A stretch of DNA of 64,000 nt. Origin: Dehalococcoidia bacterium. Lineage in GTDB: Bacteria > Chloroflexota > Dehalococcoidia > GIF9 > AB-539-J10. The notes below the pieces were generated by a model. That model saw nothing but the letters and a program-made list of their open reading frames with translations. It was not told where the DNA came from and ran no database searches. Location of the stretch: NCBI GenBank assembly GCA_046497565.1, contig JAWOFK010000073.1, positions 36,810-100,809 on the forward strand, read 5' to 3'. Positions 1 through 64,000 of the stretch are shown here, piece by piece. The number at the start of each line of letters is the position of its first letter. The first letter of the stretch is position 1. The translations under genes and the position numbers were made by a program.

Positions 1-1
1 C

Positions 2-217
2 GTTCAGTTAAAGGAGCATCTGAGGGAGGTCCTGGCTAGATTCGACCATACTTGCCTCAACGATGTGCCCCCCCTTGATAAGATTGGCCCTTCCAGCGAG
101 AACATTGCCGCCACGATATATGATGCGCTTCAGCCTCGCTTTTCCGAATCCCCGGCGAAACTGATAAGTGTAGAGGTTTGGGAATCGCCCACCACAGGCG
201 TGGCGTATAGCCCTTGA
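2..217 (+). CDS. queD: 6-carboxy-5,6,7,8-tetrahydropterin synthase (QueD/PTPS family), C-terminal fragment running off the 5' edge of the window
   Basis: Frame-2 translation (…FDHTCLNDVPPLDKIGPSSENIAATIYDALQPRF…VEVWESPTTGVAYSP*) matches the conserved C-terminal region of PTPS/QueD; stop TGA at 215-217. Confidence 0.55.
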   Translation, partial: VQLKEHLREVLARFDHTCLNDVPPLDKIGPSSENIAATIYDALQPRFSESPAKLISVEVWESPTTGVAYSP

Positions 218-218
218 T

Positions 219-401
219 TTAAGTTTGCTGTTCAGGCGGTAACAAATTGGGAATCGTATCTACAATAGGGTAGAAGTGATTACAGGCAGAGCAATAAAGG
301 GAGCCGGTGACTATTTCTTCCCCTTCCTCTTTGTCCACTTTGAGCTCCATGTCCCCTTTACATACGGGACAGGCCAGGATTTCCATCAATTCTTTCTTCA
401 T
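219..401 (-). CDS. Trm112-family small zinc-ribbon protein (DUF343/YcaR-like)
   Basis: 60 aa; MKKELMEILACPVCKG…LYCSACNHFYPIVDTIP is the classic Trm112 CPxC…C..C fold signature. Confidence 0.7.
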   Translation of the reverse strand: MKKELMEILACPVCKGDMELKVDKEEGEEIVTGSLYCSACNHFYPIVDTIPNLLPPEQQT

Positions 402-475
402 CAGATCCCGATTATATCACATTGAGCAGTGAAACTGACATGGGGAAGTGCTATAATACCCAGCGGGAGAACAGA

Positions 476-823
476 ATGGCAACCCAGATCAAAAAGACTT
501 ATAGAGGCTTGAATCCCGGGATGCTTTGCGATGAAGTGCGAGACTTGTTGAAGAAACAAGGGATTATAGCCGTTGAGACTGAGTCGCAAACATACGGTCT
601 TTCCAGCGGGGCCACTCAGTCGCGTATCACGCTGGCACTGAAGACGCGTGGGACGCACGAGCAAGACCAGAAGGAATGCGGCACTGTACATGTACTGGGC
701 TCACCGCGGGACGAAGCAAAAATGCTCTTTCACGTAGACGAAACTTGTTTCCCTTCTGAGAAGCTCTCCGCTTTTCAGGAAGACCTCGATTTTATTCTCG
801 GCCCATACGAAATCAAGTGGTAG
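476..823 (+). CDS. hypothetical protein (start uncertain; the ORF track begins at 422)
   Basis: Open frame with a GGGAGA Shine-Dalgarno before the ATG at 476; no recognisable domain. Confidence 0.3.
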   Translation: MATQIKKTYRGLNPGMLCDEVRDLLKKQGIIAVETESQTYGLSSGATQSRITLALKTRGTHEQDQKECGTVHVLGSPRDEAKMLFHVDETCFPSEKLSAFQEDLDFILGPYEIKW

Positions 824-1177
824 ACAAGCGGCTTTCACAACACGACCAGCTTGCCAGAAAGACCAGGCAAGAGCGAAGAGACAAGCGGCGAGCTAAGGAA
901 AAGGCCAAGTTACCTCAGCATGGCAAGAGCCTGGCAAGGGTATACAAAGACGCCATATCCAAGAGAGCCAGAGCCAAGAAAGCCGACAAGCAGTCAAGCT
1001 AAGTCTGGTGGTTGTGATGCTAAAGAAATTCCTGCTCAGGGGTCCGATAATAGTCCTGATTTGCCTCGCCATCGGGTTCGCCATAGTCTACGGTGGCGAG
1101 TGGTTGCTCCAGCAATTGGGGTGCATAGGGCCTTGATTTCCGGCCTGGCCTGGCTTGGGAATAGCTAATACGCCATC

Positions 1178-2101
1178 TTAGCCAGTCCGGCGCATTGAGC
1201 AAATTGCGGAGCACTGTTTGCATTCATTGTCGCATGGCTCTGCATGAATGACTACGCTGGCCTCGTAGAGTGTGTTTTGTATTTCAGCTTCAACCTGGTC
1301 ACATATTTGATGAGCCTGTTCCAGGCTGATGTGCCTGGCCATCACCAGATGAAGGTCTATATGGCTCTGGCTTCCAGCCCGACGTGTCCGCAGTGCGTGG
1401 TAGCCGGATACTTGACGGCTGTGCTTCCTTAGACAGGCTTCGAGAGCTGCCTGTTGTGGAGGAGGTAGCTTTTCATCAAGCAGTCCGGATACCGGCTTAC
1501 GGATAGTATCAACAGCTACTTTCAGGATGTAAATAGCAACTCCGATGGCAATCACAGAGTCGATAACATACAACCCGGTCAATCTCACCATTGCCAGCCC
1601 CACCAGCACGGCTGAGGCGGAATAGACGTCAGTAGCAATATTGCGGGCATTAGCCTCCAGAGCTACAGAGCCAGTGTTACGGGACACCCTTAGCAGGTGC
1701 CGGGATAGGAAAACACTGGCCACTATGGAAATCGCCATGACGGCTATCCCTGCTTCGACTACTTCAATACTAGAGCCTTCTATTATCCGACCTACTGCCG
1801 AATAGATTATCAGTCCACCAGCGACAAAGATGAGAATTCCCTGCGCAACACCAGCAATGTCCTCTACCTTACCATGACCGTAGGGATGTTCTATGTCGGC
1901 CGGCTTGGCCACAATACGAATAGCAGAGAAGGTGATTATGGCAGCAAACAAGTCTAATAAGCTGTCCGCTGCCTGGGCCAGTACGCTGATGCTGCCAGTT
2001 ACCCAACCAACGGTTACCTTGAGTACTATCAGACCGGCGACTACAGCAAGCAGTAGCTTTGTGGCTCCCGGCTTTGTCGAGAACATTCTGTGCGGCTTCA
2101 T
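1178..2101 (-). CDS. cation diffusion facilitator (CDF) family divalent-metal efflux transporter
   Basis: 307 aa, six predicted TM helices, typical CDF TM2/TM5 signatures (SLLDLFAAI…, HxxxD-like HIDLH), cytoplasmic C-terminal domain. Confidence 0.85.
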   Translation of the reverse strand: MKPHRMFSTKPGATKLLLAVVAGLIVLKVTVGWVTGSISVLAQAADSLLDLFAAIITFSAIRIVAKPADIEHPYGHGKVEDIAGVAQGILIFVAGGLIIYSAVGRIIEGSSIEVVEAGIAVMAISIVASVFLSRHLLRVSRNTGSVALEANARNIATDVYSASAVLVGLAMVRLTGLYVIDSVIAIGVAIYILKVAVDTIRKPVSGLLDEKLPPPQQAALEACLRKHSRQVSGYHALRTRRAGSQSHIDLHLVMARHISLEQAHQICDQVEAEIQNTLYEASVVIHAEPCDNECKQCSAICSMRRTG

Positions 2102-2280
2102 ATCTTCCCCAACATCAAACTGCAGAGCACCAGAAGTTTACAGCGATATTTCGGTCAAAGCAATTATTGGGCCCGCATTGTCCGATGTCATGCAACGAGG
2201 CGGTAAGGCGGCAGGTCCCTGTTCAGAACAAGACACCAGAATTAGAATAGTTCTCGCTGAATCAGATATAATGGCCGATC

Positions 2281-3663
2281 ATGGCTGACTCTGTGAGCAA
2301 TGATACCTCCAGAAGAGCGATGCTTCTTATCGCCAGCATGACTTTCTTTCTCTTCCCCTTCATGGCTTCCTCTGTGAATGTCGCCCTTCCCTCTATTGGA
2401 AAAGACCTAGCATTGGATGCAGTCACGTTAGGCTGGGTTGCCACCGCCTACCTCTTGTCCTCGGCTGTTCTTCTTGTTCCCTTCGGCAGAATAGCAGACA
2501 TATACGGCAGGAAGAAGATTTTTGTCACCGGCATGGTTATCTTCACGGTTGCATCGTTCTTCTCAGGCCTGGCAAGCTCAGGCAGCATGCTTATCTCTTT
2601 TCGAGTCTTGCAGGGGATTGGCGTTGCCATGTTTGCCGGGACTGGAATAGCACTGCTCACCTCGGTATTCCCCGTCGATGAGAGAGGAAAGGTCCTGGGT
2701 ATAAATTCGGCTGCGGTCTATGTCGGTCTTTCGTTGGGCCCGGTTTTGGGCGGGGTCGTCACGCAGCATCTTGGCTGGAAGAGCATCTTTTTCTTAACTA
2801 CCCCCCTGGGCTTGGTAGTTATCGGCGCCGTCTTATGGAAGCTAAAAGGTGAGTGGACCGGGGCACAGGGGGAGAAATTTGATTTGGCTGGCTCTGTAAT
2901 CTACAGCCTTGCGCTTGTAGCCCTGGTATACGGGTTCACTCTCTTGCCAGCGAGGCCGGGAGTATGGCTGGTAGTGGGCGGCGTCATCGGGCTTCTGGCA
3001 TTCACCAGGTGGGAAATGAGAACCAAAAGCCCGGTCCTGGATATGAACCTGTTCAGAAACAGCAAAGCTTTCACCCTTTCCAGCCTGGCAACGTTGCTCG
3101 AGTATAGTCCGATATTGGCCGTGTCTTTCCTTATGAGTCTTTATCTACAGTACCTGAAGGAATTTAACCCGGAAAGCGCCGGCCTGGTTCTGGTCGCCTT
3201 GCCCGCTATGTCGGCTATTGTTTCACCCCTTGCTGGCAGGCTTTCGGACAGGATTGAACCAAGGATAATTGCCTCAGCAGGAATGGCGTTGACCACCATA
3301 GGAGTCACCCTGCTCATCTTCGTGAATGAGAATACTCCTCTGCATTTAATTGTCGGTAATTTGGTCCTGGTGGGTTGCGGGATGGCTTTTTTTTCCTCCC
3401 CCAATACTAACGCAGTTATGAGTTCTGTACCGAAAACGGCCTACGGAGTAGCCTCAGCAACCGTAGCGACGATGCGGCAGATTGGCATGGTCTTGGGCAT
3501 GGGAATCGCCATGCTGATGTTCGCTCTGTACATAGGAAGAGTTGAAATAGGGCCTGAATCTTATCCCCTTTTCCAGGAAAGCATGAGGACATCGTTCATG
3601 ATCCTGGCCATTCTCTGCTTTGGCGGCATCTTCATCTCGCTTGCCAGGGGAAATGTGCGCTAG
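2281..3663 (+). CDS. MFS transporter, DHA2 (14-TMS drug:H+ antiporter) family
   Basis: 460 aa polytopic membrane protein; MFS motif A-like GRIADIYGRKKIF between TM2 and TM3. Confidence 0.85.
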   Translation: MADSVSNDTSRRAMLLIASMTFFLFPFMASSVNVALPSIGKDLALDAVTLGWVATAYLLSSAVLLVPFGRIADIYGRKKIFVTGMVIFTVASFFSGLASSGSMLISFRVLQGIGVAMFAGTGIALLTSVFPVDERGKVLGINSAAVYVGLSLGPVLGGVVTQHLGWKSIFFLTTPLGLVVIGAVLWKLKGEWTGAQGEKFDLAGSVIYSLALVALVYGFTLLPARPGVWLVVGGVIGLLAFTRWEMRTKSPVLDMNLFRNSKAFTLSSLATLLEYSPILAVSFLMSLYLQYLKEFNPESAGLVLVALPAMSAIVSPLAGRLSDRIEPRIIASAGMALTTIGVTLLIFVNENTPLHLIVGNLVLVGCGMAFFSSPNTNAVMSSVPKTAYGVASATVATMRQIGMVLGMGIAMLMFALYIGRVEIGPESYPLFQESMRTSFMILAILCFGGIFISLARGNVR

Positions 3664-3671
3664 GCTTCTTC

Positions 3672-4154
3672 TCAAGGCAGGTGGGTTATCCTGGAAGGCG
3701 GGTTTTTATGTAACTCAAACCCTATTCCGGCTTCCTGGAACAGGTCTATGAAGGAATCATCAGCGTAGTTGCCAAAGGTTACGAAGCGCTTTATTTTGGC
3801 ATTGAGCAGCATCTTGGCACAGAGGACGCAGGGAGTATGGGTGCAGTAGATGGTACAGCCTTCGAGGCTGACGCCGTGCAGCGAGGCCTGGATAATGACA
3901 TTCTGCTCGGCGTGAATGCCCCGGCATATTTCTTGCCTGGTACCGGATTCTATGCTCATTTCCTCCCTGAGACAGCCAAGTTCAAGACAATCCTTAAGGC
4001 CGGCGGCAGCCCCATTGTAGCCGGTAGCCAATATGTGCTTGTCCTTCACTGCCACGGCGCCCACATGATGGCGGCGGCAGGTGGAGCGTTCGGCTACCAC
4101 AGCCGCTATCTTGAGGAAATACTCATCAATGTTTGGCCTGGTTCCCTTGTTCAT
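3672..4154 (-). CDS. comEB: dCMP deaminase (cytidine/deoxycytidylate deaminase family)
   Basis: HAEQNVI zinc-binding motif plus PCVLCAKML (PCxxC) motif; length and layout typical of dCMP deaminase. Confidence 0.8.
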   Translation of the reverse strand: MNKGTRPNIDEYFLKIAAVVAERSTCRRHHVGAVAVKDKHILATGYNGAAAGLKDCLELGCLREEMSIESGTRQEICRGIHAEQNVIIQASLHGVSLEGCTIYCTHTPCVLCAKMLLNAKIKRFVTFGNYADDSFIDLFQEAGIGFELHKNPPSRITHLP

Positions 4155-4693
4155 TTCAAGCCGGAGATAACCCGCTCCGTTTCCCGCTCCATTTCCTCCA
4201 GCGACCCTTCGTTTAATATGACAGAGTCGGCCATGGCGATCGGCCCGCCCTTGTTAATATTCTCTATTTCGGACTTATCTCGTCGGGCTGCTTCATCAGG
4301 CGTTAAAGGTCGTTCGCCTCTGCTGGCAAGCCTTCTATGCCTGGTTGCGGACGATGCCCAGACAACAACGGTAGTAAACTGCTCACCATAGTAGTCCTTC
4401 AATAGAGTATACTCTTCCCAGGAGTAAAGCCCATCCACCACAACATCTGATGATTTCAATGAGCTGTCAATCCTGGGCAAGTTCAACTTGGCGTAAGCAG
4501 CCATCCCGTGTTCCTTTCTCAATTGCTGTCTGATAAAGCGCTCGTTTTCCTCATTCGTCTCAAGTTCCCTCTTCTTGAGCTCTTCATCTGTAATGTCTCC
4601 AAACCGCACTTTCTTGAAGCCATGCTTTTCAAATATCCTGGCCACCTCTGACTTGCCCGCGCCTGCCATGCCAACAATTGCTACCACCTTCAT
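4151..4693 (-). CDS. P-loop nucleotide/nucleoside monophosphate kinase (adenylate-kinase-like, UPF0200/dephospho-CoA-kinase-like family)
   Basis: Walker A GMAGAGKS at the N-terminus; about 180 aa; overlaps the dCMP deaminase start by 4 bp, suggesting translational coupling. Confidence 0.55.
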   Translation of the reverse strand: MKVVAIVGMAGAGKSEVARIFEKHGFKKVRFGDITDEELKKRELETNEENERFIRQQLRKEHGMAAYAKLNLPRIDSSLKSSDVVVDGLYSWEEYTLLKDYYGEQFTTVVVWASSATRHRRLASRGERPLTPDEAARRDKSEIENINKGGPIAMADSVILNEGSLEEMERETERVISGLK

Positions 4694-4942
4694 GGTTTAC
4701 TCGCAATCAACCCCGACAAGAGCCGAGGAATTGCAGCGGTAACTATATTAACAGGATTTGCGTAACTATCATAGAGCCGCGCCTTCAAGAACGTCCACTC
4801 GTCATTCTGAGCCGTTCTCTTGCTGCCATTCTAATTGTCTGCCCTGTTGTTCAAATCAATAATTAAGCTGCCTTGTCTGGCGGTCCAGCATGAATTATAC
4901 TGAATGCTGATAATTCGGGCTCTATGAGCGTAATATAGTGGT

Positions 4943-5464
4943 GTGCCAATGTTTGGTATCCTTTCCAGAGACGATATCCTGGAGATGCTGAAGGCAAGCC
5001 CTCCCCTGGTGAACGATTTATGTGATGCTCAGCAGCAGGTCCAACCCAACGGCATAGATTTGAGCCTCAGGGAAGTAGCTTTGCTTTCCTCGCCTGGTAA
5101 TATGAGCCCTGACAATGAAAGCAGAGTCATTTCCGGGACTTCCCCCCTCGTTTTCGACGGGCTGGGTCGCATAGACCTGTTGCCTGGTTGTTACCTGGTC
5201 ACGTACAACGAGGTGGTCAATCTTCCCAGAGACGTAATGGCTCTGGCAACACCCCGGTCGAGCCTTCTGCGCTGCGGAGTCAGCATCCATAGCGCAGTTT
5301 GGGATGCCGGCTATTCCGGCAGGTCGCAGTCTCTAATGGTGGTCTACAATCCGCAGGGATTTCGGCTACACAAGAATGCGCGAATTATTCAGATGGTCTT
5401 CTTCCGTCTGAGCTACAAGGTAGACGAAGGCTATCGAGGTATGTTTCAAGGCGAGAACCTGTGA
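4943..5464 (+). CDS. dcd: dCTP deaminase / dUTPase-superfamily protein
   Basis: 173 aa; C-terminal WDAGYSGRSQSLMVVYNP resembles the Dcd/dUTPase beta-barrel active-site region. Confidence 0.65.
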   Translation: MPMFGILSRDDILEMLKASPPLVNDLCDAQQQVQPNGIDLSLREVALLSSPGNMSPDNESRVISGTSPLVFDGLGRIDLLPGCYLVTYNEVVNLPRDVMALATPRSSLLRCGVSIHSAVWDAGYSGRSQSLMVVYNPQGFRLHKNARIIQMVFFRLSYKVDEGYRGMFQGENL

Positions 5465-5500
5465 GAAGGACTCTAGCTGAGCACCAATTCTCTGCGCCTG

Positions 5501-7033
5501 CTAGCTTCGTTGCTTGCTCCAGTCAGAAACATCACTGGTGAAAGGTGCACGTATTTTCGCAGCCACCTTACGGAAATGGAACCCCTGGACAGCAAGTGTC
5601 ATGGACAAAGGAAAAGTTCTGGGCTTCTTCAGCAAGGTCCAGATAACCAACTTCCAATAATGCACTCTACCTTTTTCCTGAACCCCCAAAACCCATGTAG
5701 ACCTCATCAAGGCTAAGAGATGGAGAAAAGAGATCTTGATTCTTCTCCTATTGCTAGGTTCATACTCCTTCAGAAGGGTTCTAATGCGTTCATAGTATGG
5801 CTTGGGTGCATATATTGTATCTATAACATGCTTATAGCCTCTGACAAGCGCTTCGAGCCCCATTTTAGGGATGAAGTTGGTTGAACCATCTGTATTGTCC
5901 CCCGTACCGCCCGGCAGTAAACGGTTCTCCTGTTTCAGACGTTTGTATAGTCTTGTCCCCGGGGGAGCCATCAACACACCAACCATAGCCATAACGATTC
6001 CACTATTCTGAATGAAATCGATCTGGCTCTTGAAGATGGAAACCGGGTCGCTATCAAACCCGACGATGAAGCCTCCCTGCACCTGCAGGCCGTGGTTTTG
6101 TATCTTCTTAACCGAGGCCAACAAATCACGGTTCTTGTTCGGCATTTTATTGCATTCGACCAAACTCTCTTCATTGGGGCTTTCTATACCCACAAACACG
6201 GTGTCAAATCCGGCCTTGACCATCATTCGCATTAGCTCTTCGTCATCGGCAAGATTAATGGATGCTTCGGTAAAAAATGCAAAGGGATGTTTTCTTTCTT
6301 CCATCCATTTAGTTATGGCCGGCAGGATTTCTGACTTTAGCTTTCGTTTGTTGCCAATAAAATTATCATCAACGAAGAATACACTGGCTCGCCATCCCAT
6401 ATCGTATAACGCGTCCAGCTCGGCTATTATCTGAGCCGCCGTTTTTGTCCGCGGCACATGTCCATTCATAATGACGATGTCGCAGAACTCGCAGTTAAAA
6501 GGGCAGCCTCGAGAATACTGGATAGTCATCGATTGATACTTTTTCCTGTCGATAAGCGACCACAAAGGCACGGGAGTTTTCTTTATGTCAGGGAACTCTT
6601 CAGACGCGTAGCAATGTTTGGCACATCCCTTCTCCAAATCTTCCACAAAGAGCGGCAGTGTATCTTCAGCTTCGTAAGATATCAGATGGTCTATATCATC
6701 ATGACCAAATTCCTCATACCCAAGGGAAAAGACGGGGCCCCCACCAACAATCTTGGTTCCCAACTGCCTGCACCTGTCGACGACCTCCCTGGCCGAATCA
6801 GCCTGCACTACCATAGCGCTGATAAATACATAATCAGCCCACTTGATGGCTTTATCTGTCAGGTTTGTTATATTGAGGTCCACAAGCTTCTTCTCCCACT
6901 CTTGAGGAAGCATCGCAGCTACAGTTAACAAGCCCAGAGGGGGGAAAGTTGCCTTTTTGAAAATGAATTTCAAAGCATGCTTAAAACTCCAGAAGGTGTC
7001 CGGATACCGGGGATAAACTAATAATATCTTCAA
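5501..7033 (-). CDS. B12-binding-domain radical SAM protein with C-terminal DUF4070 (class B radical SAM)
   Basis: N-terminal cobalamin-binding Rossmann region, SRGCPFNCEFCD (CxxxCxxC) radical SAM motif, extended C-terminal domain typical of DUF4070. Confidence 0.85.
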   Translation of the reverse strand: MKILLVYPRYPDTFWSFKHALKFIFKKATFPPLGLLTVAAMLPQEWEKKLVDLNITNLTDKAIKWADYVFISAMVVQADSAREVVDRCRQLGTKIVGGGPVFSLGYEEFGHDDIDHLISYEAEDTLPLFVEDLEKGCAKHCYASEEFPDIKKTPVPLWSLIDRKKYQSMTIQYSRGCPFNCEFCDIVIMNGHVPRTKTAAQIIAELDALYDMGWRASVFFVDDNFIGNKRKLKSEILPAITKWMEERKHPFAFFTEASINLADDEELMRMMVKAGFDTVFVGIESPNEESLVECNKMPNKNRDLLASVKKIQNHGLQVQGGFIVGFDSDPVSIFKSQIDFIQNSGIVMAMVGVLMAPPGTRLYKRLKQENRLLPGGTGDNTDGSTNFIPKMGLEALVRGYKHVIDTIYAPKPYYERIRTLLKEYEPSNRRRIKISFLHLLALMRSTWVLGVQEKGRVHYWKLVIWTLLKKPRTFPLSMTLAVQGFHFRKVAAKIRAPFTSDVSDWSKQRS

Positions 7034-7315
7034 TTTACGCTCCTTTTTGTATAGCTTGAATCATAATACCATAATACAATAATATTTTACCAGTGTCACG
7101 ACAAGCCCCCAAAAAACTCGGGAGGCACAAACCAAAAATGTAGAATGTTCCCAATGTTCATGCGGAATGGGACACATTGGGGGAGGGTTCATGTTGCAAG
7201 CATCTTGCCTATCCCGACTGGTCGGGACTTGACGTTTATATCGATCTAGCTGATAATCACAGTGACTGAAGGGTTGGACAATTGACTGCGCACCGCGGGG
7301 AAAGAATATACTATT

Positions 7316-8806
7316 GTGGCTAATCAAATCAAATTCGGCACTGATGGCTGGCGGGGGATTATCGCCGAGGACTTCACCTTCGATAACGTGCGTATCTGCG
7401 CTCAGGCCGTGGCAGAATACCTGAAGCAAAATGGACTCAATAAACGAGGCCTGGTCATTGGCTATGATACTCGTTTCGCCTCGGAGGATTTTGCCGCCGC
7501 CGCCGCTGAAGTGACGGCCGGCAACAACATCAAGGTCCACCTCTGCCCCAAACCAGCCCCTACCCCGGTGGTGAGCTTTACTGTCCCGGCTACTAATTCC
7601 GCCGGGGCCATTGTGATAACTGCCAGCCACAATCCCGCTTCGTGGAATGGATTCAAATACAAATCTGAGGATGGGGCCAGTGCTCCTGGGGACGTCATCT
7701 CCCAAATAGAGGCAAACATCGCTTCCCTCACCCAAACCCCACCCCCTAAAGGAAAAGGGCCGGGAGAGGGTGTGAAAAGGCTTGAGCTGGATAGGGCCTT
7801 GGAGAAAGGGCTTGTTGACTACCTGGATCCCTCTCCTGTTTACTTCGACCGCCTTGGCCAGTTTGTCGACTTAGAAAAATTGCGCCGCCAGAAACTGAAT
7901 ATCATAGTTGACTCCATGTATGGTGCTGGCATTGGCTATTTCAGGACAATCCTCCAGAACGGCAACCTGAAAATCACCGAGATTAATGCCGAACGAAATC
8001 CCTCCTTCCCCCAGATTCAGCCTGAGCCAATCGCCAAGAACTTGACCACGCTTTCGAGGTTGGTCGTTGAGAAGAAGGCCGATGTGGGCCTGGCCACCGA
8101 TGGGGACGCCGACCGCATTGGCATCATAGACGAAAGGGGACAGTTTCTGACTCAACACCAGGTTTTTGCCTTGCTCTGTCTCTATCTACTGGAAGTCCGC
8201 GGTGAGCGTGGCGCCATGATAAGGACACTCACTTCCACCATGATGATTTCCCGCCTGGGCGAGCTATTCGATGTCCCTGTTTACGAAACGCAGGTGGGTT
8301 TCAAATATGTTGCCCCCTTGATGATGGAGAAAAACGCCATCATTGGCGGGGAGGAGAGTGGTGGCTACGGATTCCGCGGTCATGTCCCGGAACGCGATGC
8401 TATACTTGCCGGGCTCTACTTTCTTGACTTCATGGCGGAAACAGGAAAGACGCCATCGCAGCTTCTCGATTACCTTTACAGCAAGGTGGGATCTCACTAC
8501 TATGACCGGACAGATTTTCACGTCTCCCCAGCTAGGCGTCAGGCAGTCATGCACCGACTGCGCTCCACCTCACCGGACACTATAGCCGGTTCTAGGGTGA
8601 CCAGAGTGGATACCACCGATGGTTTTCGCTTCTTCCTTGCCGATGACTCCTGGCTGCTCATCCGTTTTTCCGGCACAGAACCGCTCATTCGCATCTACTC
8701 TGAAGCTGAAAGCCTAGAAAGGGTGAGGGAGCTACTGGAAGAAGGCAAGAAGCTGGCCTATGAGGCAGGCCCGTCTGGGCAAGATGGGAGTATCGCGGGT
8801 TTCTGA
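7316..8806 (+). CDS. phosphoglucomutase/phosphomannomutase (alpha-D-phosphohexomutase family)
   Basis: FGTDGWRG N-terminal motif, TASHNP phosphoserine loop, GEESGG sugar-binding loop. Confidence 0.85.
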   Translation: MANQIKFGTDGWRGIIAEDFTFDNVRICAQAVAEYLKQNGLNKRGLVIGYDTRFASEDFAAAAAEVTAGNNIKVHLCPKPAPTPVVSFTVPATNSAGAIVITASHNPASWNGFKYKSEDGASAPGDVISQIEANIASLTQTPPPKGKGPGEGVKRLELDRALEKGLVDYLDPSPVYFDRLGQFVDLEKLRRQKLNIIVDSMYGAGIGYFRTILQNGNLKITEINAERNPSFPQIQPEPIAKNLTTLSRLVVEKKADVGLATDGDADRIGIIDERGQFLTQHQVFALLCLYLLEVRGERGAMIRTLTSTMMISRLGELFDVPVYETQVGFKYVAPLMMEKNAIIGGEESGGYGFRGHVPERDAILAGLYFLDFMAETGKTPSQLLDYLYSKVGSHYYDRTDFHVSPARRQAVMHRLRSTSPDTIAGSRVTRVDTTDGFRFFLADDSWLLIRFSGTEPLIRIYSEAESLERVRELLEEGKKLAYEAGPSGQDGSIAGF

Positions 8807-8827
8807 CGTCGTTGTTAGGGCAGAGTT

Positions 8828-9379
8828 TCAGTATAACCAACTCTTATACTCGGGCGTAGCATCCTTCATATCCTCGTATAGCCATACCATCCGGTCTGCG
8901 AACCATAGCTTGCCTATGACCGTGATGGCACCGCCCATGAGAGTCGGCCAGACGTCCAGTATTATCAGACCCCAGACGAAGAAGGCGGACCCGATCACCG
9001 CGACCACAGAGAGGGCATTCGGGATGTGACGATGACGTTTCGGTACCGGGACGTTCCTACGATTCATCCAGACCCATTCGCCAAGAACCGCCTTTGACGC
9101 CCAGTTGTCTGTGCTCCTTGGTTCGGCGAAGATCCTCGGGTTAAGCCACACCCACAAGACCGTGGCCGTAATCGGTATGAGAGCCCACCACCCCAACCAT
9201 GCTCTGCTCCAGAAAGCCAAGCCCAAGAGCGGAACCATGGAAAAGCGCGAATAGCCACTCCGAGGATTAGTGTGACGCCGGCGAGTGCCCTCATCCATAC
9301 GAAACAGGCGTGCTATCATTTGTTCTATTGCCATCGACTTACCCTTACAAACCGCATTGCCGTGATAAGAAGCATCCAT
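8828..9379 (-). CDS. hypothetical membrane protein
   Basis: 183 aa with about 3 hydrophobic helices; no recognised domain. Confidence 0.4.
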   Translation of the reverse strand: MDASYHGNAVCKGKSMAIEQMIARLFRMDEGTRRRHTNPRSGYSRFSMVPLLGLAFWSRAWLGWWALIPITATVLWVWLNPRIFAEPRSTDNWASKAVLGEWVWMNRRNVPVPKRHRHIPNALSVVAVIGSAFFVWGLIILDVWPTLMGGAITVIGKLWFADRMVWLYEDMKDATPEYKSWLY

Positions 9380-9475
9380 GCTAGGTCCCCATACAACTTC
9401 TCTGCTTACCGCAGATTAGCCCATGATGCCGCCAGCAAGCCGCGAAGACTACCTGCCGAGCTTCAAGGTATCTTG

Positions 9476-10222
9476 TTAGCGGTACTCCGGGTTTGGATGG
9501 TCAAACCTGCATCCAGCTTCCCACTTGCTTCTCTGGTTGCCATGCGCCGGTATCCCTTTACCCGCCTTGAGCATCTGAGCCAAATGCATCAGATTCCATG
9601 TCATAAAGGTGATGTTCCTTTGTGTGAAATCATTTTCAGGCCCTCCGGATCCTTCATCCAAATATGAGGGGCCAGGCCCGACTTCTCCGATCCAGCCGGC
9701 ATCCGCTTGCGGAGGAATTGCAAACCCCAGGTGCTGGAGCGAATAGAGTATTCCCATTCCGCAATGCTTTATCCCGTCTTCATTTCCCGTTATGATACAG
9801 CCACCAACCCGCCCGTAATAGGCATACTGCCCTTCTTCGTTCAGTTCTCCAGATTGCCCATACAGGCGTTCAATAACCCTCTGGCAGACAGAAGACTTCT
9901 CCCCCAGCCAAATCGGGCTGCACAGAACAAGGATATCTGCTTCCATCACTTTTCTGAAGAGTTTGGGCCAGTCGTCTCTCTCCCAACCTCTTTGCGTCAT
10001 GTCTGGCCATACACCTGCAGCAATATCAAAGTCAACCGCCCGGACCACTGCAACTGAAACACCGTTACTCTCCATAATAGACTTACTTACCTTCAGTAAT
10101 CCCTCAGTATGTGAAATCTCAGGCGATCGTTTCAGAGTACAGTTGATGAACAAGGCCTTGAGGGCAGAGAAGTCTTGTGTGTTCCCTTCACATAGTTCTC
10201 GCTGTTTCTCATTCAGTTCCAT
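9476..10222 (-). CDS. NAD(P)H-dependent FMN reductase / flavodoxin-like fold oxidoreductase
   Basis: KALFINCTLKRSPEISHTEGL N-terminal flavodoxin-like motif, followed by an iron-sulfur flavoprotein-like core. The track ORF (to 10477) overlaps the tRNA, so the start was reassigned to the ATG at 10220-10222, preceded by GAGGGGGG. Confidence 0.6.
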   Translation of the reverse strand: MELNEKQRELCEGNTQDFSALKALFINCTLKRSPEISHTEGLLKVSKSIMESNGVSVAVVRAVDFDIAAGVWPDMTQRGWERDDWPKLFRKVMEADILVLCSPIWLGEKSSVCQRVIERLYGQSGELNEEGQYAYYGRVGGCIITGNEDGIKHCGMGILYSLQHLGFAIPPQADAGWIGEVGPGPSYLDEGSGGPENDFTQRNITFMTWNLMHLAQMLKAGKGIPAHGNQRSKWEAGCRFDHPNPEYR

Positions 10223-10407
10223 AACTCTTCGATATTCCCCCCTCAGCCGAGCTATATCAATCCTCTCGACCCGGAGCAACCAGAAGGCGACTTCGTCGTA
10301 GTCGGCTAATGCTAGGACGACGCGTCTCGATAAAAGCCAGCAATGCTTCATATCGTGTGAATCGAAAACAACGACACATGCTCGCCATGGCACCCCAACT
10401 TCCTGAC

Positions 10408-10499
10408 TGGCGGAGGGAGAGGGATTCGAACCCTCGACCCCGATAACTCGGAGTAAGCGCTTAGCAGGCGCCCGCACTAGACCACTATGCGATCCCTCC
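10408..10499 (-). tRNA. tRNA-Ser (anticodon GCU), class II tRNA with long variable arm; CCA encoded
   Basis: Minus-strand read: GGAGGGA acceptor stem, anticodon loop CUGCUAA in GGCGC/GCGCU stem, long variable arm, GAGGG-TTCGAAT-CCCTC T-arm, discriminator G, CCA. Confidence 0.8.
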
Positions 10500-10776
10500 G
10501 CTTGTTACGACTCAGTTCATTATGCCATATATGAAGCCCATCGACAAAATCAGAGAGCGTCTGTTCATGTCATTCTGAACAGTCCAAGATGCGTTAGGGC
10601 GACGAAAGACCGATGAGCTTCTTGGCAGGATTTACCCCTTACACGTCGCTCGGGACACGGCTGAACGCGATAGCTCATTCGCCACGAGAAGCCTCTCAGG
10701 ACCCAGAACGACAGAGAGCAAAGGGGGCAGAAGAAAGGCGGAGGATGCAGAATGTGGGGCTATGGCTGAGGCCCCG

Positions 10777-11610
10777 CTATTCATTTACACTTAAAATGTT
10801 TTCAATACGGTAGCAGAAGGTACCAGCGGGAGCGACAACTTCAACTGTCTGCCCCTTTTCTTTGTCCAGGATCATCCTGCCCAAGGGGGAAGCAACGGAA
10901 AGCCTGCCCCTGGCTGGATTCGCCTCTCGGGGGTCGACCAACGCGTAGCTGAGTTCTTTGCCTGATGATAAATCACAGAGCACCACTGTATCTCCAAATT
11001 TTGCCTTGGATACGCTCTGGCTTGTCCCCGCTATCTTGGCCAGATTCAAGGTTGCCTCCAACTCCTTGATCCTGCCCTCCAAGTGTGCCTTTCGCTCTCT
11101 AGCTGCGTCCAGAGGAGCATTTTCCGAAAAGTCCTTGTCCGCCGCTGCCTTTTGCATCTCCTCAATAACCTCGGGAAGCTGGTTTTTCAAAGTGATTAAT
11201 TCCGATTCTAGTCTGGCATAGCCTTCCGCAGTCAAAGTGGCTCCAGCCTGAGAAATTTGCCAGGACGGGCTCGCCTTCAAAGAAGCTTTTCGTGCTCTGA
11301 GGTGCGGAGCTAAGCTTGTTCCGGTGAATCCATTTTTCCGTATGTATGTGAGAAAGGACTTGACGGGTTTGACTGCCGACGGGGTAATGTGTTCGCCATA
11401 GCTGGCTACATCAATAGGGCTGATGTCTTTCACTTGCCTGGATGAGCCAAGCCATCTAACAAACTTGGATATCTCCGCCTGTATTTTTCCTCTCTCTTCC
11501 GGCGGTAGATGTGACAAAAAGGCATTTACTGCTTCGGCAAGTGTCGGATTGTTATCCAACATGTTTCCCACGAACAGGCAAATAGTAGCCCAAAAACTGG
11601 GCGCTGTCAA
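10777..11610 (-). CDS. greA: GreA/GreB-family transcript cleavage factor with about 120-aa N-terminal extension
   Basis: C-terminal 155 aa align to GreA (coiled-coil …DFSENAPLDAARERKAHLEGRIKELE…, FKBP-like domain …FGDTVVL…SVASPLGRMILDKEKGQTVEV…); the N-terminal 120 aa are unrelated. Confidence 0.75.
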   Translation of the reverse strand: MTAPSFWATICLFVGNMLDNNPTLAEAVNAFLSHLPPEERGKIQAEISKFVRWLGSSRQVKDISPIDVASYGEHITPSAVKPVKSFLTYIRKNGFTGTSLAPHLRARKASLKASPSWQISQAGATLTAEGYARLESELITLKNQLPEVIEEMQKAAADKDFSENAPLDAARERKAHLEGRIKELEATLNLAKIAGTSQSVSKAKFGDTVVLCDLSSGKELSYALVDPREANPARGRLSVASPLGRMILDKEKGQTVEVVAPAGTFCYRIENILSVNE

Positions 11611-11695
11611 TTTGCTTCAGAACTCATACTGTGCTTTGTGTCTTCAGGCTCGCCGAGATATAATATGCACGTGATTTTCCAGAATAATTACGGAG

Positions 11696-12427
11696 GTGGC
11701 TGGAGTGTCCGCCGGAGATACTCAGGCAATCGAAAGGCTGAGAAGTGCTATTGCTGAAGGCAAGAATTGGTATGTGGCCTTGCTTGAAGCCATTCGTCTA
11801 TGGAGTAGTCCTGAAGAGGACTATGACGGCCGACATTATCACTATCTTGTGGACAACGAAGCTTTCGATTGGCTGGTGTTGGCAGAGAGGTTATGCGAAG
11901 AGCTTGATGGACTTATTCCAGAACAGGAGCGCACCGAGCTTCTCTTCTTTGACATACCACCGATAGCATTGTCTAAAGGCGAGTTCAGAAATCTAATCGG
12001 CGCCTCCAAATACCAGACCTACCTGAACTATTTCTATGGCATTCTTGTGGAGAGGTTTCTCCTTCTGGCTGTAGTTGAAGAGATACGAAAGGAAAGGAGA
12101 GTTTCAGGCTCGAACAGCGATAACGGAACAGTTGACGAGGCTCACCAACGCATTTATGGTGCCAATCAGTCTGCCCTTCTGAAACAGTTCAGAAAGGAGA
12201 AACATTATCCTCACCTTAGATCCATAAGTTTGAGCCAGTTGAACGAATTTACCTATTGGCTATTCAAATATCGCATAAAAATGCGTGACAAATCCTGTGT
12301 TGCCAGCGATACCAAGAAAGCCCTGATAAAGTTACATGATATGCTGGCTCTCAAAGCCAGGCCAGTCCACCCTTCCACCCCTAAGGCTAAGAGCTATCAG
12401 CTGTCAGCTGATGGCGAGCGCAGTTGA
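11696..12427 (+). CDS. hypothetical protein
   Basis: 243-aa ORF, no recognisable domain; its 3' end overlaps the valS 3' end convergently. Confidence 0.4.
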   Translation: MAGVSAGDTQAIERLRSAIAEGKNWYVALLEAIRLWSSPEEDYDGRHYHYLVDNEAFDWLVLAERLCEELDGLIPEQERTELLFFDIPPIALSKGEFRNLIGASKYQTYLNYFYGILVERFLLLAVVEEIRKERRVSGSNSDNGTVDEAHQRIYGANQSALLKQFRKEKHYPHLRSISLSQLNEFTYWLFKYRIKMRDKSCVASDTKKALIKLHDMLALKARPVHPSTPKAKSYQLSADGERS

Positions 12428-15132
12428 GATAATTCTTGATACAGCCTTTCCAGTTTGTCTTTCAGCATGGCAAGCTTCTGTTTGTCTTTTTCAATAACCT
12501 GGTCTGGCGCTTTACGTAAGAAGTCACTATCTTTCAGCCTGGCATCAAGCTGAAGAATTCTTGCTTTGATTTCCCCACTTTCCTTAAGCAGCCGTTGTTC
12601 TTCAGCCAGCCGGTCTACCATGTCAGCCAAAGGCAAAACTACCTCGGCCTCTTTCAAGACCAGAACGAGAGCCCTATCATTGGTCGGTCCCCTTTCCTGG
12701 CGACGGAGTATCGTTAAGGGTCGAACTTTGGCCAGTGTTTCTATCATGTTCGCTTCGGTGCTAAGGCTCGACAGGAGCTCACCAGTATAAACTTGGGCTT
12801 CAATCCATTTGTCCGGCCTTACTTTGTATTGCGCACGAACGTTACGGATAGCGTGGACAATCTCTATCACAGAATCCATTACTTGCTCTGCTTCCGGAGC
12901 AAAGGTCCTATCGTCAGCGATGGGATGAGGAGCTATCACTATGGAAGTCGGCATCCCCACATCGTTAGCCACGAGCTGGGAGTGAACCACGGGCCTGCCA
13001 CGCTGCGCTCCCAGCAGTCTTTGCCAGAGTTCCTCAGTGATAAAAGGCATGAACGGATGCAGAAGACGCAGTGATTTTTCCAATGTATTGACCAGGTAAG
13101 GCAAGGGTGACGGAGTTAATTGGCTGCGAAGGCGTATCTTGGCAATTTCAATATACCAGTCACAGAACTTCGACCACACAAAATCGTAAATCTGCTGCTC
13201 TGCTTCACCAAATTGGAAACCTTGCATCAGCTCGTTGACATTCTTGATAAGCCGGTTGAGCTGGCTATCAATCCATCGGTCTTCTATTCTCTGCGGTTGT
13301 GCCGATGGAATCGGGACTGCCTGAGGTTCCAGCCTTTCAGCATCCAGACTCTGAATGATAAACCTGGTGGCATTCCACAATTTGTTGACAAAGTTGCGAC
13401 TGGACTCCAATTTGCCTTTGCCCAGACTTATATCATTCCCCGGTGTACTGCCGGTGGTCAGCGCAAAGCGGAGCGCATCGACACCGTATTTGCCTATGGC
13501 ATCGGCGGGGTTTATAACATTCCCTCGCAATTTACTCATCTTCTCTCCGCTCTCATCCCTGATCAGGCCATGGAGATAAACAGTGTGGAAAGGGACCTCA
13601 CCGGTATTTTCCAGCCCCATCATAATCATCCTGGCGACCCAGAAGAACAGGATGTCGTAGCCGGTTTCCATTACCGAGCCAGGATAGAAATAGCGAAGGT
13701 CATCGGTATCCTCCGGCCAGCCGAGCGTAGAATGTGTCCACAGTGCCGAACTAAACCAGGTGTCCAGGACATCAGGGTCTTGAATTAGCTGGTTCGAGTG
13801 ACAGCGAGTACAAGCCGTCGGTTCATCTACCGAGGCGGTCACTTCGCCGCAATCCTGACAATACCATACCGGGATGCGATGTCCCCACCATAGTTGCCGG
13901 CTGATGCACCAGTCCCTGATGTTCTCCATCCAGTCAAAATATATCTTGGTGAAACGTTCTGGATTTATGGTGATTCTGCCATCCTTAACCGCCTCGATGG
14001 CAGCTTTGGCCAGGGGCTGTGTCCGGACGAACCACTGCAAGCTGACTTTGGGTTCAATCATCGTCTGGCAACGACCACAATGTCCTACGGAATGGAAGTA
14101 GGGCTCAATCTTCTCCAGTAATCCTTTGTCCTTCAGGTCGGCTAGTACCCTGTCCCGACAGGCAAACCTTTCCAGTCCTCGATACGGCCCGGCATTCTCA
14201 TTCATAGTCGCATCGGGGTTCATGATATTTACCAGCGGCAAATTGTGTCTCTGGGCTACTTCGAGGTCCGTGGGGTCATGGGCTGGAGTTATCTTCAATG
14301 CTCCGGTGCCGAAAGAAGTATCAACAGCATCATCAGCGATTACAGGGATTTCCTTCTCGATAATGGGAAGGATGACGCTCTTACCCACGAAACTCCTGTA
14401 GCGTTCATCTTCGGGGTTTGTCGCCACAGCCGTATCGCCGAAGAAAGTTTCCGGTCGTGTAGTAGCGACGGTGACGAAGCCCTCGCCTTGAGCTAGAGGA
14501 TAGCGAATATGATAAAGATGTCCCGCAATATCTTTATGCTCTACCTCCAGGTCGGAGAGGGCGGTTTGGCAGCGGGGACACCAGTTTATCATGCGTTCTC
14601 CGCGATAGATTAACCCGTCGTTGTACAAACGTACAAACGCAGTCCGGACTGCCTTGCTCGGTCCTTCATCCAGAGTGAATTTCTCCCTGCTCCAATCACA
14701 TGAAGCCCCCAGCGCCTGATGTTGATGTCGTATACGATCCCGGCTCTTATCAGCCCATTTCCAGGTCAAGTTTGTGAAATTATCTCTGCCAATCTCTTCC
14801 TTGGTCTGCCCTTGCCTGGCCAGTTGTTGCTCCACAACCACTTGCGTAGCGATGCCAGCATGGTCGGTTCCCGGCAGCCACAAGGTAGGGTCCCCTTTCA
14901 TCCTGTGCCACCGGGCCATAATATCCTCCAGTGTAGCGGTCAAAGCATGCCCCAGATGAAGTTCACCGGTAACATTTGGCGGTGGCATGATAATGACGAA
15001 AGGCTTCTTATTGGGGTCTATTCTGGGAGTGAAATAACCCTGTTCCAGCCAGAAATCATACCATTTCTTTTCTATCCGCCCTGGCTCGTAGGCTCCGGGC
15101 ATTTCTTCATCATGCTGTGTCATTGCTAACAT
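12397..15132 (-). CDS. valS: valine--tRNA ligase
   Basis: 911 aa; HIGH (PNVTGELHLGH) and KMSKS motifs; CP1 editing domain; C-terminal coiled-coil. Confidence 0.95.
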   Translation of the reverse strand: MLAMTQHDEEMPGAYEPGRIEKKWYDFWLEQGYFTPRIDPNKKPFVIIMPPPNVTGELHLGHALTATLEDIMARWHRMKGDPTLWLPGTDHAGIATQVVVEQQLARQGQTKEEIGRDNFTNLTWKWADKSRDRIRHQHQALGASCDWSREKFTLDEGPSKAVRTAFVRLYNDGLIYRGERMINWCPRCQTALSDLEVEHKDIAGHLYHIRYPLAQGEGFVTVATTRPETFFGDTAVATNPEDERYRSFVGKSVILPIIEKEIPVIADDAVDTSFGTGALKITPAHDPTDLEVAQRHNLPLVNIMNPDATMNENAGPYRGLERFACRDRVLADLKDKGLLEKIEPYFHSVGHCGRCQTMIEPKVSLQWFVRTQPLAKAAIEAVKDGRITINPERFTKIYFDWMENIRDWCISRQLWWGHRIPVWYCQDCGEVTASVDEPTACTRCHSNQLIQDPDVLDTWFSSALWTHSTLGWPEDTDDLRYFYPGSVMETGYDILFFWVARMIMMGLENTGEVPFHTVYLHGLIRDESGEKMSKLRGNVINPADAIGKYGVDALRFALTTGSTPGNDISLGKGKLESSRNFVNKLWNATRFIIQSLDAERLEPQAVPIPSAQPQRIEDRWIDSQLNRLIKNVNELMQGFQFGEAEQQIYDFVWSKFCDWYIEIAKIRLRSQLTPSPLPYLVNTLEKSLRLLHPFMPFITEELWQRLLGAQRGRPVVHSQLVANDVGMPTSIVIAPHPIADDRTFAPEAEQVMDSVIEIVHAIRNVRAQYKVRPDKWIEAQVYTGELLSSLSTEANMIETLAKVRPLTILRRQERGPTNDRALVLVLKEAEVVLPLADMVDRLAEEQRLLKESGEIKARILQLDARLKDSDFLRKAPDQVIEKDKQKLAMLKDKLERLYQELSQLRSPSADS

Positions 15133-15226
15133 AAACTGCTACAAATAGGCCAAGAAACAAGAGCAACTACGGTTACTCCGTTAACCGTGTATCCAAAATG
15201 CGACTGCCTTCTTTGTTTCTGGCTTT

Positions 15227-16426
15227 CTACTTTGTGCTCCTATTAGCCAATAACTCTGTTATCCTGTCCAGAACCCTCTCCGCCACCTCTCGTTTAGGCA
15301 CTAGAGGCAAGTCATCAATTCTGCCCTCGCGGTCAATTATGGTTACTCGATTGGTATCAGCACCAAATCCGCTATCGCTGGCCGTAATATCGTTAGCCAC
15401 GATAAGGTCAAGTCCCTTTTGCTGAAGCTTCTGCCTGGCATTTTCCACCAGGTTGCTGCTCTCAGCGGCGAAGCCCACCTTGATGAAATCTCCTTTGACA
15501 CTGCCTAAGATATCCGGCGTGCATTCCAGTTCTAAGGTTAGTCCCGCCTCTGTTTTCTTCATCTTTTCTTCGGCTATTCTTGTCGGGCGATAATCAGATA
15601 CGGCCGCCGCCATAATCAGAGCGTCAGCCCTGGCAGTTATTTTTTCTACTGCTTGACTCATTTCCTGAGCCGTGCCGACTGCCATCACGTCAACGCCTGT
15701 ACACCGGGGTAACGAAGTAGGTGCAGTAACCAACGTTACTTTGGCTCCCCGGTCACGCGCTGCCTCGGCCAGGGCATAACCCATCTTTCCTGAAGAGCGG
15801 TTGCTGATGTAGCGAACGGGGTCGATAGGCTCTTGCGTACCGCCTGCCGTGACCACGATATGTTTGCCAGCCAGGTCCGCACCCCTTTCAAGTACCTGGC
15901 AGACGCTGTCGACAATATCATTGACGTCAGCGAGTCGCCCCAGCCCTTCTCTGCCCGACGCTAACCAGCCTGTAGCCGGACCAATAATCACGAAGCCGCG
16001 AGCTTTGAGCTTAGACAGATTATCCTGGGTAACCGAATTGTTATACATATTGGTTTCCATAGCCGGCGCTATGATTACCGGCGCCCTGGTAGCCAGCACA
16101 GTGCAACATAGGATGTCGTCAGCAATACCGACAGCCAGCTTGGCAATGATATTGGCTGTAGCAGGAGCGATAACTACCATGTCAGCGGATTTCGCCAGGG
16201 AGACGTGCTCAATACTGAATTCCGAGGCCGGATCAAACATTTCAGTAGCCACAGGTCTGCCCGTAATGGCCCGGAAGGTGACCGGTGATATAAATTGGAT
16301 GGCTTCTGGCGTCATAATCACATTCACATTCGCTCCTGCCCGGGTCAGCTGGCTGGCAATCTCGGCCGCCTTGTAGGCAGCAATGCTCCCCGTTATTCCT
16401 AGAACTATAGTCCTCTTGCTAAGCAT
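15227..16426 (-). CDS. coaBC: bifunctional phosphopantothenoylcysteine decarboxylase / phosphopantothenate--cysteine ligase
   Basis: 399 aa; N-terminal flavoprotein domain (ILGITGSIAAYK) and C-terminal CoaB domain. Confidence 0.9.
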   Translation of the reverse strand: MLSKRTIVLGITGSIAAYKAAEIASQLTRAGANVNVIMTPEAIQFISPVTFRAITGRPVATEMFDPASEFSIEHVSLAKSADMVVIAPATANIIAKLAVGIADDILCCTVLATRAPVIIAPAMETNMYNNSVTQDNLSKLKARGFVIIGPATGWLASGREGLGRLADVNDIVDSVCQVLERGADLAGKHIVVTAGGTQEPIDPVRYISNRSSGKMGYALAEAARDRGAKVTLVTAPTSLPRCTGVDVMAVGTAQEMSQAVEKITARADALIMAAAVSDYRPTRIAEEKMKKTEAGLTLELECTPDILGSVKGDFIKVGFAAESSNLVENARQKLQQKGLDLIVANDITASDSGFGADTNRVTIIDREGRIDDLPLVPKREVAERVLDRITELLANRSTK

Positions 16427-17196
16427 TACTGCTCCTTGTTCATTTCATAGATGAGACGCAATCCAATCAAGGTTAAATCGGGATTTATGACGTCCACGGC
16501 TGCTATCTGTTCGGCGAAAGGATAAGCCTGGCCGCCGGTAGCCACCACCTTGACCTTGCTTCCCAGTTCCCGCTCTATTCGCCGAATCATGCCTTCAATA
16601 AGGTCAATGTAACCAAATATTATACCCGATTGCATAGCGGTGATAGTGTTTCTACCGATAACATGCTTCGGGCGGATTAGCTCTATCCGGGGCAGCATGG
16701 CTGTGCGGGTGAATAATGCTTCACTGGCTATGGCAATCCCCGGGGCAATAGCCCCACCCAGATAATCACCGTCTTTCGAAACAATGTCAAAGGTAGTAGC
16801 AGTGCCCAGGTCAATGATTATTAACGGTTTTCCATAGAGATTCTGAGCAGCCACAGCATTGACCACGCGGTCAGGGCCAACCTCACGAGGATTATCCAGG
16901 CGGATGCGCATGCCTGTCTTAACACCCGCTTCGATCACTAAAGGTTCAGTATGCAGATATTTCTGACAGAGTTCCGTGAACGTGTACAGCAACGGTGGCA
17001 CGACACCGCATAATGCTACCCCGGTAACCTTTGAAGGCAAGCCTTTATCGCGCTCCATGAGATTGAGCAACATGCCGCCATACTCATCCGAGGTGCGATG
17101 GATGCCGGTAGCCAAATTCCAGGTAGCTTTCAGATTATCGTCATCAAATATGCCCAGCTTGATGCTGGTGTTCCCAATATCAATCGCTAGTAACAT
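16426..17196 (-). CDS. coaX: type III pantothenate kinase
   Basis: MLLAIDIGNTSIKLG N-terminus, ASKHA-fold motifs, 256 aa; start codon overlaps the coaBC stop. Confidence 0.9.
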   Translation of the reverse strand: MLLAIDIGNTSIKLGIFDDDNLKATWNLATGIHRTSDEYGGMLLNLMERDKGLPSKVTGVALCGVVPPLLYTFTELCQKYLHTEPLVIEAGVKTGMRIRLDNPREVGPDRVVNAVAAQNLYGKPLIIIDLGTATTFDIVSKDGDYLGGAIAPGIAIASEALFTRTAMLPRIELIRPKHVIGRNTITAMQSGIIFGYIDLIEGMIRRIERELGSKVKVVATGGQAYPFAEQIAAVDVINPDLTLIGLRLIYEMNKEQ

Positions 17197-17298
17197 AGGT
17201 GCTCAGTTTTACCCCTATCCTCCCGGCTGTATGGGCTGAGTATACCACTACTAGCTAATCCGTGCTACCATCGCAGCTTCAGGCCGGAAAGACAGGCA

Positions 17299-17796
17299 TT
17301 AGCTAGAAGTATGATTGTCGCCGCTCTCTCCTTGCAGGTCCTGCAACTTCTCGACCATTGCCCGCCAATGTGTCCCCTGCCAATAGACGCGATGGCAAGC
17401 AGGACATTCGGTATATTGAGTCTGCGTTTCAAAAACGTGAGGGGGAACCAGGCTTTGCACTTCTTCTTTACTCCGAGGCAGTAATGGTTCGTTACACTCC
17501 AGACAAAGCGAAAAGGGTCTGAAATGATAATCTAACTGCAAAGCTTTAGCCACGCCTCTTATTTGACTTCTAGGATCGTCCTGTTCAATCAGTAGAGCTT
17601 TGACTTTACCATTTGTGACCAGGCGTCTTTTCATGAATTCAGTATCCTTAGTCAAAATCACTCTATCTTCATTGAGAGCCACGTTGATCATGCTGCTGTC
17701 GTCTTTTTGTTTGAAGAGCAGAGTGTCGTAGCCAATCAGCCTTAACCATCGAGCAAGCTTGCCAACGTTGTTGTCTACAATGAATTTGGTCTCCAT
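17299..17796 (-). CDS. Mut7-C RNase domain (DUF82) protein
   Basis: 165 aa; N-terminal PIN-like segment and C-terminal CxxC…CxxC zinc ribbon (CLECN…CPACH). Confidence 0.65.
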   Translation of the reverse strand: METKFIVDNNVGKLARWLRLIGYDTLLFKQKDDSSMINVALNEDRVILTKDTEFMKRRLVTNGKVKALLIEQDDPRSQIRGVAKALQLDYHFRPFSLCLECNEPLLPRSKEEVQSLVPPHVFETQTQYTECPACHRVYWQGTHWRAMVEKLQDLQGESGDNHTSS

Positions 17797-17831
17797 AGCT
17801 TGCCCAGAACGGATGAATCATTCGGCAGAAG

Positions 17832-19661
17832 CTAGTCTGAAAACTTCTCTTCCACCTTGGCTGGTGGAATGCCGTTTTCATCCCAGCCGCGCTTCTGATA
17901 GTACAGTGTAAGAAGTTTCTGGAAATCTTCCCGGTCGATCACCTTGCCCGCATTTGGACCCGTGAGAGCAGGATTAGCCCAGACCTTATAGGGAAGCTTG
18001 TCATCTTTACGGCTCATACCGAGGCGGACATTTATCAGTCTTGTCAGGTCGTATATGTCATTCGAGAGCTCTAGAAGCTCTTCGAGGGACGTTTCGTTTC
18101 CAGTGACATATTTGTAGAAGTTCGCATAGTGCTGCTCGCTCAGCCCGAGTTCAATCCAGGGCAAGCGACAAACACCGAGCATGTCAAACAAAGGGCGCAG
18201 CTTCTGGTGATATAAGACGGTGTCAACCTTCTCGTTGTTAGTCCAGTTCTGACCTTCTTCCATTTCCTTGGCAATCGTCCAGGCCCGTGTGTGATGCGCA
18301 CCTATGTCCGAGGTAGCATAGGCCAGGCCCATGGAAATGCTGGCGCGGCTGTCGTAGGCCGATTGCTCAAGGCCCTTGACCTGGAGAATGACTTTGTCCA
18401 TTTCGGGCCACTTCTCAATCATACGACGGGAGCCATCGGCAAGGATATCACCGACGCCCTGCCGGTAGGCGATTTTCTGTATCAGCTCCAAAATGGCATC
18501 CTCATCTCCCCAGGCAATCTCCCTGCCATCGAGGTCGCTGAGCGACAGAACCCCCTTCTCGTAGCCCTCTATTGTAGCTCCCACGATGTTGCCTGTGGAA
18601 ATTGTATCTATACCCAGTTCATCGCACAGTCGGGTCACAGAAAGTATGGCAGCGAAGTTCTCAATCCCCAGGTTTGGTCCCAGCATAGCACAGGTTTCGT
18701 ATTCTGGTCCCTCAACTACCGTGCCTGCATATTTCCCGCTCTTAACAAGGCAAATATTGCCGCAACACATGGGACAGGAAAAGCATGCGCTATCACCTAT
18801 CTTATAGCGGTGTAACATTGTCGTGCCATTGACCTGGTCATGCCTGGCAAAAACGCTATCCTTAAAATTGTATGTCGGCAGAATGCCCTTCTCGTTGGCA
18901 TAGTCGATGACGTTCATCAGGCCTTCCTGTTGCCACAGTTTGAAATACTTGTGTTCCTCCATATATTTGAAAGCCTGCTCAGCCTCTGCCGTCAGCCCGG
19001 CCAAATCATAGACGGGAAGGTCCGTGTGCCCCCGGACAACAATTGCCTTGAGGTTCTTGGCCCCCATGATTGCGCCCATCCCGGCCCGGCCGGCATTGCG
19101 GCTCCAGTCGGCATTGACAGCCGCGAACCTGACAAGGTTCTCACCCCCAATGCCTATCGTGGCAACATGGACCGCGTGGGTGCCCAGCCGCTCCTTTATC
19201 ATCCCTTCGGCTTCCAGGCAACTTGTTCTTTTCAGTTCGGGCATGGAAAGGATTGTCGTTTCACCATTGTCGATAAAAAGAACAGATAGTTCCGGTGCCT
19301 TGCCATTAATGGAGAGCACATCAATGCCCGTCTGTCGGAGTTCGATACCGAAGCCGCCACCCATAGAAGAATCACCATAGAGGCCGGTAGCCGGTGAGAT
19401 AGCAACAAAGGAGTTCTTTCCCGATGAGGGCAGATAAACCCCGGTCAGAGGTCCCGGCGCCACAACCAGAAGATTCTCGGGGCCAAGGGGGTCTATCTTG
19501 AAATCATGCTTCCTCAGGTTATCCCAGACCAATTTCGCACCAAAGCCACGTCCCCCGATATACTTTTCAATGAAAGCGTCCGCAACAGTCCGGCGTTCAG
19601 CAGTGCCTTTCGTAAGGTCTACGTGGAGGTGTTGCTTGAAATATCCGCTCTTTATGCTCAT
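17832..19661 (-). CDS. aor: aldehyde:ferredoxin oxidoreductase (tungsten-containing AOR family)
   Basis: 609 aa; AOR N-terminal domain (…HVDLTKG…GGRGFGAKL…) and C-terminal Fe-S/pterin-binding domain. Confidence 0.9.
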   Translation of the reverse strand: MSIKSGYFKQHLHVDLTKGTAERRTVADAFIEKYIGGRGFGAKLVWDNLRKHDFKIDPLGPENLLVVAPGPLTGVYLPSSGKNSFVAISPATGLYGDSSMGGGFGIELRQTGIDVLSINGKAPELSVLFIDNGETTILSMPELKRTSCLEAEGMIKERLGTHAVHVATIGIGGENLVRFAAVNADWSRNAGRAGMGAIMGAKNLKAIVVRGHTDLPVYDLAGLTAEAEQAFKYMEEHKYFKLWQQEGLMNVIDYANEKGILPTYNFKDSVFARHDQVNGTTMLHRYKIGDSACFSCPMCCGNICLVKSGKYAGTVVEGPEYETCAMLGPNLGIENFAAILSVTRLCDELGIDTISTGNIVGATIEGYEKGVLSLSDLDGREIAWGDEDAILELIQKIAYRQGVGDILADGSRRMIEKWPEMDKVILQVKGLEQSAYDSRASISMGLAYATSDIGAHHTRAWTIAKEMEEGQNWTNNEKVDTVLYHQKLRPLFDMLGVCRLPWIELGLSEQHYANFYKYVTGNETSLEELLELSNDIYDLTRLINVRLGMSRKDDKLPYKVWANPALTGPNAGKVIDREDFQKLLTLYYQKRGWDENGIPPAKVEEKFSD

Positions 19662-20191
19662 AGCTCTTCTTTTCCTACTTCGGCATAGCGGATGACCTTC
19701 TTTTCGCCCTTCTCGTAGAACTCAATTTCCTTCATCTGTGTGTAACTGAGGACGTTGTTGAGACGCCTGGATTCGCCCAGAGCAGCCTCCGGTATCAGCC
19801 TGAGTGCTCCCTTGGGACATTTCCTGACGCACTCGGGGTCTCCTCCACACATATCACACTTGATGGGCAGGTCATAATCTTCATGTATATATATTGCTCC
19901 AAAAGGACACGCTTCCACACATTTGTAACAGGAACTGCAATTCTCTTCATCCAGTCGCACAACGCCATCAAGCCATCGCAAGGTATCAGTAGGACATACT
20001 TGCGCACATGCCGGCACTTTGCACTGGCTGCACACAATCGGCATTCTCACGACGGGTTGAGGGTATGTGCTCAAGACTCTTATGGCCGCCTTCTTGGGAT
20101 TGTTCACCCCGAAATGTTTGATGGCACATACAAGTTCACAGATTCTGCAACCGGAACACTGCTCAGGGATTACCGTCAGCTTCTTCGACAT
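19658..20191 (-). CDS. 4Fe-4S multi-cluster ferredoxin (AOR-associated electron-transfer subunit)
   Basis: Four CxxCxxCxxxCP-type motifs; 4-bp overlap with the aor start. Confidence 0.8.
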   Translation of the reverse strand: MSKKLTVIPEQCSGCRICELVCAIKHFGVNNPKKAAIRVLSTYPQPVVRMPIVCSQCKVPACAQVCPTDTLRWLDGVVRLDEENCSSCYKCVEACPFGAIYIHEDYDLPIKCDMCGGDPECVRKCPKGALRLIPEAALGESRRLNNVLSYTQMKEIEFYEKGEKKVIRYAEVGKEEL

Positions 20192-20324
20192 CAGATGGTC
20201 CTGGGAAGATTCGTGTAATTATCACCCCTGGATGGCGAGGTTGTCAATAAGGGTTAAGATGCATTCAAGCCACCGGGAATGCCCTGGTAAGCAATTTGGA
20301 GTGATACCATAGTATAATAAAGCT

Positions 20325-23024
20325 ATGACAAAGGAGAGGGAACCGCTCTTGCTGCTTTTTGACGGCAACGCCCTGGTGCACCGCGCCTTTCACGCTCTGC
20401 CCCCGCTAACCCAACCCAAGACCGGGGAGATGATAAACGCCGTCTATGGCTTTGCCAGTACCTTGATCAAAGTGTTTGCTGATTTCAAGCCTACTCATTG
20501 GGCTGTCACCTTTGACCGTCCTACGCCGACCTTCAGGCATGAAATGTTCGAGGAATACAAAGCGCAGCGCCCGGCCGCGCCCGAGGAACTGAGAAGCCAG
20601 ATTAAGAAGGTCCATCAGCTGGTGGAGGCGTTCTGTATTCCCGTCTTTGAAATAGACGGCTTCGAGGCCGATGATGTCCTGGGCACTCTGAGCAAGCAGG
20701 CTGATGAGCAGGGTATCGAGACCATCATCGTGACCGGGGACAATGACATGCTCCAGACTGTTTTGCCCCGAGTAAAGGCCCTGGCTCCCAGACGGACCTT
20801 CACAGATACCATCCTCTACGATGAGGAGGCAGTAGAGCAGAAATATGGCGTCAAACCTGAACAACTCGCTGACCTCAAGGCACTGGTCGGTGATGTCTCG
20901 GATAATATACCTGGTCTGCCCGGTGTGGGTCCGAAAACAGCCACCAAGCTGCTACAGCAGTATGACAGCCTCGAAGGAGTCTACGACCATCTTGATGATA
21001 TAACGCCGAGTAAGTTGCAGGACACGCTGCGTGAATATCGCGCTCAGGCTTTCCGGAATAAGGAACTGTCCACCATAGTCAAGGATGTTCCTGTCAAGCT
21101 GGACCTGGAAGCCTGCCGGGTAAGCCACTATGACCGGAACCAGGTGGCTAAGCTTTTCCAGGAGCTTCAATTCAACAAATTGCTCTCGCGCCTGCCTCAA
21201 ATACAGGGTGAGGGCACCAAGCCCTCTGCGGTCAATTGCCACATGGTAAACACGGAGACAGCTTTGGAAGAGCTCATAGCCGAAGTCAAAACGGCACAGC
21301 GACTGGCCATTGAGATTGAACCCACGGGCGAAAAGACTGGGATGGCCGATTTAGTAGGTATAGCGATATCCCCAGCCCAGGGAAAGGCTTTCTACATACC
21401 TGTGGGGCACCAGGGATTGAACCAACCGCAACAGTTGCCGATCACCCAGATCACAGCCCGACTCAAAGCAATCCTGGAAAATGCCAGAGTAGAAAAGACT
21501 GCCTATAACGGCAAGCATGTCATAGCAATGCTGGCTCGTTCTGGAATAGAAGTCAGGAACCTGAGTTTCGACCCCATGCTCGCTGCCTATCTCCTTGGCG
21601 AAAAGAGCCTCGAGCTTAAAGCACTGGCCTTTAACAAACTGGGCACCGAGATAGCGACCCCGGCTGAACTATGTGGCGTTGGGAGAAAACAAACCCTGCT
21701 ATCCCTCCTGGACGTGAGCCAGACCGCCGACTACGCCTGTGCCAGCGTGAACATCGTCTGGAGCTTAAAGGAGAGCCTGCAAACTGAACTGCGTAAGCAG
21801 GGACTGTGGCGCCTGTTCACCGATGTGGAGATGGCTTTGATTCCGGTTTTGGTAGCAATGGAGAGCAACGGCATTCTTCTGGACACCGGGCTGCTCCGTG
21901 AGATGTCTCACGAACTGGGTCAGCAACTGCTGAAATTAGAGAAGGACATCTACAGCAGTGTCGGGCATCAATTCAATATCAATTCGCCGCAGCAGTTAGG
22001 CAAGGTCCTTTTTGGGGATCTCAATCTACCGCAGTCTCGCAGAACTAAGACCGGGTACTCCACTGAAGCCTCAGTCATGGAGGCATTGAGAGGCACTCAT
22101 CCGGTAGTTGAACTGATATTGAGGTATCGTCAGCTCAGCAAGCTCAAGTCAACCTATGTTGATGCTCTACCACTGCTTGTTGACCCCGCGACCGGCAGGC
22201 TGCACACCAGTTTCAACCAGACGGGCACAGCCACTGGCCGACTCTCCTCCAGCGACCCCAACCTACAGAACATACCGATAAGGGGAGAGATTGGCAAAAA
22301 GATACGGAAAGCCATCATAGCTCCGGCCGGGACATACCTTCTCAGCGCCGATTACTCGCAGATTGACCTCAGAGCCCTGGCACACCTGTCGCAAGACCCG
22401 GGTCTGATCGAATCCTTCGCCCAGGACGAGGATATCCATGCCCTGACCGCCTCCAGTATCTTCGGCATCCCCACAGACGAGGTAACCCCTGAGATGCGCC
22501 GAAACGCCAAGACGGTTAATTTTGGAGTTGTTTATGGCATGAGCGATTACGGCCTGGAGCAAGCTACCAGCTTCAGCCGGGAGGAGGCCTCCCGGTTCAT
22601 CGCCCTGTATTTTGAGAAATATCCCAAGGTAAAGGAATATCTTGAGGCAACCAAGGAGCAGGCCCGGAAGATGGGCTATGTGCAAACGGTATTGGGGAGG
22701 AGGCGATCTCTGCCCGAGATCAACTCCTCAAACCGAGTGGTCAGGGAGGCTGCTGAGCGCATGGCCATAAATGCCCCCGTACAGGGCAGCTCCGCCGATA
22801 TCATTAAGATCGCCATGATAAACTTGCATCAGGAAATACAGAGGCGGAACCTTAAGAGCAAGATGCTGTTACAGGTACATGATGATTTGCTCTTCGAAGT
22901 ACCCGAGAATGAACTGGAGGAAATGAAATCTCTGGTCCCTGAGCTTATGACTGGGGCGGTTGAACTCCGTGTCCCCTTAAAAGTGGATACCAAGCTGGGC
23001 AGAAACTGGGGGGAGATGGACTAA
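20325..23024 (+). CDS. polA: DNA polymerase I
   Basis: 899 aa; 5'-3' exonuclease domain, 3'-5' exonuclease domain, family-A polymerase motifs (DYSQIELR, …KxxxFGxxYG…, QVHDEL-like QVHDDLLFE). Confidence 0.95.
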   Translation: MTKEREPLLLLFDGNALVHRAFHALPPLTQPKTGEMINAVYGFASTLIKVFADFKPTHWAVTFDRPTPTFRHEMFEEYKAQRPAAPEELRSQIKKVHQLVEAFCIPVFEIDGFEADDVLGTLSKQADEQGIETIIVTGDNDMLQTVLPRVKALAPRRTFTDTILYDEEAVEQKYGVKPEQLADLKALVGDVSDNIPGLPGVGPKTATKLLQQYDSLEGVYDHLDDITPSKLQDTLREYRAQAFRNKELSTIVKDVPVKLDLEACRVSHYDRNQVAKLFQELQFNKLLSRLPQIQGEGTKPSAVNCHMVNTETALEELIAEVKTAQRLAIEIEPTGEKTGMADLVGIAISPAQGKAFYIPVGHQGLNQPQQLPITQITARLKAILENARVEKTAYNGKHVIAMLARSGIEVRNLSFDPMLAAYLLGEKSLELKALAFNKLGTEIATPAELCGVGRKQTLLSLLDVSQTADYACASVNIVWSLKESLQTELRKQGLWRLFTDVEMALIPVLVAMESNGILLDTGLLREMSHELGQQLLKLEKDIYSSVGHQFNINSPQQLGKVLFGDLNLPQSRRTKTGYSTEASVMEALRGTHPVVELILRYRQLSKLKSTYVDALPLLVDPATGRLHTSFNQTGTATGRLSSSDPNLQNIPIRGEIGKKIRKAIIAPAGTYLLSADYSQIDLRALAHLSQDPGLIESFAQDEDIHALTASSIFGIPTDEVTPEMRRNAKTVNFGVVYGMSDYGLEQATSFSREEASRFIALYFEKYPKVKEYLEATKEQARKMGYVQTVLGRRRSLPEINSSNRVVREAAERMAINAPVQGSSADIIKIAMINLHQEIQRRNLKSKMLLQVHDDLLFEVPENELEEMKSLVPELMTGAVELRVPLKVDTKLGRNWGEMD

Positions 23025-23028
23025 GACG

Positions 23029-23715
23029 TCAGGAGCTTGCTGTAGCCTTACGCAGCACCAGGGCACCAACAGGGCAGACGACAACACACTCGCTACAGTC
23101 CTCACAACCGGCTCTCCCCATTGGCTCGTCCCCAAAAGTGGTGACCATCCTCCGGAAGCCGCGGTAAGCAAACCCAATCTTTCCCTTGCCCAGTTTTTCC
23201 CGGCACACCCAAACGCATCTGCCGCAGAGTACACATTTGTTGGGGTCGTACACGAACAGAGGACTGCTTTCATCCACGGGCAGGTCGGGCAATATCTTGC
23301 TGAACCGTTTCGTCTTGAGCTTCACGCCGAGGTGCTTGGCCAGATTCTGAAGCTCGCAGGAACCATTTCTCGGACAATGGGTGCAATCCACAGGATGGCT
23401 GGCCAGGAGTAATTCCAGAGCGGTGCGAGCCAGTCTCAATGCCTTTGCCCCTCTGGTATCGACCACCATCCCTTCTGCCACAGGTGTGGTACAGGCTGTC
23501 ACCGGAGCATCCTTACCTTCGACCTCCACAAAACAGAGACGACAGGAGGCAAAAGGCTCGCTCTTTTCCCGAATGGCACAAAGATTGGGGATGTAGACGC
23601 CATTATCCAGAGCTGCCCACAGGACCTTTTCTCCTGGGGCAGCTCTTATTTTCTTACCGTCAATCGTCAGAGAAACGCTCTTAAATTTTGCCAGTACCGT
23701 CACCTCTTTTCTCAC
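23029..23715 (-). CDS. 2Fe-2S/4Fe-4S iron-sulfur protein resembling the N-terminal domain of NuoG / formate dehydrogenase alpha / [FeFe]-hydrogenase
   Basis: Plant-type 2Fe-2S Cys pattern, HPVDCTHCPRNGSC His-ligated cluster motif, two CxxCxxCxxxCP ferredoxin motifs. Confidence 0.7.
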   Translation of the reverse strand: MRKEVTVLAKFKSVSLTIDGKKIRAAPGEKVLWAALDNGVYIPNLCAIREKSEPFASCRLCFVEVEGKDAPVTACTTPVAEGMVVDTRGAKALRLARTALELLLASHPVDCTHCPRNGSCELQNLAKHLGVKLKTKRFSKILPDLPVDESSPLFVYDPNKCVLCGRCVWVCREKLGKGKIGFAYRGFRRMVTTFGDEPMGRAGCEDCSECVVVCPVGALVLRKATASS

Positions 23716-23773
23716 CCTTGAGGAAGAGAAAAGCTCAGGGCCAGAGTATCTTCCTGAACTGGCCTATCGCCCT

Positions 23774-25537
23774 TTAGAAAAGCCCCTCTACCTTGCCGGT
23801 CTTCGTATCAACATCTACCCGCCTGAAGGCCGGGTCGGAGCTGGTGCCTGGCATCAGGCTGATCGTCCCGGCGCAGGGACAGAGGAATTTCGCCCCGGAA
23901 TAAATCAACACGTCGCGGATGGGCAGGGTCCAGCCTTTGGGCACACCCTTAAGGGTCGGATCGTGCGATAGACTCAGATGGGTCTTCACCATCATGGTAG
24001 CGTAATCATCATACTTGGAATCGGCCTCCAGCATCTTGGCCTTAGCCTCAGCATCAGGAGTCCATGACACACTATCCGCTCCATAGACCACTTTGGCAAT
24101 CTTGTCCACCCGCTCTCGCAGCTTCATTTCGGTGGGGTAAAGGAATTTGAAGTCGTTCTTCTCTTCACAGGCTTCCTTAACTGTATCGGCAAGCTCCAGA
24201 GCACCATCACCACCCTTGAGCCAGTGCTCACTGAGCGCACACCGTGCCCCGGCTGCCTCGGCTGCCTTGCGCACCATGGCAATCTCGTCCTTGGTATCGG
24301 TGTGGAAGGCGTTGATACAGACCACCGGGTTGATGCCTGCGGCCCTGATGGTGTTGATGTGGTGCAGCATGTTAGGAAGACCTTTCTCCAACAGCCCCAG
24401 GTCTTCCTTGGTATAGGAATCAGGCAGGGGTAGACCAGCCACTACCTTGGGGCCACCCCCATGCATCTTCAGTGCCCTGATGGTGGTGGTAAGTACCGAT
24501 ACATGCGGCTTGAGACCGCTGAGCCGGCATTTCACGTTCCAGAACTTCTCGAACCCTATGTCGGCAGCAAACCCGCTCTCGGTGACATTATAGTCAAACA
24601 TCTTGAGCGCAATGCGGTCACCTATGATGGAAGACTGTCCTACGGCGATGTTGGCAAAGGGACCGGCGTGCACCAGGCAAGGCTGATACTCCGCGGTGCA
24701 CATCAGGGTGGGGTTGATTGTGTTACGCATCCAGGCAGTCATTGCCCCACCCACTTCCAGATCGCCGGTGGTAACGGGATTACCATCCCTATCAAAGGCA
24801 ATGGTAATTTCATCCATCCTCTTGCGCAGGTCTGCCAGGTCCGTGACAATAGATAGCATAGCCATGAGCTCGGAACTGACAGCGATGCCGAACCTGGACT
24901 GCATGGTATAGCCATCCATGCGGCCACCCAGGCCTATCACGATATTCCTCAGACTCTGGGCACAGAAATCTATTATCCAGCCCATCTCTACCCTGGTCGG
25001 GTCAACGTTCAATCGGCGCATCCTTGTGCGCTTGGCCAGCTCCTCATCATTGTAGTTGCGCTCGTGCTGCATCCTGGAAGTAAGCGCCACCAGGGCCAGA
25101 TTGTGGGCATTCATGATGTCATTAATGTCACCCGTAAGCCCCAGGGAGAATTCGGTCATGGGAATCAATAGCGCATTGCCACCGCCGGCAGCGGTACCCT
25201 TGATATTCATACTCGGACCACCCGAGGGCTGACGTATTACACCGCCCACATTCCAACCTCGCTTGCCCATGCCTTCCAGGAGTCCCATGCTGGTCGTGGT
25301 TTTCCCTTCACCCAGTGGCGTGGGAGTTATGGCAGTTACCTCGATGTACTTGCCATCCGGCCTGTCCTTGAGGCGCTCGATAATCTTCAGGAAGTCGAGC
25401 CTGGATAGCCTCCCGTAAGGAATAACCTCATCCTTCTGTAAGTTCAGTTTTTCCCGCCACTCATCGGGGGTTGGCATGTTTTCCTCGGCAGCTTCCGAAA
25501 TCTGCCAGTCTTTCAGTTTTGTCGCATCATAAGCCAT
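23774..25537 (-). CDS. fhs: formate--tetrahydrofolate ligase
   Basis: 587 aa; [11 protein letters not shown]-loop of FTHFS and full-length family conservation. Confidence 0.95.
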
Positions 25538-25569
25538 GATAACCTCCTCTGTAATTTACCATTTTTCTA

Positions 25570-26478
25570 TTATTTTCCCATACGCTCAGCCCTGCGTTCG
25601 GCCGCTACTACCGTGTTAACCATGAGCATGGTGATAGTCATTGGCCCTACCCCCCCGGGCACCGGAGTAATAGCGCTGGCTTTCTCTTTGACCGTCTCGA
25701 ATTCTACATCCCCCCTGAGGTCGGCGACCTGCTTGTTGGGGTCCGCCTTGCTGGGTTTCCATCCCACACGGTTTACCCCGACATCAATAACGACTGCCCC
25801 TTCCTTCACCATGTCCGCTTTGATAACTTCCGCAGAGCCCATTGCGGCAACCAGTATATCCGCCTGTCTTGTGATTTCGGCCATGTTCTTAGTCCCCGTG
25901 TGGACGACGGTCACAGTGGCATTGGCGCGCTTGTTTTTCTGTACCAGCATGGCCATGAGAGGCTTGCCTACTATGTTGCTTCGGCCGCAAATGACCACAT
26001 GCTTGCCTTCAGGCGAGTTGCCGCTGCGGACCATCAACTCCACTGCGCCATGCGGGGTACAGGGCATGAAATACGGGTCTCCGATGAGCATCTTGCCTAC
26101 ATTGATGGGGTGGAAGCCATCCACATCTTTAGCCGGGTCGATGAGATTCAACACTTTGTCCGCGTTGATGTGTTTTGGCAATGGCAGCTGAACCAGTATG
26201 CCGTCGACATGCTCTGCTTTATTCATCTCCCCCACTTTGGAGAGCAGTTCCTCTTCGGAAGCGCTCTCCGGCAGCACAATGGTTTCTGACCACACGCCTA
26301 TCTCCTGTGCCGCCTTTTCCTTGCCCGAGACGTAGGAAACGGATGCGGGGTCCTCTCCCACGCGGATCATGACCAGGCCCGGCGTTACGCCCCGGCTCTT
26401 GAGCTTGGATACCCGCTCTGTCAACTCGGCCCGGATCTCCTTCGCTACCTCGGTTCCTGAGATTATCTTTGCCGTCAT
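25570..26478 (-). CDS. folD: bifunctional 5,10-methylene-THF dehydrogenase / methenyl-THF cyclohydrolase
   Basis: 302 aa; typical FolD N-terminal catalytic and NAD(P)-binding domains (GRSNIVGKP). Confidence 0.9.
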   Translation of the reverse strand: MTAKIISGTEVAKEIRAELTERVSKLKSRGVTPGLVMIRVGEDPASVSYVSGKEKAAQEIGVWSETIVLPESASEEELLSKVGEMNKAEHVDGILVQLPLPKHINADKVLNLIDPAKDVDGFHPINVGKMLIGDPYFMPCTPHGAVELMVRSGNSPEGKHVVICGRSNIVGKPLMAMLVQKNKRANATVTVVHTGTKNMAEITRQADILVAAMGSAEVIKADMVKEGAVVIDVGVNRVGWKPSKADPNKQVADLRGDVEFETVKEKASAITPVPGGVGPMTITMLMVNTVVAAERRAERMGK

Positions 26479-26502
26479 CTAAACACCTCCTTTCTTAAGT
26501 TT

Positions 26503-27297
26503 CTATGTTATCGGCTCACCAGCAATTCCCGATTTACCATCGCTAAGGCGCGCCGCAATATCCTTCATCTGGCTGATGACCACGGAACTTAATTTGCTGA
26601 GGGAAAGATTGCCCAGACCTGCTTCTATTATGCTCTGGTCATAGGGAATGAAGCCCAGAAATTCAAAGTCCGGCATCGCCGCCAGCAGAAACTCCCTGTC
26701 CTTTTCACTGCGAACCTTGTTGGCTACCACCTTAATGCTTTCTAAACCGATGTCTTTGGCCAGTTCTCTTATCCTGTAGGCTGTTTCCACACTACCCCTG
26801 CCCGGCTCTACCACCACTATCAGCTCATCTACCGCCTTTGCTGTGGCCCGCCCAAAATGCTCTACCCCGGCCTCCATGTCCATTATGACTACTTCATCCC
26901 TCTGCAGCAGCAAGTGAGAAACCAGCGCTTCCAGTAAGGCATTTTCCGGACAATAGCAGCCACTGCCACCCTTCTTCAACCTCCCCATCACCATCAACTT
27001 GATCCCGTTATGCTCCACCCAATAATTCTCCGGTATATCATCAACCTTGGGATTCAACTTGAAGTAAGGCGCGGCCTGACCGGGGCGTGCCCCCGTCCTT
27101 TCTTCAATCAGGTCTGCCATCTCAGATATCGGGGTTATCTTCTCCGGATTTGGAAAGCCCAGAGCAGTTGCCAGGGTGGCATTGGGGTCGGCATCTATGG
27201 CCAGGACGGTATAGCCGGACTCGCTAAATATAGTAGAAAGGAGGGAGACAAACATTGTCTTGCCCACGCCTCCTTTACCACTAACAGCGACTTTCAT
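26503..27297 (-). CDS. cooC: CooC/AcsF-like P-loop ATPase (MinD/ParA superfamily nickel-insertion accessory protein)
   Basis: Deviant Walker A KGGVGKT; adjacent to fhs and folD; the track ORF begins 10 codons upstream. Confidence 0.75.
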   Translation of the reverse strand: MKVAVSGKGGVGKTMFVSLLSTIFSESGYTVLAIDADPNATLATALGFPNPEKITPISEMADLIEERTGARPGQAAPYFKLNPKVDDIPENYWVEHNGIKLMVMGRLKKGGSGCYCPENALLEALVSHLLLQRDEVVIMDMEAGVEHFGRATAKAVDELIVVVEPGRGSVETAYRIRELAKDIGLESIKVVANKVRSEKDREFLLAAMPDFEFLGFIPYDQSIIEAGLGNLSLSKLSSVVISQMKDIAARLSDGKSGIAGEPIT

Positions 27298-27434
27298 TCC
27301 CCAACCGCAAATTGTACCCTGTGTCAAAAACAGAAGTCAACCTGTACTCGGTGGATGTGTCAATAATAGATGTGTTGAATGAGTGAGATGTTATACAATA
27401 AAGGGAAAACGGAGCGGGGGTATCAACAGTTTGA

Positions 27435-29372
27435 ATGAAGAGCAGAACTGTGCAGGGTAACCTTTTTCAGGGCATAGGTCACGTTGAGACACGGGTAATT
27501 TCCCGCCGGGGCGATTTCGAGTCCCTTTTTGACGGTTTCACCAAGATGCGTGCCATTGCCTATGTAGTCTCTTCTGATCTGCTACGCGAATTCTTCCAGA
27601 AGCGCGGCTACACGAAAATCGAGGTAGTTGTAGGTGAAGACCTGACAGAGCCAGCCCTACGACAAGAGCTACAGGACAAGCCGATGGATATCCTGGAGAC
27701 ATTGGCAGCGCAGGTAGAAAATGGCTCGTTGCGCATACTTGTTCCACGGCGCAGCATCCATACCAAGTTGTACATACTGGAAAGGCCTGGATCGGTGCGC
27801 ATAATCCAGACCAGTGCCAATTTGACAGAGACGGCCCGTAAGGCCAGTCAGGTAAATTACGCCTGGTATGCCGACGTCCCTGCTGAGGATGGTTTTGTCG
27901 AGAGAGTGCTGCGGGACTATCGGTCTCACGCAAAAGGCTGCACGCTTTTCATGGGCGAGCTGGTGAACCTCTTTAAAGAGCGCGATAGCACGCCTAGACG
28001 CGAGCTAATTGAGGTGTGGGTGAAGGGAGAGACTATGCCTGCGCCCGAATCTGAGGCGGCAAAAGTGTTCCAGGAAATCTCCACCCAATCTCTCCTTGTT
28101 CCCGGCGAAAAAGAGGCAGACATTGTAACTGTGAAGCTGCCCGAAGCACCAGCTGCCAGAAAGGAAATCGAGCGCCTATTAAGGCCGCTAAAGCCAGCAA
28201 TAACCACCAGTGCGGTCACCCTTAGCTTATCGGCATTCGTCAACCATGTGCATACGACGTATGGAATCCCCTTGATGAGGGTCGATATGGAGAGACAGGA
28301 AATCCGTCTGGGACTGAAGGGGACGGTACTCCGCCTGTCAGAGGCGTTGCCCGACGCTCCAACTGTCAACCAGGGTTTGGAACACCTGGAAGATTATGTG
28401 CGTACCATAGACCTGGGGAAAAGCCCGGACCCGACATTTGCCAAGGCCAGCATGTTCGAAGCACTACTGTATATGTTCTTCTCGCCATTCGCCAATGAGT
28501 ATATGCGCAGAAAACGCCTGGCCTATGCTCAGGTGGACCCAAAGGGCCCCCGGTTCCTTTATATCTACGGCCCTACGCAGAACGGTAAAACAACTTTTCT
28601 CCGATTTTCCCTCAAGCTGATCACCGGACAGGACATGGAGGCTCTACCCAGGGGCGAATTCTCCAGCCGAAAGATACGAGGATCGGCCACTGTCGGCACC
28701 GTGTTCCCGCTGGCGTTCGACGACGTCGAGTTTTCTGGCAAACGCTGGGTTCAGGATGTTTTCAGGTCTTATTGGGAAACTTGGTGGAGAGGCACGCTGG
28801 ACATCCCACAGCTTGTGTTGACTTCAAATGAGCCCAGACTGCAAGATTGGGCGAGGTCCCGTGTCAAGAGAATCGATTTTGATGTCCATTTTGCCTCGAC
28901 CGAAAAGGGGAAGAGAAAGCTCAAGGAGTTGTTTGAGCGCGATAATCGCCTTTTCCGCTGGTTCTCCTACCTGTATCTCAAGCGACTGGCAGTGGCGGAC
29001 GACGAGTTCAGCGACGACGAACTCTACACTGCCCGGGCAGTCATGCGAGACCTCTATGCACACGCCACCAGGAAACAGCCGGAATTCTTCCTTGACCAGC
29101 CTGTTGAAACAAAGTATGACTTGGGGAGAAAACGGTGGGCTGATGTTCTCTACGCCAGGCGGGATGCAAGAGTGGCGCGAGAGAAGGATAGATTGCTGGT
29201 GCGTTTTCCTGACCAGATGCAGTTCTGGGAGATTCGCCGCTACGAGGGATATCTTCCGCCCGAGATAAAGGCCCGCCAGGAGGGCCACACGATAATAGTT
29301 GAAACACCGGGGGAATTCGATGCCTGGTGTCCAGCGCCGCGCCGGCGACTATGGCCGTTCAGCCGCAAATAG
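27435..29372 (+). CDS. fusion protein: N-terminal PLD-like (HKD) nuclease domain + C-terminal SF3-helicase-like P-loop NTPase
   Basis: HKD-type signature H109-T-K…E…TSANLT (HxK…SxNxT). Downstream: Walker A GPTQNGKT (aa 379-386), Walker B FPLAFDDVE, and SF3 motif C VLTSN (aa 461-464). No homology to the surrounding C1-metabolism genes. Confidence 0.55.
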   Translation: MKSRTVQGNLFQGIGHVETRVISRRGDFESLFDGFTKMRAIAYVVSSDLLREFFQKRGYTKIEVVVGEDLTEPALRQELQDKPMDILETLAAQVENGSLRILVPRRSIHTKLYILERPGSVRIIQTSANLTETARKASQVNYAWYADVPAEDGFVERVLRDYRSHAKGCTLFMGELVNLFKERDSTPRRELIEVWVKGETMPAPESEAAKVFQEISTQSLLVPGEKEADIVTVKLPEAPAARKEIERLLRPLKPAITTSAVTLSLSAFVNHVHTTYGIPLMRVDMERQEIRLGLKGTVLRLSEALPDAPTVNQGLEHLEDYVRTIDLGKSPDPTFAKASMFEALLYMFFSPFANEYMRRKRLAYAQVDPKGPRFLYIYGPTQNGKTTFLRFSLKLITGQDMEALPRGEFSSRKIRGSATVGTVFPLAFDDVEFSGKRWVQDVFRSYWETWWRGTLDIPQLVLTSNEPRLQDWARSRVKRIDFDVHFASTEKGKRKLKELFERDNRLFRWFSYLYLKRLAVADDEFSDDELYTARAVMRDLYAHATRKQPEFFLDQPVETKYDLGRKRWADVLYARRDARVAREKDRLLVRFPDQMQFWEIRRYEGYLPPEIKARQEGHTIIVETPGEFDAWCPAPRRRLWPFSRK

Positions 29373-29495
29373 AGACACTCATGATGAATCGGTCCCACAA
29401 TAGCGTAAGACTGGCAGCCTGGCTTGCGCCTGTGTTATAGTCAAAACCGAATTTCCCAGCTGCAAAGGCTATGAGAGTCAAAGAAAGGAGACAAC

Positions 29496-29831
29496 ATGGG
29501 TAGAGAAGAGAGAAGAGCAGAACAAAAACCGAGGAAGAGAAGGCTCCACTGGCTGGAAAAGAGACGCAAGAAAAGCCAGCGACTCAACGAGGTCGTTAGC
29601 CAGCTGGAGGAGTACTTTGACGAAGAGGAGCTTGAGAATGCAAAAACCTTCTTTGTCGACTATTTCACATGGAGCGGGCCATTTTCTGAATTCGATGACA
29701 CGATCGACTTTGAAAGTCTGGACCGCATCTGCAAAGACTATGGGATTGAGTTTTTCGATGCAAACTTCATCATGGACCTCGTAGACGAAGTATTCTCAGA
29801 AGAGCTCGATGAACTCGCCAACGGGCTCTGA
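29496..29831 (+). CDS. hypothetical small protein, basic N-terminus and strongly acidic C-terminus
   Basis: 111 aa; RRKKSQR-rich N-terminal helix followed by a D/E/F-rich region; same strand, 123 bp downstream of the PLD-SF3 gene. Confidence 0.4.
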   Translation: MGREERRAEQKPRKRRLHWLEKRRKKSQRLNEVVSQLEEYFDEEELENAKTFFVDYFTWSGPFSEFDDTIDFESLDRICKDYGIEFFDANFIMDLVDEVFSEELDELANGL

Positions 29832-30060
29832 CCAGCCTTCTGTCCTGCGATGTGCCTCTTCCGTACGGATTGCACGATTGTCAGGAACGTGCAGTGATGA
29901 TTCAGCACATCCAAGTCATTTTGGCGGCACGTATTCGAGCGGTACCACAATATATACCCTTCTCAACTCAAGACTTCACGACTGGTTTTCAATGGAGTGC
30001 GTACATCGCCACCGATTTGAGTGGGTATTCCGGAGACACAATACCTCATTTGTAACACGG

Positions 30061-31233
30061 CTAAATTGGTATGGTCTCCCTGGAACTGTCTTTTACAACT
30101 TCTGAAATATCTTTAACAATCAGTCTCTCTTCTATGCCCTCGTCCTTTATCGCTTCGCCAAGCATTACAGCACAAGTTGGGCAGGCCACCGCTAAGATGT
30201 CGGCCCCACTTTCATCGGCTTCTCTGACCCTGATTCTGGAGGGGCTATTTTCCCTGCCGCCAAAAAAATCGGTGTAGAAATTGCCGCTGCCCCCGCCGCA
30301 GCAGAAGGAATTCTGGCGATTCCTTTCCATCTCTACCATCTCGACGCCCGGGATTGCCCTCAGTATCTCACGGGGCGCTTCATACTCTCCGGCGTGTCTT
30401 CCCAGAAAACACGGGTCGTGGTAGGTCACTTTCACGTTCAGCTTTAAGGCTGGCTTCAGTCTTCCCCGTTTAATGAGGTCACGAAGTATCTGAGTATAGT
30501 GAAATACTTCAAATCCATCCCCGTATTCATTTCGGAAAACATTGAGGGAATGAGGGGACAGCGTTATAACCTTCTTGACGCCGGCCTGCTGGAAAATGGC
30601 GGTGTTCCTGTCTCTTAACGTCTCAAAAATACGGCTCTCGCCCAGCATGCGGATTTCATTGCCATCGCACTCTTCGGCCGGACCTAGTATGCCAAACGAA
30701 ACACCCGCCTTGAGAAGCAATCCGCCCACTGCTTGAGCAGCCCTCTGCGCCTTCTCATCAAAAGAGCCAACACAGCCAACGTAGAAGAGAAACTCCTGGC
30801 CCTTATAAGGCTCTATCCCCATACCTTCAGCCCACAGGCCTCGCTTCTCTCTCAGTTCCCGGTAGGGATTGCCGTAGGCTTCAATATTGCGGAAAAAGCG
30901 CGCCACTTTGGGAGTAACCAGTCCGTTATTCACCATCTCTTCTCTGGCCGCTATTACCATATCGACAATATCTTCGTTAAAGGAGAACTTGCAGCTCTGG
31001 ACGCAGTTATTGCAGGTGGTGCAGGAGCAGAGTATTTTGCCCAGCGACTCGGACCATTCTATTTCTTTTTCCTCCCAGGCCCGAATGAGCCAGAGCAGGC
31101 CACCCGGCGAGTAGCTCTTCAGGCGGAACCTGTTGTAGATGGGGCAGTTAAATGCCGAATAGTCTACGGTCAGCTGGCAATACCCGCAGCCAAAGCATCT
31201 ATGGATTAGGTCTCTGTAATCTTCCAGGGAAAT
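30061..31233 (-). CDS. Fe-S oxidoreductase subunit (GlcF/HdrD/LutA-like: 2x [4Fe-4S] ferredoxin motifs + two CCG cysteine-rich domains); no canonical start codon
   Basis: Minus-strand frame open from directly after the TAG of the upstream gene, with no ATG/GTG/TTG until 30960. Reads …HRCFGCGYCQ…NCP…CSCTTCNNCVQSC…, then CCG motifs (CFLGRH…, CCGGGSG…, CPTCAVM). Confidence 0.65.
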   Translation of the reverse strand: MSLEDYRDLIHRCFGCGYCQLTVDYSAFNCPIYNRFRLKSYSPGGLLWLIRAWEEKEIEWSESLGKILCSCTTCNNCVQSCKFSFNEDIVDMVIAAREEMVNNGLVTPKVARFFRNIEAYGNPYRELREKRGLWAEGMGIEPYKGQEFLFYVGCVGSFDEKAQRAAQAVGGLLLKAGVSFGILGPAEECDGNEIRMLGESRIFETLRDRNTAIFQQAGVKKVITLSPHSLNVFRNEYGDGFEVFHYTQILRDLIKRGRLKPALKLNVKVTYHDPCFLGRHAGEYEAPREILRAIPGVEMVEMERNRQNSFCCGGGSGNFYTDFFGGRENSPSRIRVREADESGADILAVACPTCAVMLGEAIKDEGIEERLIVKDISEVVKDSSRETIPI

Positions 31234-32613
31234 CTAGCTCACCTCCCAGTTTCCCGGATTCATGATGCCGTTCGGGTCCAGCACCTTCTTCATTCTGCCT
31301 ATCAAGTGACGCGTGCCGGCGTCCATTCTCTCCAGGATGAGCTTCTGCGCCGGCAGTTCCGGTTTCCAGACCACCCCACCCAACTCCAGCGTCAGGCGGT
31401 TGGACTCATCAAGGGCGCCTCTGGCCCTCTCCGCCTCGTCCGCAACGGCCCGGTTGAAAGGGTAAGAGTAGGCGAGCATAACGCTGTGGCCGTTGGGCAA
31501 CAGCTGTATTCCCAACTGGTAAAACAGGTCATACTTGTGGGCAATCTCAATCCCGCTCTGCCAGGCCCGGGGTATCGCCTCTACGGGCAGTATGGCTCCT
31601 GTGTATTCAAAGCCGCCGCCTTTCCTGAAATCGGCCGCGGTGGCGGCAAATGGAGGCACGCCCAGAAACCTCTCCCGCAGCGGCGTCAGCGCCGGCTCCT
31701 CGTCTACCGGCCACACCCTGTCCTGGTACCTCTGGAAAATCTCGTTATGCACTCCCTTCTTGACCTCAAACTCCGCCTGCGACTGCCCGGAGATGTCAAT
31801 AATATAGTATATGCGCTGCGCCCACCTCGGCTTCTCCTGGGTGATAATGAAGCAGTTCTCCAGCAGGTTAACCTGGCTCAGCTCGGTGATAATCTCCGGA
31901 ATCAGCTCAGTGCTATCGGAAACGAACAGCAAAAGGTCCCGGTAATCAGGTTTGGGGAAGAGCTGCATTGACAGCTTGGTGACGATACCGGTCGTCCCCA
32001 GCCAGCCCAGGAACAGACCCATAAGGTCGGGGAGGGGGTCCCGGCTAAACCATTTGGGACTTATTGAGCTTGAGCCCAGCTTGCATACCTCACCGGTGGG
32101 CAAAACCACCTCCATGCCGTTGACCATCTGTGAGTTAACACCGTACCTTGGCGTCAGGTGTCCGTGCCCCTGAATCAATATGTTGCCGACTATGGTAGCA
32201 GTGGGGGGTGCCTCCGGGGTTGAGTGCTGGAGGTGGGGATGATGCTTCTCAAGGTAGGCCCTGAGGGCCGCCTGGGTGACGCCGGCCTCGATTACGGCGT
32301 AACGGCTGGCTTCATTCACCTCTAATATGGTATCCATTCTCTTCATGTCCAGTACAATGCCACCTCTCAGAGGAACGGTCAGGGCCGACAGGGTCAGCCC
32401 CGCCCCCATCGGAGTGAGGGGGACCTTCTCCTGGTTTGCCAGCCTGACTATCTGCTGGACCTCGTCCACCGTTCGGGGCACCACCACATAGTCGGCCCGG
32501 CGCGGCTTCTGTGCTCCCGGGTCACGGGAATAGAGATACAGGTCTTCAGGACGGTTTGACACATAATCCTGGCCAACAATATCAATCAGCTGGCTCAGGA
32601 AGCCTTCTTGCAT
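31234..32613 (-). CDS. FAD-binding oxidoreductase (GlcD / D-lactate dehydrogenase-like FAD-linked oxidase)
   Basis: 459 aa; FAD-binding PCMH domain (…VVVPRTVDEVQQIVRLANQEKVPLTPMGAGL…) and C-terminal FAD-oxidase domain. Confidence 0.85.
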   Translation of the reverse strand: MQEGFLSQLIDIVGQDYVSNRPEDLYLYSRDPGAQKPRRADYVVVPRTVDEVQQIVRLANQEKVPLTPMGAGLTLSALTVPLRGGIVLDMKRMDTILEVNEASRYAVIEAGVTQAALRAYLEKHHPHLQHSTPEAPPTATIVGNILIQGHGHLTPRYGVNSQMVNGMEVVLPTGEVCKLGSSSISPKWFSRDPLPDLMGLFLGWLGTTGIVTKLSMQLFPKPDYRDLLLFVSDSTELIPEIITELSQVNLLENCFIITQEKPRWAQRIYYIIDISGQSQAEFEVKKGVHNEIFQRYQDRVWPVDEEPALTPLRERFLGVPPFAATAADFRKGGGFEYTGAILPVEAIPRAWQSGIEIAHKYDLFYQLGIQLLPNGHSVMLAYSYPFNRAVADEAERARGALDESNRLTLELGGVVWKPELPAQKLILERMDAGTRHLIGRMKKVLDPNGIMNPGNWEVS

Positions 32614-32819
32614 ATCTGCCTACATCCTAGCATACCACGGACTATTATCGAAATTCATGGCAAGAGCAAAACGCCATATGTGACATCTGTAGCAGGCCTA
32701 ACTGGCACGGTATTCCTGGAACTCCCACAAACGGCTTGCTGACGCTACTATAAGACTATCGGCGTAGCGTGTCTGATAAATCCATGATTTGACAATGCAA
32801 TCCGGCCATGACTATCAGC

Positions 32820-34130
32820 CTATAGTTCTGGCTTAACCACGTGCCTGTTCACCAGGTCCACCGTATCGCCGACATTTAGCTTCTTGAAGAGCAGGGCAAA
32901 ACGTTCCTCAAGTGCTTTACCTATCTTTCCCAGAACATCTTCAGGCAGATTCCAGAGCTCCTTTTTGAAATCGCCAAAGGCCTTCTTTCGGGTTTTGTAG
33001 ATGAACTGCTCGTCGGTGTCCCCTTCACTTCTCTCGTTGCCATATTGCTCGTGTAGATGCCGGTTGATTTCATCTCTCAGTTCTCGGGGGAAATCAGGGC
33101 TGTCATAGATGATATTCTGAAAGCCGGTTGCCAGATGAATTTCAGCACAGTCCACCTTGGGGAACATGTCGAAAGCTTCTTCCGGGAGCGTGGAAGCGCC
33201 ATGCTGGACCGCACCGGCCATGCCGTACTTTTCGCGCGCCATTGCAGACAGCTCTTGTAGCGCATTGAAGTCAATCTCCACCTGGGCAATGGAACCGTCG
33301 GGGAGTACGACTCCACCGTGAGTCGTCCCCGTCTGTACGCTGATTTTGGAAATTCCCTTGATGCCCGTACCCAGCCGCGAGAGGTAGCCGGACATGAAAG
33401 CCTGCAGCTCTTCAACCGTGCTGTTCTCTTTACCTACTTCGCCAATTTCACCACCAATCGATATCGTTACCCCCTCCGGTTCTATAGTCCGTATGAACTT
33501 CGTCATCTCGCCCGTCACCAGGCAGTTTTCCTCTTGCTGCTTCTCAAGGTCAGGCTTCTCTATATCGACAAGCGTCGAGGCATCGATATCAATATTGAAA
33601 AACATGGCGTCTATCGCTTCTCTTACCAGGCTCCTCACCGCTTCCATCTCCTCTCCCGGGTCTGACTGATACCGCCTGCGTCTGAATTGAAAATGGTCAC
33701 CCTGTAGGAAGACCGGGCCATTGAACTCTTCCCTGAGTGCCGCGGCAAGCACGCAGGCTGCGTATTCGCCGGGCCTTTGCCCGGTATAACCTATCTCAGA
33801 CCGGGCTATCTCAAAGATAAAAGCCCCAACAGAGTGCTGCATAGCCGCTCTAAATACGGCTCTAGCTACATCATAGGTAATACCGCGGATATTTATTGCC
33901 GGCACGGTGATGCCGGAATACAGGTATTTTCCCCTTGCTTCATACAAGCCCTGAATGCTGGCGGGGAAAATACCCTCTTTTGTCGCCGTCTCGGCAATCT
34001 GCCGCCATGCGCTTTCCCCGACACCATCTGCCCCAAAGACGGCATCCCTCACCAGATGGTCGATTTTCTCACGAGCCAGCTTACCTGAGCTCGTTCTTCT
34101 TGCCCCTGACTTCCGGTTTGCATTCATCAA
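32820..34130 (-). CDS. fba: class II fructose-bisphosphate aldolase (long ketose-bisphosphate aldolase form)
   Basis: 436 aa; class II aldolase TIM-barrel motifs (…VPAINIRGITYD…, …HGASTLPEE…). Confidence 0.8.
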   Translation of the reverse strand: MMNANRKSGARRTSSGKLAREKIDHLVRDAVFGADGVGESAWRQIAETATKEGIFPASIQGLYEARGKYLYSGITVPAINIRGITYDVARAVFRAAMQHSVGAFIFEIARSEIGYTGQRPGEYAACVLAAALREEFNGPVFLQGDHFQFRRRRYQSDPGEEMEAVRSLVREAIDAMFFNIDIDASTLVDIEKPDLEKQQEENCLVTGEMTKFIRTIEPEGVTISIGGEIGEVGKENSTVEELQAFMSGYLSRLGTGIKGISKISVQTGTTHGGVVLPDGSIAQVEIDFNALQELSAMAREKYGMAGAVQHGASTLPEEAFDMFPKVDCAEIHLATGFQNIIYDSPDFPRELRDEINRHLHEQYGNERSEGDTDEQFIYKTRKKAFGDFKKELWNLPEDVLGKIGKALEERFALLFKKLNVGDTVDLVNRHVVKPEL

Positions 34131-34141
34131 TCTCCCTCCTT

Positions 34142-35251
34142 TCAGGTCGAGCGCGACTCAGTGAGAATAGTCCGGCGCCCGTTGTACCTTTCAACGTCGT
34201 ATAGTCTGCTGACATCGACTTGCTTTAGCCTGCCGATAACCTTGTCCAGCGGGCAGGCTGTGACCCGTCCCTCCCTATAGCAGACCATTTTGCCAAATTC
34301 TCCGGCATGGACCAGGTCAACCGCAGCAATCCCGAAGTACCTGCCCATTCGGCGGTCATAAGCGCAAGGCGCACCACCGCGCTGGAGGTGGCTCAGCACA
34401 ACACAGCGTGTCTCCAGACCGGTGCCATCCTCTATGCCGTGCGCCAGAAAATCGCCGATGCCGCCCAGCACTTTGTGACCGAAGGCATCCAGACGCACTT
34501 CCCGGGTAAACTCGGTATAGCCTGCAGGTTTAGCGCCCTCAGAAACCAGAACAACATCGTACCTGGTCCCAGCCTGCCGACCTTCCAGGACGAGTTCGTT
34601 CACCTTATTAATAGAGAAGTCATGCTCGGGGATGAGAATGATGTAGGCTCCGCTGGACTCCCCGCCTTCCAGAGCAAGCCAGCCGGCATGTCTTCCCATT
34701 GTCTCCACCACGAATATCCTCTTATGAGATCCGGCAGTTGTCCTCAAGCGGTCGACTTCCTGGGTGATGACCTCTAACGCCGTTTCAAAGCCAAGAGTAT
34801 ACTCGGTTTCGCAGAGGTCCTTGTCAATCGTTTTGGGGATGCCGATAACGTTTATCCCTTCTTCAGCCAGCCTGTGCGCGACCCCCAGAGTATCGTCGCC
34901 ACCTATAGCTATCAGGGCGTCAAGGCCCAGCTTGTCGATATTATTTATCACCAGTTTTGAACGGTCACTCTCTCGTTCATAAGGGTTTGTTCGCGATGTG
35001 CCAAGCATGGTGCCGCCATATCTGTCCCAGGTTCTCACCACCGCCGGGTCCAGTGACACCAGGTATTCCCGGGAAGGCTCAGGCTGCGCCAGTCCCTCCC
35101 AGCCATCCCTGATCCCCACGACTTCATAGCGGATACCTCTCTCTTTGTGTACCCGCTCATCCATCGCTGTTTTCACCACCCACTTGATGGCCGGATTTAT
35201 GCCGGCACAATCGCCGCCGCCGCTGAGAATACCTATTCTGCTCTTTTGCAC
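34142..35251 (-). CDS. pfkA: 6-phosphofructokinase (ATP- or PPi-dependent PFK-A family)
   Basis: GILSGGGDCAGINPAI N-terminus, GGDDT, MGR motifs. Confidence 0.9.
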   Translation of the reverse strand: MQKSRIGILSGGGDCAGINPAIKWVVKTAMDERVHKERGIRYEVVGIRDGWEGLAQPEPSREYLVSLDPAVVRTWDRYGGTMLGTSRTNPYERESDRSKLVINNIDKLGLDALIAIGGDDTLGVAHRLAEEGINVIGIPKTIDKDLCETEYTLGFETALEVITQEVDRLRTTAGSHKRIFVVETMGRHAGWLALEGGESSGAYIILIPEHDFSINKVNELVLEGRQAGTRYDVVLVSEGAKPAGYTEFTREVRLDAFGHKVLGGIGDFLAHGIEDGTGLETRCVVLSHLQRGGAPCAYDRRMGRYFGIAAVDLVHAGEFGKMVCYREGRVTACPLDKVIGRLKQVDVSRLYDVERYNGRRTILTESRST

Positions 35252-35532
35252 TAGCAGTTGACACCCCTCCTTAATATCCGCCTGACCTGCACCGGGTTAC
35301 ACTGGCTGCCATTTTGCCTCTCTCGCCTCAGTAGCGCTAGACGCCAGGCAAGCATGCTATGCAGCCGATTTCAATTTTATCCCTTTCTCCATTCTTTTAT
35401 CAACAACTTCTTCTCCAAAGTGAACGTCTCTCTCCTGCTTGGCGGCTCACGCCCCGAACGACCGGTTTCCCTGCGCAACAGCCATCTGGTGCAACTCATT
35501 GGCAGCCCGGTAGCCTATCTGGTATCCATGGC

Positions 35533-36924
35533 CTACCACCACTCAATAATGGAGCCCCTTCTCTTCAGTGCGATCCCTTCCGCCGTCTCCAGTCCTCTTA
35601 CCCAATCGCCTAACCCGCAGGCATGATGGATGATCAGCGGAATGCTACGCCTGGGAAGAATATCCCGATTCAGACCGTAAGCGAATATTATGCTAACTGT
35701 CTCGCGCTCGGTCTCCGCGGAATCCCAGGGGGTAGGGTATATGAAGCCATGACTTGCCCCGTCGCCGGTTGCATAGAACCAGTTGTCCGGGAACTCTTCT
35801 TTCAGCTGCCTCATCAGCCTGATGGCAGCCAGGTTTGTATCGACGGCATAGCCCTTATTCAGATTCCTCAAGATAGAGTCGGCGAAGGATTCAAAGCCTA
35901 CCGCTGACATAAGGATATGTGCTTTCATAGCCCTGGCCAACTCCAGAACAACCCGAAGTTTCTCTTCGCCCATTATCAGCCAGTCAGCCCGGCTGACCAG
36001 GTCTATCCGAGCAATCCTGATCCCCTGCTGTCTAATAGCTGACAGCAAATCAGGCAGAGTGGCCAGTGATGCCTCATTTATCAACTCGAAGGGGATTTTT
36101 CTTCCCTCCGCATCGTCGGGCAAATTGATTATCTGGGCCAGCACATTATCAAGTGGCAGCTTACCGCCAAACCCCTTATCCCGGGCTACATCACAGAAGC
36201 TACAACCCCGCAGGCCGAGGGATATCCGGCCTCTCTTGTCGAAGGGCGCGTCTTTCAAGTTAGTTGGATAATCAACGCTGACCCTCACCATCCTGGCAGC
36301 ATAAGGACACCCAATCTGTTGTACCACCTGAGCACTGGTTACAGACACCGGCTCCAGTCCCGATGGGCCCGGCCGGTACAGATTCCCCCAGTTTACCTTC
36401 CTCAGAAAATCCCCATTCCACCTGTCCCGCTCATTGATCCGGCATTCGCCATTCTGAGTGCAAAGCGCCCCCGCGATGTTCTCAGGCACCTCTTTACCCT
36501 GAGAATCGATAAAGGGGATTAGCTGCTCAGCAGGTCCCTGGAGAGCAAGACTGAAGCTATCCCTTACCCCGGGAAACCGGTGAGGATGTCGTGCCCAACC
36601 TGTTTCTCCTGCATAGTCGACGTCGGCCTGAGGGCCACCCAGAATCGTTATAGCCCCTTCCGCCTTCAGCTCCCCGGCCAGCTCCCAGAGCTCAGGACGG
36701 CCTCCCAGGCTGCTGAAGCCAATAATCGGTCTTTCGCTGCCAAAGAGCTCAATTACATTCTTCTTAACGGTGTCCTTATCAAAATCATGACCTACTGCTA
36801 CCACCACACACTCATAGTCGGTATTGTCCTCGATAATGGTAGCTGCCATCTGCGGACCCAACAAGCCATAGCCTTCCTCAATATCAGCGCAGTTGGCCAG
36901 GATAACCATTATCTTCTTACTCAT
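35533..36924 (-). CDS. B12-binding-domain / radical-SAM-like protein with degenerate cysteine motif
   Basis: N-terminal region resembles the cobalamin-binding Rossmann domain of class B radical SAM enzymes (…AITILGGPQADV…). The position of the CxxxCxxC motif reads LRGCSFCDV, i.e. only CxxC. Confidence 0.45.
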   Translation of the reverse strand: MSKKIMVILANCADIEEGYGLLGPQMAATIIEDNTDYECVVVAVGHDFDKDTVKKNVIELFGSERPIIGFSSLGGRPELWELAGELKAEGAITILGGPQADVDYAGETGWARHPHRFPGVRDSFSLALQGPAEQLIPFIDSQGKEVPENIAGALCTQNGECRINERDRWNGDFLRKVNWGNLYRPGPSGLEPVSVTSAQVVQQIGCPYAARMVRVSVDYPTNLKDAPFDKRGRISLGLRGCSFCDVARDKGFGGKLPLDNVLAQIINLPDDAEGRKIPFELINEASLATLPDLLSAIRQQGIRIARIDLVSRADWLIMGEEKLRVVLELARAMKAHILMSAVGFESFADSILRNLNKGYAVDTNLAAIRLMRQLKEEFPDNWFYATGDGASHGFIYPTPWDSAETERETVSIIFAYGLNRDILPRRSIPLIIHHACGLGDWVRGLETAEGIALKRRGSIIEWW

Positions 36925-37048
36925 TGGCCCCTATTACATGATAAGCCGGACGTCCCATATAGTACCTGTCAGGCACCGGCTATATCAAGGAAAGGTCTCA
37001 GTAATTTGTCGCCCTCCCGCTCTATTGCTCTCTCGCTCCGGATGCCCG

Positions 37049-38017
37049 CTATGACAAAGGAATCGGGAAAAACCTGTTGAACAGGGAGATGAATGCCGGG
37101 ATGGAGAATATGGACGCTATAAAACTGGCAAGGACAAACTGGCTGCCTATCTTCCGATTCCCTCCGCATCGCTCAACCAGGATAGGTATTGCTGTAATGG
37201 GGGGTACAGCAGCCTGAAGTATTACAATAAGGGCGATACCAAAATCAGGGCGGAGCCAGAGTAATAGGGCGAGAAAGACCAGGGGAAATACGATATTCTT
37301 CATCACGACGAACTTGACAACTTCCACGGTGTACCACCTCTTCTCATTGTCTGCTTTGTACATGAAATCGTTATAAATGTTCCCGCCAAGTATCAGCATA
37401 AAGAGCGGCGTGGCAATGGCTCCGACCATGGTCACAATAGTGACAAAGAAATCAGGTACGTAGTCCCTGGCAGAGACAAGGCCGATGACCAGGCCTGCGA
37501 TGGTAGCCACCAGCACGGGATTCACGATTCTGCGCCAGCTTAGCTTTTCCTTCTGAATGCCTCCACTGAAGAACAAGCTATATGTGCTGAACACCATCGA
37601 AGGATAGAATATCATGAACAGAAAAAGCGGCACCAGATAGGCATTACCCTGACCGAAAATGCCCGCGAGAATCAATATGGGGAAGAAAAGCCCGTTCTGA
37701 TACAAGAGGCTGATGGTGAATTCGCCGCGTATCTCCTTTCTCACCAGGAAGGATGCCGATAGCGAAAGTGCCAGTGCCACGATGGTAAAACCCAGCCACC
37801 ACAGCGGCATATGCCACCAGTCCGGATACTCCTGCGGTGAGAAATTCGATATCAGATTGCCGAGCACAAGCAAAGGCAAGGATATATCAATGGCCAGTGA
37901 CGACAGAAAAGCTAGCGTGTCGGACGGCACTCGTTTTCTACCGATAATCCAGAAGCCCAGTACACCTATGCCCAGGAGTGCGAATACCGCCTGTAAGGTA
38001 ACCAGAAAGATGTCCAT
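37049..38017 (-). CDS. AEC (auxin efflux carrier) family permease
   Basis: 322 aa, about 10 TM helices, two-repeat architecture typical of AEC/malate permeases. Confidence 0.8.
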   Translation of the reverse strand: MDIFLVTLQAVFALLGIGVLGFWIIGRKRVPSDTLAFLSSLAIDISLPLLVLGNLISNFSPQEYPDWWHMPLWWLGFTIVALALSLSASFLVRKEIRGEFTISLLYQNGLFFPILILAGIFGQGNAYLVPLFLFMIFYPSMVFSTYSLFFSGGIQKEKLSWRRIVNPVLVATIAGLVIGLVSARDYVPDFFVTIVTMVGAIATPLFMLILGGNIYNDFMYKADNEKRWYTVEVVKFVVMKNIVFPLVFLALLLWLRPDFGIALIVILQAAVPPITAIPILVERCGGNRKIGSQFVLASFIASIFSIPAFISLFNRFFPIPLS

Positions 38018-38430
38018 ATCTTTCCCATTCTATATGTCACGCAGGGCGTTGACAAGCTCCAATGGCAGCCTTCGCCCTGCTTCATTTTTCCCATAATGCT
38101 TCGACATAGGCAGCGGTTACGGCGCCAAAGACACCGGGGATAACTTGTGTGATTGTCTGCAAAGTCGTACAATATTCACCGGGCCATCTAATGTAGTTGC
38201 CCGATTTACTGGGCGCGCTCACAACGGGCAAGTTTATGTACAGATTACCCCTCTTAAGATAAGAGGGGTCAGGGGCGTTATGAATAAGGAGATAACCCCC
38301 CTTATTCCCCCCTTATTTTAAGGGGGGGATGTTGGAGGTGAAAATCCCGACGTGTCGGGACAAAATAGCCAAAATGGAACGGGAAAATCAAAACCAAACA
38401 GCCTGAATAAGAAAAGGAGGTAATTGAGCA

Positions 38431-38916
38431 ATGTCTGTCGCTTTTTCTGCCAGCGAACTAATCAACATAGCTATTGGCACTGAGAGAAGGGGGCTCGCCT
38501 TCTACGACGTCCTCACAAACTCGACCGATAGTGCTGAAGCTCGTAGCATCTTCCGGTATCTTGCCGATATGGAAAGAGAGCATATTCAGACCTTCCAGAA
38601 CATGTTAACCGAAGCAGACAAATACGAAATCACAGAGGCCTGTACCGAGGAATACGCTGCCTATCTTCGGGCACTGATTGACAGTGCTGTCTTCAGCGAT
38701 GACCTGGTCACCAGCGAAATGGCGACCGAGGCGGAGAGTGATATCAAGGCTCTGGAACTGGGCATAGGCGCCGAGAAGGATTCCATACTGTTCTACTACA
38801 CCATGAAAGAGATAATGCCTCAGCGAGCACAGTCAACGGTGGACAATATCATAGCTGAGGAGAAATCGCACGTCAGGCAGCTCTCCGAGTTGAAGCGGAA
38901 ACTGACTGTCTCCTGA
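38431..38916 (+). CDS. rubrerythrin-family ferritin-like diiron protein
   Basis: Two E…ExxH diiron half-sites (DMEREH, AEEKSH) in a four-helix-bundle-sized 161-aa protein; strong AAAGGAGG RBS. Confidence 0.7.
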   Translation: MSVAFSASELINIAIGTERRGLAFYDVLTNSTDSAEARSIFRYLADMEREHIQTFQNMLTEADKYEITEACTEEYAAYLRALIDSAVFSDDLVTSEMATEAESDIKALELGIGAEKDSILFYYTMKEIMPQRAQSTVDNIIAEEKSHVRQLSELKRKLTVS

Positions 38917-39754
38917 TGCTGCGGCGGCAACGAGGGCAGCACAAGCATATGGGTAATGCAGCTCAGCTAGCTCTCAACGGGAATCCGGAGAAGCCAGGCT
39001 GTTACGACAGGACTCTGACCCGATGTGCAGGGAGGGACCATGTCAATACTACGGGGAATCTTCACAAATATGTCGGTTAAAATGCCTCTCCGCAGAAAGC
39101 TCTATCTGGTTCTGCGCAACAATGCCATAAAGATAGCCAGGAGACAGCGCTGCTGCGGGCATCCCGGCGAACCCGGCTGCTGACAGGCGGCAAAGTGACC
39201 CTCTCGTGAAGAGGTCACACCTCCTCCCGGCATGTTTCCGGCAGTTACGACGCGAGCCTGAGGGACCATCGATTCTCGATTGTGAATCCAGCAATCCCAT
39301 GCCTGGCAGTGCCAGGATACGTAACAAGCACCCGTCTTGTTACCCACCTGGCCGGTAAGCCGTTATGGTCGGTTCCTCGTTTTGTATCGACCTAGACAAG
39401 CGCCTGTACGGAACCTCGTGTTCTTACCCAACAGAACTGACGTGTGCAATCTACTTCAAGCCGTGGCCACTAGATTCTCGCGGGGAATTGTTACAACACC
39501 ACTTTGCATTGCCAAGCGATACATCCTCCCCAACCAGAACTGGTGAAGGATTCAAGAGCTACGGGAAAGCTGGCCTGGTGAAGGAGTGAGTCATGGGCTC
39601 AGCTCTCTTTGTCAAACTGCGCACATTGTGGTACAGTTTAACTGGTTGGGAGGCGGTCCGGCAAGCAAGCCGAGTGGTGAATTCTCACCAACAAATCGAC
39701 ACAGCCATTCCTGGCAACAATTTCACCGGGTCTTCGTTAAAAAGGGAAAAGACA

Positions 39755-41224
39755 ATGGTTAAAAGAGAAAACATAAATCTGGATAGCGATGAGGCATTGG
39801 CTGAAAGCCTGCTCAGCGATAGAGCCGAAGCTGATGACGCCGGCGCGCCGGCCGAGGAAGTTGAAGAGAAAGAAGGAGTCGAAGAACTCTTTCCCGAGGA
39901 AGCCGAGGAGCGTAAGCCTCCGGCACCGTCAGCGGAATACGGGGTGAGCGACAGCTCAACTCGTATGTATCTTCAGGAACTCGGCAGGGTGCCGCTGCTT
40001 ACAGCTCACGAAGAGAAAGCACTATCCCGCAAGATAGAGCTGGGCAGGTACGTGGTAAGGTTTGAGGATAACCACTTCGAGAAACACAATAGGTCTCCTT
40101 CATCCGTGGACATGGTCCTGCATATAATTTCCCAATTATCCAGGGCGTATCCCGTTGTTCAGATTGTCGCAGAGCGTACCGGTATCGAGCCGCACGATGT
40201 GGCAGAGACGATCAAAAACCCTGCGTTTCGCTCCGCCATCGACGATGTTTTGGAACCGTCGCTACTGGCTGCAACCGCTAAAGGGATAGGCAAAGGGACC
40301 CCGGCGGCTGAAGAAGCGATAGTGAATCTTTCCGTAAACAGCCAACTCTTACCCCAGCGGGTGCTGGAGATACTGGCTAGAGAGAAGACTTCATGGCAAA
40401 AACTAAAGGCGCTGCGGACTAACGACAGGTTCCTGGCCGAACTCGATTCTCACAGCAGCGAGTTCAAAGCTTACTTTGCGAAGGTAAAGGCCGAAGCAGA
40501 GGCGGCAGAAACACACATCGTTGAAGCAAACCTGCGCCTGGTGGTCAGTATAGCCAAGAAGCATATCGGGCAAGGCATATCCCTGCTCGACCTTATCCAG
40601 GAGGGGAATAGTGGCCTCATCCGAGCAGTAGATAAGTTTCAGTACAGGAAAGGCTACAAGTTCAGTACCTACGCCACCTGGTGGATCAGACAGAGTATTG
40701 CCCGGTCCATAGCCGACCACTCCCGTGCTATCCGCATTCCGGTACACATGGTAGAAACCATCAACAAGTTGTTGCGTACAACGCGACAGTTGATTCAAGA
40801 ACTCGGACGTGAACCAAGTTACGAAGAAATTGGCAACCGCCTCAATATGCCCCCGGAAAAGGTAGAGGGGGTTATGGCCTTGTTGTCCCATGAGCCAATA
40901 TCGCTGGACACGCCCATTGGCGAAGATGCTGATAGCCGGTTAGGCGACTTTGTTCAAGACCACGCCAGCTTAGCACCAACTGAAGCTACTTCACAGCAGC
41001 TACTCAAAGAACAAATAGATAAAGTGCTCGATGAACTTACCGAGCGCGAAAAAAAAGTGCTGCAACTTAGATTCGGACTTAAAGACGGACATGCCCGCAC
41101 CCTTGATGACGTGGGCAGAGAGTTCAATGTAACTCGAGAAAGAATACGACAGATTGAAGGCAAGGCTCTGCGCAAGTTACGTCATCCCGCCCGCAGTCGA
41201 AGGCTCAAAGACTATCTAGACTGA
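39755..41224 (+). CDS. rpoD: RNA polymerase sigma-70 (primary sigma factor)
   Basis: Region 2.4/3/4 signatures ([34 protein letters not shown], …[28 protein letters not shown]). Start reassigned to the ATG at 39755 (MVKREN…), which has a G-rich RBS; the track ORF starts at 39593. Confidence 0.85.
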
Positions 41225-41477
41225 CTTGCACATATGGCGTGTCAGGCATAGGTGCTCATCTTTTTGGGCACTTGCCTTTTTGTCCATAACATAATAAGAG
41301 ACTACAAGCAGCAAGAATAACCGGCTCCCAAATACTGTATACGGTGCCCAACCACACCACTCTTGAAAGGTTATTGCTTGTCCAGGGATATCATTCTTGC
41401 TTTGCCTCTTCTCTTGTACACCAATTATAATGGCTATGATCTCCTTACTACCACAATCGATGATGAGGTGAGTTATT

Positions 41478-42446
41478 GTGAAGCTGCCCAGGCTAGACGT
41501 CAATTTCTATAAGGTTGTTACTGGCGTTGGGTTTTCATTGCTTTGGGCCAGGACAATGTACCTGATCTGGGCACAACCGTCCTACATAACCTTCGTCTGG
41601 TTCTATCTCTTGATAGGGAGCGTCATACTCAAGTGGGGAATCTTCAAGATAGTCGACCGGATCCACCTGAAGGTGAAGCTCAAGGCGGTGAAAGAAGAGC
41701 TCGACGAATCCAGGACGCGAGTTCAGGAAGCTACCAAGAGTGAACTCAAAGCAGATGGCCAACAGGTGGGCATCAACAACGTGGCCGATGCTGGCCTTGC
41801 CCAGAGGCTTGAACAGCTTGAACACGACGTATGGTCCTTCGGCAACATGGTGGAGACGGCCCTCAAGAGCTCTGTAGATAGCCTGCAGAGAAGAGATACC
41901 GACCTTGCTACTCGGATTATCAAGCATGACCAGGAGCTGGACCAGAAGGAATTTGCCATCCGGGAAGAATGTATGAGCCTTCTTGCCGCCGGTTACTCCC
42001 GGCGTAGCGACCTCCGGATGATAGTCGCTGTTCTGGGGATTATTACGGAACTGGAGCGCATGGGGGATTATGCTAAGGGCATAGCCAATATCACCTTGAT
42101 GATAGGTAATCAGCCACCATTGAAGCCGCTTACAGACATTCCCCGAATGGCACAAAAGGGGACAGAGATGCTTCGAGGGAGCCTGGAGTCCCTGTCGGAG
42201 AGAGACGTGGAAAATGCCAAACGCATCTGTCAGATGGATGATGAGATAGACGCCCTCTATGACCGGGTATTCCGCGAGCTTCTCATGTTCATGGTCGCGA
42301 ACCCGGATAACACTACCCGGGCTACCCGACTGATATGGGTAGCACACAATCTGGAGCGCTTTGCCGACAGGATAACCAATATCTGTGAGTATGTTGTCTT
42401 TAGTATTACCGGGGAAAAGGTCGATATAGGCGCATCACAGTATTGA
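41478..42446 (+). CDS. PhoU-domain protein with N-terminal membrane anchor
   Basis: Two PhoU repeats (…LERMGDYAKGIA…, …LERFADRITNICE…), preceded by about 90 aa containing two hydrophobic helices. Confidence 0.7.
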   Translation: MKLPRLDVNFYKVVTGVGFSLLWARTMYLIWAQPSYITFVWFYLLIGSVILKWGIFKIVDRIHLKVKLKAVKEELDESRTRVQEATKSELKADGQQVGINNVADAGLAQRLEQLEHDVWSFGNMVETALKSSVDSLQRRDTDLATRIIKHDQELDQKEFAIREECMSLLAAGYSRRSDLRMIVAVLGIITELERMGDYAKGIANITLMIGNQPPLKPLTDIPRMAQKGTEMLRGSLESLSERDVENAKRICQMDDEIDALYDRVFRELLMFMVANPDNTTRATRLIWVAHNLERFADRITNICEYVVFSITGEKVDIGASQY

Positions 42447-42634
42447 TATGGCCCAGCTGACCAATACAAAAAACGATGCCTCCAAGATAGTGTTCCCCTG
42501 GAGGTATCGTGGCATCTTATTTCTGGAAAACATGACCGCCGCTTAACAAAAGGCTTTATTGTTCATGAGCAGGTCCGGAAGAGTAGCGGCGAAGCAGGTG
42601 GCATAATGCTGACAAGGCCGCGCTATCCCTGTCG

Positions 42635-43699
42635 TTATAAGGAAGCAAAGCACTTCCAGTAAGGGGCGAGTGCCGACCTGACGGCTTCTACTATCTTTCT
42701 TGTTTCCAGAACTGCATAATCCTTTGTATGTCCCACGGGAATAGGGTACGGTTCTTCAAGGTCTGGCTCTATTCCCACCAGGCCGCAGATCGAGGCCAAC
42801 CATCCCCTGGCAAATAGAGTTCCCGCCGGGTCGTATCCGGACCCGGCAAATGCTACCACCTTGCCCCGACATACCATATCGGCAGTGCGCCCCACCTTGT
42901 CCCCAATCATATGAATTCCCTGCAAGGTTAACCCCATTCGGGTTAGTCGGTCGATGAAGTGGGTATCGCTCCCGTCCACCATTATTATCACCTGTGGCTG
43001 AAATTCTGCTGCCAGCGGCACGAATACATTATCCAAAACGTATTCATAAGCCAGGTCGCCGGTACCCGGTAACAGGGGAATATTCACCGAGCAGCCTTGC
43101 CCTTCACCTTCTCCCATGGGGTTCCCATAGCCCGGCCCGGGATAGAGGGTGCGCGGGTCCTGGTGAATAGACATGAACAGCACCCGGGAATCACGGGCAA
43201 AGATGCCATAGATGCCGTCCCCGGCATGAGCATCTGTGTCAAGTATCAATATGCGCTGCACACCATGGTTTTGCAGCAGGTTCTCGGCGCATATTCCGAC
43301 ATCGCTGAAGATACCAAATCCCTTTTCATAAGACTTGCCCGCGTGTTGCACACCTCCGCCGATGACTACTGCTTTACCGAAAGCCCCCGACTGGACCAGC
43401 TCACCCGCGAGCTTGCCGGCCCCGGCCAGCAATCTTGCCGCCCTGACCACGCCGGGAGAGAGCGGCGTGTCATGCGGATCCCGGGACTCGCACCTTTCCA
43501 CGCGCCGGATATATTCATCGGTGTGTACCAGCCTGAGGTCGGCTTCGGTGGCATATCCGGGCTCGATGATTTCAAAATCGGGATTGTTGCCGGCTTTCTC
43601 CCTGAACAGGCGCATGAAGGTTTCATACCTCTCACCTGTGAGCACGTGTCCCAGGTCGTACTCCTGCATTTTCTGGCTATAAAGTATTGCCGTCCGCAT
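42635..43699 (-). CDS. histone deacetylase-family (arginase/deacetylase superfamily) enzyme, AcuC/acetoin-utilisation-like
   Basis: …ILILDTDAHAGDGIYGIF… metal-binding motif and HDAC fold conservation. Start moved to MRTAILYSQ; the track ORF extends to 43777. Confidence 0.8.
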   Translation of the reverse strand: MRTAILYSQKMQEYDLGHVLTGERYETFMRLFREKAGNNPDFEIIEPGYATEADLRLVHTDEYIRRVERCESRDPHDTPLSPGVVRAARLLAGAGKLAGELVQSGAFGKAVVIGGGVQHAGKSYEKGFGIFSDVGICAENLLQNHGVQRILILDTDAHAGDGIYGIFARDSRVLFMSIHQDPRTLYPGPGYGNPMGEGEGQGCSVNIPLLPGTGDLAYEYVLDNVFVPLAAEFQPQVIIMVDGSDTHFIDRLTRMGLTLQGIHMIGDKVGRTADMVCRGKVVAFAGSGYDPAGTLFARGWLASICGLVGIEPDLEEPYPIPVGHTKDYAVLETRKIVEAVRSALAPYWKCFASL

Positions 43700-43927
43700 C
43701 ACATAATCGCCGGGAGGTGATGCCGGCTCTCCACTCCAGAGTATCCGAAGGTTACGTCGATGGTCACAGCTTAGCACGCGTGGTTGCCTTGTGTCACTCA
43801 GAATGTTATAATGTCACCCAGGCCGGTAATCATCGGTTCTCTCTTTTTTCACAAGAATCTCCCAATAAAAAATTCAGTTCATAGGGCAGGCTAACTCTGT
43901 CCGGAAAAGCAACATGGAGGTGAACAG

Positions 43928-44041
43928 ATGGGCAAGAAAGACGAGAAGAAAAGACAGAAGGAGGCTTACCAGAGGACATTCAAGACTGGTGGCAAGTCAA
44001 CGAAAACCAAGCCCAAATCACCGGGCCGCAAGGTCAAGTGA
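43928..44041 (+). CDS. small lysine-rich protein (37 aa), putative
   Basis: ATG preceded by GGAGGTG RBS; MGKKDEKKRQKEAYQRTFKTGGKSTKTKPKSPGRKVK; a paralog lies downstream of the next gene. Confidence 0.3.
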   Translation: MGKKDEKKRQKEAYQRTFKTGGKSTKTKPKSPGRKVK

Positions 44042-44159
44042 GGGTCCCGACCAGACACAAAGCACATGAGTCCGATAAGCGGAAACGACGATCGCGGGTG
44101 CTGGTCCCGGTACCTGCCAGGAAGTGGGCAGAAGCAGACGAACGATAAGCTAACGGGAG

Positions 44160-44723
44160 GTGACTATGATAGAGATGACCATTCAAACAATGGCGATTAG
44201 CCCGGAGAACTACCGGGGACTGGTAATCCTGAAGGAGGAAACAGGCGAGTGCTATCTGCCGATCTGGGTCGGTTCCGCCGAAGCCGGTGCTATAGCCGCA
44301 AAGCTTCAGGGCGCGGATATGCCCCGTCCTTTAAGCCATGACCTGTTATGTTCAGTCATTGGTAACCTGAAGGCCAGTGTCGATTCCGTTGTCATCAATG
44401 AACTCAGAGATGATACTTTCTACGCTAGAATTCTACTGAATACATCGGAAGGACAGACGGATGTGGATTCTCGGCCCAGCGATGCCTTAGCCGTGGCAGT
44501 AAGAGCCGGGGTACCCATCTTGGTTGAGGAAACGGTCCTGGACGAAGGCGGGGTCTTAATCGACAGCGAGACCGGACAGGTTGTCCCCCACCAGACGTCC
44601 GAAGAGAAGAGCGTAACCGAAGACGAGCTAGAGAGGCTATCTGCCTTTAGCGACTTCATCAACACACTTGACACAAATAAGCTAGGCGAGGAGAAAAAGG
44701 GAGATGAGGACAGCGACCAGTAG
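44160..44723 (+). CDS. bifunctional nuclease family protein (BFN / DUF151 domain)
   Basis: 187 aa; conserved …RPSDALAVAVRAGVPILV… core of DUF151 nucleases; acidic C-terminal tail. Confidence 0.7.
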   Translation: MTMIEMTIQTMAISPENYRGLVILKEETGECYLPIWVGSAEAGAIAAKLQGADMPRPLSHDLLCSVIGNLKASVDSVVINELRDDTFYARILLNTSEGQTDVDSRPSDALAVAVRAGVPILVEETVLDEGGVLIDSETGQVVPHQTSEEKSVTEDELERLSAFSDFINTLDTNKLGEEKKGDEDSDQ

Positions 44724-44746
44724 ACAGCAACCGGGGAGTAGATTTG

Positions 44747-44842
44747 ATGGGGAAAAAAGCTGGCAAAGAGACGGATAAAAAGAAGTATAAAAAGAGTGCC
44801 GACTATCTTAAGCAAGGCCCCAAGAGAAAGAAAGGGCGTTGA
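44747..44842 (+). CDS. small lysine-rich protein (31 aa), putative paralog of 43928..44041
   Basis: ATG preceded by GGGGAG; MGKKAGKETDKKKYKKSADYLKQGPKRKKGR. Confidence 0.3.
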   Translation: MGKKAGKETDKKKYKKSADYLKQGPKRKKGR

Positions 44843-44981
44843 GGTTGGTCGATTTATAGAAGAAATGCCGATAGCTATACTATAATAGCGAACACGCGGC
44901 TTGCAGTAAGCCGGCTCAGATTGGTGAATGTGCAACGTCGGCGAATCAAGTCCGTTATTGGAGCGAAGAGGTGTATGATAA

Positions 44982-45299
44982 ATGAGTGCCATTGACGATT
45001 TTGCCAGGCTGATCGAAGCTACCGATGTTGCAAAGCACATCCTGAGCAGTTTGAAAGAGGAACCTGCACGCCGCCTTGGCAGGATATGTCGGGAATATGA
45101 CAGGACTGGCGAACCAGTGCCGGACCACAACGTAGAATTGTACGGATTCATGGGGGAAGCTGCTGTTGCCGCACTCGTGTCTGCCGGACTGATCAGAAGA
45201 CAGCCTGGCGGACGGACGTCGCTATATTGCTATGAGCCCACTGCTGAAGGGATGAATCAATATGAGAAACTGAAAGCAGACGCCTTCTTGCCGAAATAG
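44982..45299 (+). CDS. hypothetical protein (possible winged-helix DNA-binding protein)
   Basis: 105-aa ORF; helix-turn-helix-like segment …AAVAALVSAGLIRRQPGGRTSLYCYEPT…. Confidence 0.35.
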   Translation: MSAIDDFARLIEATDVAKHILSSLKEEPARRLGRICREYDRTGEPVPDHNVELYGFMGEAAVAALVSAGLIRRQPGGRTSLYCYEPTAEGMNQYEKLKADAFLPK

Positions 45300-45315
45300 G
45301 GCTGGTGCTTTCGTC

Positions 45316-45747
45316 ATGCAACCCTATCTCTTATTTAATGCTGGCAGTAAACATGCTATAGATGAAGATTGGGTGCCTACGGATTGTCGGCCATTAGCTC
45401 CCATAAAACCGGGTGAAGCAGTAATCACCGGCGGGCATAATCTTCCAAACCGTTATGTGATTCACTGCCTGGGGCCAGTCTATGGTATGGGTAAGCCGGA
45501 AGATGAGCTTTTGGCAAGATGCTACCGGAACGCGTTGCAGCTTGCAGACGACTACAACATAGATTCGGTTACCTTTCCGGCTATTTCCACCGGTGCATTT
45601 GGCTACCCTGCGGAAGAAGCAGCCGGTGTCGCATTCAGCGCCGTTTTGGAGATGATACCGAAGCTAAAACACGTGGAAAAAATCCGGTTCGTACTTCATA
45701 GTGCCAGAGACCTTGAAATTCACGAAAGAGTACTGTCTACGTTATAG
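45316..45747 (+). CDS. macro domain protein, N-terminally truncated/degenerate
   Basis: …GEAVITGGHNLPNRYVIHCLGPVYG…DSVTFPAISTGAFGYPAEEAA matches the macro-domain core. The N-terminal GDIT/GGGVDGAIH ADP-ribose-binding segment is largely missing. Confidence 0.55.
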   Translation: MQPYLLFNAGSKHAIDEDWVPTDCRPLAPIKPGEAVITGGHNLPNRYVIHCLGPVYGMGKPEDELLARCYRNALQLADDYNIDSVTFPAISTGAFGYPAEEAAGVAFSAVLEMIPKLKHVEKIRFVLHSARDLEIHERVLSTL

Positions 45748-45942
45748 GGTCCCACTGCACACTTCTCAGAAATGTAAAATCCGAAATGCCCAGCTAAACT
45801 TAGACTACTGCAGAAAAGACGGAGTATATAGGGAGGCCTGTCTTCGTGTCTGCATCTAATCTTGTCCCCTGAGCTTCCAATGACTTATAATTTAGAAGAG
45901 CGGGAATAAAACCTGATAAGGGGAATGTAAGAATGGAGTAAT

Positions 45943-47931
45943 ATGAGAAATGGCGAATTCAGTTGGGAACCTGAAGTCGTGGCTGGCATGACCACGCAGG
46001 CGATTACCGACAAGCTCAAGGAGCTTGTTCCTGCTTTTGACCTTGACTCTTTCGTTGCAAAAACAGGGGAATACATTTCTTGTGAAGACCTTACCGAAGA
46101 AGAATACTATCCTCACGCTACCTTTTCCGACGAAGACGAAGACTTCATCTGGATGGCTTGTGAGGAGCTGTGGAAGCGGCTTGTGCCGGATAAGCTGGCG
46201 GTGGAGCTTGTAGTCGATCAGGTCGACAACCTGGTTATAGAAATCATAAAGGCTGGACGGCAACAAAGATGGCAAGAAGCCTTCCGCCGGAGCCGGGAAG
46301 CTGTCGACCTGATTTGCCAGCATACAATTGAAGAAACCCCTTCTGGACGTAGGATAAGACGTGACTTCTACGATAAGCTCCGCGAGACAACGTTTTACGA
46401 TTTTGATAGGCTTTTTGATGACTTGATTAAGAGCCTGGTGGGGCATGAGGAATACGAGAGAGTAATTGCTATTGCCGATGTCTTCGGTGACGCTACAGGG
46501 GATGATAGTTTACTTGACTACAAGGCGGAAAGCCTGTTTGCACTTGGTAAGACAGGCGAGGCAGAGCAGCTATATAGAGATATAATAAGCCGCAACCCCG
46601 ACAACCCGTGGTGCCTCTTGCACATAGGAGACTGCTATGCCACCTATGGCAGGAAGGACTTCTCAAAAGCAAAAGATTACTACCTTAAGGCGCTAAGTAT
46701 CGCCAAGAAACACGGAAAAGACCCTGACGCCAAGGTTGAGATGTCTGCTGTGTATCAGCGGCTAATTGACCTGGCCTATGATACAGGGAACCGTGCCGAG
46801 GCTGAACGTTATGTGCGTCTCCTGGAGTCATTAGAGACAAAGAAGGTGGGACGCAACGCCCCCTGTCCCTGTGGGAGTGGCAAGAAGTACAAGAACTGCT
46901 GCGGACAGGATGTGACCGGGACACCATCAGTCTCCTTTGACCGGCGCACAATGGAGAAAAACCTTCGGGCACTTAAGCAAACTATTGAAGGCAAGGACTT
47001 TGGCTCTGTTGATGAGATCAACAGGTACTGGGAACAGTTCAATAGAACGGGCGAGGTTCCTCAATGGGTGCCCGAGACACCCGTCGAGCAAGCTCAGAGC
47101 TTGATATATAAGGCTCTAGAGACAACGGGAAACAAAAGGCTGAAGCTTATCGAGCAGGCACTCAAGGTATCGCCGGACTGTGCCGATGCCTATGTTCTAC
47201 TGGCAGAGGAAAAGGCAAAGAGCGCTGAAGAAGCCCTCAGCCTGTATGAGGCCGGGGTCAGGGCCGGGGAGCGTGCTCTGGGGAAGAAAGTTTTTGAGAA
47301 AGAGGGCGGTCACTTCTGGGGTATGGTGGAGACAAGGCCATATATGCGGGCGAGGTTGGGACTGGCTCAGTGCCTGTGGACATTGGGAAAGCAGGAGGAG
47401 GCAATCGGTCATTTCTACGAGCTTCTCAGGCTAAACCCGAGCGATAATCAGGGAGTCCGCTATATCCTGGCGGCGAGCCTTGTGGAGGTGGGAGATATTG
47501 ATGCCGTGCAGCAGCTTCTCGGTCAGTATGATGAACCGAGTGCAGAATGGCTGTACACTAAAACCTTGGTGGCCTTTGTTAAACAGGGGGACAGCACTGA
47601 GGCACGCCGGCTATTTATGGAGGCGCGTAAACACAATCATCAAGTGGTATCATACCTTTTGGGTGAGAAAAAGCTGCCCAAGCAACTGCCCGAGAGGGTA
47701 GGATTCGGGGACAAAAGCGAAGCTGTCACATATGCTGCTGAGTTTGGGCCCGGATGGCATCAGACTGAAGGCGCAATTGACTGGCTGGCATCAGTGTCTG
47801 GCAAAGCTAGAGGGACGTGGCAGCCAGCTGAAAAGCCCGTTGGTATTCCCGAGGTGTTTCTGCAAGCATTCGAATCGGAAGATGGAAAAGGACGCCCCAA
47901 AAAGCGGGACGGAAAACAGCAAGAGGAATAG
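45943..47931 (+). CDS. SEC-C metal-binding motif protein with TPR-like repeats
   Basis: [16 protein letters not shown] SecA-C-terminal-type zinc motif embedded in a 662-aa helical-repeat protein. Confidence 0.7.
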
Positions 47932-48037
47932 CCAATCGCTGCACACTAACTCAAATTGTTCAGTCTCGACGGGACAAGCCGTGCTTCTTTTTTTGACAAC
48001 CGGCTGGTGTGTAATATAACATCGTTCTTGCGAGACT

Positions 48038-49537
48038 ATGTCCATGTCACAGTGGAATGAACAAGGCAATAACCCGAAGATTGATAGACTTATCGTTGTT
48101 TCAAACCGCCTACCTATCGTCCTGACAAAGGAGTCAGAGGGAAAGTGGCACGTTCAGCTTGGCTCGGGCGGATTGGTTACCGCCCTGACTCCCATCCTGC
48201 GTGACAGGGGAGGCCTGTGGATTGGCTGGCCCGGAACGTTGGAGGAGGTTGACCCTGATGAGCTGGAAGCCATGGCAGGCAAGAGCACAGGCTACGCTCT
48301 CAAGCCAGTCAGGCTAACCGCGGAAGAGATTAATGGATACTACTTCGGATTCTCGAATGAAATTCTGTGGCCGCTCTTTCATAGTCTTCAATCGCGCTGC
48401 AACTTCGATCCAGCCTATTGGGTCGCCTACCAGACAGTCAATCGCAAATTCGCCCAGGTAATCGCAGAGAGCGCCAGGGCAACTGACTACATATGGGTCC
48501 ATGATTACCATCTCATGCTCGTGGCCAAAGAACTGCGTGCCATGGGTGTGAAATGCAAAGTAGGTTTCTTTCTTCACACCCCTTTTCCCCCGCGTGACAT
48601 CTTTACCATATTACCATGGCGGTCGCAGATCCTAGAAGCGCTATCGGAGTATGACCTCGTTGGATTTCAAACCATGCGTGACAGGAACAATTTCATCCAT
48701 TACGTTGAAGGCTTGATCAAGGGTTTACATGTTGATGCCAGGAGACAGGTGTGCACGATCGCTACGCCACAGCGACAAACCAGGGGCGGCGCTTTTCCAA
48801 TTGGCATAGACTTCAAGGAATTTGCCCGGCAAGCGGCTAACAAGGGCGTATCAGAAAGAGCTAAGCAATTGCACGATACCATAACCGATGGCCAGGTCAT
48901 TCTGGGCGTAGATCGTCTGGACTATTCCAAGGGAATTCCACAGAGGTTACGAGCGTTCAGAAACGCCTTGGAGCGCTTCGACGAACTGCGCGGCAAAGTA
49001 GCTCTGGTTCAAATTGTGGTGCCGAGCCGCGAGGATGTCCCTGAATATCAGATGCTTAAAGCCGAAATCGAGGGATTGGTGGGTGAGATTAGCGGCAAAT
49101 TCAGCCAGGCAGACTGGACTCCGATTCGTTATATGTTCCGGAGTTTGGAACGCGATGAGCTTCTTGCATATTACCGCGCTGCCGATATAGCGCTGGTCAC
49201 GCCTTTGAGAGACGGGATGAACTTGGTAGCCAAGGAGTACTGTGCCGCGAATGCAGACAATAACGGAGTGCTAATACTGAGCGAATTCGCGGGTGCAGCA
49301 ACTCAGTTACGTACAGGTGCGCTGGTGGTCAACCCGCACGATATTGAAGGCGTAGCCAACGCCATCTACCAGGCATACAGCATGAGCCCGAGTGAACGGC
49401 AATCGAGAATGCGGAGACTCAGACAATCCGTTGCGAAACGTGATATTTTCTGGTGGGTGAACTTCTTCCTCTGGGCGGCCACCACTCACAGCTTAGATGA
49501 TTCGTGGCCACCGAGGCAGTCGCGGCCTTCCCGGTAA
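48038..49537 (+). CDS. otsA: alpha,alpha-trehalose-phosphate synthase (GT20)
   Basis: …VVSNRLP…GGLV…LWIGWPG…[10 protein letters not shown]…; GT-B glycosyltransferase fold, 499 aa. Confidence 0.85.
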
Positions 49538-49630
49538 GCGGCAACCAGCCGCATATAGAATCATACCAGGACTTCAGTTATCCGCGAGAAACTCACTGGA
49601 TATGCGGCCGGGACAACAATTAGCGAAATG

Positions 49631-50107
49631 TTACACTTCCAAGCCTAGAACTACCGAGGCCTCAACCTGACGCTGAGGAATATCCCAATACTTTGCCAAA
49701 AGCTCGTCCTTGTCGGGCATGAGCTCAAACCCGTGCTCCTGGTAGAATTCAATTGCCCAGCTAGCGTCTGCCCAGGTACCTACAAGCAAACGCTTGGTCT
49801 TTGTCATTTGCTTGACATGATTAAGGAGTATCGTGCCGATACCCCTCCTCTGGTACGCAGACAACACATAAGCATGCCTGATAAGGGTAACATCTTTGAC
49901 CGGCTGGAAACCTATAACCCCAACCAATTCGCCTTCTTCTTGCCAACCAAAGAAAGTCATGCTTGTCATCTCACGCCGCAGTTCTTCCCTCGGCATGTAC
50001 GGCTCATGATAACAGTTGCCGGGAATAACGCCTTTGTAAGCACGAGCCGCCTCGTTTATAACCTGCCAGATGGCATTTGTATCTTTGGACGATAGCCTTA
50101 TAATCAT
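49631..50107 (-). CDS. GNAT family N-acetyltransferase
   Basis: Acetyl-CoA binding motif A (QRRGIGTILL) in a 158-aa protein. Confidence 0.8.
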   Translation of the reverse strand: MIIRLSSKDTNAIWQVINEAARAYKGVIPGNCYHEPYMPREELRREMTSMTFFGWQEEGELVGVIGFQPVKDVTLIRHAYVLSAYQRRGIGTILLNHVKQMTKTKRLLVGTWADASWAIEFYQEHGFELMPDKDELLAKYWDIPQRQVEASVVLGLEV

Positions 50108-50537
50108 CGTCAGGGCGTTTGGAGATGCTGTGAGGATGATACCATCGCAAAGGCGGGAGACTCAATTAACCCGGCGCTCGATGTTGTCACCGGGGGCAAG
50201 TTTCAGCATGCGTATCAGGTAACAGAAGCCTGGATTGTTGCACGATAACTTGTGTTGTTACTCCGCTGGACAGAACGCCGAATTGTTCGCCTAACCTCGC
50301 CGGACCCCGTGGGCGGACAGGCCATTGCCGGGCCATTTCAGCAATGCCTTGAATCTCAGGCCTCCGCCGGCGTCTTCAGAGACAAACGACCACAGGCGGC
50401 ACCGGACCCGGTAGAAAATGCCAGACCAGATGAACCCGGCGGCAAGGGACGGTGCAGCTCCGGTCAAGCCCCTGAATTCGACATAAACCACCGCTTTGAC
50501 ATATAATCTTCATACCGTCACCAACGGTGGACCTGAT

Positions 50538-52700
50538 ATGGAACGGATGTCCTCGGAACAAGAGATAGCTTCTGACATCGCCTCGCTCGAGGCTATGTTA
50601 AAGCCTCGCTCCATAGCTGTCATCGGAGCCTCACGCAGAAATCTCACTATCGGCAACAGGCTGTTCCGTAATTTGTTGCAGCATGAGTTTACGGGGGTCG
50701 TCTACCCGGTGAATCCCAACGCCAAAGTAGTCGCCGCAGTGCAGGCATATCCGTCTGTCCTGGATATACCGGGGGAAGTGGACCTTGCCGTTATCATCAC
50801 TCCGGCGGATAGTGCCCCACGGCTGATGGAAGAGTGCGGGCAAAAAGGGGTGCGCGGCGTGGTTGTGATATCAGCGGGCTTTGCAGAGAGCGGCCCTGAG
50901 GGAAAGGCGAAGCAGGATGAGATACTTGAAATTGCCCGGCGCTACGGGATGCGCATAGTGGGACCGAACTGCATGGGCATCGTCAACACCGACCCGGAAG
51001 TCAATATGAACGCTACTTTCTCCCCCGTGTTCCCGCCCACCGGCGGCATCGCCATGGGTACCCAGAGCGGTGCGCTGGGTCAGACCATCCTGGAGTATGC
51101 CAGGAACCTGAACGTCGGACTATCCAGTTTCGTCAGCATCGGAAACAGGGCCGATGTCTCCAGCAACGACCTGCTCCAGTACTGGGGAAACGACCCGTCC
51201 ACCAGGGTCATACTCCTTTACCTTGAATCTTTCGGTAATCCCAAGAATTTCGCCCGCATAGCCCGCAACATCACACTCACCAAACCGGTAGTAGCGGTGA
51301 AAAGCGGGCGCACCCCGGCCGGCTCCCGGGCTGCCGCCTCACACACCGGGGCGCTGGCTACCACCGAGGTGGCGTCTGAAGCATTGTTTACCCAGTCCGG
51401 GGTGGTCCGTGTGGACACACTGGAAGAGCTTTTTGATGTGGCTAACCTGCTATGTAACCAGCCCATCCCCAGGGGGGGAAGAGTGGCTATTCTCACCAAT
51501 GGAGGAGGCCCCGGCATCATGACCGCCGATGCCTGTGCCGACAGAGGACTGGAATTGCCCGCTCTTTCAGATGAGAGCGTTTCCGAGCTGAAGAGCTTTC
51601 TCCCGTCTCGAGCCAGCGTTACCAATCCCATCGATATGACGGCCGAGGCTTCTCCCGAGGAGTACAGCCGGGCGCTGGAAATTCTGGCGCGTGATGACGG
51701 CATAGATATGGTGATAGTCATCTTCATCCCGCCCATACTCATCCAGGCTGAACCGGTAGCCAATGCCATAAAGGAGCTGGCACCGGAGTTTCGCAGGCGG
51801 GGCAAGACACTGGTGGCTTCATTCATGGGTTCGCAAGGTGCCGTCATTGAGTGCGACCCCAAGGATGAGGGATGCATACCCAATTTCACTTTCCCGGAGC
51901 ATACCGCAGTTGCCCTCGCTGGAGCGTATGAGTACAGTCAGTGGCTACAAAGACCACGGGGGGTGGTTCCCAAACTGACAGGAATCAACAAGGAAAAGGC
52001 CCGTGAGGCAGTGGCATCAGCCTTGGAGCGGAGCTCCACCCGACCCCTGTGGCTGGAAGCTTCCTCCATCTCCGACCTCCTCAACTCCTATGGAATCAAG
52101 GTCGCAGTGTCGAAGTCGGCAAATACGGCTGAGGACGCAGCCAGGACGGCTGAAGAAATTGGCTTCCCGGTCGCCGTCAAGCTCGTCTCAGACAAGATAG
52201 TCCACAAGACCGATGTCGGAGGAGTGATACTGTCAGTGCGCTCATCAGATGAGGTGAAACAGGCCTTTAACCAGATTAGAGAACGCCTCGAGGGTCTGGG
52301 GAAAGCCGATGAGATGCAGGGCGTCACCATTCAACAAATGATACCTGAGGGGATTGAGGTGATCGTCGGCCTGACCCAGGACCCTTCCTTCGGTTCTCTC
52401 ATCCTGTTCGGTATGGGCGGCATTTACGCCGAGTTCTTCAAGGATATCACATTCCGTATTCACCCGTTGACCGACATCGATGTCCAGGACATGATGCGCT
52501 CGGTAAAGGCCCATCAACTCTTTGCCGGCTGGCGAGGCTCCAAACCGACTGACGTCGAGGCTCTTGAAGACCTCCTGCTGAGAGTGTCTGCCATGGTGGA
52601 AGACTTACCCCAGATAGCCGAGATGGACCTCAATCCGGTGAAAGCTCAAGAGCAGAGGAAAGGGTATGTCGTGGTCGACGCCCGAATTCTGCTCTCCTGA
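50538..52700 (+). CDS. acetate--CoA ligase (ADP-forming), fused alpha/beta (CoA-binding + ATP-grasp)
   Basis: N-terminal CoA-binding Rossmann (…PRSIAVIGAS…), succinyl-CoA-synthetase-like ligase-CoA domain, C-terminal ATP-grasp; start at MERMSSEQ; the track ORF starts at 50496. Confidence 0.85.
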   Translation: MERMSSEQEIASDIASLEAMLKPRSIAVIGASRRNLTIGNRLFRNLLQHEFTGVVYPVNPNAKVVAAVQAYPSVLDIPGEVDLAVIITPADSAPRLMEECGQKGVRGVVVISAGFAESGPEGKAKQDEILEIARRYGMRIVGPNCMGIVNTDPEVNMNATFSPVFPPTGGIAMGTQSGALGQTILEYARNLNVGLSSFVSIGNRADVSSNDLLQYWGNDPSTRVILLYLESFGNPKNFARIARNITLTKPVVAVKSGRTPAGSRAAASHTGALATTEVASEALFTQSGVVRVDTLEELFDVANLLCNQPIPRGGRVAILTNGGGPGIMTADACADRGLELPALSDESVSELKSFLPSRASVTNPIDMTAEASPEEYSRALEILARDDGIDMVIVIFIPPILIQAEPVANAIKELAPEFRRRGKTLVASFMGSQGAVIECDPKDEGCIPNFTFPEHTAVALAGAYEYSQWLQRPRGVVPKLTGINKEKAREAVASALERSSTRPLWLEASSISDLLNSYGIKVAVSKSANTAEDAARTAEEIGFPVAVKLVSDKIVHKTDVGGVILSVRSSDEVKQAFNQIRERLEGLGKADEMQGVTIQQMIPEGIEVIVGLTQDPSFGSLILFGMGGIYAEFFKDITFRIHPLTDIDVQDMMRSVKAHQLFAGWRGSKPTDVEALEDLLLRVSAMVEDLPQIAEMDLNPVKAQEQRKGYVVVDARILLS

Positions 52701-52735
52701 CCATTCGCCATTTTGTTACCCTGTTGCAGTATTTG

Positions 52736-52764
52736 TTGCATTGTGGCATTTCTTATGATATACT
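52736..52764 (+). promoter_or_regulatory. sigma-70-type promoter candidate (TTGCAT-N17-TATACT) upstream of the zinc-ribbon/RRM/DEAD-box cluster
   Basis: Near-consensus -35 and -10 hexamers with 17-bp spacing, about 115 bp upstream of the ATG at 52880. Confidence 0.35.
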
Positions 52765-52879
52765 CAAAACAAGTTTCAGTTTAGGTTATAGCAATTTTCT
52801 CGGAAGGTACTTACACAGAGTCCTCTGAAGTGTTGGATGACCCGAACGCTAACTAATTGTAAAGAGAGGAGGTTATCCA

Positions 52880-53179
52880 ATGAGCTTTCAAGACAAGTCT
52901 CTCGAATGTTCGGATTGCGGCGCTACGTTTGTCTTTAGCACTGAGGACCAGGAATTCTTCCAGTCCAAAGGCTACACCAACGAGCCCAAACGTTGCCCGG
53001 AATGCCGAAGGACAAGGAAGGCGGAACGCTATGGCAATAACACCTACGGAGCTCCGCGCGAGATGTTCCCTGTGACCTGCGCCGAATGCGGCAAAAGCAC
53101 CGAAGTCCCGTTTGAACCTCGCGGTGATAGGCCCGTTTACTGTAGCGATTGCTACCGCAAAGTCCGACCCGCCCGATAG
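52880..53179 (+). CDS. zinc-ribbon domain protein (four CxxC pairs)
   Basis: CSDC…CPEC…CAEC…CSDC; 99 aa; GGAGG RBS. Confidence 0.65.
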   Translation: MSFQDKSLECSDCGATFVFSTEDQEFFQSKGYTNEPKRCPECRRTRKAERYGNNTYGAPREMFPVTCAECGKSTEVPFEPRGDRPVYCSDCYRKVRPAR

Positions 53180-53198
53180 GTGAAGTCAGGTCATGAGC

Positions 53199-53230
53199 CA
53201 CATCCAGGTCGGGCGACCGGCCTGGATGTG
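53199..53230 (+). terminator. stable hairpin (10-bp stem CACATCCAGG / CCTGGATGTG, 12-nt loop) just downstream of the zinc-ribbon gene; not followed by a U-tract
   Basis: Inverted repeat read directly; no T-run after it, so it may be a processing/stability element rather than an intrinsic terminator. Confidence 0.3.
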
Positions 53231-53386
53231 ACTCGGGCAAATTTCAGCTTTGTCCTTACAACTATCAATACGTGAATGCGATTCACAATAATTACTGCTG
53301 CCGTGCTTTGCGGAGAAACGGCGGCAGGGCTTATCCAGCGAAACAGCGAACAAAATAACAGAATAAATGATAAAGGAGCGAAAACT

Positions 53387-53743
53387 ATGAAGATTTATGT
53401 GGGCAATCTAGCCTTTGAAGTTACCGAGGATACACTGGCAGCAGAATTCGGTGTTTACGGCAAGGTGGAATCCGTGGCTATTCCTGGCGACAGGCTAAGC
53501 GGGCGACCGAGAGGTTTCGCCTTCGTTGATATGCCATCGAAGTCTGAGGCCGAAACTGCCATTGCGGGGCTGAACGGCCAGACGCTTATGGACAGAACGC
53601 TGGTCGTTAATGAGTCTCGCCCCCGTGTGGACAGCAGGAGTGGCGGTTCTTACGGCAACAGGAGGGGTGGCAGTTATGGCGGTGGGTATGGTGGCGGCAG
53701 GGGCAGGGGCCGCTCAGGTGGTGGCAGGCAACGAAGATACTAG
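53387..53743 (+). CDS. RNA-binding protein with RRM domain and Gly/Arg-rich C-terminal tail
   Basis: RNP2 KIYVGNL and RNP1 RGFAFVDM motifs; RGG/GGYGGG tail; AAGGAG RBS 9 bp upstream of the ATG at 53387; the track ORF starts at 53276. Confidence 0.85.
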   Translation: MKIYVGNLAFEVTEDTLAAEFGVYGKVESVAIPGDRLSGRPRGFAFVDMPSKSEAETAIAGLNGQTLMDRTLVVNESRPRVDSRSGGSYGNRRGGSYGGGYGGGRGRGRSGGGRQRRY

Positions 53744-53786
53744 GCAACCTGGCCACTCACAGAAGCCACCCTCACCAAGGAGTTTA

Positions 53787-54995
53787 ATGAATTTCGAAAC
53801 CTTTGATTTGCATCCGAGCATCATGGCCGGTGTACGTGCGCTCGGTTATTCCGTACCCACACCGGTTCAATCACGGGCTATCCCGCTGATAATGCAGGGG
53901 CGTGACGTCATCGGACTGGCGCAGACCGGCACAGGCAAGACGGCCGCTTTTGTGCTGCCGATTCTGGAACGTCTACGGTCGGGGCCTGAAGGACGCGTCC
54001 GGGCCCTGATAATCTCACCGACACGCGAGCTGGCCGAGCAGACCTGCGAGGTTATCAGCAACCTGGGGAGCAGGACAGGGCTGCGGGGCATTGCGGTCTA
54101 CGGCGGGGTGAGCATGGAACAGCAGAGCTGGGGACTGCGCAACGGCGCTGAGATTGTCACGGCCTGCCCGGGCCGTTTGCTCGACCATCTCTGGAAAGGG
54201 ACGATCAATTTAGCAGGGCTGGAAGTCCTGGTCATTGACGAGGCGGATCGTATGTTCGATATGGGCTTTCTACCCGATGTACGCAGCATTCTGAGATGCA
54301 TCCTGCACAAACACCAGACACTGCTTTTCTCGGCTACCATGCCCGCCGATATCCGGCGACTGGCGCGCGAAATCCTGCACGACCCGGTCACAGTGCAAGT
54401 AGACCCCCAGCTGCCGGCAAAAACTGTGTCACACGCTCTGTACCCGGTGCAACAGCACCTGAAGACGAATTTGCTGAAGCAAATTCTGAATAGAACCAAG
54501 ATGGAGTCGGTGCTTGTCTTCACCCGTACCAAACACAGAGCCGAACGCGTGGCACAGCAACTGGCCAGAGACGGCTATCGGGTGACTTCTTTGCAGGGCG
54601 ACCTGCCCCAGAACCGACGTCAAGCCGCACTGGACGGTTTCCGTGACGGCTCGATCAAGATCCTGGTGGCAACCGATATCGCCGCCCGCGGTATCGATGT
54701 ATTGAGCATTTCACACGTCATCAACTACGATATGCCAGAGAATACCGATGCCTATATCCACCGCATCGGCCGCACCGGAAGGGTTGAGAAAAACGGCAGT
54801 GCGATTACCTTTGTCACCAGCGCCGACGCTGACAAGATAAGCGCCCTTGAGCGGCTTCTCGACGCTCCGCTGGAGCGGCTGATCCTTCAGGGCTTTGATT
54901 ACAGCAGGCCGGCACCGGACAGACAACCAGGCCTTTCGAGACAGCCACGACGGCATCCGGCAGGAAGCAGGCGATCGGCACAACGTAGTCGATGA
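53787..54995 (+). CDS. DEAD-box ATP-dependent RNA helicase
   Basis: Q-motif (…TPVQSRAIP…), motif I AQTGTGKT, motif II DEAD, SAT, motif VI HRIGRTGR; start at MNFETFDL with AAGGAG RBS; the track ORF starts at 53610. Confidence 0.9.
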   Translation: MNFETFDLHPSIMAGVRALGYSVPTPVQSRAIPLIMQGRDVIGLAQTGTGKTAAFVLPILERLRSGPEGRVRALIISPTRELAEQTCEVISNLGSRTGLRGIAVYGGVSMEQQSWGLRNGAEIVTACPGRLLDHLWKGTINLAGLEVLVIDEADRMFDMGFLPDVRSILRCILHKHQTLLFSATMPADIRRLAREILHDPVTVQVDPQLPAKTVSHALYPVQQHLKTNLLKQILNRTKMESVLVFTRTKHRAERVAQQLARDGYRVTSLQGDLPQNRRQAALDGFRDGSIKILVATDIAARGIDVLSISHVINYDMPENTDAYIHRIGRTGRVEKNGSAITFVTSADADKISALERLLDAPLERLILQGFDYSRPAPDRQPGLSRQPRRHPAGSRRSAQRSR

Positions 54996-55171
54996 CACTC
55001 ATCGAGCATCCCGTCTTTCGATGCCGGGCGCCACACCTGTCACATCCTGTGCCACTGTTTGAACTCTGCGGGCGCCGGGCCGAACGGATACCCGGATAAC
55101 CGGCACGAAATAATGGTATAATCTGTCCGGCCGAGAAGTTGTGGACCCGACTTCCGTCCGGCAATTGACAG

Positions 55172-55429
55172 ATGATTCCGATTGAACAAGAAATAGATTT
55201 ACACCGCCTTACTGTGGATGAGGCCCTTCCCAGGCTCGATGATTTCCTGTATGCAGCATTTCGGGCCGGGTTATATCGCGTTCTGGTCGTTCACGGCAAG
55301 GGATCAGGCGTACTGCGCCTGGAAGTCGGCCGTTACCTGTCAAAGCATCCTCTGGTCAAGGCTCATAGACCGGCCGACCGCTATCACGGGGGCATGGGCG
55401 CCACGCAGGTAGAACTCAGTGAACTCTGA
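55172..55429 (+). CDS. Smr domain protein
   Basis: IDLHRLTVDEA…VVHGKGSG Smr/MutS2-C signature, 85 aa. Confidence 0.75.
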   Translation: MIPIEQEIDLHRLTVDEALPRLDDFLYAAFRAGLYRVLVVHGKGSGVLRLEVGRYLSKHPLVKAHRPADRYHGGMGATQVELSEL

Positions 55430-55534
55430 ACAGCGCTGGCCAGAGTTCTCAGTTCACCCTGCAAACCCTGTATTGAGGGCCGTGTCCTGGCGGGAGCGCC
55501 GGAATATGACAATCTGATTTCATGGAGATTACCG

Positions 55535-56167
55535 ATGGCAAAAATGATTTACAGAACAGTTGAGATAATGCCCTTTGGGACAAACTGCTACCTCGTTGCG
55601 TCGGAGCAGACGCGGGACGGTATGGTCATTGACCCGGCGGGGGATGCTACCACAATCCTGAGCCATATACGTGAACTGGGTCTCAAGGTAGGCCTGGTTG
55701 TGCTTACTCACACCCATCCGGACCACATAGGAGCCGTTCGAGACATCGTTGAACATACCGGAGCAAGCTTTGCCGTCCATATAGCCGAGGCTGAGATGAT
55801 AGAGCGTTATGACTTCCGTCAATTCAGTGCCTTTGATCCGACTTATAAGCAGCCACCGCCGCCAAACAGACTGCTCAAGGATGGCGATTTCATCGTCGTT
55901 GGCGACCTGAAATTTCAGGTGTTGCATACTCCGGGCCACAGCGCTGGCGGTATATGCCTTGTGGGACATGGGGTTGCCTTTACCGGGGACGCATTGTTCA
56001 GTATGAGCATCGGCCGGACCGATGGCCCCGGTGGTGACTATAATCTCCTGACCTCCGCGATACGTGACAAGTTACTGGTCCTGCCGGACCAAACGGTTGT
56101 CCTGCCCGGGCACGGACCCAAGACCAGCATCGGCCGAGAGCGGCGAGACAATCCTTTTCTCAGGTAA
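55535..56167 (+). CDS. MBL-fold metallo-hydrolase (glyoxalase II-like)
   Basis: THTHPDHIG (HxHxDH) and downstream His/Asp ligands. Confidence 0.85.
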   Translation: MAKMIYRTVEIMPFGTNCYLVASEQTRDGMVIDPAGDATTILSHIRELGLKVGLVVLTHTHPDHIGAVRDIVEHTGASFAVHIAEAEMIERYDFRQFSAFDPTYKQPPPPNRLLKDGDFIVVGDLKFQVLHTPGHSAGGICLVGHGVAFTGDALFSMSIGRTDGPGGDYNLLTSAIRDKLLVLPDQTVVLPGHGPKTSIGRERRDNPFLR

Positions 56168-56284
56168 ATCGATGACGCTCTTGCACCGTGCATAATAACC
56201 GCTAGGACACTGTAATCAAGGGAGGCAGCAATATTGGATGACACGAGTTACCTAACAGATAGCGGGAAGTGTCAGGGAGGCGAG

Positions 56285-57367
56285 ATGAGGGAGTTAAGCG
56301 CATACTCCTTCGAAATTGGTGCTATCAGACCGCCTAGCGAAGGCGGAAGTTGCTCTCTGCTGCTCCGCGTAACCCGGAATTGTCCCTGGAGTCGGTGCAA
56401 GTTTTGTTACGGTACGCCCTACAACCGTGAGAAGTTTCAGTTGAGAACGGTGGAGGAAATCAAGCAGGATATCCAGGCGGTCAAAGCGATCAGTGATGAA
56501 CTCACACGGGTATCACGGCAGCTCGGGTACGCCGGCCGGACAAACAGTGCTGTCGGGGCAAAGATACTCGAGAGAGAACCGGAACTGCGCCGGAGCTACA
56601 GTTTTCTTACGGTATTCGAGTGGCTGAGCGCCGGTGGCGGTACTGTATTTCTTCAAGATGCCGACTCGCTTATTATGCGCACCCCTGACTTAATCGAAGT
56701 GATCAGGTACTTGAAGGAGACTTTCCCGAGTGTGCAGAGGATTACTTCCTACGCCAGGACCAAGACCATTTGCCATAAGAGCCTGGAGGAACTGAAGGAC
56801 ATCAGGGCCGCCGGCTTGAACAGATTGCACGTTGGCCTGGAGTCCGGTGACGATGAACTGCTGAGACATTACGATAAAGGTGTGACTGCCGAAGAACACA
56901 TCGTGGCAGGAAGGAAGGCCAAGGAGGCTGGTTTTGAGTTCTCGGCCTACGTAATGCCCGGTCTGGGAGGTCGCAGCAAAGCCGAACAGCACGCGAAGAA
57001 TACGGCACGGGTGCTTAACGAAATCGACCCGCACTACATCAGGCTGCGCCCCTTCGTACCCAGACCCAATACGCCTGCATTCGACGAATACCAGAGGGGC
57101 GACTACCAGCTATCATCACCCCACGAGCTCCTGAGAGAGCTCAGAACTATGATTGCAGCTTTGACGGTTACATCTCGTCTATGTTTTGACCACATGAGGA
57201 ATGCCTGGTATAAGAAATCCGGCCGACTTCTGTTCACGCAAGACTACGAAGGATACAAACTCCCGGAAGAAAAAGAAAGAGTTTTGCAGCTAATCGAGGA
57301 AGGCCTGCAAGTTAGAGAATGGATGCACGTGCATGCTAGGGACATGGTGGCAATGCCACAATTGTAA
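56285..57367 (+). CDS. radical SAM protein with non-canonical C-x4-C-x2-C cluster motif
   Basis: …VTRNCPWSRCKFCYG… in the position of the CxxxCxxC motif, plus a TIM-barrel-like downstream region. Start placed at MRELSAYSF (GGGAGG RBS); the track ORF starts at 56234. Confidence 0.65.
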   Translation: MRELSAYSFEIGAIRPPSEGGSCSLLLRVTRNCPWSRCKFCYGTPYNREKFQLRTVEEIKQDIQAVKAISDELTRVSRQLGYAGRTNSAVGAKILEREPELRRSYSFLTVFEWLSAGGGTVFLQDADSLIMRTPDLIEVIRYLKETFPSVQRITSYARTKTICHKSLEELKDIRAAGLNRLHVGLESGDDELLRHYDKGVTAEEHIVAGRKAKEAGFEFSAYVMPGLGGRSKAEQHAKNTARVLNEIDPHYIRLRPFVPRPNTPAFDEYQRGDYQLSSPHELLRELRTMIAALTVTSRLCFDHMRNAWYKKSGRLLFTQDYEGYKLPEEKERVLQLIEEGLQVREWMHVHARDMVAMPQL

Positions 57368-57519
57368 CCTCTTGATGTCTGTTATCGTTGCACAGCGTCA
57401 TTGTTGGTTGCTACAATTAGGCTCTGCGGCTGTTTTCGTCTGTATTGGGAACCGGCGCGGGCCGGGTGCGGGCGGATACACCGGTTGGCGGTAGCAGCTT
57501 GATGAAGGAGAGATTAACT

Positions 57520-58317
57520 ATGGTCATCGTGGGTGAGAAGATAAACACGAGCCGAAAGACCGTCGAAGAAGCGGTCAGAAATCGGGATGCCGCCTTTATC
57601 GCCACCATGGCGCGCGAGCAAGCTGAGGCCGGAGCTCACTACATTGACATAAACGCCGGGACTCTTCTCGACCAGGAAGTTGACTGCCTGTGCTGGCTGA
57701 CCGAGACAGTACAGGAAGAAGTTGCTCTGCCCTTGAGCCTGGATAGTCCCAATCCCAAAGCCCTGTCCGAAGCAATGAAGCTACACAAGGGCGAGCCGAT
57801 GGTCAATTCCATCTCCCTGGAAGAAGAGCGATTGCACTCACTTCTGCCGGTGATTACCCGTCAGCCTTGCTCTGTGGTTGCACTTTGCATGGCCAAAACA
57901 GCAATGCCCATCACCACGGCAGAAAGAGTCGAGGTTGGCTCGGAACTTGTCAACAAGCTTACCGCCGCAGGGTTTCCCCGTGAGAAGATTTATGTAGACC
58001 CGCTGATACAGCCTGTTGCTGTCAACACCGACATGGGAATTGCCGCCTTGGGAGCCATCAGGAAGATAATGGACGACTTCCCGGGCGTGAACACCATTTG
58101 TGGCCTTTCCAATATTTCCTTCGGTCTGCCACAACGCCATCTAATCAACCGCAACTTTCTGGCTCTTTGTATTGCCTATGGTCTGTCTGCGGTTATCCTG
58201 GACCCGACCGATAAGCAACTCATGGCCACCTTGCTTATGGTGGAGATGCTCCTGGGACGGGATGAATACTGTGGAAATTTCATCGACGCCTATCAAAGCG
58301 GCCGTATGGTTGGATGA
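57520..58317 (+). CDS. methyltetrahydrofolate:corrinoid methyltransferase (MtrH / pterin-binding DHPS-like family; MT2 component)
   Basis: Pterin-binding TIM-barrel motifs (…IVGEKINTS…, …YIDINAG…, …ICGLSNISFGLP…). Start at the ATG at 57520 with AAGGAG RBS; the track ORF starts at 57445. Confidence 0.8.
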   Translation: MVIVGEKINTSRKTVEEAVRNRDAAFIATMAREQAEAGAHYIDINAGTLLDQEVDCLCWLTETVQEEVALPLSLDSPNPKALSEAMKLHKGEPMVNSISLEEERLHSLLPVITRQPCSVVALCMAKTAMPITTAERVEVGSELVNKLTAAGFPREKIYVDPLIQPVAVNTDMGIAALGAIRKIMDDFPGVNTICGLSNISFGLPQRHLINRNFLALCIAYGLSAVILDPTDKQLMATLLMVEMLLGRDEYCGNFIDAYQSGRMVG

Positions 58318-58366
58318 TAGTCCGGCAATCAGGACTTGATCGAAAATCAGCGTAAGGAGGTTGAAA

Positions 58367-59005
58367 ATGAGCGACTTCAGGGTATTGTCCGAAGCTATTA
58401 GCAAGGGAGACATCAACAAAGCGGTGGCCGAAACGCAGAGCGCCCTGGATGCAGGCATAAGTGCTCAAGAGATTCTTGATAAGGGGCTCATTGCCACCAT
58501 GAATGAAGTAGGCGATAGATTTTCCAAGGGACTGATATTCGTCCCCCAGATGTTGCGCTCTGCCAAGACAATGCAAGAATGCACCAAGCTGCTCAAGCCA
58601 CATTTTCAAGAGGGTGACGTTACTTCCAAGGGAACGGTGTTGATGGGCACCGTCAAGGGTGATCTGCACGATATCGGTAAGAACCTCGTTTCCATGATGA
58701 TGGAAGGCGCCGGATTCACAATCGTGGACCTGGGTGTAGACGTGCCTCCCCAAAATTTCGTCGAGAAAACGAAAGAGGTGGCACCAGACATCGTGGGTAT
58801 GTCGGCGCTACTTTCCACTACCATGCCAGCTATGGCCGATACTATCGACGCGCTACAGGAAGCCGGAGTCAGGAAGAAGGTCAAGATAATGATTGGGGGA
58901 GCACCGGTTACCGAGAAGTATGCCCAGAAAATCGGCGCCGACTCTTATGCATCCGATGCCGGCTCTGCTGTGAGTAAGGCCAAGGAGTTACTGGGCATTT
59001 CCTGA
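58367..59005 (+). CDS. cobalamin-binding corrinoid protein (MtbC/MttC/MtgC-like)
   Basis: B12-binding-2 helical cap plus DxHxxG motif (GDLHDIGKN) and Rossmann B12 domain. Confidence 0.85.
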   Translation: MSDFRVLSEAISKGDINKAVAETQSALDAGISAQEILDKGLIATMNEVGDRFSKGLIFVPQMLRSAKTMQECTKLLKPHFQEGDVTSKGTVLMGTVKGDLHDIGKNLVSMMMEGAGFTIVDLGVDVPPQNFVEKTKEVAPDIVGMSALLSTTMPAMADTIDALQEAGVRKKVKIMIGGAPVTEKYAQKIGADSYASDAGSAVSKAKELLGIS

Positions 59006-59026
59006 GAGAAATGCAAGGAGTTTGCT

Positions 59027-60475
59027 ATGAGACCATTGGAAGCAGCTACTTTCCAACCCCACCTGAAAGTCATGAACCGCGAGCAGGCATGGGCAATCCA
59101 CGCAGCCGCATTAGAGGTTCTGGAGAAGACCGGCTTCAAGATGGAGCATCCCGGTGCGCTGAGAATGCTCGTCGACGCGGGAGCCAGGGTTACCCGCGGT
59201 GACTGGCTCTATCTCCCTGCCGCGGCAGTCGAAAAAGCCATGAAATCAGCCCCCCGGCAATTCAACCTCTACGACCAGAATGGCCATGAAGCGATGTGTC
59301 TTGCAGATGGCAATTCATTCTACGGCACCGGTTCCGACGCCACATTTACCGCGGACCTGGAGACCGGACAGCGCCGTCGGACGGTCCTGAAAGATGTCGC
59401 TAATTTCGCCCATCTGGTGGACGGGCTGGAGAACATGGCGTTTGCCATGTCTATGGCTAACCCGGAAGACGTGCCGGTCCAAGAAATATACGTGCACGTT
59501 TTTGCCGAGATGGTCAAGAACACCAGTAAACCGATTGTATTCATTGCCGACAGCGGCAAAGACATTGCCAGGATACATGAGATTGCCTGCCAGGTAGCGT
59601 CGGGCGAAGAGAACCTCCAGCAGAAGCCGTTTCTACTCAACTACTCGGAGGCCATCAGCCCGTTGCGTTTCCCGCAAAACGTGATGGAGAAACTCATTTT
59701 CTGTGCCGAACACAGAATACCCATTTGCCTTCCTTCCGGTTCCAATGCCGGTGGCGGAGCGCCGGTTACACTGGCCGGGGCCATGGCCATGGGCATTGCC
59801 GAAAACCTGGTCGGACTCACTGTGCACCAGTTAGCCAGCAAAGGCGCCCCATTCTTGTTTGGCCCCAACGTCAGTGTTCTCGATATGAAATCCACCGTTG
59901 TCTCATACGGCGGCCCCGAATGGAGTCTCACCCAGGCAGCACTCGCCGACATGCGTGATGAAATCTACGGCCTGCCCATATGGGCATTTGCCGGGGCCTC
60001 CGACGCCAAGGTTATGGACGCCCAGGCCGGAGCGGAGGCCATGTTTTCCATCATCACTGCCATGCTGTCCGGAGCCAACCTGATTCACGATGTGGGTTTC
60101 CTGGAATACGGGAATACTTCTTCGCTCGAGATGGTGACGATGGCCGACGAACTGGTGGCAATGAGCCGCTTCTTCGCCCGGGGGATTCCGGTCAACAAGG
60201 AAACACTGGCACTTGAAGCAATAGAACGGGTGGCGACCGGTGGCCCCGGTTCTATTTTCCTCATGGATGACCATACCTTCGAGCATTTCATGGAGGCCCA
60301 GTTTCTGCCCAGGCTTCTGGACCGCTCGCGCTACGATTCATGGCAAGGGGCAGGGGCTACGGAACTCTACCAGCGCTGCAACGCAGAGGCAAAGAGGATA
60401 CTTCTGGAGCACCAGGTGGCAGCCAAGCCAGACAAAGTCCTCCAAAACATTGAGCGAATCCTTCGAGCGAAGTGA
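59027..60475 (+). CDS. trimethylamine methyltransferase (MttB) superfamily protein, non-pyrrolysine member (e.g. quaternary-amine:corrinoid methyltransferase)
   Basis: 482-aa TIM-barrel MttB-family conservation with no in-frame TAG; AAGGAG RBS. Confidence 0.85.
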   Translation: MRPLEAATFQPHLKVMNREQAWAIHAAALEVLEKTGFKMEHPGALRMLVDAGARVTRGDWLYLPAAAVEKAMKSAPRQFNLYDQNGHEAMCLADGNSFYGTGSDATFTADLETGQRRRTVLKDVANFAHLVDGLENMAFAMSMANPEDVPVQEIYVHVFAEMVKNTSKPIVFIADSGKDIARIHEIACQVASGEENLQQKPFLLNYSEAISPLRFPQNVMEKLIFCAEHRIPICLPSGSNAGGGAPVTLAGAMAMGIAENLVGLTVHQLASKGAPFLFGPNVSVLDMKSTVVSYGGPEWSLTQAALADMRDEIYGLPIWAFAGASDAKVMDAQAGAEAMFSIITAMLSGANLIHDVGFLEYGNTSSLEMVTMADELVAMSRFFARGIPVNKETLALEAIERVATGGPGSIFLMDDHTFEHFMEAQFLPRLLDRSRYDSWQGAGATELYQRCNAEAKRILLEHQVAAKPDKVLQNIERILRAK

Positions 60476-61926
60476 CCGGGGTTTCGACTATGGGAGCAGA
60501 TCCGACGCATTACAGACCACCGACACATGCGAACATAGAACAAATCGACCAGACCGGACGCCGGATACTGGAGCACATCGGCGTCAGGATCAATGACAGC
60601 GCCTTTTTGGACATATTCAGAAAAGCAGGAGCCCGGGTTGATTATGAAGAACAAAGGGTACGATTCGGCGAAGAGTGGCTTGACGAGGTCCTGGGTCGTG
60701 CTCCGTCCCGTGTCACCCTGTATTCCCGAGATGGCAAGAATGACCTGGATTTAGGAAAGGGCAGGGTTCACTTCGCCAACGGGGGGCGGGTCTTCCGTAT
60801 CCTCGATATGAGAACCGGCGGTTACCGCCTGACCATGCTCAGGGATGTGGCGAACACCGCTACCCTGGTGCAACACCTGGACTGTATTCGTTTCTACGTC
60901 ATCGCCTGCCAGGTTCACGATTTGGCACCTCAAAACTACCACCTGAACGACTTCTATCATGCCTTCAACCACACCACCAAGCACGTGATGGGAGGCTGCG
61001 ACAACCTGGAAGGCGTCCGGCAAATGTGGCAACTGGCCAGCTTAATTGCCGGAGGAGAGGATAGACTCAGGGAGAAGCCCTTCGTTTCTGTAATTACCAA
61101 CCCGATAAGCCCCCTCACTATTGAACTGAACACGTTGAACGTTCTCGAGTTTTGCACTACACATGGGATTCCGGTCACCTGCGCGCCGGCACCTATCGCC
61201 GGAGCCACCGCACCAGCCAGTTTAGCCGGTACGCTTGCCCAGATGCATGCCGAAGCGCTGGCCGGGGTGGCCATAACCCAGGTACTGAGTCCGGGAGCCA
61301 GAGTAATCTACAGTGCGGTGCCCATGACCATGGACTTGCGGAGAATGGAATTAGCCGTAGGCTCAGTAGAAATGGCAATGATGAATGCTGCCGCAGTCCA
61401 GCTGGCAAGACGCTACAACCTGCCTGTTTACGTCTCGGGGGGACTTACGGAGGCGAAGAGACCCGATATACAGGCGGGTATTGAAAAAAGCATATCTAAT
61501 TTGATGGTGGCTATGGCTGGCGCAGACTGCGTTCGCCTGGCAGCGGGAATACTGGACTCGGGAAACTCCATTTCCTATGAACAGTATGTCATCGATAACG
61601 AAATCATCGCCATAATCCACAGGCTACTGGCAGGCATCAAGGTTACCGAAAAGACCCTGGGCTTCGATGTAATCGAGAAGGTCGGTCCCGGCGGGAACTA
61701 CGTCATGGAGGACCATACTGTCGAGCATATGATGGACGAGTTCTTCTATCCCGAGCTGAGCGTGCGCTATAACTTCGATGTGTGGGAAGAAAGGGGCCGC
61801 CCCGATATGTTGAGCCGTGCCACTGATGTGGTGCGGAGTATCCTGAGGGAGCACAGAGACGGTATTCTGGACTCAGGCTTGATTGCTGAGATAGTGAAAA
61901 CCTCTCCCGGCATACAGAGTTTCTGA
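60472..61926 (+). CDS. MttB-superfamily methyltransferase, second tandem paralog (non-pyrrolysine)
   Basis: 484 aa, MttB-family conservation; GTG start overlapping the stop of the upstream paralog. Confidence 0.85.
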   Translation: MTGVSTMGADPTHYRPPTHANIEQIDQTGRRILEHIGVRINDSAFLDIFRKAGARVDYEEQRVRFGEEWLDEVLGRAPSRVTLYSRDGKNDLDLGKGRVHFANGGRVFRILDMRTGGYRLTMLRDVANTATLVQHLDCIRFYVIACQVHDLAPQNYHLNDFYHAFNHTTKHVMGGCDNLEGVRQMWQLASLIAGGEDRLREKPFVSVITNPISPLTIELNTLNVLEFCTTHGIPVTCAPAPIAGATAPASLAGTLAQMHAEALAGVAITQVLSPGARVIYSAVPMTMDLRRMELAVGSVEMAMMNAAAVQLARRYNLPVYVSGGLTEAKRPDIQAGIEKSISNLMVAMAGADCVRLAAGILDSGNSISYEQYVIDNEIIAIIHRLLAGIKVTEKTLGFDVIEKVGPGGNYVMEDHTVEHMMDEFFYPELSVRYNFDVWEERGRPDMLSRATDVVRSILREHRDGILDSGLIAEIVKTSPGIQSF

Positions 61927-61927
61927 G

Positions 61928-62524
61928 ATGACAACGTCCAATAGAACCGCAACAATCACACGTATCATCGCTTGTGACGTCTTCAAACCGGCCTTCGATG
62001 CTCTTGAACTGGAGGCCAGATATCCTGACCTGCGTTTTACATATTTGCCATCGCATCTCCACTTGAAACCGCAGGAGTTGAAAACCCGTCTCAAGAAAGC
62101 GATTACATCGGCAAAGAAAAACGACGAACGAATCATTTGTGTTTACGGAGAGTGCTTTCCTGAAATCGAGGATTTTTGCCAGCAAAACGCAGTGTTCAAG
62201 GTGCCGGGACATTACTGTTATGAGATGCTGCTCGGCAAGGAGCGATTCCAGCAGCTTATTAACGAGACGGCGGGAACCTATTTTGTTGAGAAGAATCTCC
62301 TGCTAAACTTCGAGGAATATTGCGTGAGACCCCTGGAACTCAGAGACGAGGAAATGAGGATGTCCTGCTTTGGGCAATATCAAAGACTGCTTTATATACG
62401 ACAACCGGCAGACCCGGACCTTATGCCGCAGGCTGACGAAGTGGCTGAATTCCTGGGGATATCTCTGCGTGTTGGAGACGCAGATTATTCGTACCTGGAA
62501 AAGATACTGGCCGCTCTACTCTAG
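61928..62524 (+). CDS. DUF1638 domain protein
   Basis: 198 aa; family typically encoded in corrinoid-methyltransferase gene clusters; the ATG overlaps the upstream TGA. Confidence 0.7.
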   Translation: MTTSNRTATITRIIACDVFKPAFDALELEARYPDLRFTYLPSHLHLKPQELKTRLKKAITSAKKNDERIICVYGECFPEIEDFCQQNAVFKVPGHYCYEMLLGKERFQQLINETAGTYFVEKNLLLNFEEYCVRPLELRDEEMRMSCFGQYQRLLYIRQPADPDLMPQADEVAEFLGISLRVGDADYSYLEKILAALL

Positions 62525-62645
62525 TGCAGAACATGTGCAGTTCAGAGCTGAAGCCAGTAGAGATTTCACAGATTTGCAGTTTAGTGTATATTGAATTATG
62601 TTGCGTACCGCCAAGCCGGACAATGGCCCGAGCTCTGGAGTGAAC

Positions 62646-64000
62646 ATGAATTCTCCGGTGAAGGAAAGATTGAACAAGAGAAAACGCAGGATAAGATATG
62701 TCTGGCTGCACGTCTTACCAGATGATAAATGGTTTCGTATTCCCCGCGGACAGACTATCTGGGAGGCCTTGCAGTCGACGGAGGTGGAGTTGGCAGGGGA
62801 GTGTGGTGGCCTGGGAAAGTGTGCCAAATGCCGGGTAAAAATCCTCTCCGAAATAGAAGAGCCGTCGGTTGAAGAAAGGGCGTTACTTGATGAAGAGGAA
62901 CTAGAAGAAGGAATGCGCCTTGCCTGCCGCACAAGGGTAAATCGAGACCTGGCAATCTCTACCGGGGAAGCGGAGGACACCACAGAGTATTTCAACATCC
63001 TTACCACCAGCCATATCCCCGCTGACAGATATATACCGCCAGCGCAGCTTGAACCCCTGATAGACAAGCGCCTCGTTACCGTGCCCTTCAGCATTCAGAA
63101 TGAAGGACTATCGGACCTGGACTTGATCAAATTAGGTCTGGGTCCCGAGTACCAGGATCTGAGAGCATCGCTCCATTGCCTGCGCATGCTGCGCCAGAGC
63201 CTGGATGAAAGCCAGTTTCACGGCGTGGCGGTCCTCCATGAACACTGTCTACTGGACTGGCAGGAAGATGAGCGTATAGACAGCAAGTATGGGCTGGTTT
63301 TCGACCTCGGTACCAGCACACTGGTAGGCAAGCTCCTCAGTCTGGTAGACGGAAGCGAGGTCGCTGTCGGTTCCTGCCTCAACAGTCAGAAGCGATATGG
63401 GCCCGACTTGATCAGCCGTCTGCGGTATTGCCAAGAACACCCGAGGGGGGTGAAAACCCTGCAATCTCTCATTCTCAAGGACTTGAATCAGATTACGGCA
63501 AACATGCTAACCACAGCTGGCATCCAGCCAGAGGATATCTTCGTTGCCGTTGCCGCCGGTAACACAACCATGCAGCATCTTCTTCTCGGATTATCGCCCG
63601 CTGGCATCGCGCAAGCGCCCTTCTCTCCCGTTTTGACCGACGGCCTGATTGTTCATGCCGCAGACGTCGGCCTCCAGTTACATCCGGCGGCTCTACTCTA
63701 CACCCTGCCCATGCAATCCGGCTACATCGGCGGGGACCTGCTCAGTTTCATCATCGCTTCCGGGGTTGCCGAACAGCAGGACGAAGTCATACTGGGGGTG
63801 GACCTCGGCACCAACGGAGAAGTTTTCCTCGGCAATGGCGAGAGACTGCTGACGTGCTCAGCAGCGGCTGGTCCTGCTCTGGAGGGAGCGAAAATTACAC
63901 ATGGCATGATAGCCAGGGCAGGAGCTATTGAGGGTGTCAGCCTCGAAGATGGGCACCTGTCTTATCGGGTTGTCGGCAATATCAAGCCGGAAGGAATGTG
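62646..64000 (+). CDS. RamA-like reductive activator of corrinoid proteins (N-terminal 2Fe-2S ferredoxin + ASKHA/DUF4445 domain), 3' end outside window
   Basis: ferredoxin motif …GECGGLGKCAKCRV…LACRTRV…, then ASKHA-fold motifs (…VFDLGTSTLVG…, …GVDLGTNGEV…); open to the window end. Confidence 0.75.
   Translation, partial: MNSPVKERLNKRKRRIRYVWLHVLPDDKWFRIPRGQTIWEALQSTEVELAGECGGLGKCAKCRVKILSEIEEPSVEERALLDEEELEEGMRLACRTRVNRDLAISTGEAEDTTEYFNILTTSHIPADRYIPPAQLEPLIDKRLVTVPFSIQNEGLSDLDLIKLGLGPEYQDLRASLHCLRMLRQSLDESQFHGVAVLHEHCLLDWQEDERIDSKYGLVFDLGTSTLVGKLLSLVDGSEVAVGSCLNSQKRYGPDLISRLRYCQEHPRGVKTLQSLILKDLNQITANMLTTAGIQPEDIFVAVAAGNTTMQHLLLGLSPAGIAQAPFSPVLTDGLIVHAADVGLQLHPAALLYTLPMQSGYIGGDLLSFIIASGVAEQQDEVILGVDLGTNGEVFLGNGERLLTCSAAAGPALEGAKITHGMIARAGAIEGVSLEDGHLSYRVVGNIKPEGM

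Follow-up and report, generated by a model that had tools for sequence, protein, structure and literature searches.

A Stand-Alone AgaP-Family Protein of Dehalococcoidia Combines a Predicted PLD Nuclease with a Ring-Type ATPase, a Candidate Single-Gene Defense System

Introduction

The closest described relative of the protein considered here is AgaP, the pAgo-associated PLD protein of haloarchaeal long-A pAgo systems named APAP (Cheng et al., mLife 2024, PMC11442185). NpAgo and AgaP of N. pellirubrum restrict plasmids in vivo; AgaP on its own is toxic in H. hispanica, this toxicity being neutralized by pAgo, and residues H105, K107, S158, and N160 of AgaP are needed for both toxicity and plasmid restriction (PMC11442185). 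In that study AgaP is described by its N-terminal PLD domain only, and an ATPase is not mentioned (PMC11442185). Here we describe a homolog encoded without an Argonaute in a chromosomal segment of a Dehalococcoidia bacterium; the window is the whole stretch of DNA that was analyzed, 64 kb in length.

Gene and protein architecture

A preliminary description of the window had listed two open reading frames on the + strand, at 27435..29372 (645 aa) and 29496..29831 (111 aa, p111 below), and both were recovered at these positions. The features of the locus are as follows.

27371..27434, + strand: putative upstream leader/promoter, conserved and moving along with the 645-aa gene
27375-27380, + strand: -35-like hexamer TTGAAT, inside the leader of the 645-aa gene
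27389-27399, + strand: extended -10-like element TGT-TATACA-AT, inside the same leader
27435..29372, + strand: AgaP-family gene, 645 aa; N-terminal PLD nuclease, then a three-tier ring-ATPase module
27483..28004, + strand: PLD-superfamily nuclease domain, about residues 17-190 (Foldseek and profile)
27759..27827, + strand: single HKD-type catalytic motif, H109-T-K111-LYILE116...T-S127-A-N129-L-T131
28107..28535, + strand: middle alpha/beta domain (residues 225-300) and long helical collar (residues 308-367)
28542..28934, + strand: P-loop AAA+/ring-helicase ATPase core
28569-28595, + strand: Walker A of the ATPase core, GPTQNGKT
28704-28727, + strand: Walker B of the ATPase core, FPLAFDDV
28812-28883, + strand: sensor-1 TSN465 and candidate Arg finger R476 of the ATPase core
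28950..29339, + strand: C-terminal helical lid and small beta-rich domain, residues 506-635 (secondary structure of the model)
29397..29875, + strand: independent unit carrying p111 (CDS 29496-29831, 111 aa), with its own Shine-Dalgarno site

The nuclease half

PLD enzymes act through a covalent phospho-enzyme intermediate. The N-terminal domain contains the HxK(x)4[D/E](x)nGSxN motif of single-HKD PLD nucleases in the form H109-T-K111-x4-E116...T-S127-A-N129. The nuclease motif pointed out in the preliminary description, H109-x-K...TSANLT, is present, and it is invariant and under selection, as 32/32 aligned homologs keep H109, K111, S127, and N129 (IHTKLY...QTSANLT). Family-wide (22-32 homologs), S127 is nearly invariant, while H109, K111, and N129 are fully so; residues that are still invariant down to 20% identity comprise these three together with G379, G384, K385, D429, N465, and R476 of the ATPase half.

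Structure models were confident (pLDDT 83.8 and 87.8). Foldseek comparison of the N-domain with the PDB yielded SauUSI (7.5e-7), R.NgoAVII (6e-6), Nuc (2.8e-4), and Zucchini (3.3e-4), with NucT, BfiI, and Tdp1 also among the matches and target-normalized TM values of up to 0.64-0.66. Searches of PDB sequences gave no match with the single sequence and only P-loop noise with a shallow alignment; the family profile built from a deeper alignment retrieved R.NgoAVII (1.3e-4) and Zucchini (5.9e-4) and reached Nuc too (hmmsearch), the Tdp1 chains scoring at E about 2.6-2.8. The PLD/Nuc fold anticipated earlier for the N-terminus was thus found by both Foldseek and profile, and, judged by motif and model, the N-domain appears to belong to the single-HKD PLD nuclease branch and to be neither a lipid enzyme nor Tdp1.

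The ring-ATPase half

Walker A (G379-P-x-x-N-G-K-T387), Walker B (F428-D-D430), and S464-N465 are invariant in 32/32 homologs. Walker A, the Walker B acidic pair D429-D430, the sensor-1 asparagine (motif C) N465, and R476 are signatures of ring helicases, all of them invariant; R476 is a candidate trans-acting Arg finger. In the predicted model, a fold search identified the C-terminal half as a three-tier AAA+ ring-helicase fold with flanking N- and C-tiers. The alpha/beta domain (225-300) and the collar (308-367) are taken to be the N-tier of the module. Residues 506-635 sit in the model where the winged-helix C-tier of Cch/SaPI Rep sits, and include many invariant positions (among others W568, D570, R586, E599, P608, K612, G617, and W631); by likeness to the helicases of PMC9371898, this region may bind DNA. 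Between Walker B and sensor 1, in the pre-sensor-1 region, the model places a helix (438-452), with W447, E448, and W451 invariant, rather than a clear DNA-binding hairpin.

By fold, the motor is closest to SCCmec Cch and SaPI Rep, followed by MCM and then by the SF3 members D5 and NrS-1; in structure, Cch and SaPIbov Rep, both MCM-like (SF6), match best, SF3 proteins score slightly lower, and phage primase-helicases also occur among the structural relatives. The modeled motor thus looks like the self-loading helicases, Cch and SaPI Rep among them, with which mobile elements initiate replication. The overall domain call of the preliminary description, a single-HKD PLD nuclease joined to an SF3-like ring NTPase, is backed by conservation and structure. 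As to the assignment to SF3 helicases proper, the ring-helicase AAA+ nature and the three motifs hold, while SF3 itself is just an approximate fit, the MCM-like (SF6) proteins being closer. Curated helicase families (D5_C, MCM etc.) gave nothing above noise for the 645-aa protein in Pfam, NCBIfam, and PHROGs, and PDB profile matches of the motor half were at the P-loop level only. More generally, neither the 645-aa protein nor p111 had a match above noise in Pfam, NCBIfam, PADLOC, or PHROGs; the PADLOC check (PADLOC-DB v2) proposed earlier returned no significant match, only mad8 (E 7e-4, 17 bits) over the P-loop.

Family, distribution and homology to AgaP

A word-index search found 296 homologs and an exhaustive search 431 representatives, nearly all full length, so that the gene is not the orphan it had been taken for. 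Domain architecture is constant across about 430 representatives. In a scan of 185,579 species genomes, 54 loci were found, one per genome, in at least 10 phyla, archaea included. Conservation is unusually high along the whole protein, at about 50% identity between phyla. The precomputed Pfam tag PF27394 ("Aq_aa27") is carried by all close homologs (48-96% identity), and membership of the window protein in PF27394 rests on these tags of its homologs. No function is attached to the Pfam name "Aq_aa27", and a literature search on "aq_aa27" gave nothing relevant. On plasmid ece1 of Aquifex aeolicus, the namesake of Aq_aa27, the homolog is split into three ORFs; other plasmid-borne members are found in haloarchaea, Acetobacter, and Athalassotoga. 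The gene has an accessory distribution and is horizontally transferred.

BLASTP aligned residues 28-631 of the window protein with residues 26-694 of N. pellirubrum AgaP (28% identity, E 4e-78); in the alignment comparison the window protein belongs to a bacterial clade apart from AgaP. In N. pellirubrum, a Piwi gene precedes the AgaP gene by 65 nt, and among haloarchaeal close relatives the neighbors alternate between pAgo, a UvrD cluster, and an SMC cluster. With two pAgo queries, tblastn matched loci L154, L155, and L157 only, and neither the 64-kb window nor any MAG locus; no Argonaute was present within 6-10 kb of the family gene in about 60 related loci.

Genomic neighborhood

The 645-aa gene is divergent from cooC and is located between cooC-folD-fhs and CCG/FAD-oxidase genes, which bears out its earlier placement on the opposite strand between cooC-folD-fhs and glcF/glcD-like genes. 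It sits at a synteny breakpoint. When the cooC-to-glcF junction was checked, as the preliminary description had proposed, 0/80 relatives with cooC-folD-fhs carried the 645-aa gene there. The gene looks native in both GC content and codon usage, and its composition gives no hint of the insertion suspected earlier or of recent transfer. The flanking 30 kb are ordinary housekeeping chromosome, and the 27-57 kb segment, when tested as a possible island, proved to contain housekeeping genes and to lack a tRNA or integrase boundary.

DNA homology to relatives in other genomic contexts starts at 27371-27387, and conservation between relatives covers the ORF and about 60 nt upstream, ending at the stop codon. 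Alignment of upstream regions revealed TGTTATACAAT, conserved in the window and at L149, L001, L010, L016, and L018. The leader at 27371..27434 is a predicted promoter, and the conserved unit appears to be the ORF with this promoter of its own.

No recurrent neighbor was found over about 57 non-redundant loci, beyond the local synteny of close relatives. The 149 flanking ORFs searched with Pfam and PADLOC were heterogeneous, any one family being present in at most 3-4 of the 149. Integrase, partition, or other MGE genes were not seen as conserved neighbors, and there was no cognate methyltransferase near the gene. Many family neighborhoods contain TA, RM, Fic, IS, helicase-nuclease, or pAgo genes, and many others consist of plain housekeeping genes; one homolog adjoins a set of metallophosphoesterase, SMC-family ATPase, and NurA nuclease genes, and others adjoin UvrD and PD-(D/E)XK genes.

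The suggestion that p111, a basic/acidic protein, is a cognate partner or regulator was rejected. Its homologs (9 in total) include ones at 79-84% identity in unrelated contexts lacking the 645-aa gene, and p111 is absent from all other family loci except a 96%-identical strain. Its DNA homology block is separate and matches L011-L014, all without the 645-aa gene. By these comparisons p111 appears to be an unrelated lineage-specific gene and not part of the system.

Proposed function

The explanation we favor, with a probability of about 0.6, is a stand-alone AgaP-family PLD nuclease with an MCM/SF3-type ring motor that most likely eliminates extrachromosomal or invading DNA. The homology to AgaP favors a self-contained defense nuclease over an orphan or a replication protein; a single-gene defense protein of nuclease and motor had been the secondary reading of the preliminary description, and homology to the plasmid-restricting AgaP now moves it to the front.

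In the proposed mechanism, the C-terminal module would oligomerize on DNA, probably as a hexamer, with ATP driving loading or translocation. Ring assembly would pair the N-terminal PLD domains; with one HKD motif per chain, two chains would be needed per active site. The paired domains would then cut DNA metal-independently via a phospho-histidine intermediate, the targets probably being plasmids and viruses. In haloarchaea, Argonaute may be coupled to AgaP for targeting and restraint, while the window protein and most bacterial members would act without it. As no Argonaute is present here, the motor and C-terminal domains themselves would have to provide target choice and self-restraint. Since AgaP alone is toxic, the solo form should need some means of restraint, a point against this reading.

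Several observations touch on the defense role. Counting for it are the family-wide invariance of the catalytic residues in both halves, the N-domain matches to restriction-type PLD nucleases, the ring-helicase fold, the constant architecture, the patchy cross-domain spread, the plasmid-borne members, the many neighborhoods with TA, RM, Fic, IS, helicase-nuclease, or pAgo genes, the conserved unit of ORF and promoter, and the absence at the junction in 80 relatives; counting against it are the unusually high whole-length conservation, unlike that of rapidly diversifying specificity domains, the native codon usage, the many housekeeping neighborhoods, the lack of a significant PADLOC match, the helix modeled in the pre-sensor-1 region, and an identity to AgaP of just 28%.

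Alternative explanations

In the headline reading of the preliminary description, PLD takes the place of HUH and nicks covalently while the ring unwinds. The protein would then initiate replication or act as a relaxase or transposase-like enzyme, whether still active or left over from a mobile element that was domesticated. The covalent intermediate of PLD enzymes, the plasmid-borne members, and the position at a synteny breakpoint would all suit such a protein, and replication-initiator helicases of mobile elements are the closest structural relatives of the motor (PMC9371898). However, in repeat, tandem-repeat, and promoter/terminator scans of the locus, neither iterons nor tandem or terminal inverted repeats exceeded chance, DNA conservation between genomes stops at the stop codon, there is one locus per genome in the scan, and conserved integrase, partition, or other MGE neighbors are lacking. 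Moreover, no family members were found in INPHARED or IMG/VR, Athalassotoga pATS1 lists a separate replication-initiation protein, the flanking 30 kb are housekeeping DNA, and the demonstrated role of AgaP is restriction (PMC11442185). AgaP-type restriction, together with the lack of origin repeats and MGE context, disfavors the Rep/relaxase reading, which we regard as very unlikely. If PLD truly replaced HUH, the protein would be a self-loading initiator, nicking DNA by way of a covalent phospho-histidine intermediate before unwinding it. It would then represent the first member of a new class of replication or mobilization proteins, or a one-gene mobile element that inserts at synteny breakpoints, and the chance of this seems slimmer still.

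A role in DNA repair or genome maintenance, with a Tdp1-like phosphodiesterase or end-processing nuclease and a helicase acting on adducts, breaks, or forks of the host chromosome, is unlikely. In its favor, PGAP calls several homologs "tyrosyl-DNA phosphodiesterase", some bear the precomputed tag PF06087, Tdp1 is among the fold matches, whole-length conservation is high and codon usage native, and the metallophosphoesterase/SMC-family ATPase/NurA, UvrD, and PD-(D/E)XK neighbors mentioned above would fit. Against it, each Tdp1 chain contains two HKN motifs vs. one motif here, the family profile misses Tdp1 (E about 2.6) while reaching R.NgoAVII, Zucchini, and Nuc, the gene is rare, patchy, often plasmid-borne, and missing from most close relatives at this locus, and its homolog AgaP is toxic and acts on plasmids (PMC11442185). 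The protein might instead be a selfish addiction or toxin-like module, or depend on an unlinked partner (pAgo, helicase), its solo appearance being an artefact of the local view. The toxicity of AgaP and its neutralization by pAgo (PMC11442185), the frequent location of family members among TA genes, and the alternating pAgo, UvrD-cluster, and SMC-cluster neighbors of the haloarchaeal relatives agree with this idea; yet no Argonaute turned up in the 64-kb window or, for about 60 loci, at a distance of 6-10 kb or less, nor was there a recurrent neighbor of any kind, and we consider it improbable. Finally, phosphatidylserine synthase chains among the Foldseek matches (E 4e-5 to 7e-4) could hint at a lipid-metabolizing PLD of the cardiolipin/phosphatidylserine synthase type fused to an ordinary housekeeping AAA+ domain. 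Such lipid enzymes carry two HKD motifs per chain vs. one here, Pfam and NCBIfam contain no lipid-enzyme match, there is no evident membrane segment, and the fusion partner has a DNA-helicase fold; the profile search retrieved nucleases only, and not the lipid synthase-like family that had been named earlier as the outcome to watch for. This makes the lipid reading extremely improbable. Lipid-enzyme and Tdp1 identities were both rejected on the single motif and on profile scores pointing toward nucleases.

Implications

If the stand-alone defense nuclease is the correct reading, AgaP changes from a PLD "accessory" of haloarchaeal Argonautes into a two-engine machine of nuclease and ring motor. 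Both catalytic centers are invariant in the family, most members of which, in at least 10 phyla of bacteria and archaea, have no Argonaute. This suggests that the motor, unmentioned in PMC11442185, plays a central part when AgaP locates or processes plasmid DNA, and that Argonautes recruited a pre-existing autonomous effector. Tentatively, AgaP-type proteins could be autonomous nuclease-motor immune effectors derived from an MGE-initiator helicase, with capture by Argonaute being secondary, although we hold this broader scenario to be possible rather than probable. A mesophilic, non-halophilic bacterial ortholog like the window protein may give access to biochemistry that did not work with the halophilic proteins. 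The gene is also a candidate single-gene defense or anti-plasmid system of poorly studied anaerobes (Dehalococcoidia, Elusimicrobiota), missed by the PADLOC models used.

Comparison with known systems

With AgaP, the window protein shares homology over the full length, an identical domain order, the PLD catalytic H, K, S, and N, and the Walker A, Walker B, sensor-1, and Arg motifs. The two differ in that AgaP has a pAgo neighbor, whereas the window and related bacterial loci have none, and in the distinctive insertion of roughly 35-50 residues between HxK and GSxN of AgaP, which is absent from the window protein, where the spacing is canonical (15 residues between K111 and S127). This insertion is confined to Natrinema and Haloplanus members; two other pAgo-linked homologs lack it.

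Among ATP-dependent PLD restriction enzymes, SauUSI (PLD, SF2 helicase, and target-recognition domain) is one of the best fold matches of the N-domain, forming with NgoAVII/CglI (PLD R-protein and ATPase N-protein), BfiI, and Nuc the best fold/profile group. The common principle is a single-HKD nuclease that needs dimerization and is combined with an NTP-driven motor. However, the motor of SauUSI is an SF2 helicase, while the window protein has an MCM/SF3-type AAA+ ring helicase; it also lacks a DNA-reading domain of the B3-like or SRA-like kind, and there is no cognate methyltransferase in its neighborhood.

The staphylococcal-island helicases fall into SF6, MCM-like (SCCmec Cch, SaPIbov1 Rep), and SF3 (SaPI5 PriRep, SaPI1 Rep). 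In contrast to Cch and SaPI Rep, to which no sequence similarity is detectable in Pfam, PHROGs, and PDB sequence searches, the window motor is fused to a nuclease and not to a primase or DUF927 domain, and its gene has no iterons downstream and is not embedded in a mobile island. With the HUH-SF3 rolling-circle Rep proteins (parvovirus/CRESS Rep, Helitron-like logic), the window protein shares the general layout in which a nuclease working through a covalent intermediate precedes a ring helicase on a single chain.

Domain architecture and conserved motifs

Both open reading frames of the preliminary description are present in the window:

27435-29372, + strand, 645-aa protein; N-terminal PLD-nuclease domain at about residues 17-190 (Foldseek against PDB)
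29496-29831, + strand, 111-aa protein, within its own block of DNA homology (29397-29875)

The 645-aa protein yielded nothing above noise in Pfam, NCBIfam, PADLOC and PHROGs. All nuclease and NTPase motifs claimed for it are invariant among 32 aligned homologues of 47-84% identity: H109 and K111, S127-A-N129-L-T131, G379-P-x-x-N-G-K-T387, F428-D-D430 and S464-N465. In a wider alignment, reaching down to 20% identity, the sole invariant positions are H109, K111, N129, G379, G384, K385, P425, D429, N465, R476, D528 and P549. Most of them are catalytic, belonging to a PLD active site and to a P-loop ATPase, and they include the sensor-1 asparagine and a candidate arginine finger; the motifs are therefore real and under selection.

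AlphaFold modelled the full-length protein with confidence (pLDDT 83.8). Foldseek matched the N-terminal domain to SauUSI (7.5e-7), R.NgoAVII (6e-6) and Nuc (2.8e-4) in PDB and, with weaker scores, to Zucchini, NucT, BfiI and Tdp1; phosphatidylserine synthase was also among the matches. Among PDB sequences, a profile built from diverse family members recovered R.NgoAVII (1.3e-4), Zucchini (5.9e-4), Nuc (0.026) and BfiI (0.041), did not reach Tdp1 (E about 2.6) and matched no lipid synthases. As each chain carries a single HKD motif, the domain belongs to the dimerising nuclease branch of the PLD superfamily. Matches in a viral structure library were phage primase-helicases, DUF927 and VirE-N proteins, and adoma- and polyomavirus helicases. 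The NTPase had been called SF3-type, which is right in kind, but the nearest solved structures are SF6-like island initiators. Cch and SaPIbov1 Rep are MCM-like (SF6), Rep1 and PriRep5 are SF3, and all four form iteron-binding, three-tier hexameric rings composed of an NTD, an ATPase and a winged-helix CTD (PMC9371898). We regard a single-HKD PLD nuclease fold joined to a ring-helicase AAA+ fold, both with invariant catalytic centres, as established.

Distribution of the family

The large gene had been described as an orphan, but a word-indexed search returned 296 homologues. Nearly all measure 640-670 aa; most come from Dehalococcoidia/Chloroflexota and Elusimicrobiota, and they bear the precomputed Pfam tag PF27394 (Aq_aa27). 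When HMMER was run exhaustively against 1.84 billion cluster representatives, 431 passed E <= 1e-3 and 135 of these also passed E <= 1e-30, the full-length architecture remaining unchanged to about 26% identity. A pattern-limited scan of 185,579 species-representative genomes gave 54 loci, a lower bound because its peptide patterns favour close relatives, in Dehalococcoidia, Elusimicrobiota, Ignavibacteriales, Bacillota, Desulfohalobiaceae, WOR-3, Alphaproteobacteria, Paceibacterota, Actinomycetota, Thermoplasmatota and Methanoperedens. In PLSDB (tblastn), full-length relatives of 26-30% identity occur on haloarchaeal megaplasmids and more distant ones on Acetobacter plasmids and Athalassotoga pATS1; phage genomes and IMG/VR contained no matches. 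Such a rare, patchy, cross-domain spread is typical of an accessory gene moved by horizontal transfer.

The Pfam namesake lies on the Aquifex aeolicus plasmid ece1 (24250-26214, minus strand), which carries many TA, AbiE, Fic and PIN genes. It is broken up into three successive ORFs, which match profile positions 31-141, 150-438 and 466-540, and represents either a pseudogene or a frameshift error of early sequencing.

Genomic context

No conserved neighbour emerged when the ORFs flanking about 57 non-redundant loci were clustered; the most frequent one recurred in 4 loci, all close relatives. The 149 flanking ORFs from the bulk scans are mixed, including housekeeping genes, toxin-antitoxin pairs (HicAB, MazEF/PemK, MNT-HEPN, AbiE), DpnII-type restriction-modification, Fic and Macro-domain genes, DUF4143/AAA_14 ATPases and IS elements. 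Three loci in two phyla (L035 4295-5482; L042 1410-2558; L061 3794-5080) have a DUF4143/AAA_14 ATPase (PADLOC candidate PDC-S01) no more than about 1 kb from the homologue. In the Thermoplasmatota clade (L051 7951-9815; L062 1501-3426; L059 3648-4219) two genes come after that of the homologue, one for a PRiA4_ORF3-like protein and one for a protein of about 390 aa that matches no family. They could be partners specific to this clade, or the arrangement could be simple local synteny.

The 111-aa protein, rich in Lys/Arg at the N-terminus and acidic in its C-terminal half, had been proposed as a cognate partner. This is not the case, as homologues of 79-84% identity sit in unrelated neighbourhoods without the large gene. 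It has no family match and only nine homologues, all in Dehalococcoidia, each encoded by a small gene that stands alone in surroundings of its own, and its gene has its own Shine-Dalgarno site. Among the family loci, only that of a strain with a 96%-identical homologue (L149) retains both genes; there, homology to the window stops at about 29895.

Between relatives in differing contexts, DNA homology covers only the ORF and 50-65 nt upstream (27371-29375), a leader carrying a conserved extended -10-like element, TGTTATACAAT. The large gene thus appears self-contained, with its own predicted promoter. An 18-nt direct repeat, also found in L149, lies in the divergent intergenic region between cooC and the large gene, overlapping the cooC start, its two copies 36 nt apart:

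27320-27337, first copy, TGTGTCAAAAACAGAAGT
27356-27373, second copy, TGTGTCAATAATAGATGT

This repeat is a possible operator, serving either the cooC-folD-fhs operon or the divergent gene. Iterons, tandem repeats and terminal inverted repeats did not exceed chance at the locus.

The cooC-folD-fhs genes are shared with 80 metagenomic relatives (FolD up to 96% identical), none of which has the large gene upstream of cooC. The large gene abuts a synteny breakpoint, since in three of the relatives (L074, L078 and L105) the DNA upstream of cooC is collinear with 57.4-64 kb of the window. The roughly 30 kb of extra window genes between the collinear parts (27.3-57.4 kb) indicates a chromosomal rearrangement or indel with the large gene at its left edge. 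This segment is ordinary chromosome (rpoD, otsA, ADP-forming acetyl-CoA synthetase, DEAD-box helicase, pfk, fba) without a tRNA or integrase boundary. GC content, GC3 and codon usage, checked for foreign origin, are all native.

Downstream of pfk lies a 463-aa ORF (35533-36924, minus strand) with no Pfam match at E <= 1e-5. The C1 cluster is arranged differently in five relatives (L073, L088, L102, L137, L138), where cooC has not a single folD downstream but two divergent folD-like genes upstream, sharing about 59% and 49% identity with the window FolD.

Relationship to Argonaute-associated proteins

On Haloferax alexandrinus pBNX82-1 and Natrarchaeobaculum pAArc-Mg-01, a homologue lies directly 3' of a Piwi-domain (Argonaute) gene. 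On Natrinema pellirubrum pNATPE02 (5548-7701), an intact 717-aa ORF starting 65 nt past the Piwi gene is agaP, encoding the Ago-associated PLD protein of haloarchaeal pAgo systems; the gene table of this plasmid shows it only as fragmentary hypothetical-protein calls, of which two face the other way. BLASTP aligns the window protein with this AgaP at 28% identity (residues 28-631, E 4e-78), including all PLD and ATPase motifs. Acting with its long-A pAgo, AgaP restricts plasmids; this depends on AgaP H105, K107 and G157-S158-N160, while the pAgo catalytic tetrad is dispensable. AgaP also raises immunity to an ssDNA virus and is toxic by itself (Cheng et al., mLife 2024, PMC11442185). Homology of the window protein to a protein with demonstrated PLD-dependent anti-plasmid activity is thus established.

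No Argonaute gene was found in the window or in any of roughly 60 MAG loci. In a distance tree, haloarchaeal members with and without pAgo interleave, the window protein falls in a separate bacterial clade, and the closest relative of N. pellirubrum AgaP lies between a UvrD/PD-(D/E)XK/helicase trio and a DEAD/RNase H-like/DEAD set. The trio, made up of a UvrD helicase, a PD-(D/E)XK nuclease and a roughly 1,145-aa helicase, is found repeatedly beside AgaP homologues, with or without pAgo, on haloarchaeal plasmids L150, L151 and L154; in the first two it is followed by a DEAD helicase, an RNase H-like protein and a second DEAD helicase. Together these genes may form a larger multi-gene conflict island or system.

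Proposed function

We interpret the window protein as a defence-type nuclease-motor with a probability of about 0.6; confidence in the family and fold assignment is far higher. A repair enzyme performing Tdp1-like adduct or end processing would agree with the PGAP names, high conservation, native codon usage and some repair-like neighbours, but is unlikely given the single motif instead of two, the profile scores, the rarity of the gene, its plasmid carriage and the AgaP phenotype. Dependence on an unlinked partner, or a toxin-like role, also seems unlikely. The preliminary description favoured a Rep or relaxase in which PLD replaces HUH, a reading taken here to include a transposase. The motor does resemble mobile-element initiators; however, the locus has no origin-like DNA or mobile-element neighbours, the scan found one locus per genome, and pATS1 has a separate annotated initiator. 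We therefore consider this very unlikely, and a categorically new Rep-like class is not supported. A lipid enzyme is effectively excluded.

As a defence nuclease-motor, the protein would form hexameric rings on DNA through its C-terminal module. The PLD domains could be brought into pairs by this assembly or by ATP-driven movement, forming active sites that would cut DNA metal-independently via a phospho-histidine, the natural targets probably being extrachromosomal or invading DNA. Argonaute would supply targeting and restraint in pAgo-linked members; in solo members both would be intrinsic, perhaps provided by the strongly conserved C-terminal domain.

The protein is of a known kind, the pAgo-associated PLD nuclease, within the theme of PLD nucleases combined with NTP-driven motors in restriction, and its family is already in Pfam. 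The AgaP paper (PMC11442185) credits the protein with an N-terminal PLD domain only and nowhere uses the terms ATPase, Walker or P-loop; likewise, only "phospholipase D proteins" were listed for pAgo operons (Ryazansky et al., 2018). Compared with the literature examined, the conserved MCM/SF3-like ring-ATPase half is apparently new, as is the Argonaute-independent, single-gene state of most of the family, this gene included.
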